Of a stretch of DNA of 30,561 bases, positions 1-30,561 are shown piece after piece. How positions within the stretch are numbered: the stretch's first letter is position 1; the number at the start of each line of letters is the position of its first letter. The notes below the pieces were generated by a model. That model had not been told where the DNA came from. It searched no databases and saw nothing but the letters and a program-made list of their open reading frames with translations. This DNA comes from an uncultured Pseudomonadales bacterium (lineage in GTDB: Bacteria > Patescibacteriota > Microgenomatia > UBA1400 > MFAQ01). The translations under genes and the position numbers were made by a program. The stretch is taken from the NCBI GenBank assembly GCA_964418355.1, contig CAYQLI010000001.1, positions 1-30,561 on the forward strand, written 5' to 3'.

Positions 1-505
1 AAGCGATCGCCGTAGAGCGCGCTTGCCGACCGAGTTTGATGAAGGGTCCGGCGGCATACCTTTCGGTGCGGCTAATCCGCTCTCTCTCGGCGCCGATCAC
101 GGAACTACCCAAGTCACCAACAGAAAGGGCGATGCCGTCGTTGATCGCATTTTCGACAGCAGGAGAGGAAATCTTCGGCGGCGGAGTAAATTTTCCCTTG
201 TTAACCTTATCGAGAAAACTGATCCGGTAGGGATGATTAAAAAGTTCGAGGAAAAAAGATCTCAACCTCAATGTTTTTACCAAAAAATCTTGGGGTAGTA
301 GTTGAAGACTTTTGACGTCCAAATAATCATATGGCGTAAGCAACAAGCCTTGGCTGGGATAAACCTCATCACTGGTTCGGCTCAAACGGTACCAATTTTC
401 CAAAGCGGTAAAACCGTCCCTTTCCAAATATTCCGTTTTCGACTTGATGAACTTCTCACCATCTTTTGCCGACCTCAATTTATCAAAATCTGCTTTCAGT
501 GTCAT
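1..505 (-). CDS. Hypothetical protein, runs off the window start (about 168 codons visible, MTLKADFDKLRSAKDGEKF...)
   Basis: My own translation of the minus strand: ATG at 505, no stop before position 1. A -10-like TAGTAT lies 7 nt upstream. Absent from the ORF track because it has no stop in the window. Confidence 0.7.
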   Translation of the reverse strand, partial: MTLKADFDKLRSAKDGEKFIKSKTEYLERDGFTALENWYRLSRTSDEVYPSQGLLLTPYDYLDVKSLQLLPQDFLVKTLRLRSFFLELFNHPYRISFLDKVNKGKFTPPPKISSPAVENAINDGIALSVGDLGSSVIGAERERISRTERYAAGPFIKLGRQARSTAIA

Positions 506-524
506 TTCGCCTATACTATACCTT

Positions 525-1070
525 ATGGACTTTATTTATTTTGCGACCACAAACAAAGGGAAGCTAGAAGAAGCGTCCCAAATTCTTGGGACCAAAGTTG
601 AGGGAGTCAAACTAGATGTCCCGGAAATCCAGTCGCTTGATATGAGTAAGGTGGCTCTTTATAAGGCGAAGCATTATTTTGAACAGTTGAAACATCCGCT
701 TTTTGTGGAGGATACCTCCCTGATCTTTTCTGCCTTGAATGGTTTGCCCGGCCCTTACATTCGCGATATGTCCGAGGCACTGGGTAATGAAGGACTGGTC
801 AAACTACTGGCTGGGTTTTCAGACAGAAGTGCCAAGGCGGTGAGTGTTCTGGTTTATATAGATGAGTCGGGTAAGGAACATATTTTCGAGGGAGTTGTCG
901 CAGGGAAGATCGCCGACTCGGTCATGGGAGAGGGTGGCTTTGGTTGGGACCCGATCTTTGTCCCCGAGGGCCATGAAAAAACCTTTGGGCAGATGGAGCA
1001 AACGGAAAAAAATCAAATCTCAATGAGAAAAATGGCTCTCGAAAAAATGGCCGCCTTTCTGGAACTATGA
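525..1070 (+). CDS. rdgB: Non-canonical purine NTP pyrophosphatase, HAM1/RdgB/ITPA family
   Basis: Motifs FATTNKGK, PEIQ, EDTSL, LPGPYI, GFGWDPIF, KNQISMR. Start moved to MDFIYF (525), 7 nt after TATACT. Confidence 0.92.
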   Translation: MDFIYFATTNKGKLEEASQILGTKVEGVKLDVPEIQSLDMSKVALYKAKHYFEQLKHPLFVEDTSLIFSALNGLPGPYIRDMSEALGNEGLVKLLAGFSDRSAKAVSVLVYIDESGKEHIFEGVVAGKIADSVMGEGGFGWDPIFVPEGHEKTFGQMEQTEKNQISMRKMALEKMAAFLEL

Positions 1071-2749
1071 TCATTTTACTATTTATTGCTTTTATCTCGG
1101 GGCTTCTCACAATATTGGCCCCATGCATCTGGCCGATACTCCCGATCGTGCTTTCGGCTAGCTCAACCGGAGGAAGGAGTAAACCTCTGGGGATCACCTT
1201 GGGGATATTGATCAGTTTCACTGTTTTTACCCTGACTCTTTCTTATCTCGTTTCGATATTCCATTTTGACCCAAATACATTGCGATCGGTGGCGGTAGTC
1301 GTCTTGACCTTGCTGGGTTTGTCGCTGGTGATACCGCGTTTTTCGGCACTGATTGAAATTGGGGTCGGCCGACTAAGCAACCTTTTTGGTCCTGGCTCCG
1401 GGACGACCCGGACAGGTTTCTTTGGTGGTTTGGTCACCGGGGTTTCGCTGGGAATTGTCTGGGCTCCCTGCGCCGGGCCGATTCTAGCTTCGATCGCCGC
1501 CCTGGCGGCAACCCAAATGGTGACCACCCGGGTAGTGTTGGTGACGGCAGCCTATATGGTCGGGACAGGAATTCCCCTATTCATCTTTGCGACGGTTGGG
1601 TCGAACTTATTGACCAGGACCCGTTCCCTATCGCCATACCTGGGAAGAATTCAACAGTTTTTCGGAATCGTCATTATAGTGACCGCCCTGGCGATCTTTA
1701 CTAATTACGACAAGGTGATCCAAGCAAAACTTCTGGATTCATTTCCGGGATATTCTAATTTCTTGTTTAAGCTGGAACAGAACAAAAGGGTCAGGGAAGA
1801 GCTGGACGTATTGCGCGGTCGGCCGAGTCGGACCGAGAGCCGATCCTTTCTTTCCGATCTCGGAGAGGCGCCTGATTTCATGGGGGTTAACCGGTGGCTC
1901 AACAGCGAACCACTGACCATGTCAAAACTTCGGGGCAAGGTGGTGTTGGTGGATTTTTGGACCTATACCTGTATTAACTGTATCCGAACATTGCCTTATG
2001 TTACCGGGTGGTATGAGAAATACAAAGACAAGGGTTTGGTGGTCGTCGGGGTCCACACGCCGGAGTTTGAATTCGAGAAAAAGACAGAAAATGTCGAGAA
2101 AGCCATCTCGATGTACAAAATAAATTACCCGGTAGCCCAAGATAATGATTATGCGACTTGGAATAACTTCGACAACCTTTATTGGCCGGCCAAGTACCTG
2201 ATTGATAAAAACGGCCGGATCAGGCTGACTCATTTTGGAGAGGGGGAATACGAGCAGATGGAAAGAGCGATCCAGTCCTTACTAGCCGAGACTGGTGCCG
2301 AGGTAACTGCCGAAGTTCTCGATCTTCCCGACCTGACACCCATAACCCGGATGACTCCGGAGATATATCTGGGGTTGGCCAGAATGGATGGACTCGTTTC
2401 CAAAGAAAGTCCAAAGACTGGCACAAACGTTTTTAGCCTCTCGGCCAACCTCCCAAGAGACTCCTTTTCCTTCGGCGGGACTTGGACATTAACCCGGGAG
2501 TATGCCCAAAGCGAGGCTGGGTCGGTTCTTGATCTAAAATTTTATGCCAAACAAGTATTTCTGGTCATCACCCCGGGGGAAAAAGGCGATAAGATCGGAG
2601 TCTTTCTTGACGGGAAAAAGATTTCTGACCTCATCCTGGACGAAGCAAGACTTTATGAGCTGATCAGTCTGCCTGCGCAAGGAGAACATCTTTTGCACCT
2701 GGAATTCAGAGATCCGGGGATACAAATTTTTGCTTTCACCTTCGGCTAA
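1067..2749 (+). CDS. dipZ: Cytochrome c biogenesis protein DipZ (CcdA/DsbD membrane domain + thioredoxin-like domain + C-terminal beta domain)
   Basis: Hydrophobic N-terminal half with PCIWP and WAPCAGP cysteines; VVLVDFWTYTCINC redoxin motif; VHTPEF; YWPAKYLID. Confidence 0.92.
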   Translation: MIILLFIAFISGLLTILAPCIWPILPIVLSASSTGGRSKPLGITLGILISFTVFTLTLSYLVSIFHFDPNTLRSVAVVVLTLLGLSLVIPRFSALIEIGVGRLSNLFGPGSGTTRTGFFGGLVTGVSLGIVWAPCAGPILASIAALAATQMVTTRVVLVTAAYMVGTGIPLFIFATVGSNLLTRTRSLSPYLGRIQQFFGIVIIVTALAIFTNYDKVIQAKLLDSFPGYSNFLFKLEQNKRVREELDVLRGRPSRTESRSFLSDLGEAPDFMGVNRWLNSEPLTMSKLRGKVVLVDFWTYTCINCIRTLPYVTGWYEKYKDKGLVVVGVHTPEFEFEKKTENVEKAISMYKINYPVAQDNDYATWNNFDNLYWPAKYLIDKNGRIRLTHFGEGEYEQMERAIQSLLAETGAEVTAEVLDLPDLTPITRMTPEIYLGLARMDGLVSKESPKTGTNVFSLSANLPRDSFSFGGTWTLTREYAQSEAGSVLDLKFYAKQVFLVITPGEKGDKIGVFLDGKKISDLILDEARLYELISLPAQGEHLLHLEFRDPGIQIFAFTFG

Positions 2750-3585
2750 TTCACCGCAATGGCCTTTTCCATCTGCGAGAGCATCTCACCGACTTTGACA
2801 AAAGTGTAGCCATTCTGATTGGCATAACTAATTATTTCCGGTAGGGCCCCGGCAACATCAGAGTCTATCTCTCCACCGTTAAGGTGGAGCAAGATGATAG
2901 CCCCGGGGTGAATCTGTTCTTTGAGGGAGGCGATCAGAGCTTCTTTTGATTTGCCATAAGCATCTTGCGGATCAGTGTCCCAATGGACAACGGTGAGACC
3001 AAAGCCTTTTGCTATCTCTAGATCTTTGGGGGTAAAACAGCCGCCGGGGAAGCGAAAAAGCCGGGGCAGATAGCCAATGACGTCAGCGATGGCCGCCTGG
3101 GAAAGTAAAAATTCTGACTCGTGCTGACCTTCTTCAATACTTTGCAAATTGGTGCAGGCCTTCGAAAAGGCAGGGTGAGAAAAAGAGTGATTGCCGATCT
3201 CAAAAAGATAATTCCTGGAAAGATCTTTGAGGATTTCTTCGTGATTTTTCGCCCACTGACCGGTGACAAAAATGGTGGCGGGAATATTCTCTTCGGTGAG
3301 AATTTCAACTATCTTTTCTTGGTAAAGAAATTCCCGTCTTTGTTCAGATTTCTTGATGCCAAAACCGGCATCGGCATCGAAAGTCAGAGCGAGCGCCTTG
3401 ACATCGGCAAGGCCATGTTTGATAACAGTGTCGTAAATCGGTTTAAATTCCGGTTGCTCAGGAAGAATGTCAATCGTCTGGGAGAGGACGGTTGGTCTGG
3501 TCGAAAGATGAGGGAGACGAAAGATAACGAAACCTGAAAGAAAGATAATGACCAAGGATCCAGCTAATAAATATCTATCTTTCAT
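2746..3585 (-). CDS. Polysaccharide deacetylase (CE4/NodB-like) with N-terminal membrane anchor
   Basis: LTFDAD, GNHSFSH, LFRFPGG, IILLH motifs. Start at MKDRYLL (3585), 8 nt after TACAAT. Confidence 0.88.
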   Translation of the reverse strand: MKDRYLLAGSLVIIFLSGFVIFRLPHLSTRPTVLSQTIDILPEQPEFKPIYDTVIKHGLADVKALALTFDADAGFGIKKSEQRREFLYQEKIVEILTEENIPATIFVTGQWAKNHEEILKDLSRNYLFEIGNHSFSHPAFSKACTNLQSIEEGQHESEFLLSQAAIADVIGYLPRLFRFPGGCFTPKDLEIAKGFGLTVVHWDTDPQDAYGKSKEALIASLKEQIHPGAIILLHLNGGEIDSDVAGALPEIISYANQNGYTFVKVGEMLSQMEKAIAVN

Positions 3586-3634
3586 TGACGGACATTGTAT
3601 GACATTTGAGATTTTTTTATAGTAGCAAAAAGGA

Positions 3635-4738
3635 CTACTTTTTTGTTTTTCCAATCAGCGGAAGGGTAACCATGAAAGAAGTCAGGCCGTTTTCATCGGG
3701 ACTCTTAAAGGTTACTTGCCAACCAAAATTTTCACTGATGATTTTGACGATATAGAGTCCCAAACCGGAACCGGGGGTGTTCCGTTCGATAGCATTGGCG
3801 CCACGGTGCAGTTTGGTAAATATCAATGATTGGTCTTCGGTAGCAATTGCCGGCCCATTATTGCTGACGGAGAAGACATAATTATCATCGTATTTTTTCA
3901 GGAGGAGGCGAACCTCTCCATTGGTTGGATCACAGTAACAGGCAGCATTGGAAATTAGATTTTCAAAAACCTGCAACATAAGTGTCTTGGCCAAAGTCTT
4001 GTAGGGAAAGACTCCAGAATAATCTTTGTTAAATTCTACGCCTGGATTTTGGGCTTTAACTCGTTCGACGATACGTCCGATCTCATCTGCCAGATCAGTT
4101 TGTTCCTCTTTTTCGGCGGTGCGACCGACACGGGTGACAATAAGGAAGTCACTGATCAGATCTATCAGGGCATGATCATGTTTGGCAATCTCTTCGATAT
4201 TAGCAAGCTGCCTTTCTTTGAGTTCATCCTCTTTGATCAGAGTTTCGGTTAGCCAACGAATGGCTGTCAGCGGATTTCTTAGTTGATGTGCCAGCAGGGA
4301 CATAAATTCACGTTGGAGGATCTCTTTATCTTTTCTTTGGGTGATGTCCGGTTCGATGCTAACAAAAAACTTGACTGCGCCTTTTTCGTCAAGGATCGGA
4401 GAGATGATGATCTCCTGCCAATATTCCGTGCCATCTTTTTTGACGTTTTTTACCTCGCCCACATAGAGCGTTTTTTCATCTTTGATGGTATGCCACATTT
4501 TTTCATAGACATCATCAGTCATTCTTCCTCCCCAAAGATCGCCGGGATTTTTACCAATTACTTCCGCGACAGAATAACCTGTCTGTCTTTCGACCTGTTT
4601 GTTGGCATAAAGAATGTTCGCATTGGCGTCGGTAATGATCGCATGGCAGCCCAAAAGCTCCACTGCACGGCCTAGGGAAAAGATTTCTTTCTGGAGCTTA
4701 CTTAGTTCCTCAGCGGAAATATTATTTCGAATCGCCAC
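3635..4738 (-). CDS. Cytoplasmic PAS-domain sensor histidine kinase (PAS-HisKA-HATPase)
   Basis: PAS (ITDANANILYAN...TGYSVAEVIGKNP...DIT), H box AHQLRNPL, N box NLISNA, G2 box GSGLGL. Confidence 0.9.
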   Translation of the reverse strand: MAIRNNISAEELSKLQKEIFSLGRAVELLGCHAIITDANANILYANKQVERQTGYSVAEVIGKNPGDLWGGRMTDDVYEKMWHTIKDEKTLYVGEVKNVKKDGTEYWQEIIISPILDEKGAVKFFVSIEPDITQRKDKEILQREFMSLLAHQLRNPLTAIRWLTETLIKEDELKERQLANIEEIAKHDHALIDLISDFLIVTRVGRTAEKEEQTDLADEIGRIVERVKAQNPGVEFNKDYSGVFPYKTLAKTLMLQVFENLISNAACYCDPTNGEVRLLLKKYDDNYVFSVSNNGPAIATEDQSLIFTKLHRGANAIERNTPGSGLGLYIVKIISENFGWQVTFKSPDENGLTSFMVTLPLIGKTKK

Positions 4739-4758
4739 CTACACTCATTTAGACATTT

Positions 4759-4872
4759 TTAGTTAAGTTTTTCAACTAATCCTCCGAAAAAGGAAAGAGA
4801 CCTCATTGCTGAAGTCTCATTTTCCCGAAAACTTATTGCTAAGCTTTCTAACCTTATATTGCTATAAGGCTA
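4759..4872 (-). ncRNA. Candidate structured leader/ncRNA: three abutting GCAA-tetraloop hairpins plus a further stem
   Basis: Stems at 4849-4872, 4827-4848 and 4792-4826, each closing A-GCAA-T; TTAGTT/AACTAA stem at 4759-4779. Read by eye. Confidence 0.5.
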
Positions 4873-4903
4873 ACTTCTAGTAAATCACCCCAAGATACCG
4901 GTG

Positions 4904-5260
4904 TCAAGAGCGAATGATGGTGTGCTCGAACCACTTTTCCTGAAAAGCAGTCGCCGTCTCGATTTCTTCGTCAGTCACTGACTCACCTTCCGGGACAACC
5001 ACCAATTTGTCATCGTCATCTTCGGTTCTATGGACAATGGCAACGACAACTCCGGTAAATGTATCCAAGGGTTTGTCCACTTTGAGGATGTAAGCATCAA
5101 GTTCTTCACCATCAGGAGCGACAATGCCTTCAATATAGCCATAATTCACGCCATACTCAAAGCCCCACTTGGGGTGTTTCGTCCCCAGAGGGCGGTCGAT
5201 CTTTACCGTTACCGTTTTGTTTAATAAAGTCCTACTAAGCGCCAGCGATTTTGAGTCCAT
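4904..5260 (-). CDS. Short family-I inorganic pyrophosphatase
   Basis: YGVNYGYI, DGEELDAY, DDDKLVVV acidic motifs. Confidence 0.88.
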   Translation of the reverse strand: MDSKSLALSRTLLNKTVTVKIDRPLGTKHPKWGFEYGVNYGYIEGIVAPDGEELDAYILKVDKPLDTFTGVVVAIVHRTEDDDDKLVVVPEGESVTDEEIETATAFQEKWFEHTIIRS

Positions 5261-5326
5261 AGTTATTTTTTCTTGTTTCTAAAGTTTTCACCCGTATATT
5301 TTACCAGTATGTTAATATTGTTTCGA

Positions 5327-6394
5327 ATGTCTAGTGAGAGATTGGCTTTGGAACAAGTTTTGGCAAAATTAGGGGAGGTTGGAAACAACATAGATCGATA
5401 TTTTAGTGATTATCCATACGCGCTGATGGAGACACTGAGATCATTTGTTGAATTTTTTCAGGAATCCAGGACAAAGGAGGCTGTTTGGGAACATTATAAA
5501 GACAAACTACTAAGCGATCTAGAAAATTATGAAGAAGGTCAGATACACTTCCGGGCTGATGAATATTATGACGCGTTGAAAGGGGAAGTGGCAGGATACC
5601 GGGTGGGTTTCCTGGCGATTGGATTTACTGAGGCAGAATTTGCGACTTGGGAGGCCGAAGCAAGAGGGAGGGTAATTGCCCGAGAAGAACAAAGAAAAAG
5701 AGAACACGAAGAAAGAGAGGCCGCCTTTCTAAGAATTCCTCCCCAGAGAAGAATATTAAACGAGATTGATGAAAAACGTAAAACAGGAGAAAAACACCTT
5801 CCTGACAAGGGTGATCTGGCTTGCGTCGAAACACTCGATAGGGTCGCTACCTTCCTGGAAGAAGATCGAACGGTTGAGGAGGTGTTAGATCATTTTAGAG
5901 AAGAGTATTACGATATCTTGGATAGGTGCGTTCTTTACAGTTTTTCTCCCTACGGCAAAGAGGAGTACGGGGAAGTTGTTTTCGGTAAAAGGTGGGGATT
6001 TGACACAGCCTTTAGGATCCTGAGACTTAAAAATGGAAGGATCGAACAAATGTGCGACCGGGCCAAGGAGAGGGTTCGGCCACAACTTGAAGAAATGGTC
6101 AGGAGAGAGAAGGAAAATCAGCATAAATTAACTAAAGAGGAATTCATCCAGGCTCTTAGAGATTTTGCCGAAAAGTTGCCTTCCAAAGTTTCTGAGTTTG
6201 TGGGCGCCGAAGAAGGATGGTTGGGATATATTGCGAATAATTCTGTCAATGAGGGGTTTTATTTGTATCTCAGGGAGGATGGCCTTCCTACCTGGAGTAC
6301 CTGCAATATTAAGGAAATTAATCACGATACCGGAATGCCCTTTGGAAGTGATTGGCTGGCCCATTCAATCTTTGAGTGGTCGATAGGAAGATAG
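5327..6394 (+). CDS. Hypothetical charged helical protein with an internal duplication
   Basis: Long ORF filling the gap between neighbours; start at MSSERL; no family motif recognised. Confidence 0.7.
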   Translation: MSSERLALEQVLAKLGEVGNNIDRYFSDYPYALMETLRSFVEFFQESRTKEAVWEHYKDKLLSDLENYEEGQIHFRADEYYDALKGEVAGYRVGFLAIGFTEAEFATWEAEARGRVIAREEQRKREHEEREAAFLRIPPQRRILNEIDEKRKTGEKHLPDKGDLACVETLDRVATFLEEDRTVEEVLDHFREEYYDILDRCVLYSFSPYGKEEYGEVVFGKRWGFDTAFRILRLKNGRIEQMCDRAKERVRPQLEEMVRREKENQHKLTKEEFIQALRDFAEKLPSKVSEFVGAEEGWLGYIANNSVNEGFYLYLREDGLPTWSTCNIKEINHDTGMPFGSDWLAHSIFEWSIGR

Positions 6395-6835
6395 TCAGCG
6401 GTCAATAATTCCATCAACGGCGGCCTCTCGTTCTTCATAATTTAGTTTCTTATCATAAGTGGCGAGATGTAAGAGTTCGTGAATGATAGTATCGGCCAAG
6501 TTTTTTTCGTCACCATAATCGACCAACCGAACGTGAATAGAATTGGCATTGGGATCGAACCAACCCTCGCAGGAAATGCCATGGGTAAAGCAAGTGACGT
6601 TTCCTAAATCTCTTAGATGATTCTTTTTGAAAATTTCTTCCACTTTCGGACTGATTTTTGTCCAAACTGTTTCTACGTCTTTTAGTGAATTATTCTTTCT
6701 CTTCGAATATCTAAAAATGTTACCAGGAAAGGGCCAAACCACAGAACGAAGATTTCTGTAATCATTGAAGTGAAGAACCATATTGATGGCCTCTTTGATT
6801 TCTTCGAAAAAGCTATAGGAAAAGACAAGATTCAT
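6395..6835 (-). CDS. Small HExxH zinc-metallopeptidase-like protein
   Basis: IIHELLHL followed by YEEREA; start at MNLVFS. Confidence 0.6.
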   Translation of the reverse strand: MNLVFSYSFFEEIKEAINMVLHFNDYRNLRSVVWPFPGNIFRYSKRKNNSLKDVETVWTKISPKVEEIFKKNHLRDLGNVTCFTHGISCEGWFDPNANSIHVRLVDYGDEKNLADTIIHELLHLATYDKKLNYEEREAAVDGIIDR

Positions 6836-6842
6836 GGATAGA

Positions 6843-7097
6843 CTATGCAGTTTTTGAAGCGCTAGCCCCCGATGTCTTCTTTGGAACTTTGACATAAATT
6901 CCCACCATATTCATGCTTTCGCCTTCAGGAGTTGCACAAGAGCCTAGTACAATTTCTCCTTGCCCGACCTCTTCTTTTATGCCCCTATTAGCAATCTCGG
7001 GAGCTTCGGGGTCATAAATATAGTCTTGGTCCCAAATCAAGCCAAATTCTCCAGCGTTCTCTGGTGTGATATCAGTATTTACAGTTATTTTTGTCAT
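6843..7097 (-). CDS. Hypothetical protein (84 aa)
   Basis: ATG-started ORF packed co-directionally with its neighbours; no motif recognised. Confidence 0.6.
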   Translation of the reverse strand: MTKITVNTDITPENAGEFGLIWDQDYIYDPEAPEIANRGIKEEVGQGEIVLGSCATPEGESMNMVGIYVKVPKKTSGASASKTA

Positions 7098-7131
7098 GTC
7101 TTTTAAGGGTGGTCAAATGGGGAATCGTAAA

Positions 7132-7476
7132 TTATTTTGATTTTTCAGAAGCCTCTTCGAGTTTTATTCCTCTCTCGTCAGCAACCTTCTTAGCATAATT
7201 ATGAATCTCTCTCAAGGCAGATAATATGAAATCATGTGGCTTAGGCTGACGAAGATACCAGTCTAACTCGAGTGCGTAGTCAGTGGCCGTTTCAAAATCA
7301 CCTTGATCGTGTATTTTTAGGTCGATATACCGCCTGTTTAACTGTCCACAATAATACGAAAAATCGTCTAATGATATTTTGTAGTTGGTGAAATCTTTAT
7401 AAATATCCAAGAAAATACTTTCGAGTTCGTTAAGATTTTCTGTTTTTTTTATATTTTCCAGTAGTTTATCTTCCAT
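7132..7476 (-). CDS. Hypothetical protein (114 aa), AT-rich
   Basis: ATG-started ORF packed with its neighbours; no motif recognised. Confidence 0.65.
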   Translation of the reverse strand: MEDKLLENIKKTENLNELESIFLDIYKDFTNYKISLDDFSYYCGQLNRRYIDLKIHDQGDFETATDYALELDWYLRQPKPHDFILSALREIHNYAKKVADERGIKLEEASEKSK

Positions 7477-7524
7477 GTTGATCTTAATTAAAAGATTATG
7501 TTATTAACTCAGATTATAAAGGTT

Positions 7525-7554
7525 TTATGCCAGGCCTTTTTTGGCCTGGCATAA
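7525..7554. terminator. Perfect 12-bp stem-loop (TTATGCCAGGCC-N6-GGCCTGGCATAA), probable terminator or 3'-end structure
   Basis: Inverted repeat 3 nt beyond the TAA at 7560-7558; no strong U tract. Confidence 0.55.
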
Positions 7555-7557
7555 TAG

Positions 7558-8279
7558 TTAGTTGGCATCATTTGGAGGTTCGTGCCGGTCAGGATGGCCT
7601 TTGGGAAGATCCTGATTCGTCCAATGTTCTCCTTTGCGGCCTGGGTTATCCCAAGAGATGCGATGTGGATCGTCATACCTTTGTGTTGTATGGTGGTGTC
7701 CATCATCATCGATCTCCATTTTCGAACGGGTCGCTTTGTCGTATCAACGATGGTTCCCCGCTTGCTCTTGCAGGATTGACATCGGGTTGGCGGATGCGAC
7801 CACTCGCAGTGGGCGCGAACCATTGTCCCACAGCCTGCGCCGCAAGGATATTCGTACCAGCCCTTGCAGGTCTTGCAGTACTTTGGCGGGTCTGTCCACC
7901 TGCAACTTGCCTGGAACTGCTGACCACAATGGGGGTTCTGGCATGTGGTCGTGTACCAGCCCTTGCATTGGCAGTAGTCAGGGATGTGGTCCCAGAAAAC
8001 TTTGTAGCGGACCGTGCCGCTGCAGTGCGGATTGGCGCAAGACTTGTACTGGTCTTTGCGGCAATTCTCACAGTAGTCTGGAACATGTGACCAGTCGGTT
8101 CGATACTCGATGGTGCTGTAACAGTTGCGACAGGCTTTTTCGGACCAACGATCGTCTCGCCCTCCAACACAATGAGGAGCGCGGCAAGGTCCTCCTTTCC
8201 ATGTATTTCCCAAGGCTCTTCCGAGGTCGGTTCTGGGGCCATACCAACCAGAACCGCCACACTTTCGACAAACGTGCAT
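7558..8279 (-). CDS. Cys-rich protein: CxxCxGxG-type N-terminus + four zinc-ribbon repeats, apparently frameshifted near 7746-7717 into a His/Asp-rich tail
   Basis: AGGAG 8 nt before ATG 8279; repeated C-x2-4-C...W-x-x-x-P-x-x-C-x1-2-C units; the -1 frame is open from 7743 to 7558 and stops just before the hairpin. Confidence 0.65.
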
Positions 8280-8410
8280 TTGATCGTCTCCTTTTTGAAA
8301 TCTCGACGGGATTGTCGGGAATGTCATACCACACGAATTAGGTCGGCATTACCAACTTAATTGGAGTGGTATGAAAAAGAAGAAATTAAAAGTGCAATAC
8401 AATCGATTAG

Positions 8411-8438
8411 ATTATATCCGATAATTATTCTCCGTCAA
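8411..8438 (-). promoter_or_regulatory. Sigma70-type promoter TTGACG-N16-TATAAT for the Cys-rich gene
   Basis: Near-consensus -35 (8438-8433) and -10 (8416-8411). Confidence 0.6.
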
Positions 8439-8459
8439 ATATTATAGGAAAAGTGGAGA

Positions 8460-11069
8460 TTAGCCTGAGTCGGGGTAGTGACAATCTTTCCATTTTTTGC
8501 CGCTACCGCACCAGCAGGGGTCATTGCGGCCGATCTTCTTTTTCTTTTTTTCGTCTTGGTTTTTCAGCCGTTCAAGTGGCGCTTGGGGTGCAGAAACGGG
8601 TTGGATGCGGAAGATCTTCCTGGCGATCTGATTATTGATCCGGTTAAGTAATGTCTCGAACATGTTGTAGGCCTCCTGTTTGTATTCGACGAGGGGATCT
8701 TTTTGGGCATAGCCGCGAAGCCTGATGCCATCACGAAGATCATCAATGGCGTCAAGGTGGTCCATCCAAAGTTCGTCGTAAGTCCCGAGGACAACAAAGT
8801 TCTCGATCTGGCGGACAATTGAAGAACCGAAGGAGGCCTCCTGAGATTTTCTCGCCTGAGTGATGATCGAGGTGAGCATTTCCTGGGAAGTCTTTTCGTC
8901 GGTGCCGGAAAGCCGTTTTTCGAGCTGATTAGCCGAACTATTGTCGAGAGGAAGGATCATCTGGAACTCTTTGCTGATGCGATCCGCCTCGGTCGCATCA
9001 ATGCCTTCTGGGGAATAGAGAGTACTAAGAGCAAGGGCCTCGTTCTTCAAAACCTCGTTGATCCGGTCGGTGAGACCTTTTTCTGATTCAGATTCGGTCA
9101 GGGCCTGGAAACGGCGCTTGTAGAAAATTTCGCGCTGTTTATTCATCACGTCGTCATATTCGACGACACTTTTTCGCTGATCAAAATAGAAGGACTCGAC
9201 CTTGCTTTGGGCAGTCTCGATGGCGCGGCTGACCATGCCCGCTTCGAGGGGCTGTTCCTCTGGGACTTTCAAAAAGTCCATCAGTTTGCTGATCTGCTCA
9301 CCACCGAAAATGCGCATGATGTCATCTTCAAGAGAAACAAAAAAACGGGAAGAACCGGGATCGCCCTGACGACCGGCACGGCCGCGGAACTGATTATCAA
9401 TGCGTCGGCTCTCGTGACGGACGGCACCAATGATATGAAGTCCCCCAAGCTTCACGACCTCATCGTGATTCTTCTGCCAGGTTTTCTTATCCGTTTTCGT
9501 CGGATCGCCCCCCAGGACAATATCAACGCCGCGGCCGGCAATATTGGTCGCAACGGTGATCGCTTTCACCTCACCAGCGCGGGAGATGATCTCTGCTTCG
9601 GATTCGTGGTTCTTGGCATTCAAAACCTGATGAGCCACTTTTTTGTGTTTGAGGTATTTAGAGATAATTTCGTTTTGTTCAATAGACTTGGTACCGATGA
9701 GGACCGGCTGACCTTTCTTAAATTTCTCCTCGACCTCGGCGGTGATAGCCGAATACTTCGCCCGCTGAGATTTAAAAACCATGTCCGAAGAGTCGGTTCG
9801 GGCAACAGGCAGATGGGTCGGGATAATCACGACATCAAGTTTGTAGATCTTCCGAAATTCCTCGGCTTCGGTGGCGGCGGTGCCGGTCATGCCGGCGAGT
9901 TTGGAATACATACGGAAATAATTCTGCAAAGAAATAGTAGCGAGGGTACGGCTTTCCTGTTGGATCTTCACACTCTCTTTTGCTTCGATCGCCTGGTGGA
10001 GTCCTTCGGAATAGCGGCGGCCGTACATCAGGCGGCCGGTATGTTCATCAACGATGATGATCTGGTCATCTTTGACGATGTACTCGCGGTCGCGGATAAA
10101 GAGAGTCCTGGCTTTTAAGGCCTGCTCGATGTGGTGGAGGGTATCGAAATCTTTCTCGTAAAGATTCTCGACGCCGAGGATCTTCTCAACCTTCCGGAGG
10201 CCGTGGTCGGTCAGATTAGCGGTATTTAATTTTTCATCAATTTCGTAGTCGGTATCTTTACTTAGGCCGTCAATGATTTGGGAGAAACGATAATATTTTT
10301 CGGTGGGTTCCATGTCCGGGGCGGAGATGATCAGCGGGGTCCTTGCTTCATCAATAAGAATGGAGTCAACCTCATCAACAATGGCATAGTGATGGCCGCG
10401 CTGGCACATTTCAGCAGTGGCGCGGGCCATATTGTCGCGGAGATAATCGAAACCGAATTCGTTATTCGTGCCATAAGTAATATCAGCCGCGTAAGCCTCG
10501 GTCCGGCTGACCGGGCGCAGGTGCCGGAGGCGTTCGTCGGTGTGATTTTCGTCAGAGTAATCTGGATCAAAAATCGCGGCGGGGAGATCGCCTTTGCCGG
10601 AGAAGATAACACCGACCGACAGACCCAGGAAATGATAGATCGGACCCATCCAACCGGCATCGCGGCGGGCGAGATAATCATTCACGGTGACGAGATGAGC
10701 GCCCCGGCCGGTCAGGGCATTCAGGACGATCGCGGCGACGGCGGAAAGAGTCTTACCTTCTCCGGTTTTCTGTTCGGCGATCTTCCCCTGGTGGAAAGTA
10801 ATGCCGGCCATCAGCTGGACGTCAAAGGGGCGCATCTTCAAAGTGCGGACGCTGGCCTCCCGGGAAAGAGCGAAAACTTCGGGTAAAATGTCATCCAATT
10901 CTGCGCCGCCCTCGAGCTGATTTTTGAACTTCTGGATTTGGGCTTTGACCTCGCCATCCTTGAACTTCTTCGCCCAGTCTTCGTGGCTATTGATCTGCGC
11001 GACCAAAACCTTCAGTTTTTCGACTTCTTTTGAATTGGTGTCAAAGAGACGACCGAGGAGATTAAACAT
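8460..11069 (-). CDS. secA: Preprotein translocase ATPase SecA
   Basis: KTGEGKT, VTVNDYLA, AIVDEVDSILIDEARTPLIISA, GMTGTA, ATNIAGRG, RGRAGRQGDPG, C-terminal GRNDPCWCGSGKKWKDCH. Confidence 0.99.
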   Translation of the reverse strand: MFNLLGRLFDTNSKEVEKLKVLVAQINSHEDWAKKFKDGEVKAQIQKFKNQLEGGAELDDILPEVFALSREASVRTLKMRPFDVQLMAGITFHQGKIAEQKTGEGKTLSAVAAIVLNALTGRGAHLVTVNDYLARRDAGWMGPIYHFLGLSVGVIFSGKGDLPAAIFDPDYSDENHTDERLRHLRPVSRTEAYAADITYGTNNEFGFDYLRDNMARATAEMCQRGHHYAIVDEVDSILIDEARTPLIISAPDMEPTEKYYRFSQIIDGLSKDTDYEIDEKLNTANLTDHGLRKVEKILGVENLYEKDFDTLHHIEQALKARTLFIRDREYIVKDDQIIIVDEHTGRLMYGRRYSEGLHQAIEAKESVKIQQESRTLATISLQNYFRMYSKLAGMTGTAATEAEEFRKIYKLDVVIIPTHLPVARTDSSDMVFKSQRAKYSAITAEVEEKFKKGQPVLIGTKSIEQNEIISKYLKHKKVAHQVLNAKNHESEAEIISRAGEVKAITVATNIAGRGVDIVLGGDPTKTDKKTWQKNHDEVVKLGGLHIIGAVRHESRRIDNQFRGRAGRQGDPGSSRFFVSLEDDIMRIFGGEQISKLMDFLKVPEEQPLEAGMVSRAIETAQSKVESFYFDQRKSVVEYDDVMNKQREIFYKRRFQALTESESEKGLTDRINEVLKNEALALSTLYSPEGIDATEADRISKEFQMILPLDNSSANQLEKRLSGTDEKTSQEMLTSIITQARKSQEASFGSSIVRQIENFVVLGTYDELWMDHLDAIDDLRDGIRLRGYAQKDPLVEYKQEAYNMFETLLNRINNQIARKIFRIQPVSAPQAPLERLKNQDEKKKKKIGRNDPCWCGSGKKWKDCHYPDSG

Positions 11070-11124
11070 ACGTACTTGATTCTATCTTAAATGAGACTAA
11101 TGACCAAGTTGCTGGCGGTGTAAA

Positions 11125-11733
11125 TTATTCGGAGAAATACTTTTTCTTGAGGAAATCTGTAAATTCTCTCATCTCTTCTTGATATTCTGCCAATTTCAAC
11201 CGCCTTTGTTCGACCTGTGAAACTTCCTGAAAGGCTGCTCCCTGACTTTCGATCCTACTATTTCCATAACCGGAAATGTTCACAATTAAACGTCGGTCAT
11301 AAGGAACTATCCGATCTTTATAAAACTCGTCTAGGTATGTCATCATCTTTTTTGCTCCTGCCAGATGTTTTTCTTTAATTTTTCTTCTTAATTCATGGGC
11401 CGTGGAATATAGTTGATCGAGTTCCTCATCTGGGGCCTTCTGTCTATCTCTTTTGCCTGCTATTTTAAACGCGCTTGCGGCTTGTTTTTCGAGCCCCTCA
11501 ACATCAGCCGCTTCTAAATCTATCCACGGAGAACGAGTCCCCCTATCAAGATGTCCTTCACAAGATTGTCTGGTATTAATTCCCAATAGATTAAAAACGA
11601 CAACTGTGTCAATTATCCCAGCATCAATTCCCAATCCCAAACCATCTGCGGTTTTCTCGAATTGTCTATAAGCTTCACGCCATTTTTTTTCTTTTGCCGA
11701 GATCTTCTCGGACGAAGATGTTTCAGTTGCCAC
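11125..11733 (-). CDS. Hypothetical protein with IDxGI...NTRQSCEGH motif
   Basis: GTG-started ORF with a TATATT -10-like element 6 nt upstream; motif loosely TYW3-like. Confidence 0.7.
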   Translation of the reverse strand: MATETSSSEKISAKEKKWREAYRQFEKTADGLGLGIDAGIIDTVVVFNLLGINTRQSCEGHLDRGTRSPWIDLEAADVEGLEKQAASAFKIAGKRDRQKAPDEELDQLYSTAHELRRKIKEKHLAGAKKMMTYLDEFYKDRIVPYDRRLIVNISGYGNSRIESQGAAFQEVSQVEQRRLKLAEYQEEMREFTDFLKKKYFSE

Positions 11734-11842
11734 AAAAGTAATATATCATCTATCCGCGCTGTGTTTTGAGCAGGAATCTTTTTTGGGAGTTAGGTTAAAA
11801 ATCATGGCTATATTATAGCGATAAACAAGTTGCTGACTAATG

Positions 11843-12106
11843 TTATTTCAACAACTCCCGTAAAAGACGATAGATTTCTTTGCGGTGACCGATGAGTATG
11901 ACAAAAATCTGAGTAAGGGACTTCCGATAAACAATACGATAATCACCTGCTCGAATCCGATAGATATCCCTGAAACCACTTAGTTTCTCTTCCTTAGAAA
12001 ATCTTTCTTCAGTTAGACCCCTTATTTGCCTGGCCAAGATGATCTGAACCGTTTTTGTGATACCCCTGAATTGTTTTTCTGCCTTTGTTGAGAAAATTAC
12101 TTTCAT
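11843..12106 (-). CDS. relE: Type II toxin, RelE/ParE family
   Basis: Basic 87-aa protein with YRIRAGDYRIVY and IGHRKEIY; overlaps the upstream antitoxin by 4 nt. Confidence 0.9.
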   Translation of the reverse strand: MKVIFSTKAEKQFRGITKTVQIILARQIRGLTEERFSKEEKLSGFRDIYRIRAGDYRIVYRKSLTQIFVILIGHRKEIYRLLRELLK

Positions 12107-12342
12107 AGCCCGAGTTCACTGGCGATATCCTCGAAATTTTTCCCTTTGGCGAAATCGGTTTGAGCAACTGCTTTCCTATCTGTTTCGTCTTCGAGATAAG
12201 CGACCATCCGGTCGAAAAGATCCTTGCCTACCATATAAGCCTGGACTTTGTTTCTTTTTTGAATCGCAACTGGATAGTCGAGGGATTCGGAAATGATGCT
12301 GGCGGGGTTTGTTTTTAAGTCAGAGATTGAAGCGTAAGTCAT
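12103..12342 (-). CDS. Type II antitoxin, Phd/YefM family
   Basis: SISDLKTNP...PVAIQKRNKVQAYMV pattern and acidic C-terminus. Start at 12342 follows TTGACA-N18-TATGAT-N6. Confidence 0.85.
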   Translation of the reverse strand: MTYASISDLKTNPASIISESLDYPVAIQKRNKVQAYMVGKDLFDRMVAYLEDETDRKAVAQTDFAKGKNFEDIASELGL

Positions 12343-12348
12343 AACACG

Positions 12349-12397
12349 ATCATAACCGATAAACTGGTCTTTTGTCAAGACCTGTTTACTGGTCTTT
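12349..12397 (-). promoter_or_regulatory. TA promoter with a repeated operator-like motif
   Basis: ACTGGTCTTT at 12363-12372 and 12388-12397, inverted AAGACC at 12377-12382, overlapping the -35 TTGACA. Confidence 0.5.
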
Positions 12398-13019
12398 AGA
12401 TTAGGCTAATAACGAGGTTGCTCGCGGTATAGACGGACTTGATTTGGAAATGGGGACTGATGTTGGCAATGAATTCATCGGCGACAATTTTGTGCTGATC
12501 CCAATAAAGGCGGTTGATAAGAACGTGGTCTGCTGATGATTTCATTCTTTTTAAAATCTTGGCGTCCTTGAATTCCGGCGGGGTGTCAAAGCCCTGATAG
12601 CAATCAACCAGGATCAGGGAAAATTTCCTTTTGGTTTCCTTGATAAATTTGACCGCGTCGGTATTGATGATCTCAAGATTTTTGATTTTATCCACCTTGA
12701 AATATTCTTTGGCAATACCGATCATCACCGGGTCTATTTCGATGGCCGTCAGGGCCGCGTTGGGATAATGTTTCCGGAGCCAAAACAGGGCCGAACCGCC
12801 GCCCAGGCCAAGAAGTAAAACACTTTCCGGCTGATAATCCTTGGGTAAGAGATGGGAGATCCCCTGGCTCCAGATCCAGACCATGACGCTGCCGGACTGG
12901 GTCAGACCGCTGGAATCCAGCCGCAATTCACCCATGAACTTGATCAGTTTTAGGTCGCCATTGTAGTCGGAGCGAAATGTTTTTATTGTTTCGGGAACAA
13001 AAAGCTGCTTCAGAGACAT
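12396..13019 (-). CDS. Spermidine-synthase-like SAM-dependent methyltransferase-fold protein
   Basis: LLLGLGGGSA, AIEIDPVM, DAVKFI, LILVDCY. Confidence 0.85.
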   Translation of the reverse strand: MSLKQLFVPETIKTFRSDYNGDLKLIKFMGELRLDSSGLTQSGSVMVWIWSQGISHLLPKDYQPESVLLLGLGGGSALFWLRKHYPNAALTAIEIDPVMIGIAKEYFKVDKIKNLEIINTDAVKFIKETKRKFSLILVDCYQGFDTPPEFKDAKILKRMKSSADHVLINRLYWDQHKIVADEFIANISPHFQIKSVYTASNLVISLI

Positions 13020-13023
13020 GTGG

Positions 13024-14067
13024 TTATTTTAGCCGATTCTTTGCCGCCAGCTCTGCCTTGGTTTTTTGGATCAGATTGGTCCAAACTTTGTAGTGCTGTT
13101 TGAGCTGCCATTCGGTGACATTGGCCGGAGGGATCTTCTGTGTGGCGAAGGCCTGATCAAGTAGGGCGGCGGCGGCTTGATCGCGGTCCATGAGTGTCGG
13201 GGCTCCGGAGACGATGACAGCCAGACGAATCTTATTTCTTTCGGAAAGCACGATGGTGGAATTGCCGGCGTTCTCGGTATAGGCGATCTTTAGCCCGAAG
13301 ACGCCTGGATAGACTCCAAGCAGACCGTTCCAGTTACTGATGTAATAAAAACCATGGGTACTACTCTCTTCGAGATCCTCCCGGTCGGAGGCGGCGGCGG
13401 CCATGATTTCGGGATAGTTCTTAACCGTATTTTGAACCAATATGGCAATATCAACCAAGGTCGAGTACTGAGCGTCGTCATCCAAACCATCGGGGTTAGC
13501 AAAATGACTGTTTTCCATTTTTAATAGAGTCGCTTTTTGATTCATCAGGGAAATAAAATCTGGTAGTGACAAACCATTTTGGGTTGCAATTCCCTCCGCG
13601 ATCGTGGCGGCGGCGTCATTAGCCGAAGTGGCAATGGCGGCGCGAAGTAGGTCGGAAAGTTTGAGTTGCTCCCCGACTTTGAGTCCTAAGGTGGTCGGGA
13701 CTTTGTCAACCGAAGTTTTGGTCGCGGTCAGGAGCTGGTCGGGAGTGCCAAGATCGAGAGCGACCTGCCCGGTGAGAAGTTTGGTAAAAGAAGCCGGAGA
13801 GATTTTGTCCGTGGCGCCACTTGCCAAATAGACTTCGCCGGAGTCGAGATTGAAGACAAGATAGTGAGGCGCTTTGACACTAATCTTTTTTGCCGTGGAA
13901 ATGTCCAATGGCAGGATTGGCCCGATCTTTGCCTTCAGCCTTGGCGTTAGCACCAGGGAAAAATTCGCCTGGGGGGAGAAAAGCTTTGGCTTCGGCCAAA
14001 AGATAAGTGTCGAGATGAACCCGAATAAAATGATGGCAGTGATGATCCAAAATAGGTTAGCCTTCAC
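13024..14067 (-). CDS. D-alanyl-D-alanine carboxypeptidase, peptidase S11 family, membrane-anchored
   Basis: SPASFTK (SxxK), SAN (SxN), HFANPDGL; the KTG position reads KIA; N-terminal TM helix. Confidence 0.88.
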   Translation of the reverse strand: MKANLFWIITAIILFGFISTLIFWPKPKLFSPQANFSLVLTPRLKAKIGPILPLDISTAKKISVKAPHYLVFNLDSGEVYLASGATDKISPASFTKLLTGQVALDLGTPDQLLTATKTSVDKVPTTLGLKVGEQLKLSDLLRAAIATSANDAAATIAEGIATQNGLSLPDFISLMNQKATLLKMENSHFANPDGLDDDAQYSTLVDIAILVQNTVKNYPEIMAAAASDREDLEESSTHGFYYISNWNGLLGVYPGVFGLKIAYTENAGNSTIVLSERNKIRLAVIVSGAPTLMDRDQAAAALLDQAFATQKIPPANVTEWQLKQHYKVWTNLIQKTKAELAAKNRLK

Positions 14068-15322
14068 GCTTGATCACTTCTTTGCCCATGAAGGGCACCA
14101 GAACCTCAGGAACTTTAACGCTTCCATCGGCCTGCTGGTAGTTTTCGATGATCGCGGCCAAGAGACGTGGGGTAGCGGCGACGGTATTGTTGATCGTGTA
14201 GACGTATTTCATTTCACCGTTCTTGGCACGGTAACGGATATTCAAGCGCCTCGCCTGGAAGTCGTTGAAGTATGAATCGGAATGGGTTTCGCGGTACTTG
14301 CCCTGACCGGGGAACCAAGTCTCGATATCGTATTTCCTGCGTTGACCCGCTCCCATGTCACCGGTACACATAAGCAGGACATGATAAGGAAGTTTGAGCG
14401 CCTGGAGCAACTCCTCGGCATTCCCAAGCATTTCATCATGCATCCGTCTGGTCTCTTCTTCATCGGCGATGGTATAGACGACCTGTTCGACTTTGTTGAA
14501 CTGGTGGAGACGGAAGATACCCTTGGTATCCTTGCCATAAGTGCCCACCTCGCGGCGGAAGCAGGGAGAAATCCCGACCATTTTGACGGGGAGGTCCTTT
14601 TCGTTGACAACTTCGTCTTTCAGATAGGCGGTCAAAGAAACTTCAGCAGTGCCAATGAGACTCTGGCCATCCTGGGTTCGATAGTGATCTTCTTGACCCC
14701 AGGGGAAATACCCCGTGCCCCACATGGCATCCTCATTCACCATCCAGGGGACGGTCATCGGAGTGAAGCCTTTGAAGATCATATGCTTGAGGGCATAAGT
14801 GAGAACGGCGTACTCGAGAAGGACTAGATCATTCTTTGTGAAGAAGGCGCGAGTGCCGGCGATCCTGACGGCCCGTTTTGTATCCAGAAGGTCAAGATCT
14901 TCCATGATTTCATCGTGCGTCTTGGGTTTGAAGTCGAATTTGGGCATCTCGCCCCACTTTTTGACTTCTTTGTTCCCGGTGTCGTCCTTGCCATGCGGGA
15001 CATCGGCGGCGGCAGGATTGGGGACCTGATACATCAGATCCTGGTAGGCTTTTTCAACCTGGTTGAGTTGGGGTTCGATATCTTTGAGTTTTTCCTTGAG
15101 ATCGCGGCCTACGGCGATATCGGTTTCATTTGGCTTACCACCTTTGAGTTTGGCGGCATGTTCGTTGATCTGGGCACGCAGCTTCTGAACCTGTTCCATC
15201 AGATCGCGTCTTTCAGTGTCAACTCTGATAACCTCGTCCACAATGTCAGGGTTAAACTGTTTGGCTTCGATGGCCTTTTTAAGTGTGTCCGCGTTTTCGC
15301 GAATATATTTTATGTCGAGCAT
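14057..15322 (-). CDS. serS: Serine--tRNA ligase
   Basis: MLDIKYIREN, LIGTAEV, CFRREVG, GIFRLHQFNKVEQ, KYDIETW, NNTVAATPR. Confidence 0.99.
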   Translation of the reverse strand: MLDIKYIRENADTLKKAIEAKQFNPDIVDEVIRVDTERRDLMEQVQKLRAQINEHAAKLKGGKPNETDIAVGRDLKEKLKDIEPQLNQVEKAYQDLMYQVPNPAAADVPHGKDDTGNKEVKKWGEMPKFDFKPKTHDEIMEDLDLLDTKRAVRIAGTRAFFTKNDLVLLEYAVLTYALKHMIFKGFTPMTVPWMVNEDAMWGTGYFPWGQEDHYRTQDGQSLIGTAEVSLTAYLKDEVVNEKDLPVKMVGISPCFRREVGTYGKDTKGIFRLHQFNKVEQVVYTIADEEETRRMHDEMLGNAEELLQALKLPYHVLLMCTGDMGAGQRRKYDIETWFPGQGKYRETHSDSYFNDFQARRLNIRYRAKNGEMKYVYTINNTVAATPRLLAAIIENYQQADGSVKVPEVLVPFMGKEVIKREG

Positions 15323-15350
15323 TTTCTTTATTGATTAACTTAATAATACG

Positions 15351-15500
15351 CTAAAGACCCCAAAGAAATTTGGGGTTAGGCTCGATCTTTACAGAGGAGA
15401 GATGCCACACTAACCGGTACTCAATTCCTGCGTTTACGGGCTTACCCGCCCCGGTTTTTTACCCCGGAGAGCTCGACAGTTGGAGGCTGTCTTAGACGCT
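15351..15500 (-). promoter_or_regulatory. Compact serine T-box riboswitch (ultra-short Stem I, UCC specifier, UGGC antiterminator bulge, downstream hairpin)
   Basis: Stem I 15500-15470 with loop CCTCCAA; TGGC at 15407-15404; hairpin ACCCCAAA/TTTGGGGT 15376-15357; directly upstream of serS. Confidence 0.7.
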
Positions 15501-15509
15501 GTTAACGAT

Positions 15510-15518
15510 ATTATAGCA
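15510..15518 (-). promoter_or_regulatory. Extended -10 promoter (TGcTATAAT) for the serS leader
   Basis: Perfect TGnTATAAT about 10 nt upstream of the T-box Stem I. Confidence 0.65.
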
Positions 15519-15520
15519 AA

Positions 15521-16075
15521 TTAGAGCCCCAAATCAATGGAAATGCCCTGAATTGCAGTCAGACAGATGCCGACGAAGTCAGGAAGAGCGATCCCGAGCT
15601 TCTCTTCACAGAGTTTGATGTGTTCGCGGTGAACGCCTTTGGCAAAGGCTTTATCAGGGAATTTTTTGAGGACAGATTCGACTGTCACGGAGGCCAGTTT
15701 CCGGTCGGGCCGGACCAGAGCGGAAGCGACGATCAGACCGGATAATTCATCGCAGCAAAAAAGAGACCAGTCCATATTTGATTGTGGTTCTGGGGCTTTC
15801 TCACTCCATTCCCAAGCATGAGCCTTGATTGCTTGGATCATGAGAGGATTTTCCTGATTCTTTTCCAGTTCTTTGATGATGATCCAGGGGTGTTCCTGGG
15901 GATTGGATTCGTAGTCGGCGTCATGGATCAGGCCGGTGACGCCCCAGAGGGATTCGTCCTCCTTGAAAAACTTGGCCAGGCCGCGCATACAGGCCTCGAC
16001 ACAAAGCATGTGTTTGACTAGATTTTTGTTGACGGTCCAGGAATTAACGAGGTCGAGAGCTTCGCTACGATCCAT
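15521..16075 (-). CDS. HD-superfamily (HDIG-type) metal-dependent phosphohydrolase
   Basis: LVKHML, GLIHDADY, IKAH, CDELSGL motifs; abuts the greA stop. Confidence 0.88.
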   Translation of the reverse strand: MDRSEALDLVNSWTVNKNLVKHMLCVEACMRGLAKFFKEDESLWGVTGLIHDADYESNPQEHPWIIIKELEKNQENPLMIQAIKAHAWEWSEKAPEPQSNMDWSLFCCDELSGLIVASALVRPDRKLASVTVESVLKKFPDKAFAKGVHREHIKLCEEKLGIALPDFVGICLTAIQGISIDLGL

Positions 16076-16540
16076 TTAGGCGATTTCCTTGATATGGTAA
16101 ATGACTTTACCGGCAGGAGCGGCGACTTCGACTTTTTCGCCTACGCCTTTGCCCATAAGAGCTTTACCCAAGGGAGATTCGTGACTGATTTTCTTCTCGG
16201 CGGGATCGGCCTCCCACTCACCGACGATGGTGAATTCATGGGTGGTGCCATTGATAGCGACTTTGACCTTGCTGCCGACGCCAACCTGGGTCTTGCTGGT
16301 AGTGGCCTGGATAATCTGGGAACGATTAAGGATATCAGAAAGTTCATCGATCCGACCAACCAACGTGGCGTGATCGTCACGGGACTGGTGGTATTCGGCA
16401 TTTTCAGAGAGATCGCCGAATTCACGGGCTCGAGCAACACGCTCAATCGCCGCGGGAAGTTTGTTGGTTTTGAGGTCCTCAAGCTCAGCAACCAGCTCGT
16501 TATAGCCGGTGAGAGTCAGGTGGACTTTGTTGTTTTTCAT
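16076..16540 (-). CDS. greA: Transcription elongation factor GreA
   Basis: LTGYNELVAEL, FGDLSENAEYH, EADPAEKKISHESPLGKAL. Confidence 0.98.
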   Translation of the reverse strand: MKNNKVHLTLTGYNELVAELEDLKTNKLPAAIERVARAREFGDLSENAEYHQSRDDHATLVGRIDELSDILNRSQIIQATTSKTQVGVGSKVKVAINGTTHEFTIVGEWEADPAEKKISHESPLGKALMGKGVGEKVEVAAPAGKVIYHIKEIA

Positions 16541-16717
16541 AGTCTAATTTTTGGTTATTGTAGGCCAATTGCGGCCAAAATCAAGAGCCGGCAAAGAATC
16601 ATTTTAGCCGTCTGTCCCTAACTTTTCAAAAAATGGCTGATGGGCAGCTCCTTTTCAATAACGGAAGCTAATTTTATGCTAAAATACGCCTAAAGTCAAA
16701 TGAAAAGTGACCAAATT

Positions 16718-16791
16718 GGCCCCGTCGTCTAGTGGTCCAGGACATTTGGTTCTCATCCAAAAGATCGCGGGTTCGACTCCCGCCGGGGTCA
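16718..16791 (+). tRNA. trnE: tRNA-Glu, anticodon CTC (CCA not encoded)
   Basis: Acceptor GGCCCCG/CGGGGTC, D arm with TAGTGG, anticodon stem TTTGG/CCAAA around TTCTCAT, T loop GGTTCGACTCC. Confidence 0.95.
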
Positions 16792-16860
16792 CAATAAAGT
16801 AACTTGCACTGGATTTGTAAATATTCTATAGTTGAGTTATTACGTGTTAGGTAAAAGAAT

Positions 16861-17103
16861 ATGGGTATTCTTCTTTGGTTAATATTAGGAGCGTTGGCCG
16901 GTTGGATCGCGGATATGGTGATGGCGAGTTCACACGGTACGCTCGAAGATATAGTTTTAGGCATCATTGGCGCGTTCGTGGGTGGATTTGTGATGAATTT
17001 CTTCGGTTTTTCGGGCGTGACAGGTTTCAACCTATACAGCCTGATAGTAGCCGTGGTTGGGGCGGTGATCCTCATCGCTTTGGGACGTCTATTGCATAAA
17101 TAG
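16861..17103 (+). CDS. GlsB/YeaQ/YmgE family stress-response membrane protein
   Basis: MGILLWLILGALAGWIA...DIVLGIIGAFVGG...SLIVAVVGAVILI; promoter TTGCAC-N17-TATAGT upstream. Confidence 0.92.
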   Translation: MGILLWLILGALAGWIADMVMASSHGTLEDIVLGIIGAFVGGFVMNFFGFSGVTGFNLYSLIVAVVGAVILIALGRLLHK

Positions 17104-17131
17104 AATTATTAAAATTAACAATAAGAAGTAT

Positions 17132-17407
17132 ATGGCAGATCAAAATAAGGGGGGCGTAAATCCGGTAGTGGCCGCAGTTACGGGAGCGGTAGTTGGAGCA
17201 GGCGTGGCAGTGGCCGCTGGGGCGGCGGTTTTAAGTAACAAAGAAGGCCGTAAGAATGTGGAGAACACTTTGGATAAGGTGAGGGATACTGTTGAAGAAA
17301 AGAAGGAGGAAATGGTGGATAAGGCGCAAGATGTCGCCGGGACAGTTCAACATGAGGTCGATCACGCGAAAAAATCCATCGAAAAGGTAGTTGATCAAAT
17401 CAAGTAG
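17132..17407 (+). CDS. YtxH-like small protein (N-terminal Gly/Ala helix, charged tail)
   Basis: AAVTGAVVGAGVAVAAG followed by a K/E/D-rich helical region. Confidence 0.7.
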   Translation: MADQNKGGVNPVVAAVTGAVVGAGVAVAAGAAVLSNKEGRKNVENTLDKVRDTVEEKKEEMVDKAQDVAGTVQHEVDHAKKSIEKVVDQIK

Positions 17408-17416
17408 CTGAGAGAT

Positions 17417-17866
17417 ATGGAAGACCAAAAAACTGAAGAGACGACAACAGTTACCCAACAGACTGCTCCGGCACAGGTGGTCAAGACGACCAAGACGGTC
17501 GTGCCGCCGCCAATAAAAACCGAGCCACCTCAAGAGAGGTATGAATCAAAAAAGGCCATTTTCCGGGCTTACCAAATCATTTACTACATTCTTGGTGTGG
17601 TTGAAGTGCTATTGTTTTTCAGAATTGTTTTGAAGGCGTTCGGAGCCGATCCGTTAAGTGGTTTCGCCTATTTTATTTATGCAGTAAGTGGGCCGTTCGC
17701 AGCGCCTTTTGCCGGCATGTTTAATAACATCGAGCAGGGGCAAAACGTTTTTGAACTGGGGACATTTATCGGTTGTTTTGTCTACCTGGTCGCGGCCATT
17801 GGTTTGGTTTATTTGTTTCAGATGGTCAAACCAACGAGCCCCAAAGAGGTTGAGGAAAATGTTTGA
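17417..17866 (+). CDS. YggT-like membrane protein
   Basis: YYILGVVEVLLFFRIVLKAFGADP...YAVSGPFAAPF pattern, two hydrophobic segments. Confidence 0.75.
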   Translation: MEDQKTEETTTVTQQTAPAQVVKTTKTVVPPPIKTEPPQERYESKKAIFRAYQIIYYILGVVEVLLFFRIVLKAFGADPLSGFAYFIYAVSGPFAAPFAGMFNNIEQGQNVFELGTFIGCFVYLVAAIGLVYLFQMVKPTSPKEVEENV

Positions 17867-17946
17867 CCGTGGACCAAACCGGCAACTGTTTTGAACTGTT
17901 TTGTTTTGTAATGATTAGCCTCATGTGTGACAATCGTTATTGTGAT

Positions 17947-17966
17947 ACTTGGGACCAGACCCAAGT
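17947..17966. terminator. 7-bp stem-loop between convergent genes
   Basis: ACTTGGG-ACCAGA-CCCAAGT, 3 nt past the stop of the 17970-18479 gene; no U tract. Confidence 0.35.
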
Positions 17967-17969
17967 GCC

Positions 17970-18479
17970 TCACATAAAAAATTTTAGGAAGTCTTCGATA
18001 TATGGGTATTCATGATCAGATCGTAATTTGGAGATAATTTGAATATCTGGACTTATTGAATGTATGAGTCTTTCGGCTTCGGCATAACCACCGTGATTAT
18101 CTTCGCTGTTTTGGATACAAAGTATCTTGTCTTTGGGAAAGTCTTTTATTGGTGCATAACGTTTTTCGAACCCTTCTGAGAAATCAGTAATTGGAATACC
18201 GCACAGAATAACTTTGTTGATGGATTGAGGCATCTGACGAAGAATTTCCATGGCTACTGCCGTGCCAATGGATTTGGATAGGATATTGACCGTTTTCCCT
18301 TCGAGTGAGGTGATTATTTTTTGGGCTTCTTTTTCGATCCAGTCAGGTTCGGCGCTGCCGGTTTGCCAATGGTCCCAATAAGCGATCGAAACCGGGCCGA
18401 GTGATTTGAGCCTCTCTTGAGTTTCTTCGGCCCATTGTTTGTTTTTTGGGGAAAATCCGGGAAGGATTACAGTTTCCAT
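17970..18479 (-). CDS. Small alpha/beta hydrolase-fold protein
   Basis: ILPGFS oxyanion segment, SKSIG nucleophile elbow, C-terminal DHEY. Confidence 0.75.
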   Translation of the reverse strand: METVILPGFSPKNKQWAEETQERLKSLGPVSIAYWDHWQTGSAEPDWIEKEAQKIITSLEGKTVNILSKSIGTAVAMEILRQMPQSINKVILCGIPITDFSEGFEKRYAPIKDFPKDKILCIQNSEDNHGGYAEAERLIHSISPDIQIISKLRSDHEYPYIEDFLKFFM

Positions 18480-18539
18480 TTCGTCCCATTATACCCGCCG
18501 ATTCCCCCATTAGCCTCACCAAGCTGGTAAAATGGCTCA

Positions 18540-19007
18540 ATGATTACACGAGATGGGATGCCGTACCGACAAAGTACTTTGGGGATTGTGACCGGTAGCG
18601 ATGGTAAATTTCTGATCGTAAATAAAATGGTATACCAAGATAATCAATGGAGCTTTCCCGGCGGCGGAGTAGACGAAGGGGAAACTCCAGAACAAGCCTT
18701 GAAACGCGAACTGGTAGAAGAACTAATGTCAGATAAATTTGAGGTTGTTGGTCAAAGTCAGAACCCCTATGTTTACGAATGGCCCGACCAAGTAATTGAG
18801 ACGGCCTACAAAAAGAATGGAAAATACTTTCGGGGAACACAACTGACTCAATATTGGGTCAAGTTCATGGGTGAACAAGATGAAGTGAAAGCTGGGGATG
18901 GGGTTAGAACTGTCAAATGGGTTACGCGGGAAGAACTCAAGACACATCTGGTTTTTCCCAATCAGTGGGAAAATGCAGAAAAGGTAATAAAGGAGTTCTC
19001 TAGTTAA
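18540..19007 (+). CDS. Nudix hydrolase, RppH/Ap4A-hydrolase-like
   Basis: FPGGGVDEGETPEQALKRELVEE Nudix box. Confidence 0.9.
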   Translation: MITRDGMPYRQSTLGIVTGSDGKFLIVNKMVYQDNQWSFPGGGVDEGETPEQALKRELVEELMSDKFEVVGQSQNPYVYEWPDQVIETAYKKNGKYFRGTQLTQYWVKFMGEQDEVKAGDGVRTVKWVTREELKTHLVFPNQWENAEKVIKEFSS

Positions 19008-19008
19008 C

Positions 19009-19500
19009 ATGGACGGTGCATCTGTATTTATATTCGATAAGAGTAAGAAAAAGATCCTCTTGGTAAAGAGAAGAGACATTCCGGTTTGGGTCATTCCCGG
19101 CGGAGGCATTGAGAAAGACGAATCTCCAGAAGGAGCAGCAGTCAGAGAAGCCAAGGAGGAATCTGGGTATGACATTAAAATAATCCGAAAAGTGGCTAAA
19201 TATACTCACAAGGGAAGTGGAAAGATTAATCATCTTTTTGAAGCAAGTATGACCGGCGGCGAAGCCAGATTAAGCAATGAATCAAAAGAAGTAGCTTTCT
19301 TTGATCTCAATAACCTGCCAGAGCTTCGTCATCCGTTACTCTCAGAATGGCTTAGGGACCTGGACAAACATTCGAAAAACGTTATCGAGAGAGAAATCCA
19401 AGGAGTAACAATTAAACAGGCGTTGGGACAGTTTCACAAGCATCCAATCGCAGTTATCAGGTTTATTCTGGTTAGATTCGGAATTAGGATCAACACATAA
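19009..19500 (+). CDS. Nudix hydrolase
   Basis: IPGGGIEKDESPEGAAVREAKEESG Nudix box. Confidence 0.9.
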   Translation: MDGASVFIFDKSKKKILLVKRRDIPVWVIPGGGIEKDESPEGAAVREAKEESGYDIKIIRKVAKYTHKGSGKINHLFEASMTGGEARLSNESKEVAFFDLNNLPELRHPLLSEWLRDLDKHSKNVIEREIQGVTIKQALGQFHKHPIAVIRFILVRFGIRINT

Positions 19501-19508
19501 CCTGTTTG

Positions 19509-19517
19509 TGTTACAAT
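19509..19517 (+). promoter_or_regulatory. Extended -10 promoter (TGtTACAAT)
   Basis: TGnTACAAT ending about 7 nt before the aptamer 5' end. Confidence 0.6.
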
Positions 19518-19523
19518 AATTTT

Positions 19524-19623
19524 CAGTCAAGAGGTAGTGAGGGAACTAGCCCGTTATTAACTACCAACAACCGATCCTGAAAAGGACACGGTGCTAAATC
19601 TAGCCCGAAAGGGGGAAGACAAG
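19524..19623 (+). promoter_or_regulatory. SAM-I (S-box)-type riboswitch aptamer, variant P1
   Basis: TCAAGAG; P2 GGTAGT/ACTACC with GA-GGG...CCC; CAACC/GGTG core; loop CTAG complementary to J3/4 CTAG; P4 CCC-GAAA-GGG; P1 GTC/GAC. Confidence 0.85.
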
Positions 19624-19648
19624 CCGTAAGGAAACATGGTTTTTGTTT

Positions 19649-19670
19649 GTCCTCTTTCGGAGGACTTTTT
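19649..19670 (+). terminator. Intrinsic terminator of the riboswitch expression platform
   Basis: GTCCTC-TTTCG-GAGGAC followed by TTTTT, 22 nt before the ATG. Confidence 0.8.
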
Positions 19671-19692
19671 AGTAATTAGGGGCAAACAAACT

Positions 19693-20469
19693 ATGTCTAG
19701 ACCGGAAAAGTTGGAGGGGGGTTTTATCAATCAAGTGTTTCGCGAAGATGGGGTGGTCGCCAAGGAGTTTGGCGGCGAGGCTCTTGTGCGCAAATCTTGC
19801 GAAAATCGTTTACGAAGAGAACGACATGCCTTGGTGCGTTTTGGAGGAAGTCTGGCACCAATATTTTTGGGATTTGATGACGATGGCAGATTGCTTCAAG
19901 AGTTTCTCCCCGGTGGAGTACTGGAAGGTAAGGCAGTCGAGAAGGACTATGTCGATTCTGGTACCCTTCTATCCTCAATCCACTCCCCCGTGGCTTGTAG
20001 TATTGATTACATTCAAAATGCTTTGGAGAAAGCATGGGATAAGTCACGAAAATTGGCGGCAGAAATTATGGAAAATGAGGGGTTGGAATTAACAATATTG
20101 GTGGATTGGGAAAAGGTATCAAAAATGGGAGCAACGAGGGTCCACCGAGACTTCTGGTTTGGGAACATTATCAGAACAAATGACGGGGTGCGCGCGATTG
20201 ATTGGGAGTTTGCCGGAATTGGCAGTCCTTACGAGGATTTGGCGATCGTAGAGCTATGGATTTTTCGGGAATATGAGAGGACCCAGCCCCAGTGTCGCGA
20301 GTGGTTTGTCCGGGGGTACGGAAAAGACTTCGACCAGCTGACGATTATCGAATTTCTGAAAGCGAAATGTGTTGAGTTCCTGGCGACGACGAATCTGGCT
20401 GAATATCTAAACGAGGACGCTGATGGCTTTTACCACAACAAAGTTAAACTATTGAAAGAACTAGTATGA
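19693..20469 (+). CDS. APH/choline-kinase-family small-molecule phosphotransferase
   Basis: GGFINQVF glycine loop, VAKEF lysine, VHRDFWFGNI Brenner motif, AIDWEFAG. Start at MSRPEK. Confidence 0.88.
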   Translation: MSRPEKLEGGFINQVFREDGVVAKEFGGEALVRKSCENRLRRERHALVRFGGSLAPIFLGFDDDGRLLQEFLPGGVLEGKAVEKDYVDSGTLLSSIHSPVACSIDYIQNALEKAWDKSRKLAAEIMENEGLELTILVDWEKVSKMGATRVHRDFWFGNIIRTNDGVRAIDWEFAGIGSPYEDLAIVELWIFREYERTQPQCREWFVRGYGKDFDQLTIIEFLKAKCVEFLATTNLAEYLNEDADGFYHNKVKLLKELV

Positions 20470-21014
20470 GACAACAAAACGGTCACTATCACGCACAAAC
20501 CCTGTATGAGGTTACTGGCTGGAGACACTTTGTCTATTTATGGTGGAGTCTTCTAGCCGCGAGACTATTATCGGCAAAATCGCTGACGGCCCACATGCCC
20601 TTGGAGATCCAACATCCAAGGATCTTTAGAAAAAAGGAGTTGGGAAATAGACTGATCGGCTTTGGTGAATTTTGGAAAAAGATTTTTTCGGTCAAACTAT
20701 ATTGGGAGAATGCGCCATTGCTGATCTATGGAACTTGGAAATTGAAATTTGGGCAGACTGATTGGCGTCTCATGCCGGAAACTATTGACCTGTGTTTGGA
20801 TACCGGTCATCTGATGCAGGGAAGCAAAAACGTGTCGGGGGCAAGAAAAAGAATTGAGAAAATCTTAATAAAACGCGGGGCGATGATAAAGCACCTGCAT
20901 CTGCACGAAAATGATTTGATCCACGACAGTCACTGGCGGCCAAAAAAGATATTGTCCAAAAGATTACTGGGCCGGCTTAAGTCAGGAAGGACTTTTATCT
21001 TTGAGAAAGGATGA
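20466..21014 (+). CDS. Xylose-isomerase/AP-endonuclease-2-like metal TIM-barrel protein, N-terminally short
   Basis: TAHMP, WENAP, CLDTGH, HLHLHEN, DSH, FEKG metal-ligand pattern; ATGA-coupled to the kinase. Confidence 0.7.
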   Translation: MRQQNGHYHAQTLYEVTGWRHFVYLWWSLLAARLLSAKSLTAHMPLEIQHPRIFRKKELGNRLIGFGEFWKKIFSVKLYWENAPLLIYGTWKLKFGQTDWRLMPETIDLCLDTGHLMQGSKNVSGARKRIEKILIKRGAMIKHLHLHENDLIHDSHWRPKKILSKRLLGRLKSGRTFIFEKG

Positions 21015-21045
21015 AAGATTCATCATTTGTGACATAATCAGCTTA

Positions 21046-21561
21046 ATGTTTATGAAACTTTTAGCCTTTTTCTCTGACCAAGATCTGGATAGCAAGCTAC
21101 CGACTCCCGACCGTTCGGGGTATAACGTCCGCCGGGCCGGAAGAGCGGTGCTAACTAATTCGAAGGGAGAAATAGCATTAATGTATGTTGGTAAACATTC
21201 CATGTATAAGCTGCCGGGGGGTGGGATAGAAGAGAATGAAGATATCCATGAAGGACTAAAAAGGGAAATCATGGAAGAAACCGGCTGCCACGCCAACATT
21301 GGTGATGAGGTTGGAATTACGATCGAGATGCGAGACCAATGGAAGTTGGCCCAGATCTCCTATGTTTACCGGGCGGTGGTCACGGAAGAAACAAAAAATT
21401 TTAACTACACTGATGAGGAGATCGAAAGAGGTTTTGCTTTGAAATGGGTCCCCATTTCCGAGGCGATCTCCCTGATGGAGAGTCATACTTCGCCCTCAGA
21501 TTATGATGCTAAGTATATGCAGAAACGGGATCTGACCATCCTCAAGGCGGCTCTAGGATAA
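21046..21561 (+). CDS. Nudix hydrolase
   Basis: LPGGGIEENEDIHEGLKREIMEETG. Start 21046 (7 nt after CATAAT) or 21052. Confidence 0.9.
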   Translation: MFMKLLAFFSDQDLDSKLPTPDRSGYNVRRAGRAVLTNSKGEIALMYVGKHSMYKLPGGGIEENEDIHEGLKREIMEETGCHANIGDEVGITIEMRDQWKLAQISYVYRAVVTEETKNFNYTDEEIERGFALKWVPISEAISLMESHTSPSDYDAKYMQKRDLTILKAALG

Positions 21562-21566
21562 TTGCA

Positions 21567-22541
21567 CTAAAAAATAGCGACCTTTTCTCCGGTTACTGGC
21601 TTGTGGAAATAAATGCCGTCGAATTGAAGGCTCTGCCAGCGAAGCCGCTGTCTGATTTTTTCGGTAAGTTTAGAGATATTTACTTGTGCCTTGTTTTCGA
21701 TGTAGCAAAGGGTGATGTGTGGCTGAAAGTCTCCGGAAATTGGAGAGATGGTATTATTTTTCCTTATCCAATCGTTTAGCTGGTGGATATCATCGCTGAT
21801 CATGGGGACGATAAAAATCGAATAGTATAGGTCTTGATATCCTACTCTAAAGTTAACATCAACTATCGTCGAAGCGCCTTTGCTTTTGATTTTTGTGCCG
21901 GTGTGACGGAATTTTTCGACCAGGTCGGAGTTTTCAACACCATAACAAATGGTGAGATGCGCTTTATCCGCGACATTTCCATTGATAGACGAAATTTCAG
22001 GTGATTTGTAGAGAAGTTCACTGGGGATTTGCTCTGAGATTATCGCCTGTAGCTGGGAACGAGAATCCGGAGCAACTTCGATTTGGACATAACCCGATTC
22101 ATTTAGTTCCTTTAGTCTTTTTTCGATCAGGGGGATCCTGTCTTTTTTACCGGGTCTGTTTTTATAGTGTTCTAGTTCTCTTTCCAACGGATTAACCGGG
22201 ATTCGCACGCCACTAAAATTCAGACTGATTAAATCTCGGGAATTGAAATCAAGTTCGAGGATTTCTATCTCGATATCGTCAATCTTCATCTGAAACTCCA
22301 GAAAGTTTTTTCCGTTTTCGTTATATTCATGAATGGGGGTGGTGACATAATCCTTAAATATTCGTTCGAGTTCTTTTACACTATTTCTTGAAACAAAAAT
22401 GTCTAGGTCTTGTGGTTCGATATCTACACCCCACACCATCAAAGCCCCACTCGCGCCAAGCATCCAACTGATTCCGTTTTCATTGATATTATTTGCCAAA
22501 AAGACTAGGGCGTTGCTCACTTTCTCGGTTTGATCGCTCAT
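21567..22541 (-). CDS. Fusion of a Pol-beta-like nucleotidyltransferase domain and a 2H phosphoesterase domain
   Basis: N-terminal LGASGAL...QDLDI...EIEIL; C-terminal HLTICY and PHITLCY (two HxT motifs). Confidence 0.8.
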   Translation of the reverse strand: MSDQTEKVSNALVFLANNINENGISWMLGASGALMVWGVDIEPQDLDIFVSRNSVKELERIFKDYVTTPIHEYNENGKNFLEFQMKIDDIEIEILELDFNSRDLISLNFSGVRIPVNPLERELEHYKNRPGKKDRIPLIEKRLKELNESGYVQIEVAPDSRSQLQAIISEQIPSELLYKSPEISSINGNVADKAHLTICYGVENSDLVEKFRHTGTKIKSKGASTIVDVNFRVGYQDLYYSIFIVPMISDDIHQLNDWIRKNNTISPISGDFQPHITLCYIENKAQVNISKLTEKIRQRLRWQSLQFDGIYFHKPVTGEKVAIF

Positions 22542-22581
22542 GATTTTGATTCTAACAGTGTGAAAGATATAATGCTCATAG

Positions 22582-23184
22582 GTGAAAAAACAAACAGAGA
22601 TTGAAATCAGAGGGGCATTGGATTTGACTCAGTTCGAAAAACTGAGGTCTTTGTTGTCGAAAAAAGGCTCCGAAATAAAACATTACCGCAGGCTGACCGT
22701 AGATATCTCACCTGGTTTTGACACGGAGACGAGAACTTGGAAGATAGATGACACCGTTGATCTCCGCATAAAGAAATCAGGCGAGGCAGAAAAGATAACT
22801 TTGAAAATTGGTCAATATGCCGGAAAGGAGAGACACGAGATCGAGTTAAATCTTAACGAAGGCGAACTGGCCAAAGCGGCAGAACTGTTTGATCTTTTGG
22901 GTTTTAACAAGGGAATGATCTACTACTGGGAAAGCTGGGAATACTCATATCAGAATTATGAGGTGAAACTAACTAAGATGGCGGAAGATTACTTTGAGTG
23001 GGAAATCGAATCAAAGGATAAAAAGTTTGACCCTCACGTGTTGGCGGAAGAGCTGGGTCTAATTCCTTTTACAGAGGGTGAATTTAAGAAAAGAATTGAC
23101 TGGCAGAATCAGAATATTCACCGGTTGTATTCCCAACCAGAATTAAAGAAGTTAATCAAAACTTTTAGCACGAATCGTAAATGA
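22582..23184 (+). CDS. CYTH-domain protein (class IV adenylate cyclase / triphosphate tunnel family)
   Basis: N-terminal EIEIR (ExExK-like), LRIKK, ITLK, RHEIE, EWEIE. Confidence 0.82.
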   Translation: MKKQTEIEIRGALDLTQFEKLRSLLSKKGSEIKHYRRLTVDISPGFDTETRTWKIDDTVDLRIKKSGEAEKITLKIGQYAGKERHEIELNLNEGELAKAAELFDLLGFNKGMIYYWESWEYSYQNYEVKLTKMAEDYFEWEIESKDKKFDPHVLAEELGLIPFTEGEFKKRIDWQNQNIHRLYSQPELKKLIKTFSTNRK

Positions 23185-23723
23185 AGACAATTCTGTTCGC
23201 CACTAATAACGAGAGGAAGGTCCGGGAGGCAAAAGCGGCGTGCGAGGGGTTCAGCGTTGAAGTCATTCAGGCAAAATTGGAAATTGATGAAATACAATCC
23301 AGTGACCCTCAGAAAATTTCAAAAGCAAAGGCAGAACAAGCTTTTTCTTTGGTGGGGAAACCGGTAGTGGTGACCGATACCTACTGGAAGATTCCGGCTC
23401 TGAATGGGTTTCCCGGAGCGTACATGAAAGAAGTAAACGAATGGCTGTCCCCGGAAGATTTCCTTCAGTTGATGAAAAATAAAGATGACAAGCGAATATC
23501 ATTCACCGAATCGATTACTTATAAGGACGGAGACCAGACTAAAATATTCAGCAAGGAATTTTGGGGGGAATTCGCCGATACCCCAAGGGGGTCGGGTAAT
23601 TCGATCGAGCAGCTGGCCCTGTTCGACGGACAAACTATTGCTGAGAAAAAAGACCAAGGAAAACTAAGTCATGATCCGAAGGATTACGTCTGGTTCGAGT
23701 TTGCCAAATGGTTCAGCAGATAA
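23181..23723 (+). CDS. Divergent HAM1/ITPase-family protein
   Basis: FATNNERK, EIDEIQ, VVTDT, ALNGFPGAY; C-terminal FGxDP and SHR motifs not conserved. Confidence 0.8.
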   Translation: MKTILFATNNERKVREAKAACEGFSVEVIQAKLEIDEIQSSDPQKISKAKAEQAFSLVGKPVVVTDTYWKIPALNGFPGAYMKEVNEWLSPEDFLQLMKNKDDKRISFTESITYKDGDQTKIFSKEFWGEFADTPRGSGNSIEQLALFDGQTIAEKKDQGKLSHDPKDYVWFEFAKWFSR

Positions 23724-24868
23724 TGATGGGCCTGAAAATAGAGGCCGGCGGAGCGGAGGAAGGGGTGTTCCGCTTTGTAAAAGCCTCTATTCACCGGCTC
23801 GCCTGATCTTTCGTAAACTTCAAAGACTTCACCATATTCGACAATCTTTTCGGCAACTTTCCCGAGCACTTGCCTCGCCTCATTAAGACGTCCCACTTTG
23901 GTTAGCGCGAGAGAATATAAAATTCCCGGCTCGAGCCAGAGCATACCTTTGTAATTGTGATAGTCAGGCATTCCAAAGAGATGATGATGAAGCGGCCGGC
24001 GATTCAGCGGATAGGCGGGATAATTCGTTTCCAGAGTAAAGTCGGCGAAACAATATTCTTTGGCGTAACTGAGAATTTTTTCGGCCTGTTGCTGATCGGC
24101 GATGTCCAGAATGACTGCCAATAAATTGGCGTGGGTAGCAAAATAATCCTGCCTTTTGTAGTCATGCCAATCAGAAAAAAAGGCGCCGTTCCAGAATGTT
24201 TGGTTGATCTTTTCTCTGATTAGATCTGCGTGATGGAGGAGACTCACCTCTTTTGTCAGAAATGACTGATCGAAGAGGGCGCGGGCATAGAGAACATTGG
24301 TATAAAGGACCCGGCCGAACTTCGCCGTGGCGTCGGCGTATTCCGAGTAGGGCCATTCCGTAATGAGGCGGTCACCAAAATGGCTGGTGTACCAGGAGAG
24401 ACTGCGGTTGAGAGGTTGTCTCACGGATTGAACAAAATCTTCGTCCCTAGTAATACGAAACAATTCGGCACTGGCAATCGTGGCCAACAAGCCACCATCA
24501 AGGACACAACCGACGCCCCAATTCATCCGGGAGCGGAAGTTGGCCTTAGGAGTTTCAAAATAAGTTGGTCGGCCTTGGTATTTTGAATAGGAGGAAGCGC
24601 TTCTTTGGATGCGAAAAGGTATCAAGCCATCAGAGCGTTGGTATCTGAGCAGAGCCAGAATTGCCTCCTTCCCAATTTCCGTCTGGCCGCTTCTGACGAC
24701 ACCGGGAAGAGCGAGTAGTTCATCACGGGCCCAGATATCTACAAAATGATGACCGCCGGCTTTCAAACCCAGTCCCTCGACATGACAATCAAGAATTGTC
24801 TGAAACGCAATTTCGGTAGCTCTGTCCTCCACCCTTATCTCTTTCGAGCCGGGACATTCTTTTACCAT
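23684..24868 (-). CDS. Six-hairpin (alpha/alpha)6 glycoside hydrolase, GH15/63/100-like
   Basis: DIWARD, LYTNVLYARAL, NQTFWNG, HANLLA, EVFEVYE. Confidence 0.78.
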   Translation of the reverse strand: MVKECPGSKEIRVEDRATEIAFQTILDCHVEGLGLKAGGHHFVDIWARDELLALPGVVRSGQTEIGKEAILALLRYQRSDGLIPFRIQRSASSYSKYQGRPTYFETPKANFRSRMNWGVGCVLDGGLLATIASAELFRITRDEDFVQSVRQPLNRSLSWYTSHFGDRLITEWPYSEYADATAKFGRVLYTNVLYARALFDQSFLTKEVSLLHHADLIREKINQTFWNGAFFSDWHDYKRQDYFATHANLLAVILDIADQQQAEKILSYAKEYCFADFTLETNYPAYPLNRRPLHHHLFGMPDYHNYKGMLWLEPGILYSLALTKVGRLNEARQVLGKVAEKIVEYGEVFEVYERSGEPVNRGFYKAEHPFLRSAGLYFQAHHYLLNHLANSNQT

Positions 24869-24877
24869 AGCCGCATT

Positions 24878-25648
24878 TTAATACAGTTTTTTGTTGTAGA
24901 CCTCAAGAATAAATCGGCCATCGCTTCCTTGGGTCGGATCGCCCTGATAAATGGTGACCCCGCAATTGATGGGCCCATCGTTTTCATCAAGGTAAATGAA
25001 TTCTTCTTCGTCCATTCTTTCCAGCTGGGCCCTGATCGAAAGAATGGTCAGGTTATGGGTGATGGCCAAAATGTCTTGCTCTGCATACTCTCTAATTAGG
25101 GTATAGAACCAAGAACTACTGCGGGCGCGAACGTCGGGGACACTTTCCCCTTGTAAATAACGATGACGATAACGTCCGTCAAAATCATACAATTCCTTTT
25201 GTTCCGGATGAAAAACTAAGTAGAGGCGCCAGTCAGAATATAAAACTCGCTGACCGTGTTCCTGCTCCCTGATTCTTTCGTCCACAACCTCATTGACATC
25301 GGCAAGTTCCGGCCACGACTCTTTCATAAATTGTAAGGTTTGGCGGGTTCTGACGTAGGGTGAGACATAAATGACAACGGGCAGACGGATCATCTCTTTC
25401 AGACCGGCGGCGACCCGCCTGGCTTGCTCCCCTCCCTCTGGTGTCAATGGCGTTTTGTGATCGCCACCAACAGCTGGAAATTTCTCTTTTAGTTCCCGGG
25501 CCATGCGAATGGTCTCTTCGCAGTCAAAACAGGTATCATACTGACGAACGAATTCCTGCCAAAGTTGATCCTTTCGCATTTCCTTTTTCAAACGATTGAA
25601 GGCGGATTCGCCGTGTCGAACTAGAGTGAGGGATTCTGGCCACTTCAT
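24878..25648 (-). CDS. Histidine phosphatase (PGM-like)
   Basis: LVRHGES, SPYVRTRQT, ERIREQEHG, GES, ITHNL. Start at MKWPES (25648), 7 nt after TAGAAT. Confidence 0.9.
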   Translation of the reverse strand: MKWPESLTLVRHGESAFNRLKKEMRKDQLWQEFVRQYDTCFDCEETIRMARELKEKFPAVGGDHKTPLTPEGGEQARRVAAGLKEMIRLPVVIYVSPYVRTRQTLQFMKESWPELADVNEVVDERIREQEHGQRVLYSDWRLYLVFHPEQKELYDFDGRYRHRYLQGESVPDVRARSSSWFYTLIREYAEQDILAITHNLTILSIRAQLERMDEEEFIYLDENDGPINCGVTIYQGDPTQGSDGRFILEVYNKKLY

Positions 25649-25681
25649 AACGGTGATTCTACAATATACAATAGCCAGCGT

Positions 25682-26830
25682 ATGAGAAAAGACTACAAGA
25701 AACTTTCGCTGTCTAAACATCTCCGTTTCCGTGGAAAGATCCAAGTCACCAGTAAATTCGGGAAACTGAAAACAAAGGACGATTTGTCGATCGCCTATAC
25801 GCCCGGAGTAGCGGCGGTATCCGAACTCCTGGCCCGCGAGCCGAAAAAAGCCTTTGATTATTCGATCAAGTCCAACACGATCGCGGTCGTTTCTGACGGC
25901 TCCGCCGTCCTGGGACTGGGGAACATCGGCCCCTTGGGGGCTTTGCCGGTAATGGAAGGGAAGGCGCTCCTCTTCAAAGAGTTTGGGGGCGTCGACGCCT
26001 ACCCGATCGTCCTGGATACCCAAGACACAGAAGAAATAATTAAGGTGGTGAAACAGATTTCGCCTACATTTGGGGGCATTAATCTCGAGGATATTTCCGC
26101 ACCCCGTTGTTTTGAAATTGAAGAAAGATTAAAAAAAGAATTATCCATCCCCGTCTTCCATGACGATCAGCATGGCACGGCGATTGTAGTCTTGGCGGCG
26201 ATCATTAATAGCCTGAAGATCACCAAAAAAAAGAAAAAGACCCTAAGGGTCGTCATCAGCGGGGCCGGTTCGGCGGGAATTGCGATCGCCAAGCTACTCT
26301 TACTTTTTGGGGTTTCCGATATCGTCATGACGGATAGTAAGGGAGTGATCAACAAGAAAAGGAAAGATTTGAACCCTCAGAAAAAGGAGATCGCAAAACT
26401 GGGGAATAAGAGAGGTGTTTCTGGAGAATTGAAGGATGCCCTGCTGGGAGCGGATATTTTTATCGGGGTCAGCGTTGCTGGCATCGTCACGTCCGCGATG
26501 GTTTCGACAATGAATAAAAGGGCAGTTGTCTTGGCGATGGCCAATCCGGCGCCGGAAATCATGCCGAAGGAAGCGAAAAGGGGAGGGGCGCTGATCGTCG
26601 GAACCGGGAGATCTGATTTCCCGAATCAGATAAATAATGTCTTGGCTTTCCCGGGAATTTTCCGGGGGGCGCTGGACCACCGGGTTGCCCAGATCACCGA
26701 GAAAATGAAGCTTAAAGCTGCCCGGGCGATCGCTTCTTGTGTCAAAGAAAATGAGCTCTCTCCCGACCACATCGTCCCTAGTCCCTTTGATCCAAAGGTC
26801 GCCAAAAGTGTGGCCGAGTCAATTTCGTAA
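25682..26830 (+). CDS. NAD(P)-dependent malic enzyme (short form, no PTA domain)
   Basis: AYTPGVA, DGSAVLGLG, MEGK, NLEDI, FHDDQHGTA, GAGSAG, ANPAPEI, NQINNVLAFPG. Confidence 0.96.
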   Translation: MRKDYKKLSLSKHLRFRGKIQVTSKFGKLKTKDDLSIAYTPGVAAVSELLAREPKKAFDYSIKSNTIAVVSDGSAVLGLGNIGPLGALPVMEGKALLFKEFGGVDAYPIVLDTQDTEEIIKVVKQISPTFGGINLEDISAPRCFEIEERLKKELSIPVFHDDQHGTAIVVLAAIINSLKITKKKKKTLRVVISGAGSAGIAIAKLLLLFGVSDIVMTDSKGVINKKRKDLNPQKKEIAKLGNKRGVSGELKDALLGADIFIGVSVAGIVTSAMVSTMNKRAVVLAMANPAPEIMPKEAKRGGALIVGTGRSDFPNQINNVLAFPGIFRGALDHRVAQITEKMKLKAARAIASCVKENELSPDHIVPSPFDPKVAKSVAESIS

Positions 26831-26833
26831 GGA

Positions 26834-28009
26834 TCAATATCCGAGTTCAGAGACGGCGGTGAGGAAGAGCGCGCTGCTCCAGGCAAAAGGATGCTCGCTT
26901 TTGTAAAACCAAGTGTTGAAGGGATTACCCTTTTCGTCATAGATCTCGTAAACTTCATTGTGTTTGACGATCAGCTTGGCGATCTTTTTTAATAATGATT
27001 TCGCTTGGCGAGAGTAATGTTTTTTCAGAGCCATAACTGAAACTGCCCCAAGCCAAAGCCAGGCGCAGTCATTGTTGTGATAACCGGAAAGGCCAATCAG
27101 ATTAAATCTCTTGGGAATTAGACTGTGGTGAAACTTGGGAGTATTGACCCGGCAGGGAACGGGGTAGTGGACATCGGATTTCAAAAAGTGAGAAAGGATG
27201 CTTTTGGCGATTTTGTCCGGAACGACTTTCCACCAGACGGCGAGCATATTGCCGTCAACAACAAAGGACTGAGATTCTTTCGGGGTGGGGCTACCCAGAT
27301 TGTTTAAATAACGGCCGTTGAAGAAAGACACTAGCAAGGACGAGCGGGTTTTCCGATACCGTTTCTGCCAGATCTCTTTATTTTTTCCCAGCGACCTCCC
27401 GATTTTACCCATACTGTCGAGCGCCTTGAGATAAAGAATATTGGTGTAGAGTGTAGCGCCTTTCAGGCGGAGAGAATCCATCCAGCTCTCATGCCAGTCT
27501 TCGTTGACCAGGAAGTTGTCGGTATGTTTCCGATACCAAGACATGGCTTTCACTAGTTTGGGCCACCACTTTTTCACTTTTTTTATTTCTCCACCGTGTT
27601 TGATGAATTCGTGAATAGCGATGACAAGGAGAGAACCGCCGTCCTTGCCCCGAAGGCCGCGGCCATCTCTGCCGCTGAACCAGAAGTAAGCCGGGTTGAG
27701 GCTGAAGAGCGGTATTATCTTACCGAAGGTTGGCAGGCCCAAAAGCCTAAAGTAGAGGCCGAATCTGGAGCCGATCCGATTGGGCACTTGGCCATTGTTA
27801 TCAATATGGGAGACAAAGAGGCTGATCTGTTTTTCGGCAATAGAAAGGTCGCCTACCCGCAAAACTCCCAAAACTGTCCAGAGACCATCACGGGCCCAGT
27901 ACTCATGGAAGTTGGTTAGACCGGCGAAAATTCCATCTTTGGCATAGCAGGATTGGAGTGATTTTTTGGCGATCTCGGCGGCTTGCTGGATCAGATTCGT
28001 TTTTGGCAC
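26834..28009 (-). CDS. Second six-hairpin glycoside hydrolase, GH15/63/100-like
   Basis: EYWARD, SWMDS, LYTNILY, DGNMLA, VYEIYD, FAWSSAL. Confidence 0.8.
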   Translation of the reverse strand: MPKTNLIQQAAEIAKKSLQSCYAKDGIFAGLTNFHEYWARDGLWTVLGVLRVGDLSIAEKQISLFVSHIDNNGQVPNRIGSRFGLYFRLLGLPTFGKIIPLFSLNPAYFWFSGRDGRGLRGKDGGSLLVIAIHEFIKHGGEIKKVKKWWPKLVKAMSWYRKHTDNFLVNEDWHESWMDSLRLKGATLYTNILYLKALDSMGKIGRSLGKNKEIWQKRYRKTRSSLLVSFFNGRYLNNLGSPTPKESQSFVVDGNMLAVWWKVVPDKIAKSILSHFLKSDVHYPVPCRVNTPKFHHSLIPKRFNLIGLSGYHNNDCAWLWLGAVSVMALKKHYSRQAKSLLKKIAKLIVKHNEVYEIYDEKGNPFNTWFYKSEHPFAWSSALFLTAVSELGY

Positions 28010-28051
28010 TTAACGATTCTAGCCTGTGTGTGGCCAGGTGTCACTAGCGGT

Positions 28052-28957
28052 TTAGTAGTTGCCCCAGGTAAAGGAAAAGTTATTGGCGAGACTGAAAAAC
28101 TCAGCGAGTGTTTCGGCATCTCCGCCGGACGGAGGCTGCTGGGTATTGGTATTTAAAATTGTCTTTAGGTTTGGTGTCTGATAAAAGAACTGGATTTGGC
28201 CTTGCTGGTCAATGAGACCGGCAATTGGTAGGATCGGCTGTAAATTGCTTCCCCCTTCGCTAAAGGCTAGGGAGAGGATTTTCCTGGCCTTCGTCATCCC
28301 GAGGATGGAAAACTGCGCCTGGGTGACAAAATGAAGTAAGGCGGGGTTGCTTCTCTCCTCATATTTTGCCAGGTCACGTCTGGCTGCCAAGATGCCGCGA
28401 GGAACCTTGCGTTTCTCAAGTAATTCGAGGCCATCTTCGGCAATTTCATAGCCGGCGCCAAGACTGATGGTCTGAAAAGAAGGATCAATCGTGATCATGG
28501 AACCTGATTTCTCATGCCAAAGAGAAAGCCAGTAATGGACCTGGCCGGCTTGGCAAAAATATGTTGGGGACAAACCTTTGGCGAGATACGGAACAAGACG
28601 GCTACCGGAGAGTTTTTTGGTTTCAGTAAGAAGGTTCCAAAGATTGTCATCAAGGCCAAGCTGATAACAAAGACCGGCGCAATCTCCGAACTGACGATTG
28701 TCCTGATAAAAGGCGTCAATAATGGCGGTGCAGAAACCGCCCGGGTTTCGGGTAAGACGAACTGGGACTTTTGTTAGCTCGGCAAGAAAAGTAAGTGGCA
28801 TATCGTAGCGGCGAAGTGCCATTGCTTCACTGGCAAATTGATCCAACAGCCGGTGGTCCATGCCCCAGAGACCGGCAACAACCTCCCGGGCCTCATTTAC
28901 GATTTTGATGGGGATTTGCCGACCTTCTTTTTGTTTAATTGATTCCGGACCAAACAT
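28052..28957 (-). CDS. Hypothetical protein with a transglutaminase/NAT-like Cys-His-Asp triad
   Basis: FGDCAGLC...VHYWL...IDPSF order and spacing; leaderless-type start. Confidence 0.55.
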   Translation of the reverse strand: MFGPESIKQKEGRQIPIKIVNEAREVVAGLWGMDHRLLDQFASEAMALRRYDMPLTFLAELTKVPVRLTRNPGGFCTAIIDAFYQDNRQFGDCAGLCYQLGLDDNLWNLLTETKKLSGSRLVPYLAKGLSPTYFCQAGQVHYWLSLWHEKSGSMITIDPSFQTISLGAGYEIAEDGLELLEKRKVPRGILAARRDLAKYEERSNPALLHFVTQAQFSILGMTKARKILSLAFSEGGSNLQPILPIAGLIDQQGQIQFFYQTPNLKTILNTNTQQPPSGGDAETLAEFFSLANNFSFTWGNY

Positions 28958-29032
28958 CCGGATATTATACCCTATAGTTAATAAATTTGGAAAGAAGCGG
29001 GAAATTAGTCCGGCAGGTGGTAAAATCGCGCT

Positions 29033-29383
29033 GTGAAGGAAAGTCTTTATGTTCCAGTAGTTGAGGTGGCGAAATTTTCGGGAAGAGGCGAGGTCTATTC
29101 CTGGACCAGAATTACGGAGCGGGACAATGCACCCGAAGGTTTTGAGGACTTCGTTCCCTATATTAATGTCATCGTGGAATTGGAAGAAGGTCCACGCACC
29201 ACGGGTAGGTTAACTGATGTGAATTATGATGACATTCATTTTGGCATGGAGGTGGAGAGTGTGACGAGACTCAAAAAAAAGGACGATAGGGGCCCGCTGA
29301 TTTATGGCGATGCTTTCAGGCCTGTATTGATGAGGACTGAAAAAACGACCCAAGAAGTAATTGACGAAATCCTAAACTCTTGA
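29033..29383 (+). CDS. DUF35-type OB-fold protein lacking the N-terminal Zn ribbon
   Basis: SGRGEVYSWT, PYINVIVELEEGPR, GMEVESVTR, YGDAFRP; no cysteines. Confidence 0.8.
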   Translation: MKESLYVPVVEVAKFSGRGEVYSWTRITERDNAPEGFEDFVPYINVIVELEEGPRTTGRLTDVNYDDIHFGMEVESVTRLKKKDDRGPLIYGDAFRPVLMRTEKTTQEVIDEILNS

Positions 29384-29392
29384 GGAACTAAA

Positions 29393-30220
29393 TTATTCGA
29401 AGACCCTGATCTCGGAGAGGAGCTGATCGGCCTCCTGCTTGGTAAAGTTTTGGGGCAGCTGCCCCTCGAGAAGAAATTTCTTCAAATCGGCGACACTGAC
29501 AATTCCCCTTTCAAAAAGAGAGTTTAATTGGTTCTGACGAAGGTCCTGCAGGACGGTAATGGGATGCAGGTGGGCTTTGATGATAAGATCGCGCAGACTA
29601 TCTTCGGAGGGAAAACCCCAGCTGAGGATCCGCATGCCGATGCATTTGGCGTAATCAATCACATCTTTGGTTACTGCGGTGTTGGTGATCAACCAGGCTT
29701 TGTGACCTTCGTGATGGGCGGCTAGGCCGGGACTGGCTTTGATGTCCTCGAAACGGGCCTGGGTATAAAGCGCCACTTGGACGTCGGTTTTTATCCCCAG
29801 CTGATTGTGGAACTTACATTCGATGAAGTAGTGCTCGGCGGCGTTACTGGCCTCAATGTCTATTTCATGGCTGACACACTTACCGGTGAGGGTGACGCCA
29901 ACCTTGGTTTGGTAACCCTGTGAGGAAAGGATCCTGGCGACAAATTCTTCAAAGGGATAACCGGTGGGGCCGAGGCGAATGATTGCGCGTTTGAGATCGT
30001 AGTTATAGGCATGACTGATGTAACCTTTGCGGCGTAGGAAGCCGAATACGTACGCATAGATCAAATGGGTGGAAATCTTATCGGTGAGTTTGTTTTTGGC
30101 GTATTCGATCGCTTCTCTGGCCACATCATCAGGAACGCGAGCAAATTTTAGCGACCGGGCCAGCTTTTCTTCGTCGAAATCTACAATCTCTCCCGATGCC
30201 TTGGTGACCTTGATATTCAT
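29393..30220 (-). CDS. ATP-cone + Mrr-like restriction endonuclease domain protein
   Basis: VTKASGEIVDFDEEKL (ATP cone), GYPFEEFVARIL, EIDIEA, IECKFH (PD-D/ExK). Start 30220 or 30232. Confidence 0.85.
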   Translation of the reverse strand: MNIKVTKASGEIVDFDEEKLARSLKFARVPDDVAREAIEYAKNKLTDKISTHLIYAYVFGFLRRKGYISHAYNYDLKRAIIRLGPTGYPFEEFVARILSSQGYQTKVGVTLTGKCVSHEIDIEASNAAEHYFIECKFHNQLGIKTDVQVALYTQARFEDIKASPGLAAHHEGHKAWLITNTAVTKDVIDYAKCIGMRILSWGFPSEDSLRDLIIKAHLHPITVLQDLRQNQLNSLFERGIVSVADLKKFLLEGQLPQNFTKQEADQLLSEIRVFE

Positions 30221-30281
30221 ATCTAAGACCATTTTACTGTAATATGGTATTAGAGTTATCAGTTAGTTTCAAAAGAAAACT

Positions 30282-30437
30282 ATGTGGGGATACGGAACCT
30301 ACGGAGGAATGATGGGTGGCCTTGCCGGCTGGAGCTTTTTTGCTCTGCTCACCTGGGTCGCCTTGATCGTCTTCCTGCTTTTGGGAATCGCCTACTTCTG
30401 GAAAGAGATCCAAAAACCGAAGGGAAAGCGCAAGTAA
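30282..30437 (+). CDS. Small single-pass membrane protein (51 aa, MWGYGTYGGMMGG...)
   Basis: My own translation: Gly/Met-rich N-terminus, one TM helix, basic tail; below the ORF-track cutoff. Confidence 0.75.
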   Translation: MWGYGTYGGMMGGLAGWSFFALLTWVALIVFLLLGIAYFWKEIQKPKGKRK

Positions 30438-30482
30438 TAGTCTTTGGTTATTAAATTGATATCAGAAGGGGGGTGATTTTTG

Positions 30483-30561
30483 ATGAAACATGATCCAATG
30501 GCGACGGCGAATGCCGCCGGTTTGGTAACACTGATTTTGTACGTCGTTTGCAGAGTGTTAG
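30483..30561 (+). CDS. Membrane protein N-terminus, DUF5676-like, runs off the window
   Basis: MKHDPMATANAAGLVTLILYVVCRVL; GGGGGTGA SD-like sequence upstream. Confidence 0.6.
   Translation, partial: MKHDPMATANAAGLVTLILYVVCRVL

Follow-up and report, generated by a model that had tools for sequence, protein, structure and literature searches.

A probable stand-alone small RNA gene with three GNRA-capped hairpins points to an uncatalogued RNA family of Microgenomates-type CPR bacteria

The CsrB, CsrC and RsmX/Y/Z RNAs are stand-alone small RNAs of repeated hairpins that carry the loop motif GGA and bind CsrA or RsmA rather than mRNA. Another described system is RNA I of ColE1 (RF00106), which is about 100 nt long and has three stem-loops, its own promoter and its own terminator. 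Its 6-7-nt loops kiss the fully complementary RNA II that is made from the opposite plasmid strand. A short hairpin with a GNRA-type loop fold is also found in lambda boxB, the site of the N protein, which acts as a cis element in the nascent mRNA. The CPR/Patescibacteria account for a substantial part of bacterial diversity and are without the usual sRNA chaperones; to our knowledge almost nothing is known about RNA-based regulation in this group. Our literature search returned nothing on sRNAs of Collierbacteria, Levybacteria or CPR.

Here, we describe a locus in the window, that is, in the whole stretch of 30,561 nucleotides that was analysed. Judged from comparison with related genomes, the minus strand at positions 4907-4787 most probably carries an independent gene for a non-coding sRNA of about 85 nt, which represents at this locus an uncatalogued, class-level RNA family of CPR bacteria. 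With CsrB and the Rsm RNAs it would share the plan of a stand-alone sRNA of repeated hairpins with one short loop motif. However, the hairpins described here have GNRA caps that can be swapped for UUCG, and a CsrA gene (PF02599) was not found in the host assembly. A CsrB/Rsm-type sponge was rejected because the loops are GCAA, not GGA, and because this domain was not found. The RNA falls into the size class of ColE1 RNA I and likewise has three consecutive stem-loops with their own promoter and terminator. In contrast to RNA I, it has tetraloops, lies in a chromosomal gene, lacks a complementary partner and gives no Rfam match. An antisense RNA of the ColE1 type was therefore rejected as well, since the host assembly contains no complement of at least 13 nt and since its loops are tetraloops rather than the 6-7-nt kissing loops of that type. 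A short hairpin with a GNRA-type cap as a possible protein site recalls lambda boxB, a likeness that may serve as a lead only, and we know of no N-like protein here.

The host assembly (G000) comprises 1.05 Mb in 138 contigs with 48% G+C. It is scaffolded, with about 130 short N runs (mostly 10 N; 1696 N in total) in most contigs, and small genes or RNAs may therefore be interrupted. The features of the locus are collected in Table 1. The upstream pyrophosphatase-like ORF matches PF00719 only narrowly above the Pfam threshold, with 24.4 bits over profile positions 32-112 of 153, and looks truncated or diverged. The TTGACA box overlaps the TGA stop codon of this ORF (4906-4904), and the hairpin structure begins 31 nt past that stop. 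Downstream, the PAS kinase starts 48 nt after the RNA on the same strand.

Table 1. Coordinates of the small RNA gene and its flanks in the window, and of sibling genes beside the three-hairpin gene in related genomes (positions within the named locus)
Feature	Position	Strand	Remarks
Upstream ORF	4904-5260	minus	Short pyrophosphatase-like protein, 118 aa
-35 box of the sRNA promoter	4902-4907	minus	TTGACA; read from sequence
Extended -10	4879-4887	minus	TG (4887-4886), A, TTTACT (4884-4879); 17 nt after the -35 box
Predicted transcription start	A4871	minus	Predicted from spacing: 8 nt after the -10, usually after a pyrimidine
H1	4872-4863 / loop GCAA 4862-4859 / 4858-4849	minus	10 bp; UAGCCUUAUA-GCAA-UAUAAGGUUA
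H2	4848-4840 / loop GCAA 4839-4836 / 4835-4827	minus	9 bp; GAAAGCUUA-GCAA-UAAGUUUUC; abuts H1
Linker H2-H3	4819-4826	minus	GGGAAAAU; in this genus pairs with UUUCCU, lengthening H3
H3	4818-4810 / loop GCAA 4809-4806 / 4805-4797	minus	9 bp; GAGACUUCA-GCAA-UGAGGUCUC; GGGAAA/UUUCCU extension
Predicted intrinsic terminator	4787-4818	minus	H3 plus U-tract TTTCCTTTTT (4796-4787); terminator scan match 4818-4797 plus TTTCCTTTTT
Genome-specific spacer	4759-4786	minus	Outside the RNA family; between the terminator and the PAS kinase start (GTG 4738)
TTAGTTGA-AAAAC-TTAACTAA hairpin	4779-4759	minus	8 bp; genome-specific; between the sRNA terminator and the kinase start
Downstream ORF	3635-4738	minus	PAS-HisKA-HATPase kinase
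Sibling gene, L012	1631-1723	minus	
Sibling gene, L015	1198-1291		
Sibling genes, L020	882-973 and 1369-1463		
Sibling gene, L134	1501-1599		
Sibling gene, L135	1501-1597		
Sibling gene, L131	894-992	minus	

The original prediction had placed three directly abutting GCAA hairpins on the minus strand, and RNAfold returns exactly the helices H1, H2 and H3 at these places. Zero linkers had been claimed throughout; this holds between H1 and H2, whereas the linker GGGAAAAU separates H2 from H3. The minus strand of the 94-nt segment has a minimum free energy of -37.4 kcal/mol (z -7.27) and none of 200 shuffled sequences folds as well, while the plus strand of the same 94 nt reaches only -21.5 kcal/mol (z -2.70). 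Every helix contains a G-U pair, for which the opposite strand would have a C-A mismatch. The folding advantage of the minus strand fits such pairs, which are usable on one strand only, as had been proposed. GCAA hairpins with a stem of at least 8 bp occur nine times in the whole 1.05-Mb genome; three of these are H1-H3, and the remaining six look like ordinary terminators. The three-hairpin observation is real and far beyond chance.

A BLAST search against related genomes detected the locus in two assemblies from the same genus, G005 (84% identity) and G003 (82%). Both keep the promoter, the three hairpins and the U-tract, while the sequences before the -35 box and after the U-tract are unrelated to those of the host assembly. 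Between G003 and the window the differences in H2 are compensatory by eye (C-G to U-A, A-U to G-C) and the loops stay GNRA (GCAA, GAAA, GCGA). Two further stems of the earlier description, TCCT/AGGA and TTAGTTGA/TTAACTAA, are present in the host genome, but they lie beyond the terminator and are absent from both homologues. The hairpin formed by TTAGTTGA and TTAACTAA overlaps a weak promoter-like pair, TTGAAA/TAAAT.

Covariance models were built from four sequences (R1), 27 members (R2) and 38 members (R3). In the GTDB family of the host, represented by 44 genomes, R1 matches 33 at E<=0.1, including 27 at E<=1e-5. Several of these genomes carry more than one copy, often in tandem. The search for further copies, which had been suggested as a check, found the host assembly to be single copy, and a REP-like or genome-wide repeat was rejected on this ground. 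Beyond the home family, R2 and R3 detect clear members in about ten genomes from at least five other families of the class (f69, f73, f75, f88 and f105), all with the same promoter spacing and architecture. Within the class the distribution is patchy, with members in about 10 of the roughly 146 genomes sampled from families other than the home family. An essential housekeeping role is therefore unlikely, unless the models miss diverged copies. No convincing member was found with R2 and R3 in the other 18 families of the same order. The matches there (L124-L129) were rejected, as they are 3' ends of genes with GCAA-capped terminators and lack the promoter. About 142 genomes of other classes likewise gave no convincing member, with one weak match (E 2e-5).

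Named records were searched with a loose IUPAC pattern scan that returned mostly chance matches, and only CPR records were confirmed by the model: five from Candidatus Collierbacteria and three from Candidatus Levybacteria, at 64-94 bits. The best protein match of the window is a Collierbacteria genome as well, in agreement with the Collierbacteria members found by the model. A further locus (L136) scored as a member with 61.9 and 72.5 bits in two model searches. By these scores one covariance model joins the Collierbacteria-type and Levybacteria-type copies into one class-wide family, and the host range, as far as it is read from sequence, is that of Collierbacteria/Levybacteria (Microgenomates)-type CPR bacteria.

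With TTGACA, a spacing of 17 nt and TGnTTTACT, the upstream region has the hexamer distance of sigma-70-type promoters (16-18 nt). An exact TTGACA is present in 38 of 38 members, 27-30 nt before column 1 of the alignment. The original prediction had noted this box and an imperfect -10 upstream of the hairpins. The two homologues of the same genus have TGnTTTACT or TGnTTAACT, and other members carry a TAnnnT hexamer at the -10 position. At the other end, a terminator scan identified H3 and the following TTTCCTTTTT as a Rho-independent terminator, and members have on average 7.2 T in the 10 nt after the H3 stem. Thus, the hairpins lie exactly between a strong promoter and a terminator. A4871 (column 8 of the alignment) is A in 38 of 38 members; since it lies 8 nt after the -10, usually after a pyrimidine, it is probably the +1 nucleotide. 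We infer from these signals that the RNA of about 85 nt is transcribed, and where it starts and ends: the near-consensus sigma-70-type promoter would start transcription at or near A4871, the transcript would fold almost entirely into the three GNRA-capped helices and it would end at H3 and the U-tract. The small RNA gene that had been offered as one option thus has its own conserved promoter and terminator in addition to covariation in all three helices. The hairpins could instead belong to the 3' UTR of the upstream pyrophosphatase-like gene, as stabilising structures followed by its terminator. The structure does start 31 nt after the stop of this ORF, and H3 could also end that transcript. 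However, a perfect -35 box and an extended -10 stand at a fixed distance in all 38 members, whatever the upstream gene or its orientation, and we regard such an origin as very improbable.

Covariation in homologues had been named as a check on the hairpins, and it is extensive. In the 38-member alignment 90.9% of the cells are standard pairs, compared with 40-53% after the 3' partners have been slid along the alignment by 1-3 columns. Changes on both sides were found for 24 of the 28 base pairs, distributed as 8 of 10 in H1, 8 of 9 in H2 and 8 of 9 in H3. The covariation score is 0.68 versus at most 0.15 for the slid versions, and 0 of 500 column shuffles reach the observed values. These pair counts come from an alignment fitted to the structure of the model, a bias that favours this structure. 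However, RNAalifold finds the same three hairpins on its own in the 27-member alignment; the covariation term is -8.7 kcal/mol, and 22 pairs are compensated. This agreement, together with the slid controls, lessens the concern over the model-fitted alignment. The same data bear on the idea that the locus acts as DNA, whether as a repeat, as an operator array or as a hairpin used in recombination or transposition. In favour of this, each of the three stems is an imperfect palindrome at the DNA level. However, stem sequences change while pairing is kept, and a DNA operator would do the opposite. The G-U pairs work on one strand only, one of them being kept in 32 of 38 members, the loops are asymmetric and share one orientation, and the host assembly has a single copy. 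We therefore give this explanation hardly any credit, the least of those weighed here.

Within the RNA the invariant nucleotides are A4871, the spacer A together with the first two pairs of H2 (A4849-G4848-A4847 and U4828-C4827) and the loop bases. At the base of H2 the pair G4848-C4827 is kept in 38 of 38 members and A4847-U4828 in 36 of 38. The third-position wobble of H1, G4870-U4851, is the pair kept in 32 of 38, while the stems otherwise vary freely and the linker varies between 4 and 9 nt. The original prediction had read the shared A-GCAA-U loop as a multivalent protein-binding motif. This claim is weakened by three observations: GCAA is a default cap in this clade, where it also tops ordinary terminators; the loop-closing pairs covary between A-U and C-G; and the H1 loop is UUCG in two members. 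The tetraloops would then be mainly stability caps. The tip of H2, UAGCAAUA, is the only loop region that is widely common to members across orders, and in one genus H2 varies less than H1.

The position of the hairpins upstream of the PAS kinase had suggested a cis-regulatory motif or a protein-binding leader. A 5' leader of the PAS histidine kinase, be it a riboswitch, an attenuator or a protein-binding leader, would agree with the distance of 48 nt on the same strand and with a consensus scan that found no strong promoter between the RNA and the kinase start in the host genome. In addition, a lamin-tail-domain gene follows the RNA on the same strand in 10 loci of one related genus. However, H3 and the U-tract form a terminator in every member, and conservation does not extend to the alternative TCCT/AGGA pairing. 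Even within the genus the flanking genes vary: the flanks of G005 and G003 are unrelated to those of the window, and the gene downstream is a different one and convergent, which rules out a kinase leader there. No neighbour is conserved across the 38 members and no PAS kinase lies beside any other member. We thus consider the leader largely refuted by comparison and scarcely tenable. The general form of this reading was rejected too: a riboswitch or leader should keep the same class of downstream gene and a switching platform, and here the same-genus homologues have another, convergent gene downstream and do not keep the alternative stems. Read-through from the RNA gene into the PAS kinase may occur in the host genome. 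A search for a partner gene by synteny gave none; radA and a hypothetical gene lie upstream in some genera only, and these neighbours have no homologue in the host assembly. Comparison thus establishes the architecture of the gene, its conservation, its covariation and its independence of the neighbouring genes.

That no known RNA family would be recognised here has been borne out. When positions 4400-5300 were compared with Rfam 15 by cmscan at E<=10, all matches lay away from the hairpins and were at chance level, and seven homologous loci gave nothing at E<=0.1. 6S RNA was rejected because RF00013 does not match and because length and fold differ from its long helix of about 180 nt with a large central bubble. 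SRP (4.5S) RNA, which came into question since no such RNA was seen in these genomes, was rejected as well: the locus forms three hairpins and not one long hairpin, and neither RF00169, RF01854 nor the Ffh M domain PF02978 was detected in the host assembly and five relatives. The GTPase domain PF00448 (SRP54-type, of both Ffh and FtsY) was found neither in the host assembly nor in 80 genomes of the order and 60 of the phylum, and a search of the host ORFs for DT[AS]GR together with a P-loop gave nothing. SecY was found in 5 of 5 genomes checked. Since Ffh and FtsY are missing too, while SecY is found, the three-hairpin RNA is not SRP RNA. Loss of SRP has been published for Parcubacteria (Nelson & Stegen 2015, PMC4508563), and it appears to hold for Microgenomates-type genomes too.

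In related genomes the three-hairpin gene has tandem siblings (Table 1), each with its own TTGACA promoter. These siblings share the promoter type, the 5' module (UAG-H1-YAGAG) and the kind of terminator, while the middle part differs. One type lacks H2 and consists of H1, a conserved AGCUCUACAAUGCAGGUUGUAAGCU and the terminator; it was not found in the host assembly with up to 5 mismatches allowed. In another type the loops are larger, and there is a conserved CACUUUUCAUUAAGUG hairpin whose 6-nt loop is conserved too.

The siblings speak for a trans-acting base-pairing sRNA, in which one helix, for instance H2 with UAGCAAUA at its tip as the best-conserved part, would open or kiss a target mRNA and the targets of the siblings would differ. 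A shared 5' module and terminator with a differing H2 recall sRNA families with swapped seeds. The conserved 6-nt loop of the CACUUUUCAUUAAGUG type and the strictness of H2 relative to H1 within one genus point the same way. However, all loops of the copy in the window are tetraloops, and none of its unpaired stretches is long enough to serve as a seed. A perfect complement of at least 13 nt to the RNA is absent elsewhere in the host assembly, and 12-mers are at or below the shuffled expectation. Genes for Hfq, ProQ/FinO or CsrA (PF02599) were not found in this assembly. We rank base pairing second, as an improbable alternative, behind a protein-bound structural or decoy RNA, which is tentatively favoured precisely because an accessible seed, an antisense target and an Hfq, ProQ or CsrA gene were not found. 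Nearly all of the RNA is paired, and its stems covary freely. The few invariant nucleotides cluster at the H1/H2 junction and the rest is kept only as shape, which suggests a role with a protein or in a particle.

In the favoured, protein-bound reading the RNA might be a rigid, nuclease-resistant particle that is recognised by its shape by a putative protein and serves as a scaffold or decoy. Stacked on each other, H1 and H2 could form a single capped rod in which the 5' end lies at the nick. Contact points of the protein might be A4871, A4849-G4848-A4847, U4828-C4827 and the G-U wobble at the H1/H2 junction, as well as the H2 tip. It is conceivable, although on balance we doubt it, that this RNA forms the core of a ribonucleoprotein not yet described, or acts as a dedicated decoy for a protein, and that either is found in Microgenomates-type CPR only; the swappable H2 modules of the siblings would then give each RNA its own partner or signal.

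The three-hairpin sRNA family is undescribed and class-wide but patchy. It is a clean and well-supported family with a conserved strong promoter, compensatory change in three helices, a range across a class, siblings and no catalogue entry. Thus, it is well suited for inclusion in Rfam and for study by metatranscriptomics and pull-down. As a solid new RNA family it adds to a poorly explored phylum, while it does not yet answer the functional question.

A different type of hairpin RNA was seen at L144:1501-1592, with GC-rich hairpins, ACCAAG-like spacers and without a TTGACA promoter at the usual distance of the family. Inverted repeats of the form TTGTAA-N6-TTACAA or TGTAAT-N4-ATTACA lie between the -35 and -10 boxes at eight loci (L012, L013, L014, L031, L134, L135, L131 and L133). 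The promoter in the host genome is without such a palindrome. Being operator-like and placed inside the sibling promoters, these repeats suggest control by a repressor. Some genes recur near the sibling clusters, namely those for an ArsR-type HTH protein with a YHS domain, a DsbD-cupredoxin protein and DUF378.

Follow-up and report, generated by a model that had tools for sequence, protein, structure and literature searches.

The leader of the seryl-tRNA synthetase gene serS in the window (the whole stretch of 30,561 nucleotides that was analysed) is, we judge with good confidence from sequence comparison, a genuine T-box attenuator with an ultrashort Stem I that senses the charge of tRNA-Ser(GGA). 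An earlier note on this DNA had held that gene, specifier and discriminator all indicate serine, and our results agree: the gene is serS, the codon in the loop of Stem I is UCC, and the T-box bulge carries UGGC, which is complementary to the GCCA end of the tRNA-Ser(GGA) with G73 encoded by the host genome on contig C12 at 15990-16072. Each sequence motif that the earlier note listed is present at its place on the minus strand between 15357 and 15518, as checked by script. The same leader was found upstream of serS in eight relatives in a first search and in further ones later, and a second leader of this type stands before ileS in the host genome.

The serS locus and its promoter

The regulated gene encodes a protein of 421 amino acids which matches NCBIfam TIGR00414 with 443 bits (cut-off 302) and both of the Pfam domains Seryl_tRNA_N and tRNA-synt_2b. 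The sigma-70-type promoter (Table 1) has 16 nt between its -35 element and the extended -10, and agrees with consensus at 10 of 12 positions in addition to the TG; shuffled sequences are expected to give 0.3 such sites. An extended -10 (TGcTAYAAT or TGcTAAAAT) is found at the same place in five of the eight homologous leaders, with a plainer -10 in the other three. Transcription probably starts near 15502-15504, and the leader measures about 180 nt from promoter to serS AUG.

The gene upstream of the promoter ends at 15521. This is an ORF of 184 amino acids (15521-16075, minus strand) which adjoins the promoter and gives no match in Pfam; many relatives keep its C-terminal region upstream of serS, so synteny is conserved. 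greA (16076-16540, minus strand) and a tRNA-Glu(CUC) gene (16718-16792, plus strand) lie beyond it, the latter being the sole match in the window at the Rfam gathering level. The host genome is about 1.05 Mb with 48% GC, the closest named serS relatives belong to Candidatus Collierbacteria (Microgenomates/Patescibacteria), and the locus was found in sediment metagenomes, all of them DNA runs. Within the family, identity to the window protein is bimodal, at either ~70–90% or ~50%, and the T-box accompanies both types of serS. The two levels of identity suggest that the family contains two lineages of serS or that a replacement took place within it.

Table 1. Features of the serS leader and its gene, by position in the window.
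Feature	Positions	Strand	Description
Sigma-70-type promoter	15510-15537	-	-35 TTGATT 15532-15537; extended -10 TGcTATAAT 15510-15518
Stem I, ultrashort	15470-15500	-	31 nt; AGC / GUCUAA / GACAG / loop CCUCCAA / CUGUC / GA / GCU
Stem I base helix	15498-15500 with 15470-15472	-	AGC with GCU, 3 bp
Stem I apical helix	15487-15491 with 15475-15479	-	GACAG with CUGUC, 5 bp
Stem I apical loop	15480-15486	-	CCUCCAA, 7 nt; specifier UCC 15482-15484, then A 15481
Stem II, truncated	15449-15469	-	CUCCGG 15464-15469 with CCGGGG 15449-15454; 6 bp
Stem IIA/B element	15429-15448	-	hairpin CGGG-UAAG-CCCG 15437-15448
IIA	15445-15448 with 15437-15440	-	CGGG with CCCG
F-box-like motif	15434-15439	-	CCGUAA
IIB, proposed		-	two pairs only, G15441-C15430 and C15440-G15431
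Purine-rich linker	15418-15426	-	AAUUGAGUA
Antiterminator (discriminator) domain	15374-15415	-	A1, T-box bulge, A2
A1	15410-15415 with 15374-15379	-	GGUUAG with CUAACC, plus G15408-C15380
T-box bulge	15401-15407	-	UGGCAUC; UGGC 15404-15407
A2	15381-15399	-	interrupted helix, CUC/GAG and UCU/AGA, GUAA loop
Terminator-like hairpin and tail	15342-15376	-	ACCCCAAA 15369-15376 with UUUGGGGU 15357-15364, loop UUUC; full weak tail CUUUAGCGUAUUAUU, 15342-15356
serS, gene under control	14057-15322	-	NCBIfam and Pfam matches

Architecture of the leader

Above the base helix of Stem I lies an asymmetric, GA-motif-like internal loop (GUCUAA / GA). In a K-turn, or GA motif, three bulged nucleotides precede sheared G.A and A.G pairs in tandem. 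The consensus of the family, AGC-(G)UUU-GA-G ... C-GA-GCU, fits this arrangement, and the window copy has AA for GA on the bulged strand. Stem II had been described as CCGG paired with CCGG; that helix is present, but its full extent is 6 bp (Table 1). It is closed by an A-rich loop of 9 nt, GGUAAAAAA, and no classical S-turn is visible in the window Stem II.

The IIA/B element that follows contains CGGGnnnGCCCGUnAnnGC, the most conserved block of the family. In known T-boxes the F-box reads CCGUCA and lies inside the IIA/B pseudoknot (PMC7583486). A CCGUNA F-box is found within CGGGnnnGCCCGUnAnnGC, and the element is able to fold into the compact IIA/B pseudoknot of the Nocardia and Mycobacterium ileS leaders (PMC7583486); the F-box is present as sequence, and the pseudoknot is predicted. 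The window copy has no Stem III. The linker, in which AAUnRAGUA is kept in serS and ileS leaders alike, stands where Stem III and the purines flanking it would be, with a role there that is presumed. A hairpin is inserted exactly at the linker position in one outgroup leader only (L081).

The antiterminator as specified has a folding energy of -6.5 kcal/mol. The last three bases of its bulge are AUC, not ACC, and the same variant occurs in four relatives (L008, L040, L042 and L161). In relatives A2 is GC-rich, and the helix here is much weaker. The terminator-like hairpin is a perfect helix of 8 bp at -10.9 kcal/mol and is thus more stable than the canonical antiterminator. It is directly followed by CUUUAGCG (CUUUAG), and the longest U run after it is three. 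With Stem I at one end and the hairpin tail at the other, the element measures about 150 nt, and the 3' end of the hairpin lies 34 nt before the serS AUG. The region between hairpin and AUG reads AAGUUAAUCAAUAAAGAAAAUG and holds no Shine-Dalgarno-like sequence to be sequestered.

Covariation and conservation among relatives

Compensatory changes were found at 5/5 apical Stem I pairs and 6/6 Stem II pairs in 35 leaders. In the same leaders 93.6% of the cells counted as paired can pair, compared to 76% in shuffles and at most 44% with the partner slid, in alignments which were fitted to the model, and so favour the structure, and among relatives which are not independent samples. The base helix of Stem I covaries as well, occurring as AGC:GCU, GAC:GUC, AAC:GUU and UGC:GCA. 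The two pairs proposed for IIB are GC/CG in 34/35 leaders, with one double change. For A1, the strand before the bulge forms at least five contiguous pairs with its own complement in 51 of 113 leaders, compared to ~8 expected; this test counted Watson-Crick pairs only, against swapped partners, after an earlier version that allowed G.U pairs had been swamped by U tracts.

The earlier note had proposed that homologous serS leaders should keep UCN in the loop and UGGC in the bulge. Within the family, UCC-A alone is invariant in the loop of serS leaders. The outgroup leaders L068, L084 and L081 (Pacebacteria and other Patescibacteria) instead carry AGC, from the other serine codon box. UCC and AGC differ at all three bases, yet the amino acid is kept; thus it is the serine codon which is conserved, and not its letters. 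UGGC is likewise retained, in 29/33 readable serS leaders at the level of the order.

Several other foldings were considered and set aside. The single-sequence minimum-energy fold, in which the 5' end pairs with the region after the hairpin, receives no support from the relatives. Two helices of the RNAalifold consensus, in which GCU pairs with part of the T-box in one case and with AGU in the other, display no compensatory change and are spurious; they were present in the consensus used for the models and were left out of the structure that was counted. A pseudoknot in which GGUA of the Stem II loop pairs with UACC or UAUU of the linker fits L002, L003 and L009 but holds only partly across the family, elsewhere needing G.U pairs or failing altogether (L041, L084, L102), and is unsupported.

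Detection by covariance models

The suggestion that this RNA evades standard models was borne out. RF00230 yielded no match in the window at its gathering threshold (93 bits) or at E≤10, and none on the eight homologous serS leaders at E≤1; it thus misses the serS leader. The model is built around a long Stem I. Other Rfam matches, in the window and the eight leaders, were at chance level and to unrelated sRNAs. A covariance model generated from 80 leaders of other genomes, by comparison, recovers the site with 79.2 bits (E ~1e-16) as the sole match in the window, and across family models the site scores 79–97 bits, among the better scores of the family. Taken as a whole, the leader folds with an ordinary energy (z = -0.63). 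Thus, support for the serS leader comes from comparison and not from thermodynamics.

A second leader in the host genome and a survey of the order

The earlier note had proposed looking for the same fold upstream of other aminoacyl-tRNA synthetase genes of the genome, and the fold is present at ileS. Using the covariance model of serS leaders, we identified a second ultrashort T-box in the host genome (G000) on contig C49 at 2575-2698, minus strand (L033 / L223), with 62 bits and E = 7e-11. Its architecture is the same, with the loop CG-AUC-AA, the bulge UGGUACC and an extra inner hairpin in Stem II, and it ends in a strong terminator, AAUCCCGCC-ACG-GCGGGAUU, followed by a U run. The gene after it is ileS (TIGR00392, 606 bits), whose protein is cut by the contig end. 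The host genome encodes a tRNA-Ile(GAU) with A73. In ileS leaders the Stem II that occupies this position is longer and contains GAAGA ... AGUAGA motifs.

Leaders of this type are common in the order, with at least one match in 113 of the 151 genomes sampled and up to four in some. A phylum-wide sample gave matches in 19/151 genomes. We fetched 80 matches from the order and classified the downstream genes. Loop codons were called automatically, and the 7/80 that were unresolved and a further 3 that were misparsed were read by eye. Leaders of SerRS genes (n=34) carry UCC in 23 cases and AGC in 10, with 1 ambiguous; those of IleRS genes carry AUC (22/22), those of AspRS genes GAC (16/16), and the two before TrpRS genes UGG. 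Three leaders with UCC precede candidate phosphoserine phosphatase genes, two PspA-like and one SerB-like, and a single leader with GAC precedes an aspartate aminotransferase-like gene. The third base of the specifier is C in the classified leaders, Trp excepted, and C is preferred at this position in T-boxes (PMC7583486).

The bulge also follows the expected discriminator, although less strictly, with UGGC at 29/33 for Ser and UGGU at 14/22 for Ile. Some serS leaders have UGGU, and some ileS leaders have UGGC, UGGA or CGGU (L091, L156, L176, L205, L210). Such off-pattern bulges would reflect either unusual tRNA discriminators or tolerance of a G.U or mismatched pair.

Several leaders precede genes other than those of synthetases. 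UCC/UGGC T-boxes are located before PspA-like His-phosphatase ORFs, sometimes with serS following (L151, L218, L207, L179), and one stands before a SerB-like HAD ORF (L174). The NCBIfam scores of the PspA-like and SerB-like genes lie below the cut-offs; their position behind serine T-boxes points to these genes as candidate phosphoserine phosphatases of their hosts. In L200 (G047 contig C3, ~715427-717007), the T-box before the aspartate aminotransferase-like gene, which is not aspS, combines GAC with UGGC. A same-genus leader, L048 (G003 contig C66, 19290-19386), has the loop UCGCGAU (GCG, possibly Ala) and the bulge UGGU, and is followed by an ORF of 428 amino acids that has no Pfam match.

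Two other elements of the host genome were observed. A long, canonical-looking T-box with AAGGUGGUACCG and a classical overlapping terminator is found on contig C8 at 7236-7465, plus strand (L001 1501-1730). It scores only 16.6 bits with RF00230 and gives no match with the ultrashort-type model R2, and the ORFs downstream of it encode a GNAT acetyltransferase and an M20 peptidase, and not an aminoacyl-tRNA synthetase. An element resembling it in G004 (L061) precedes an ORF of 355 amino acids and a TyrRS-like ORF. Additionally, ARAGORN reports a tRNA-Ser with the anticodon ACU, unusual for bacteria, on contig C100 (complement of 104-195).

A proposed mechanism for attenuation of serS

We propose the following mechanism. 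The leader would be transcribed from the promoter listed in Table 1, and the anticodon GGA of tRNA-Ser would pair with the UCC displayed in the 7-nt loop of the 31-nt Stem I. The truncated Stem II and the IIA/B pseudoknot may form a platform which replaces the absent elbow-binding part of a long Stem I; as read from the sequence, both tRNA binding and the part played by the A-rich Stem II loop are predictions. If the tRNA is uncharged, its 3' GCCA would pair with UGGC of the bulge and thereby stabilise A1 and A2. A1 would then hold ACC (15374-15376), which the hairpin needs for its bottom pairs beside the U tract, and polymerase would read through into serS. If the tRNA is charged, A1 would not be stabilised, the hairpin could close fully, and transcription would stop. 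We infer that withholding the bottom pairs of the terminator, those beside the U tract, by a tRNA-stabilised A1 suffices against termination.

The leader had been called probably transcriptional, with a competing hairpin that shares the 3' strand of the antiterminator. For the family, the first of these views is supported. A U-run of at least 5 is located within 100 nt after the T-box in 103/115 leaders, and most members have a hairpin followed by U6–8, which makes a transcriptional mode likely for the family. The window copy is among the 12 exceptions and has a weak U tract; that its output is transcriptional, and that it still terminates efficiently with so poor a tract, is a supposition. 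In the same-genus leaders L003 and L004, the homologous hairpin is followed by UUUUUU, within the tail UUUUUUAA. As for the shared strand, the overlap exists but is confined to ACC (15376-15374), 3 nt only, and does not take in the whole strand. In the outgroups the entire A1 3' strand goes into the terminator, as it does in classical T-boxes, whereas in Collierbacteria-type serS and ileS leaders terminator and A1 overlap by 3–4 nt only. With an overlap of 3 nt, the antiterminator and the hairpin of the window could largely coexist.

Alternative readings of the window copy

The poor tail invites a reading of the window copy as a decaying or leaky serine T-box relic, in which loss of the U tract has abolished termination and left serS roughly constitutive. 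L003 and L004, from the same genus, have the tail UUUUUUAA at the place of CUUUAGCG in the window copy, and a scan of the window for terminators (threshold of at least 5 U in 8) did not call the serS leader hairpin. The weak A2 would fit decay, as would the place of this copy among the 12 leaders that lack a U-run of at least 5, and the leader has been lost repeatedly: in L005 (same genus) and in most of the fetched family loci, the promoter stands directly before serS. We nevertheless regard decay as unlikely. The parts that would contact the tRNA (UCC-A, the Stem I and Stem II helices, the F-box block and UGGC) are intact and within the variation of the family, the bulge variant recurs in four relatives, the site ranks high among family scores, and the hairpin itself is perfect over its 8 bp.

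We give a good deal less weight to a leader that senses tRNA-Ser but acts, in the window, on translation initiation or mRNA stability through alternative folds. Such an output would accommodate the weak U tract, and the published class with an ultrashort Stem I is translational (PMC7583486; bioRxiv 10.1101/2023.02.28.530422). The serS leader L009 (G008) has a full sensing domain without a hairpin after the antiterminator, and in the window the 5' strand of A1 can also pair with UUAGC right after the hairpin. In some members (L151, L218) the 3' strand of the hairpin carries GGAGG just before the start codon, and these may combine termination with sequestration of the Shine-Dalgarno sequence. 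The window hairpin, however, ends well short of the AUG, the region after it offers nothing to sequester, and the closest relatives clearly have terminators, making this reading very improbable. That no tRNA is sensed and a structured serS leader holds a chance set of short motifs is scarcely credible: the failure of RF00230 and the ordinary folding energy would suit this view, but for Ser, Ile, Asp and Trp alike the codon in the loop agrees with the gene that follows, UCC and AGC interchange among serS leaders, and UGGN tracks the tRNA discriminator. The F-box-like block also speaks against chance, as does the strand before the bulge, which pairs with its own complement far more often than with a swapped one, as A1 would.

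Comparison with known T-boxes

An ultrashort Stem I has been linked to the translational T-boxes of Actinobacteria, and transcriptional T-boxes have been described as generally requiring a long Stem I (PMC7583486). All ultrashort T-boxes have been described as regulating ileS (2023 preprint, bioRxiv 10.1101/2023.02.28.530422), with examples from Mycobacterium smegmatis, M. tuberculosis and Nocardia farcinica (Sherwood et al. 2015, as cited in PMC7583486). The short-stem model of TBDB was run only on Actinobacteria and on sequences with a truncated Stem I that RF00230 had already found (PMC7778990). A full-text literature search, incomplete in its coverage, found no T-box under the names CPR, Patescibacteria or related ones.

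The serS leader works like this ultrashort class but lies outside its published description. The likeness, drawn from published descriptions and not from actinobacterial sequences, comprises a short Stem I helix with the specifier in its terminal loop, the absence of a distal elbow-binding platform, a putative GA/K-turn-like base, Stem II and a predicted IIA/B pseudoknot with an F-box (CCGUNA), and a UGGN bulge; the C49 ileS leader, with AUC and UGGU, is the direct counterpart. The published members regulate ileS only, respond to tRNA-Ile and act on translation by sequestering the Shine-Dalgarno sequence, whereas the window leader precedes serS and carries a serine specifier. Its relatives also have Asp or Trp specifiers alongside Ile, the hosts are CPR/Patescibacteria, and most of the CPR members end in a hairpin and U tract. 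Additionally, the serS-type Stem II is reduced to 6 bp capped by an A-rich loop, no S-turn can be recognised in it, and Stem III is absent.

Canonical class I T-boxes (RF00230), for example those of Bacillus subtilis tyrS and serS, have a Stem I of about 90–100 nt. The serS leader would follow the same logic, in which the anticodon is read by a specifier that resembles a codon, NCCA of the uncharged tRNA is bound by UGGN, and antiterminator and intrinsic terminator are in competition. The preference for C as third specifier base is also shared, as are targets in aminoacylation and amino-acid biosynthesis. In contrast, the short serS Stem I lacks the specifier internal loop, the AG bay and the distal T-loops; its specifier lies at the apex, Stem III is lacking, the element is compact from Stem I to tail, and the serS-type terminator overlaps the antiterminator by those few nucleotides instead of the whole 3' strand. 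Glycine glyQS T-boxes are minimal and transcriptional, with a long Stem I that has an elbow platform and without Stem II. Like the serS leader they have lost a whole domain in combination with a GC-rich codon-anticodon duplex (GGC/GCC in glyQS, UCC/GGA in serS), and the serS leader is probably, like them, of the transcriptional kind. The loss is the opposite one, since it is the long Stem I that is missing from the serS leader, whereas a small Stem II and the predicted pseudoknot remain.

Implications for the order

On balance, we lean towards the view that ultrashort T-boxes are a general design of several specificities (Ser, Ile, Asp and Trp) in this CPR order, acting co-transcriptionally, making no contact with the tRNA elbow and withholding only the bottom 3–4 pairs of the terminator. 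If true, this would contradict the working rule by which a transcriptional T-box captures its tRNA fast enough only with the platform of a long Stem I, and the sensing module so defined would measure about 100 nt. The ultrashort leaders of CPR expose a blind spot of annotation based on RF00230, and modules this small could be used for engineering. Their loop codon predicts the function of the downstream gene, with Ser before PspA-like and SerB-like phosphatases and Asp before an aminotransferase. If confirmed, the family would provide a natural test of the minimal RNA needed to read a tRNA during transcription, an ultrashort arm joined to terminators and to several amino acids in genomes of about 1 Mb with few known regulators.

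Follow-up and report, generated by a model that had tools for sequence, protein, structure and literature searches.

The locus analysed here raises the question of whether the leader of a small kinase operon is a genuine SAM-I riboswitch and, if so, whether it still responds to SAM with bases exchanged beside the ligand. The leader lies at 19521-19670 of the window, by which we mean the whole stretch of 30,561 nucleotides. An initial annotation had described it as an unannotated SAM-I-type riboswitch with a complete OFF switch, and had proposed that its affinity or ligand selectivity may be altered.

For family assignment, the segment 19400-19750 was scanned against Rfam with E-value thresholds. 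The covariance model (CM) RF00162 (SAM-I) aligned to 19521-19623 end to end, over model positions 1-108, with 42.2 bits and a significant E-value of 1.8e-8, so the model search proposed in the initial annotation returned the expected family. The score is 2.2 bits under the RF00162 gathering score of 44.4, a curated, operational cut-off, and for this reason default annotation misses the aptamer. A whole-window Rfam scan with gathering thresholds reported only a tRNA and no SAM match, and the leader was rightly called unannotated. RF00162 was the best scorer in clan CL00012 for this segment; the overlapping clan match to SAM-IV and SAM-I/IV (RF00634, RF01725) scored lower and was dropped. All four helices of the four-way junction, P1 to P4, were placed by the CM as follows.

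19521-19528, plus strand: P1 5' strand, with the core G19526 (equivalent to A6), U19527 (U7) and C19528 (C8), from the CM alignment
19529-19532, plus strand: J1/2 AAGA, including G19531 (G11); canonical
19533-19565, plus strand: P2, with P2a at 19533-38/19560-65, P2b GGG/CCC at 19541-43/19550-52, and L2 AACUAG at 19544-49
19539-40 and 19553-59, plus strand: P2 internal loop, GA opposite GUUAUUA, at the k-turn position, with G35 changed to U
19566-19595, plus strand: P3, with A42-U60, A43·C59 (19567/19594), C44-G58, A45-U57, bulged A46, C47-G56 and C48-G55
19596-19603, plus strand: J3/4 AAAUCUAG, whose CUAG (19600-03) pairs with the L2 CUAG (19546-49) as a pseudoknot
19604-19613, plus strand: P4, CCC-GAAA-GGG
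19614-19623, plus strand: J4/1 GGAA and the P1 3' strand, with G19618 (G86), A19619 (A87) and C19620 (U88), then AAG

The ligand-contacting nucleotides U7, G11, A45, A46, C47, U57, G58 and A87 are present (19527, 19531, 19569-71, 19592-93 and 19619), and C44 is canonical too; the claimed retention of U7, G11, C44, A45, U57 and G58 is thus borne out by the CM alignment. GUC-AAGAG occupies 19526-19533, and the P3 strands AACAACC/GGUGCU carry a UCCU-GAAA-AGGA tip at 19575-86. Each element listed in the initial annotation was found in its place. U19521-23 can pair only across a CA bulge, and extending P1 by the outer UUU/AAG pairs is unfavourable (-36.9 versus -41.9 kcal/mol). P1 is therefore effectively limited to three Watson-Crick pairs, G19526-C19620, U19527-A19619 and C19528-G19618, in agreement with the 3-bp helix previously proposed.

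The structure was then examined by covariation in an alignment of 25 related aptamers. The tested structure comprised P2a, P2b, the P3 base and the L2-J3/4 pseudoknot. MAFFT left the P1 and P4 3' strands unaligned, and P1 was tabulated separately with a complementarity script; the few 3' strands that it assigned wrongly were checked by eye. As a result, 96.2% of the cells were paired in the tested structure, versus 24-43% with slid partners; double changes occurred at 10 pairs, and no shuffle reached the observed values. P2a, P2b and P3 covary. The pseudoknot was paired in 100% of the 25 sequences, with CG/UA and GC/AU covariation and four forms (CUGG/CCAG, CUAG/CUAG, UUGG/CCAA and UUAG/CUAA). 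Because the pseudoknot pairs covary, it was correctly described as compensated. With a full-length family match and covariation of helices and pseudoknot, the claim of a SAM-I architecture holds, and 19521-19623 is, on its predicted fold, a genuine SAM-I class riboswitch aptamer.

Against this canonical background, the CM alignment gives A6 changed to G at 19526, U88 changed to C at 19620, and G43 changed to A (19567) opposite C59 (19594), which confirms both the G-C pair G19526-C19620 in place of A6-U88 and the A·C mismatch in place of G43-C59. Of the claimed k-turn, the 5' GA (19539-40) is there, but the 3' strand reads UUAA instead of the consensus UGAA (G35 to U, 19558). The position is occupied by an asymmetric P2 internal loop, with GA on the 5' side and GUUAUUA on the 3' strand, and the pseudoknot that requires the bend is supported. 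A6, U88, G43 and G35 are among the highly conserved SAM-I nucleotides (PMC3764141), and the aptamer deviates at A6/U88, G43 and G35. These bases are not assembly errors, since they are identical in two runs and kept in a strain of about 93-95% similarity from another site; contigs from independent metagenomes also agree with the window. From the aligned bases, the exchange of A6-U88 for G-C is a compensated double substitution that would preserve P1 pairing. As a separate observation, the GUUAUUA strand occurs in the window and in a close relative (L025), a similar loop is present in a distant relative (L035, 2302-2428), and three others (L064, L066, L067) have UAGNAA instead. SAM-I aptamers of CPR bacteria seem to tolerate non-consensus P2 internal loops with the pseudoknot kept.

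The 6-88 pair is of interest for its position next to the ligand. The sulfonium is faced by carbonyls of U7 and U88, described as O4 in one source (PMC6914780) and as O2 in another (bioRxiv 10.64898/2026.03.23.713157). A change of affinity caused by G6-C88 is conceivable, and a G-C pair would presumably also stiffen so short a P1. By general chemistry, C88 would retain the O2 carbonyl in the minor groove, where G6 adds an amino group.

Downstream of the aptamer lies the expression platform, and upstream of it a putative promoter:

19490-19517, plus strand: promoter-like site, TCAACA, a 16-nt spacer and TACAAT, with TG at 19509-10
19605-19660, plus strand: antiterminator, predicted fold, 19605-15 with 19650-60 and 19617-22 with 19643-48
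19649-19670, plus strand: intrinsic terminator, a 7-bp stem GUCCUCU/GGAGGAC (19649-19665) with a 3-nt loop, and U5 at 19666-70

The predicted transcription start is at about 19523-19526, the 5' edge of P1. A start inside P1 or at its edge, as previously suggested, is plausible because the TG-extended TACAAT ends at 19517 and each of the nine kinase-linked leaders has a -10-like box 3-9 nt ahead of P1. The terminator stem has four GC pairs, sits upstream of the ribosome-binding site (RBS, 19679-83), and is identical in L025. In the unconstrained fold of 19521-19675, P1 and P4 are absent and the antiterminator forms, at -52.8 kcal/mol (z = -3.98), whereas with P1 and P4 imposed as constraints the model shows the aptamer together with the terminator, at -41.9 kcal/mol. 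The antiterminator takes up the 5' arm of the terminator as well as P4, J4/1 and the 3' strand of P1, and it accommodates the substitutions found in L025 and in a landfill strain (run X5). An antiterminator had been proposed and it does appear in the models, not only as the 6-bp GACAAG/UUUGUC pairing first given but as the long hairpin 19605-19660. The terminator/antiterminator OFF platform is otherwise as proposed, and the modelled layout is that of the usual kinetically driven OFF switch. Two relatives differ on this point: in L026 (810-935) and L057 (362-490), the start codon lies about 14 nt after the aptamer, without a terminator. The same aptamer lineage thus seems to use a translational platform in L026 and L057, and a terminator in the window.

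The platform precedes three overlapping genes, the third of which is a probable member of the operon:

19693-20469, plus strand: gene 1, small-molecule kinase of 258 aa with an APH/choline-kinase fold (PF01636, 4.7e-12; RBS AGGGG at 19679-83)
20466-21014, plus strand: gene 2, 182-aa partner, whose start overlaps the kinase stop
21001-21561, plus strand: gene 3 (probable), NUDIX hydrolase, overlapping gene 2 (PF00293, 1.3e-12)

An alternative start of gene 1 at ATG 19636 (19636-19638) was rejected, as the landfill strain removes it by G19638A; the conserved start with an RBS is 19693. The AlphaFold (AF2) model of the kinase has a pLDDT of 94.5, and its top Foldseek matches are LicA, choline/ethanolamine kinases and APH(3'). 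Among solved structures, type II homoserine kinase, choline/ethanolamine kinases and APH(3') come nearest, with TM scores of 0.55-0.64. Identity with MtnK was discarded, for the kinase gave no MtnK model match and no MtnK structure appeared among the top Foldseek matches. MtnA, AdoHcyase and RuBisCO were searched for in the 95%-complete genome and none was found, and a PNP_UDP_1-type nucleosidase/phosphorylase is encoded there. The kinase is not a known Met/Cys/SAM gene. The 182-aa partner has no Pfam match; since proteins 51-52% identical to it follow the kinase in L026 and L031, the two form a conserved cassette. An OFF response to SAM suggests that the kinase product is needed when SAM or methionine is short.

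Some further observations concern the gene neighbourhood. Three NUDIX genes lie within 3 kb, two in tandem just upstream of the riboswitch (18540-19500) and one ending the operon. In L026 (2282-5714), the kinase-partner pair is followed by a His_Phos_1 phosphatase, a second APH-type kinase (340 aa) and an NTP_transferase, which hints at a lic-like pathway of phospho-sugar or phospho-alcohol activation. A 44%-identical kinase in L028 (4001-5689) has no SAM aptamer; it lies in a phage-like run of small ORFs, and its neighbours are a PNKP-like HAD phosphatase and an HNH endonuclease. Finally, the CPR contig L031 (6867-7044, minus strand) has a T-box-like match ahead of an aminotransferase/tRNA-synthetase region; with 44.4 bits against a gathering score of 93, it is a candidate sub-threshold T-box leader.

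The host genome is of the CPR/Patescibacteria type (1.05 Mb, 95% complete), and the nearest public homologues of its genes are in Candidatus Harrisonbacteria and Yanofskybacteria MAGs. The window aptamer is the only genuine SAM-I match in the assembly; a second candidate (C6, 18.7 bits) was rejected because it lies inside a minus-strand ORF. The host metK (G000:C107:2157-3098, L023) is cut by a contig end, with its N-terminal ~66 residues and its leader missing, and could therefore carry a riboswitch of its own. The metK match contains one in-frame TAG. Among relatives, RF00162 matched once per genome in 20 of the 101 related genomes from the order, and likewise in 24 of a sample of 151 from the class. 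Most of these matches are directly upstream of metK, which is also where the same-genus riboswitch is located.

We then followed the kinase. A search of 285 further genomes from the order did not find it, but about 35 metagenomic relatives were recovered; a SAM-clan aptamer is present at about 9 of the 19 kinase loci with enough upstream DNA. The 82%-identical kinase of L025 is preceded by an aptamer with G6-C88, A43·C59 and the UUAA loop, in which the P3 tip is different but compensated. The landfill strain X5, about 93-95% similar, likewise keeps G6-C88 and A43·C59, and its P3 tip has changed from UCCU-GAAA-AGGA to UCCCG-GAAA-CGGGA. Three strains thus keep the aptamer core and platform with compensated changes of the P3 tip. 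More distant kinases, 54-56% identical (L026, L027, L057), have SAM-I aptamers of 45.0-46.2 bits (L026 45.0, L057 46.2), also with G6-C88. Because the leader is conserved across these relatives, the comparison points to purifying selection on the RNA and not to a relic. Canonical A6-U88 SAM-I aptamers precede the distant kinase orthologues L035, L064, L066 and L067, and a SAM-I/IV aptamer precedes L059.

To place the exchanged pair, G6-C88 variants were collected and their downstream genes tabulated, as the initial annotation had advised. In a collection of 185,579 species, a strict SAM-I core pattern starting ATCAAGAG (A6) had at least 120 matches in many phyla, and the equivalent starting GTCAAGAG (G6) had a single one, which lies inside a TPR-like protein-coding ORF and was discarded as chance, leaving no true match. 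A looser U5-G6 pattern retrieved four true aptamers; three belong to the window's class and precede metK, and the fourth comes from a Chloroflexi MAG. Excluding that of the window, 6 of 43 aptamers from related genomes have G6-C88 (L011, L018, L019, L020, L231, L236), and in these unbiased genome samples metK is downstream of all six. Over the 52 aptamers collected, pair 6-88 is A-U in 39, G-C in 11, and unresolved in 2. G6-C88 is rare overall and very rare outside the lineage, yet recurrent within it, and all G6 aptamers share a GAC[AG]NG(CC) P1 3' strand, which suggests one sub-lineage. Five kinase-linked aptamers have A43·C59, but so do two that precede metK (L219, L227), which rules it out as a kinase-specific signature. 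The 6-88 and 43-59 states occur in all four combinations before the same kinase family. Two records with CPR-type metK riboswitch contigs are labelled 'Bathyarchaeia archaeon' (L238, DATKWK010000017.1) and 'Gammaproteobacteria' (L241, CAZTEW010000025.1). L241 has the same sequence as L236, which comes from a genome in the class of the window, and L238 shares its aptamer and flanks with L231; these taxon labels look unreliable.

Taken together, we assign a probability of roughly 0.78 to the reading that 19521-19670 is a functional SAM-sensing SAM-I (S-box) transcriptional OFF switch for the operon of the kinase, the 182-aa partner and the NUDIX hydrolase, with its ligand unchanged. Transcription would start at the P1 edge, and the aptamer would fold into the four-way junction with the L2-J3/4 pseudoknot, as the CM match and the covariation indicate. 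SAM, bound by homology between P1 and P3, would hold the short P1 together with P4, so that the 19649-19665 hairpin and its U-run could form and transcription would stop before the kinase RBS. Without SAM, 19605-19622 would pair with 19643-19660, the stronger antiterminator, and the operon would be read through. G6-C88 and A43·C59 would be lineage polymorphisms of CPR SAM-I aptamers, with pairing kept (G-C) or tolerated (A·C), and may tune affinity or P1 stability for the same ligand. Since canonical and variant states precede both the same kinase family and metK, the simplest reading is that all these aptamers report SAM, and the G6-C88 aptamer most likely still senses it. Weighing against this reading are the score below the gathering threshold, the deviations at A6/U88, G43 and G35, the three-pair P1, the departure from the k-turn consensus, and a downstream kinase that is neither a known Met/Cys/SAM gene nor MtnK.

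The proposal of altered selectivity in the initial annotation was not supported. It would make G6-C88, together with A43·C59, a specificity variant that reports SAH, MTA, dcSAM or another SAM-related ligand to the kinase operon, or that discriminates poorly between SAM and SAH. This is unlikely, although several points speak for it. The sulfonium is faced by the carbonyls of two uridines, U88 being one (PMC6914780; bioRxiv 10.64898/2026.03.23.713157), and high conservation is documented for A6, U88 and G43 (PMC3764141). Beyond the lineage G6 is very rare, the gene association is unusual, and spermidine-sensing SAM-I variants set a precedent (PMC10853860). Against it, all six G6-C88 aptamers from the unbiased samples of related genomes control metK, and orthologues of the kinase stand behind canonical A6-U88 SAM-I and SAM-I/IV aptamers. 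The metK gene is the archetypal SAM-repressed gene. Moreover, the four 6-88/43-59 combinations all serve one kinase family, J1/2 and the P3 loop are unchanged, and cytosine keeps the minor-groove O2 carbonyl. In a bolder form, the G6-C88 sub-lineage, which here also combines A43·C59, a P2 lacking its k-turn and a 3-bp P1, would recognise its ligand in a measurably different way: it would bind SAM more weakly, discriminate less well between SAM and SAH, or respond to a SAM by-product. That signal would then be coupled to an uncharacterised CPR kinase/truncated-barrel salvage module. This form is improbable to about the same degree.

Loss of function appears less probable still. A decaying SAM-I relic, left by rearrangement before an unrelated accessory gene, would account for the sub-threshold score, the mismatches in P1 and P3, the broken k-turn consensus, the kinase missing from 285 other genomes of the order, and the same-genus riboswitch sitting at metK. 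However, aptamer and kinase have stayed together at kinase identities of 82%, 56% and 54%, the P3 changes are compensated, and the platform is intact. SAM-clan aptamers precede the kinase at about 9 of the 19 loci whose upstream DNA is long enough, and the ligand-contact nucleotides are retained, which makes a relic quite improbable. A ligand-independent attenuator or terminator that resembles SAM-I by chance is favoured by the sub-threshold score and nothing else; given an E-value of 1.8e-8 over all 108 model positions and the covariation of pseudoknot and helices with homologues, we consider it extremely improbable.

The SAM-sensing OFF switch thus preferred has several implications. The locus offers a naturally occurring test of the electrostatic model for how SAM is told apart from SAH: in a small aptamer lineage of CPR bacteria, the sulfonium-facing A-U has given way to G-C. 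G6-C88 aptamers appear to still regulate SAM synthetase, and there the real contribution of the A-U pair could be measured. The conserved, uncharacterised cassette that joins the APH-fold kinase to its 182-aa partner comes under predicted SAM control, and SAM control of orphan genes is a classic route to function in organisms that cannot be grown alone. Finally, the Rfam SAM-I threshold misses real switches in ultra-small bacteria.

Among known systems, the B. subtilis S-box also controls mtnK (methylthioribose kinase), a SAM-I OFF switch before a small-molecule kinase of the APH superfamily. The kinase of the window, of 258 aa, differs from it in having no MtnK model match, nearest folds among choline/ethanolamine kinases and APH(3'), and no MtnA found. 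Spermidine-sensing SAM-I variants have a changed J1/2 and P3 internal loop and are associated with polyamine genes (Salvail et al. 2023, PMC10853860). They resemble the window aptamer as close SAM-I variants with changed conserved positions in a transcriptional OFF switch, but here J1/2 and the P3 loop keep their canonical bases and the neighbourhood contains no polyamine gene. A spermidine reading was rejected on this basis, with AAGAG in J1/2 and CAACC in P3, and a kinase, an unknown protein and a NUDIX hydrolase downstream.

The metK-linked CPR aptamers (L011, L018, L019, L020, L231, L236) are closer. They have the same G6-C88 pair and GAC[AG]NG strand, a promoter abutting P1, and compact leaders, but control SAM synthetase, have a P1 of 4-7 bp, and in several cases use RBS-proximal platforms in place of a terminator. 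With the SAM-I/S-box riboswitches proper (RF00162; T. tengcongensis metF, B. subtilis yitJ), the window aptamer shares the P1-P4 junction, the L2-J3/4 pseudoknot and the OFF platform, as well as AAGAG in J1/2, the CAACC/GGUGC core of P3, and U7, G11, C44, A45, C47, U57, G58 and A87. It differs in the G-C pair for A6-U88, the A·C for G43-C59, the lack of G35, and a P1 of three Watson-Crick pairs. S-box riboswitches control Met/Cys/SAM genes, whereas that of the window is predicted to control a kinase with an APH/choline-kinase fold; on the best reading, what is new here is a predicted SAM-I switch shutting off an uncharacterised kinase operon.
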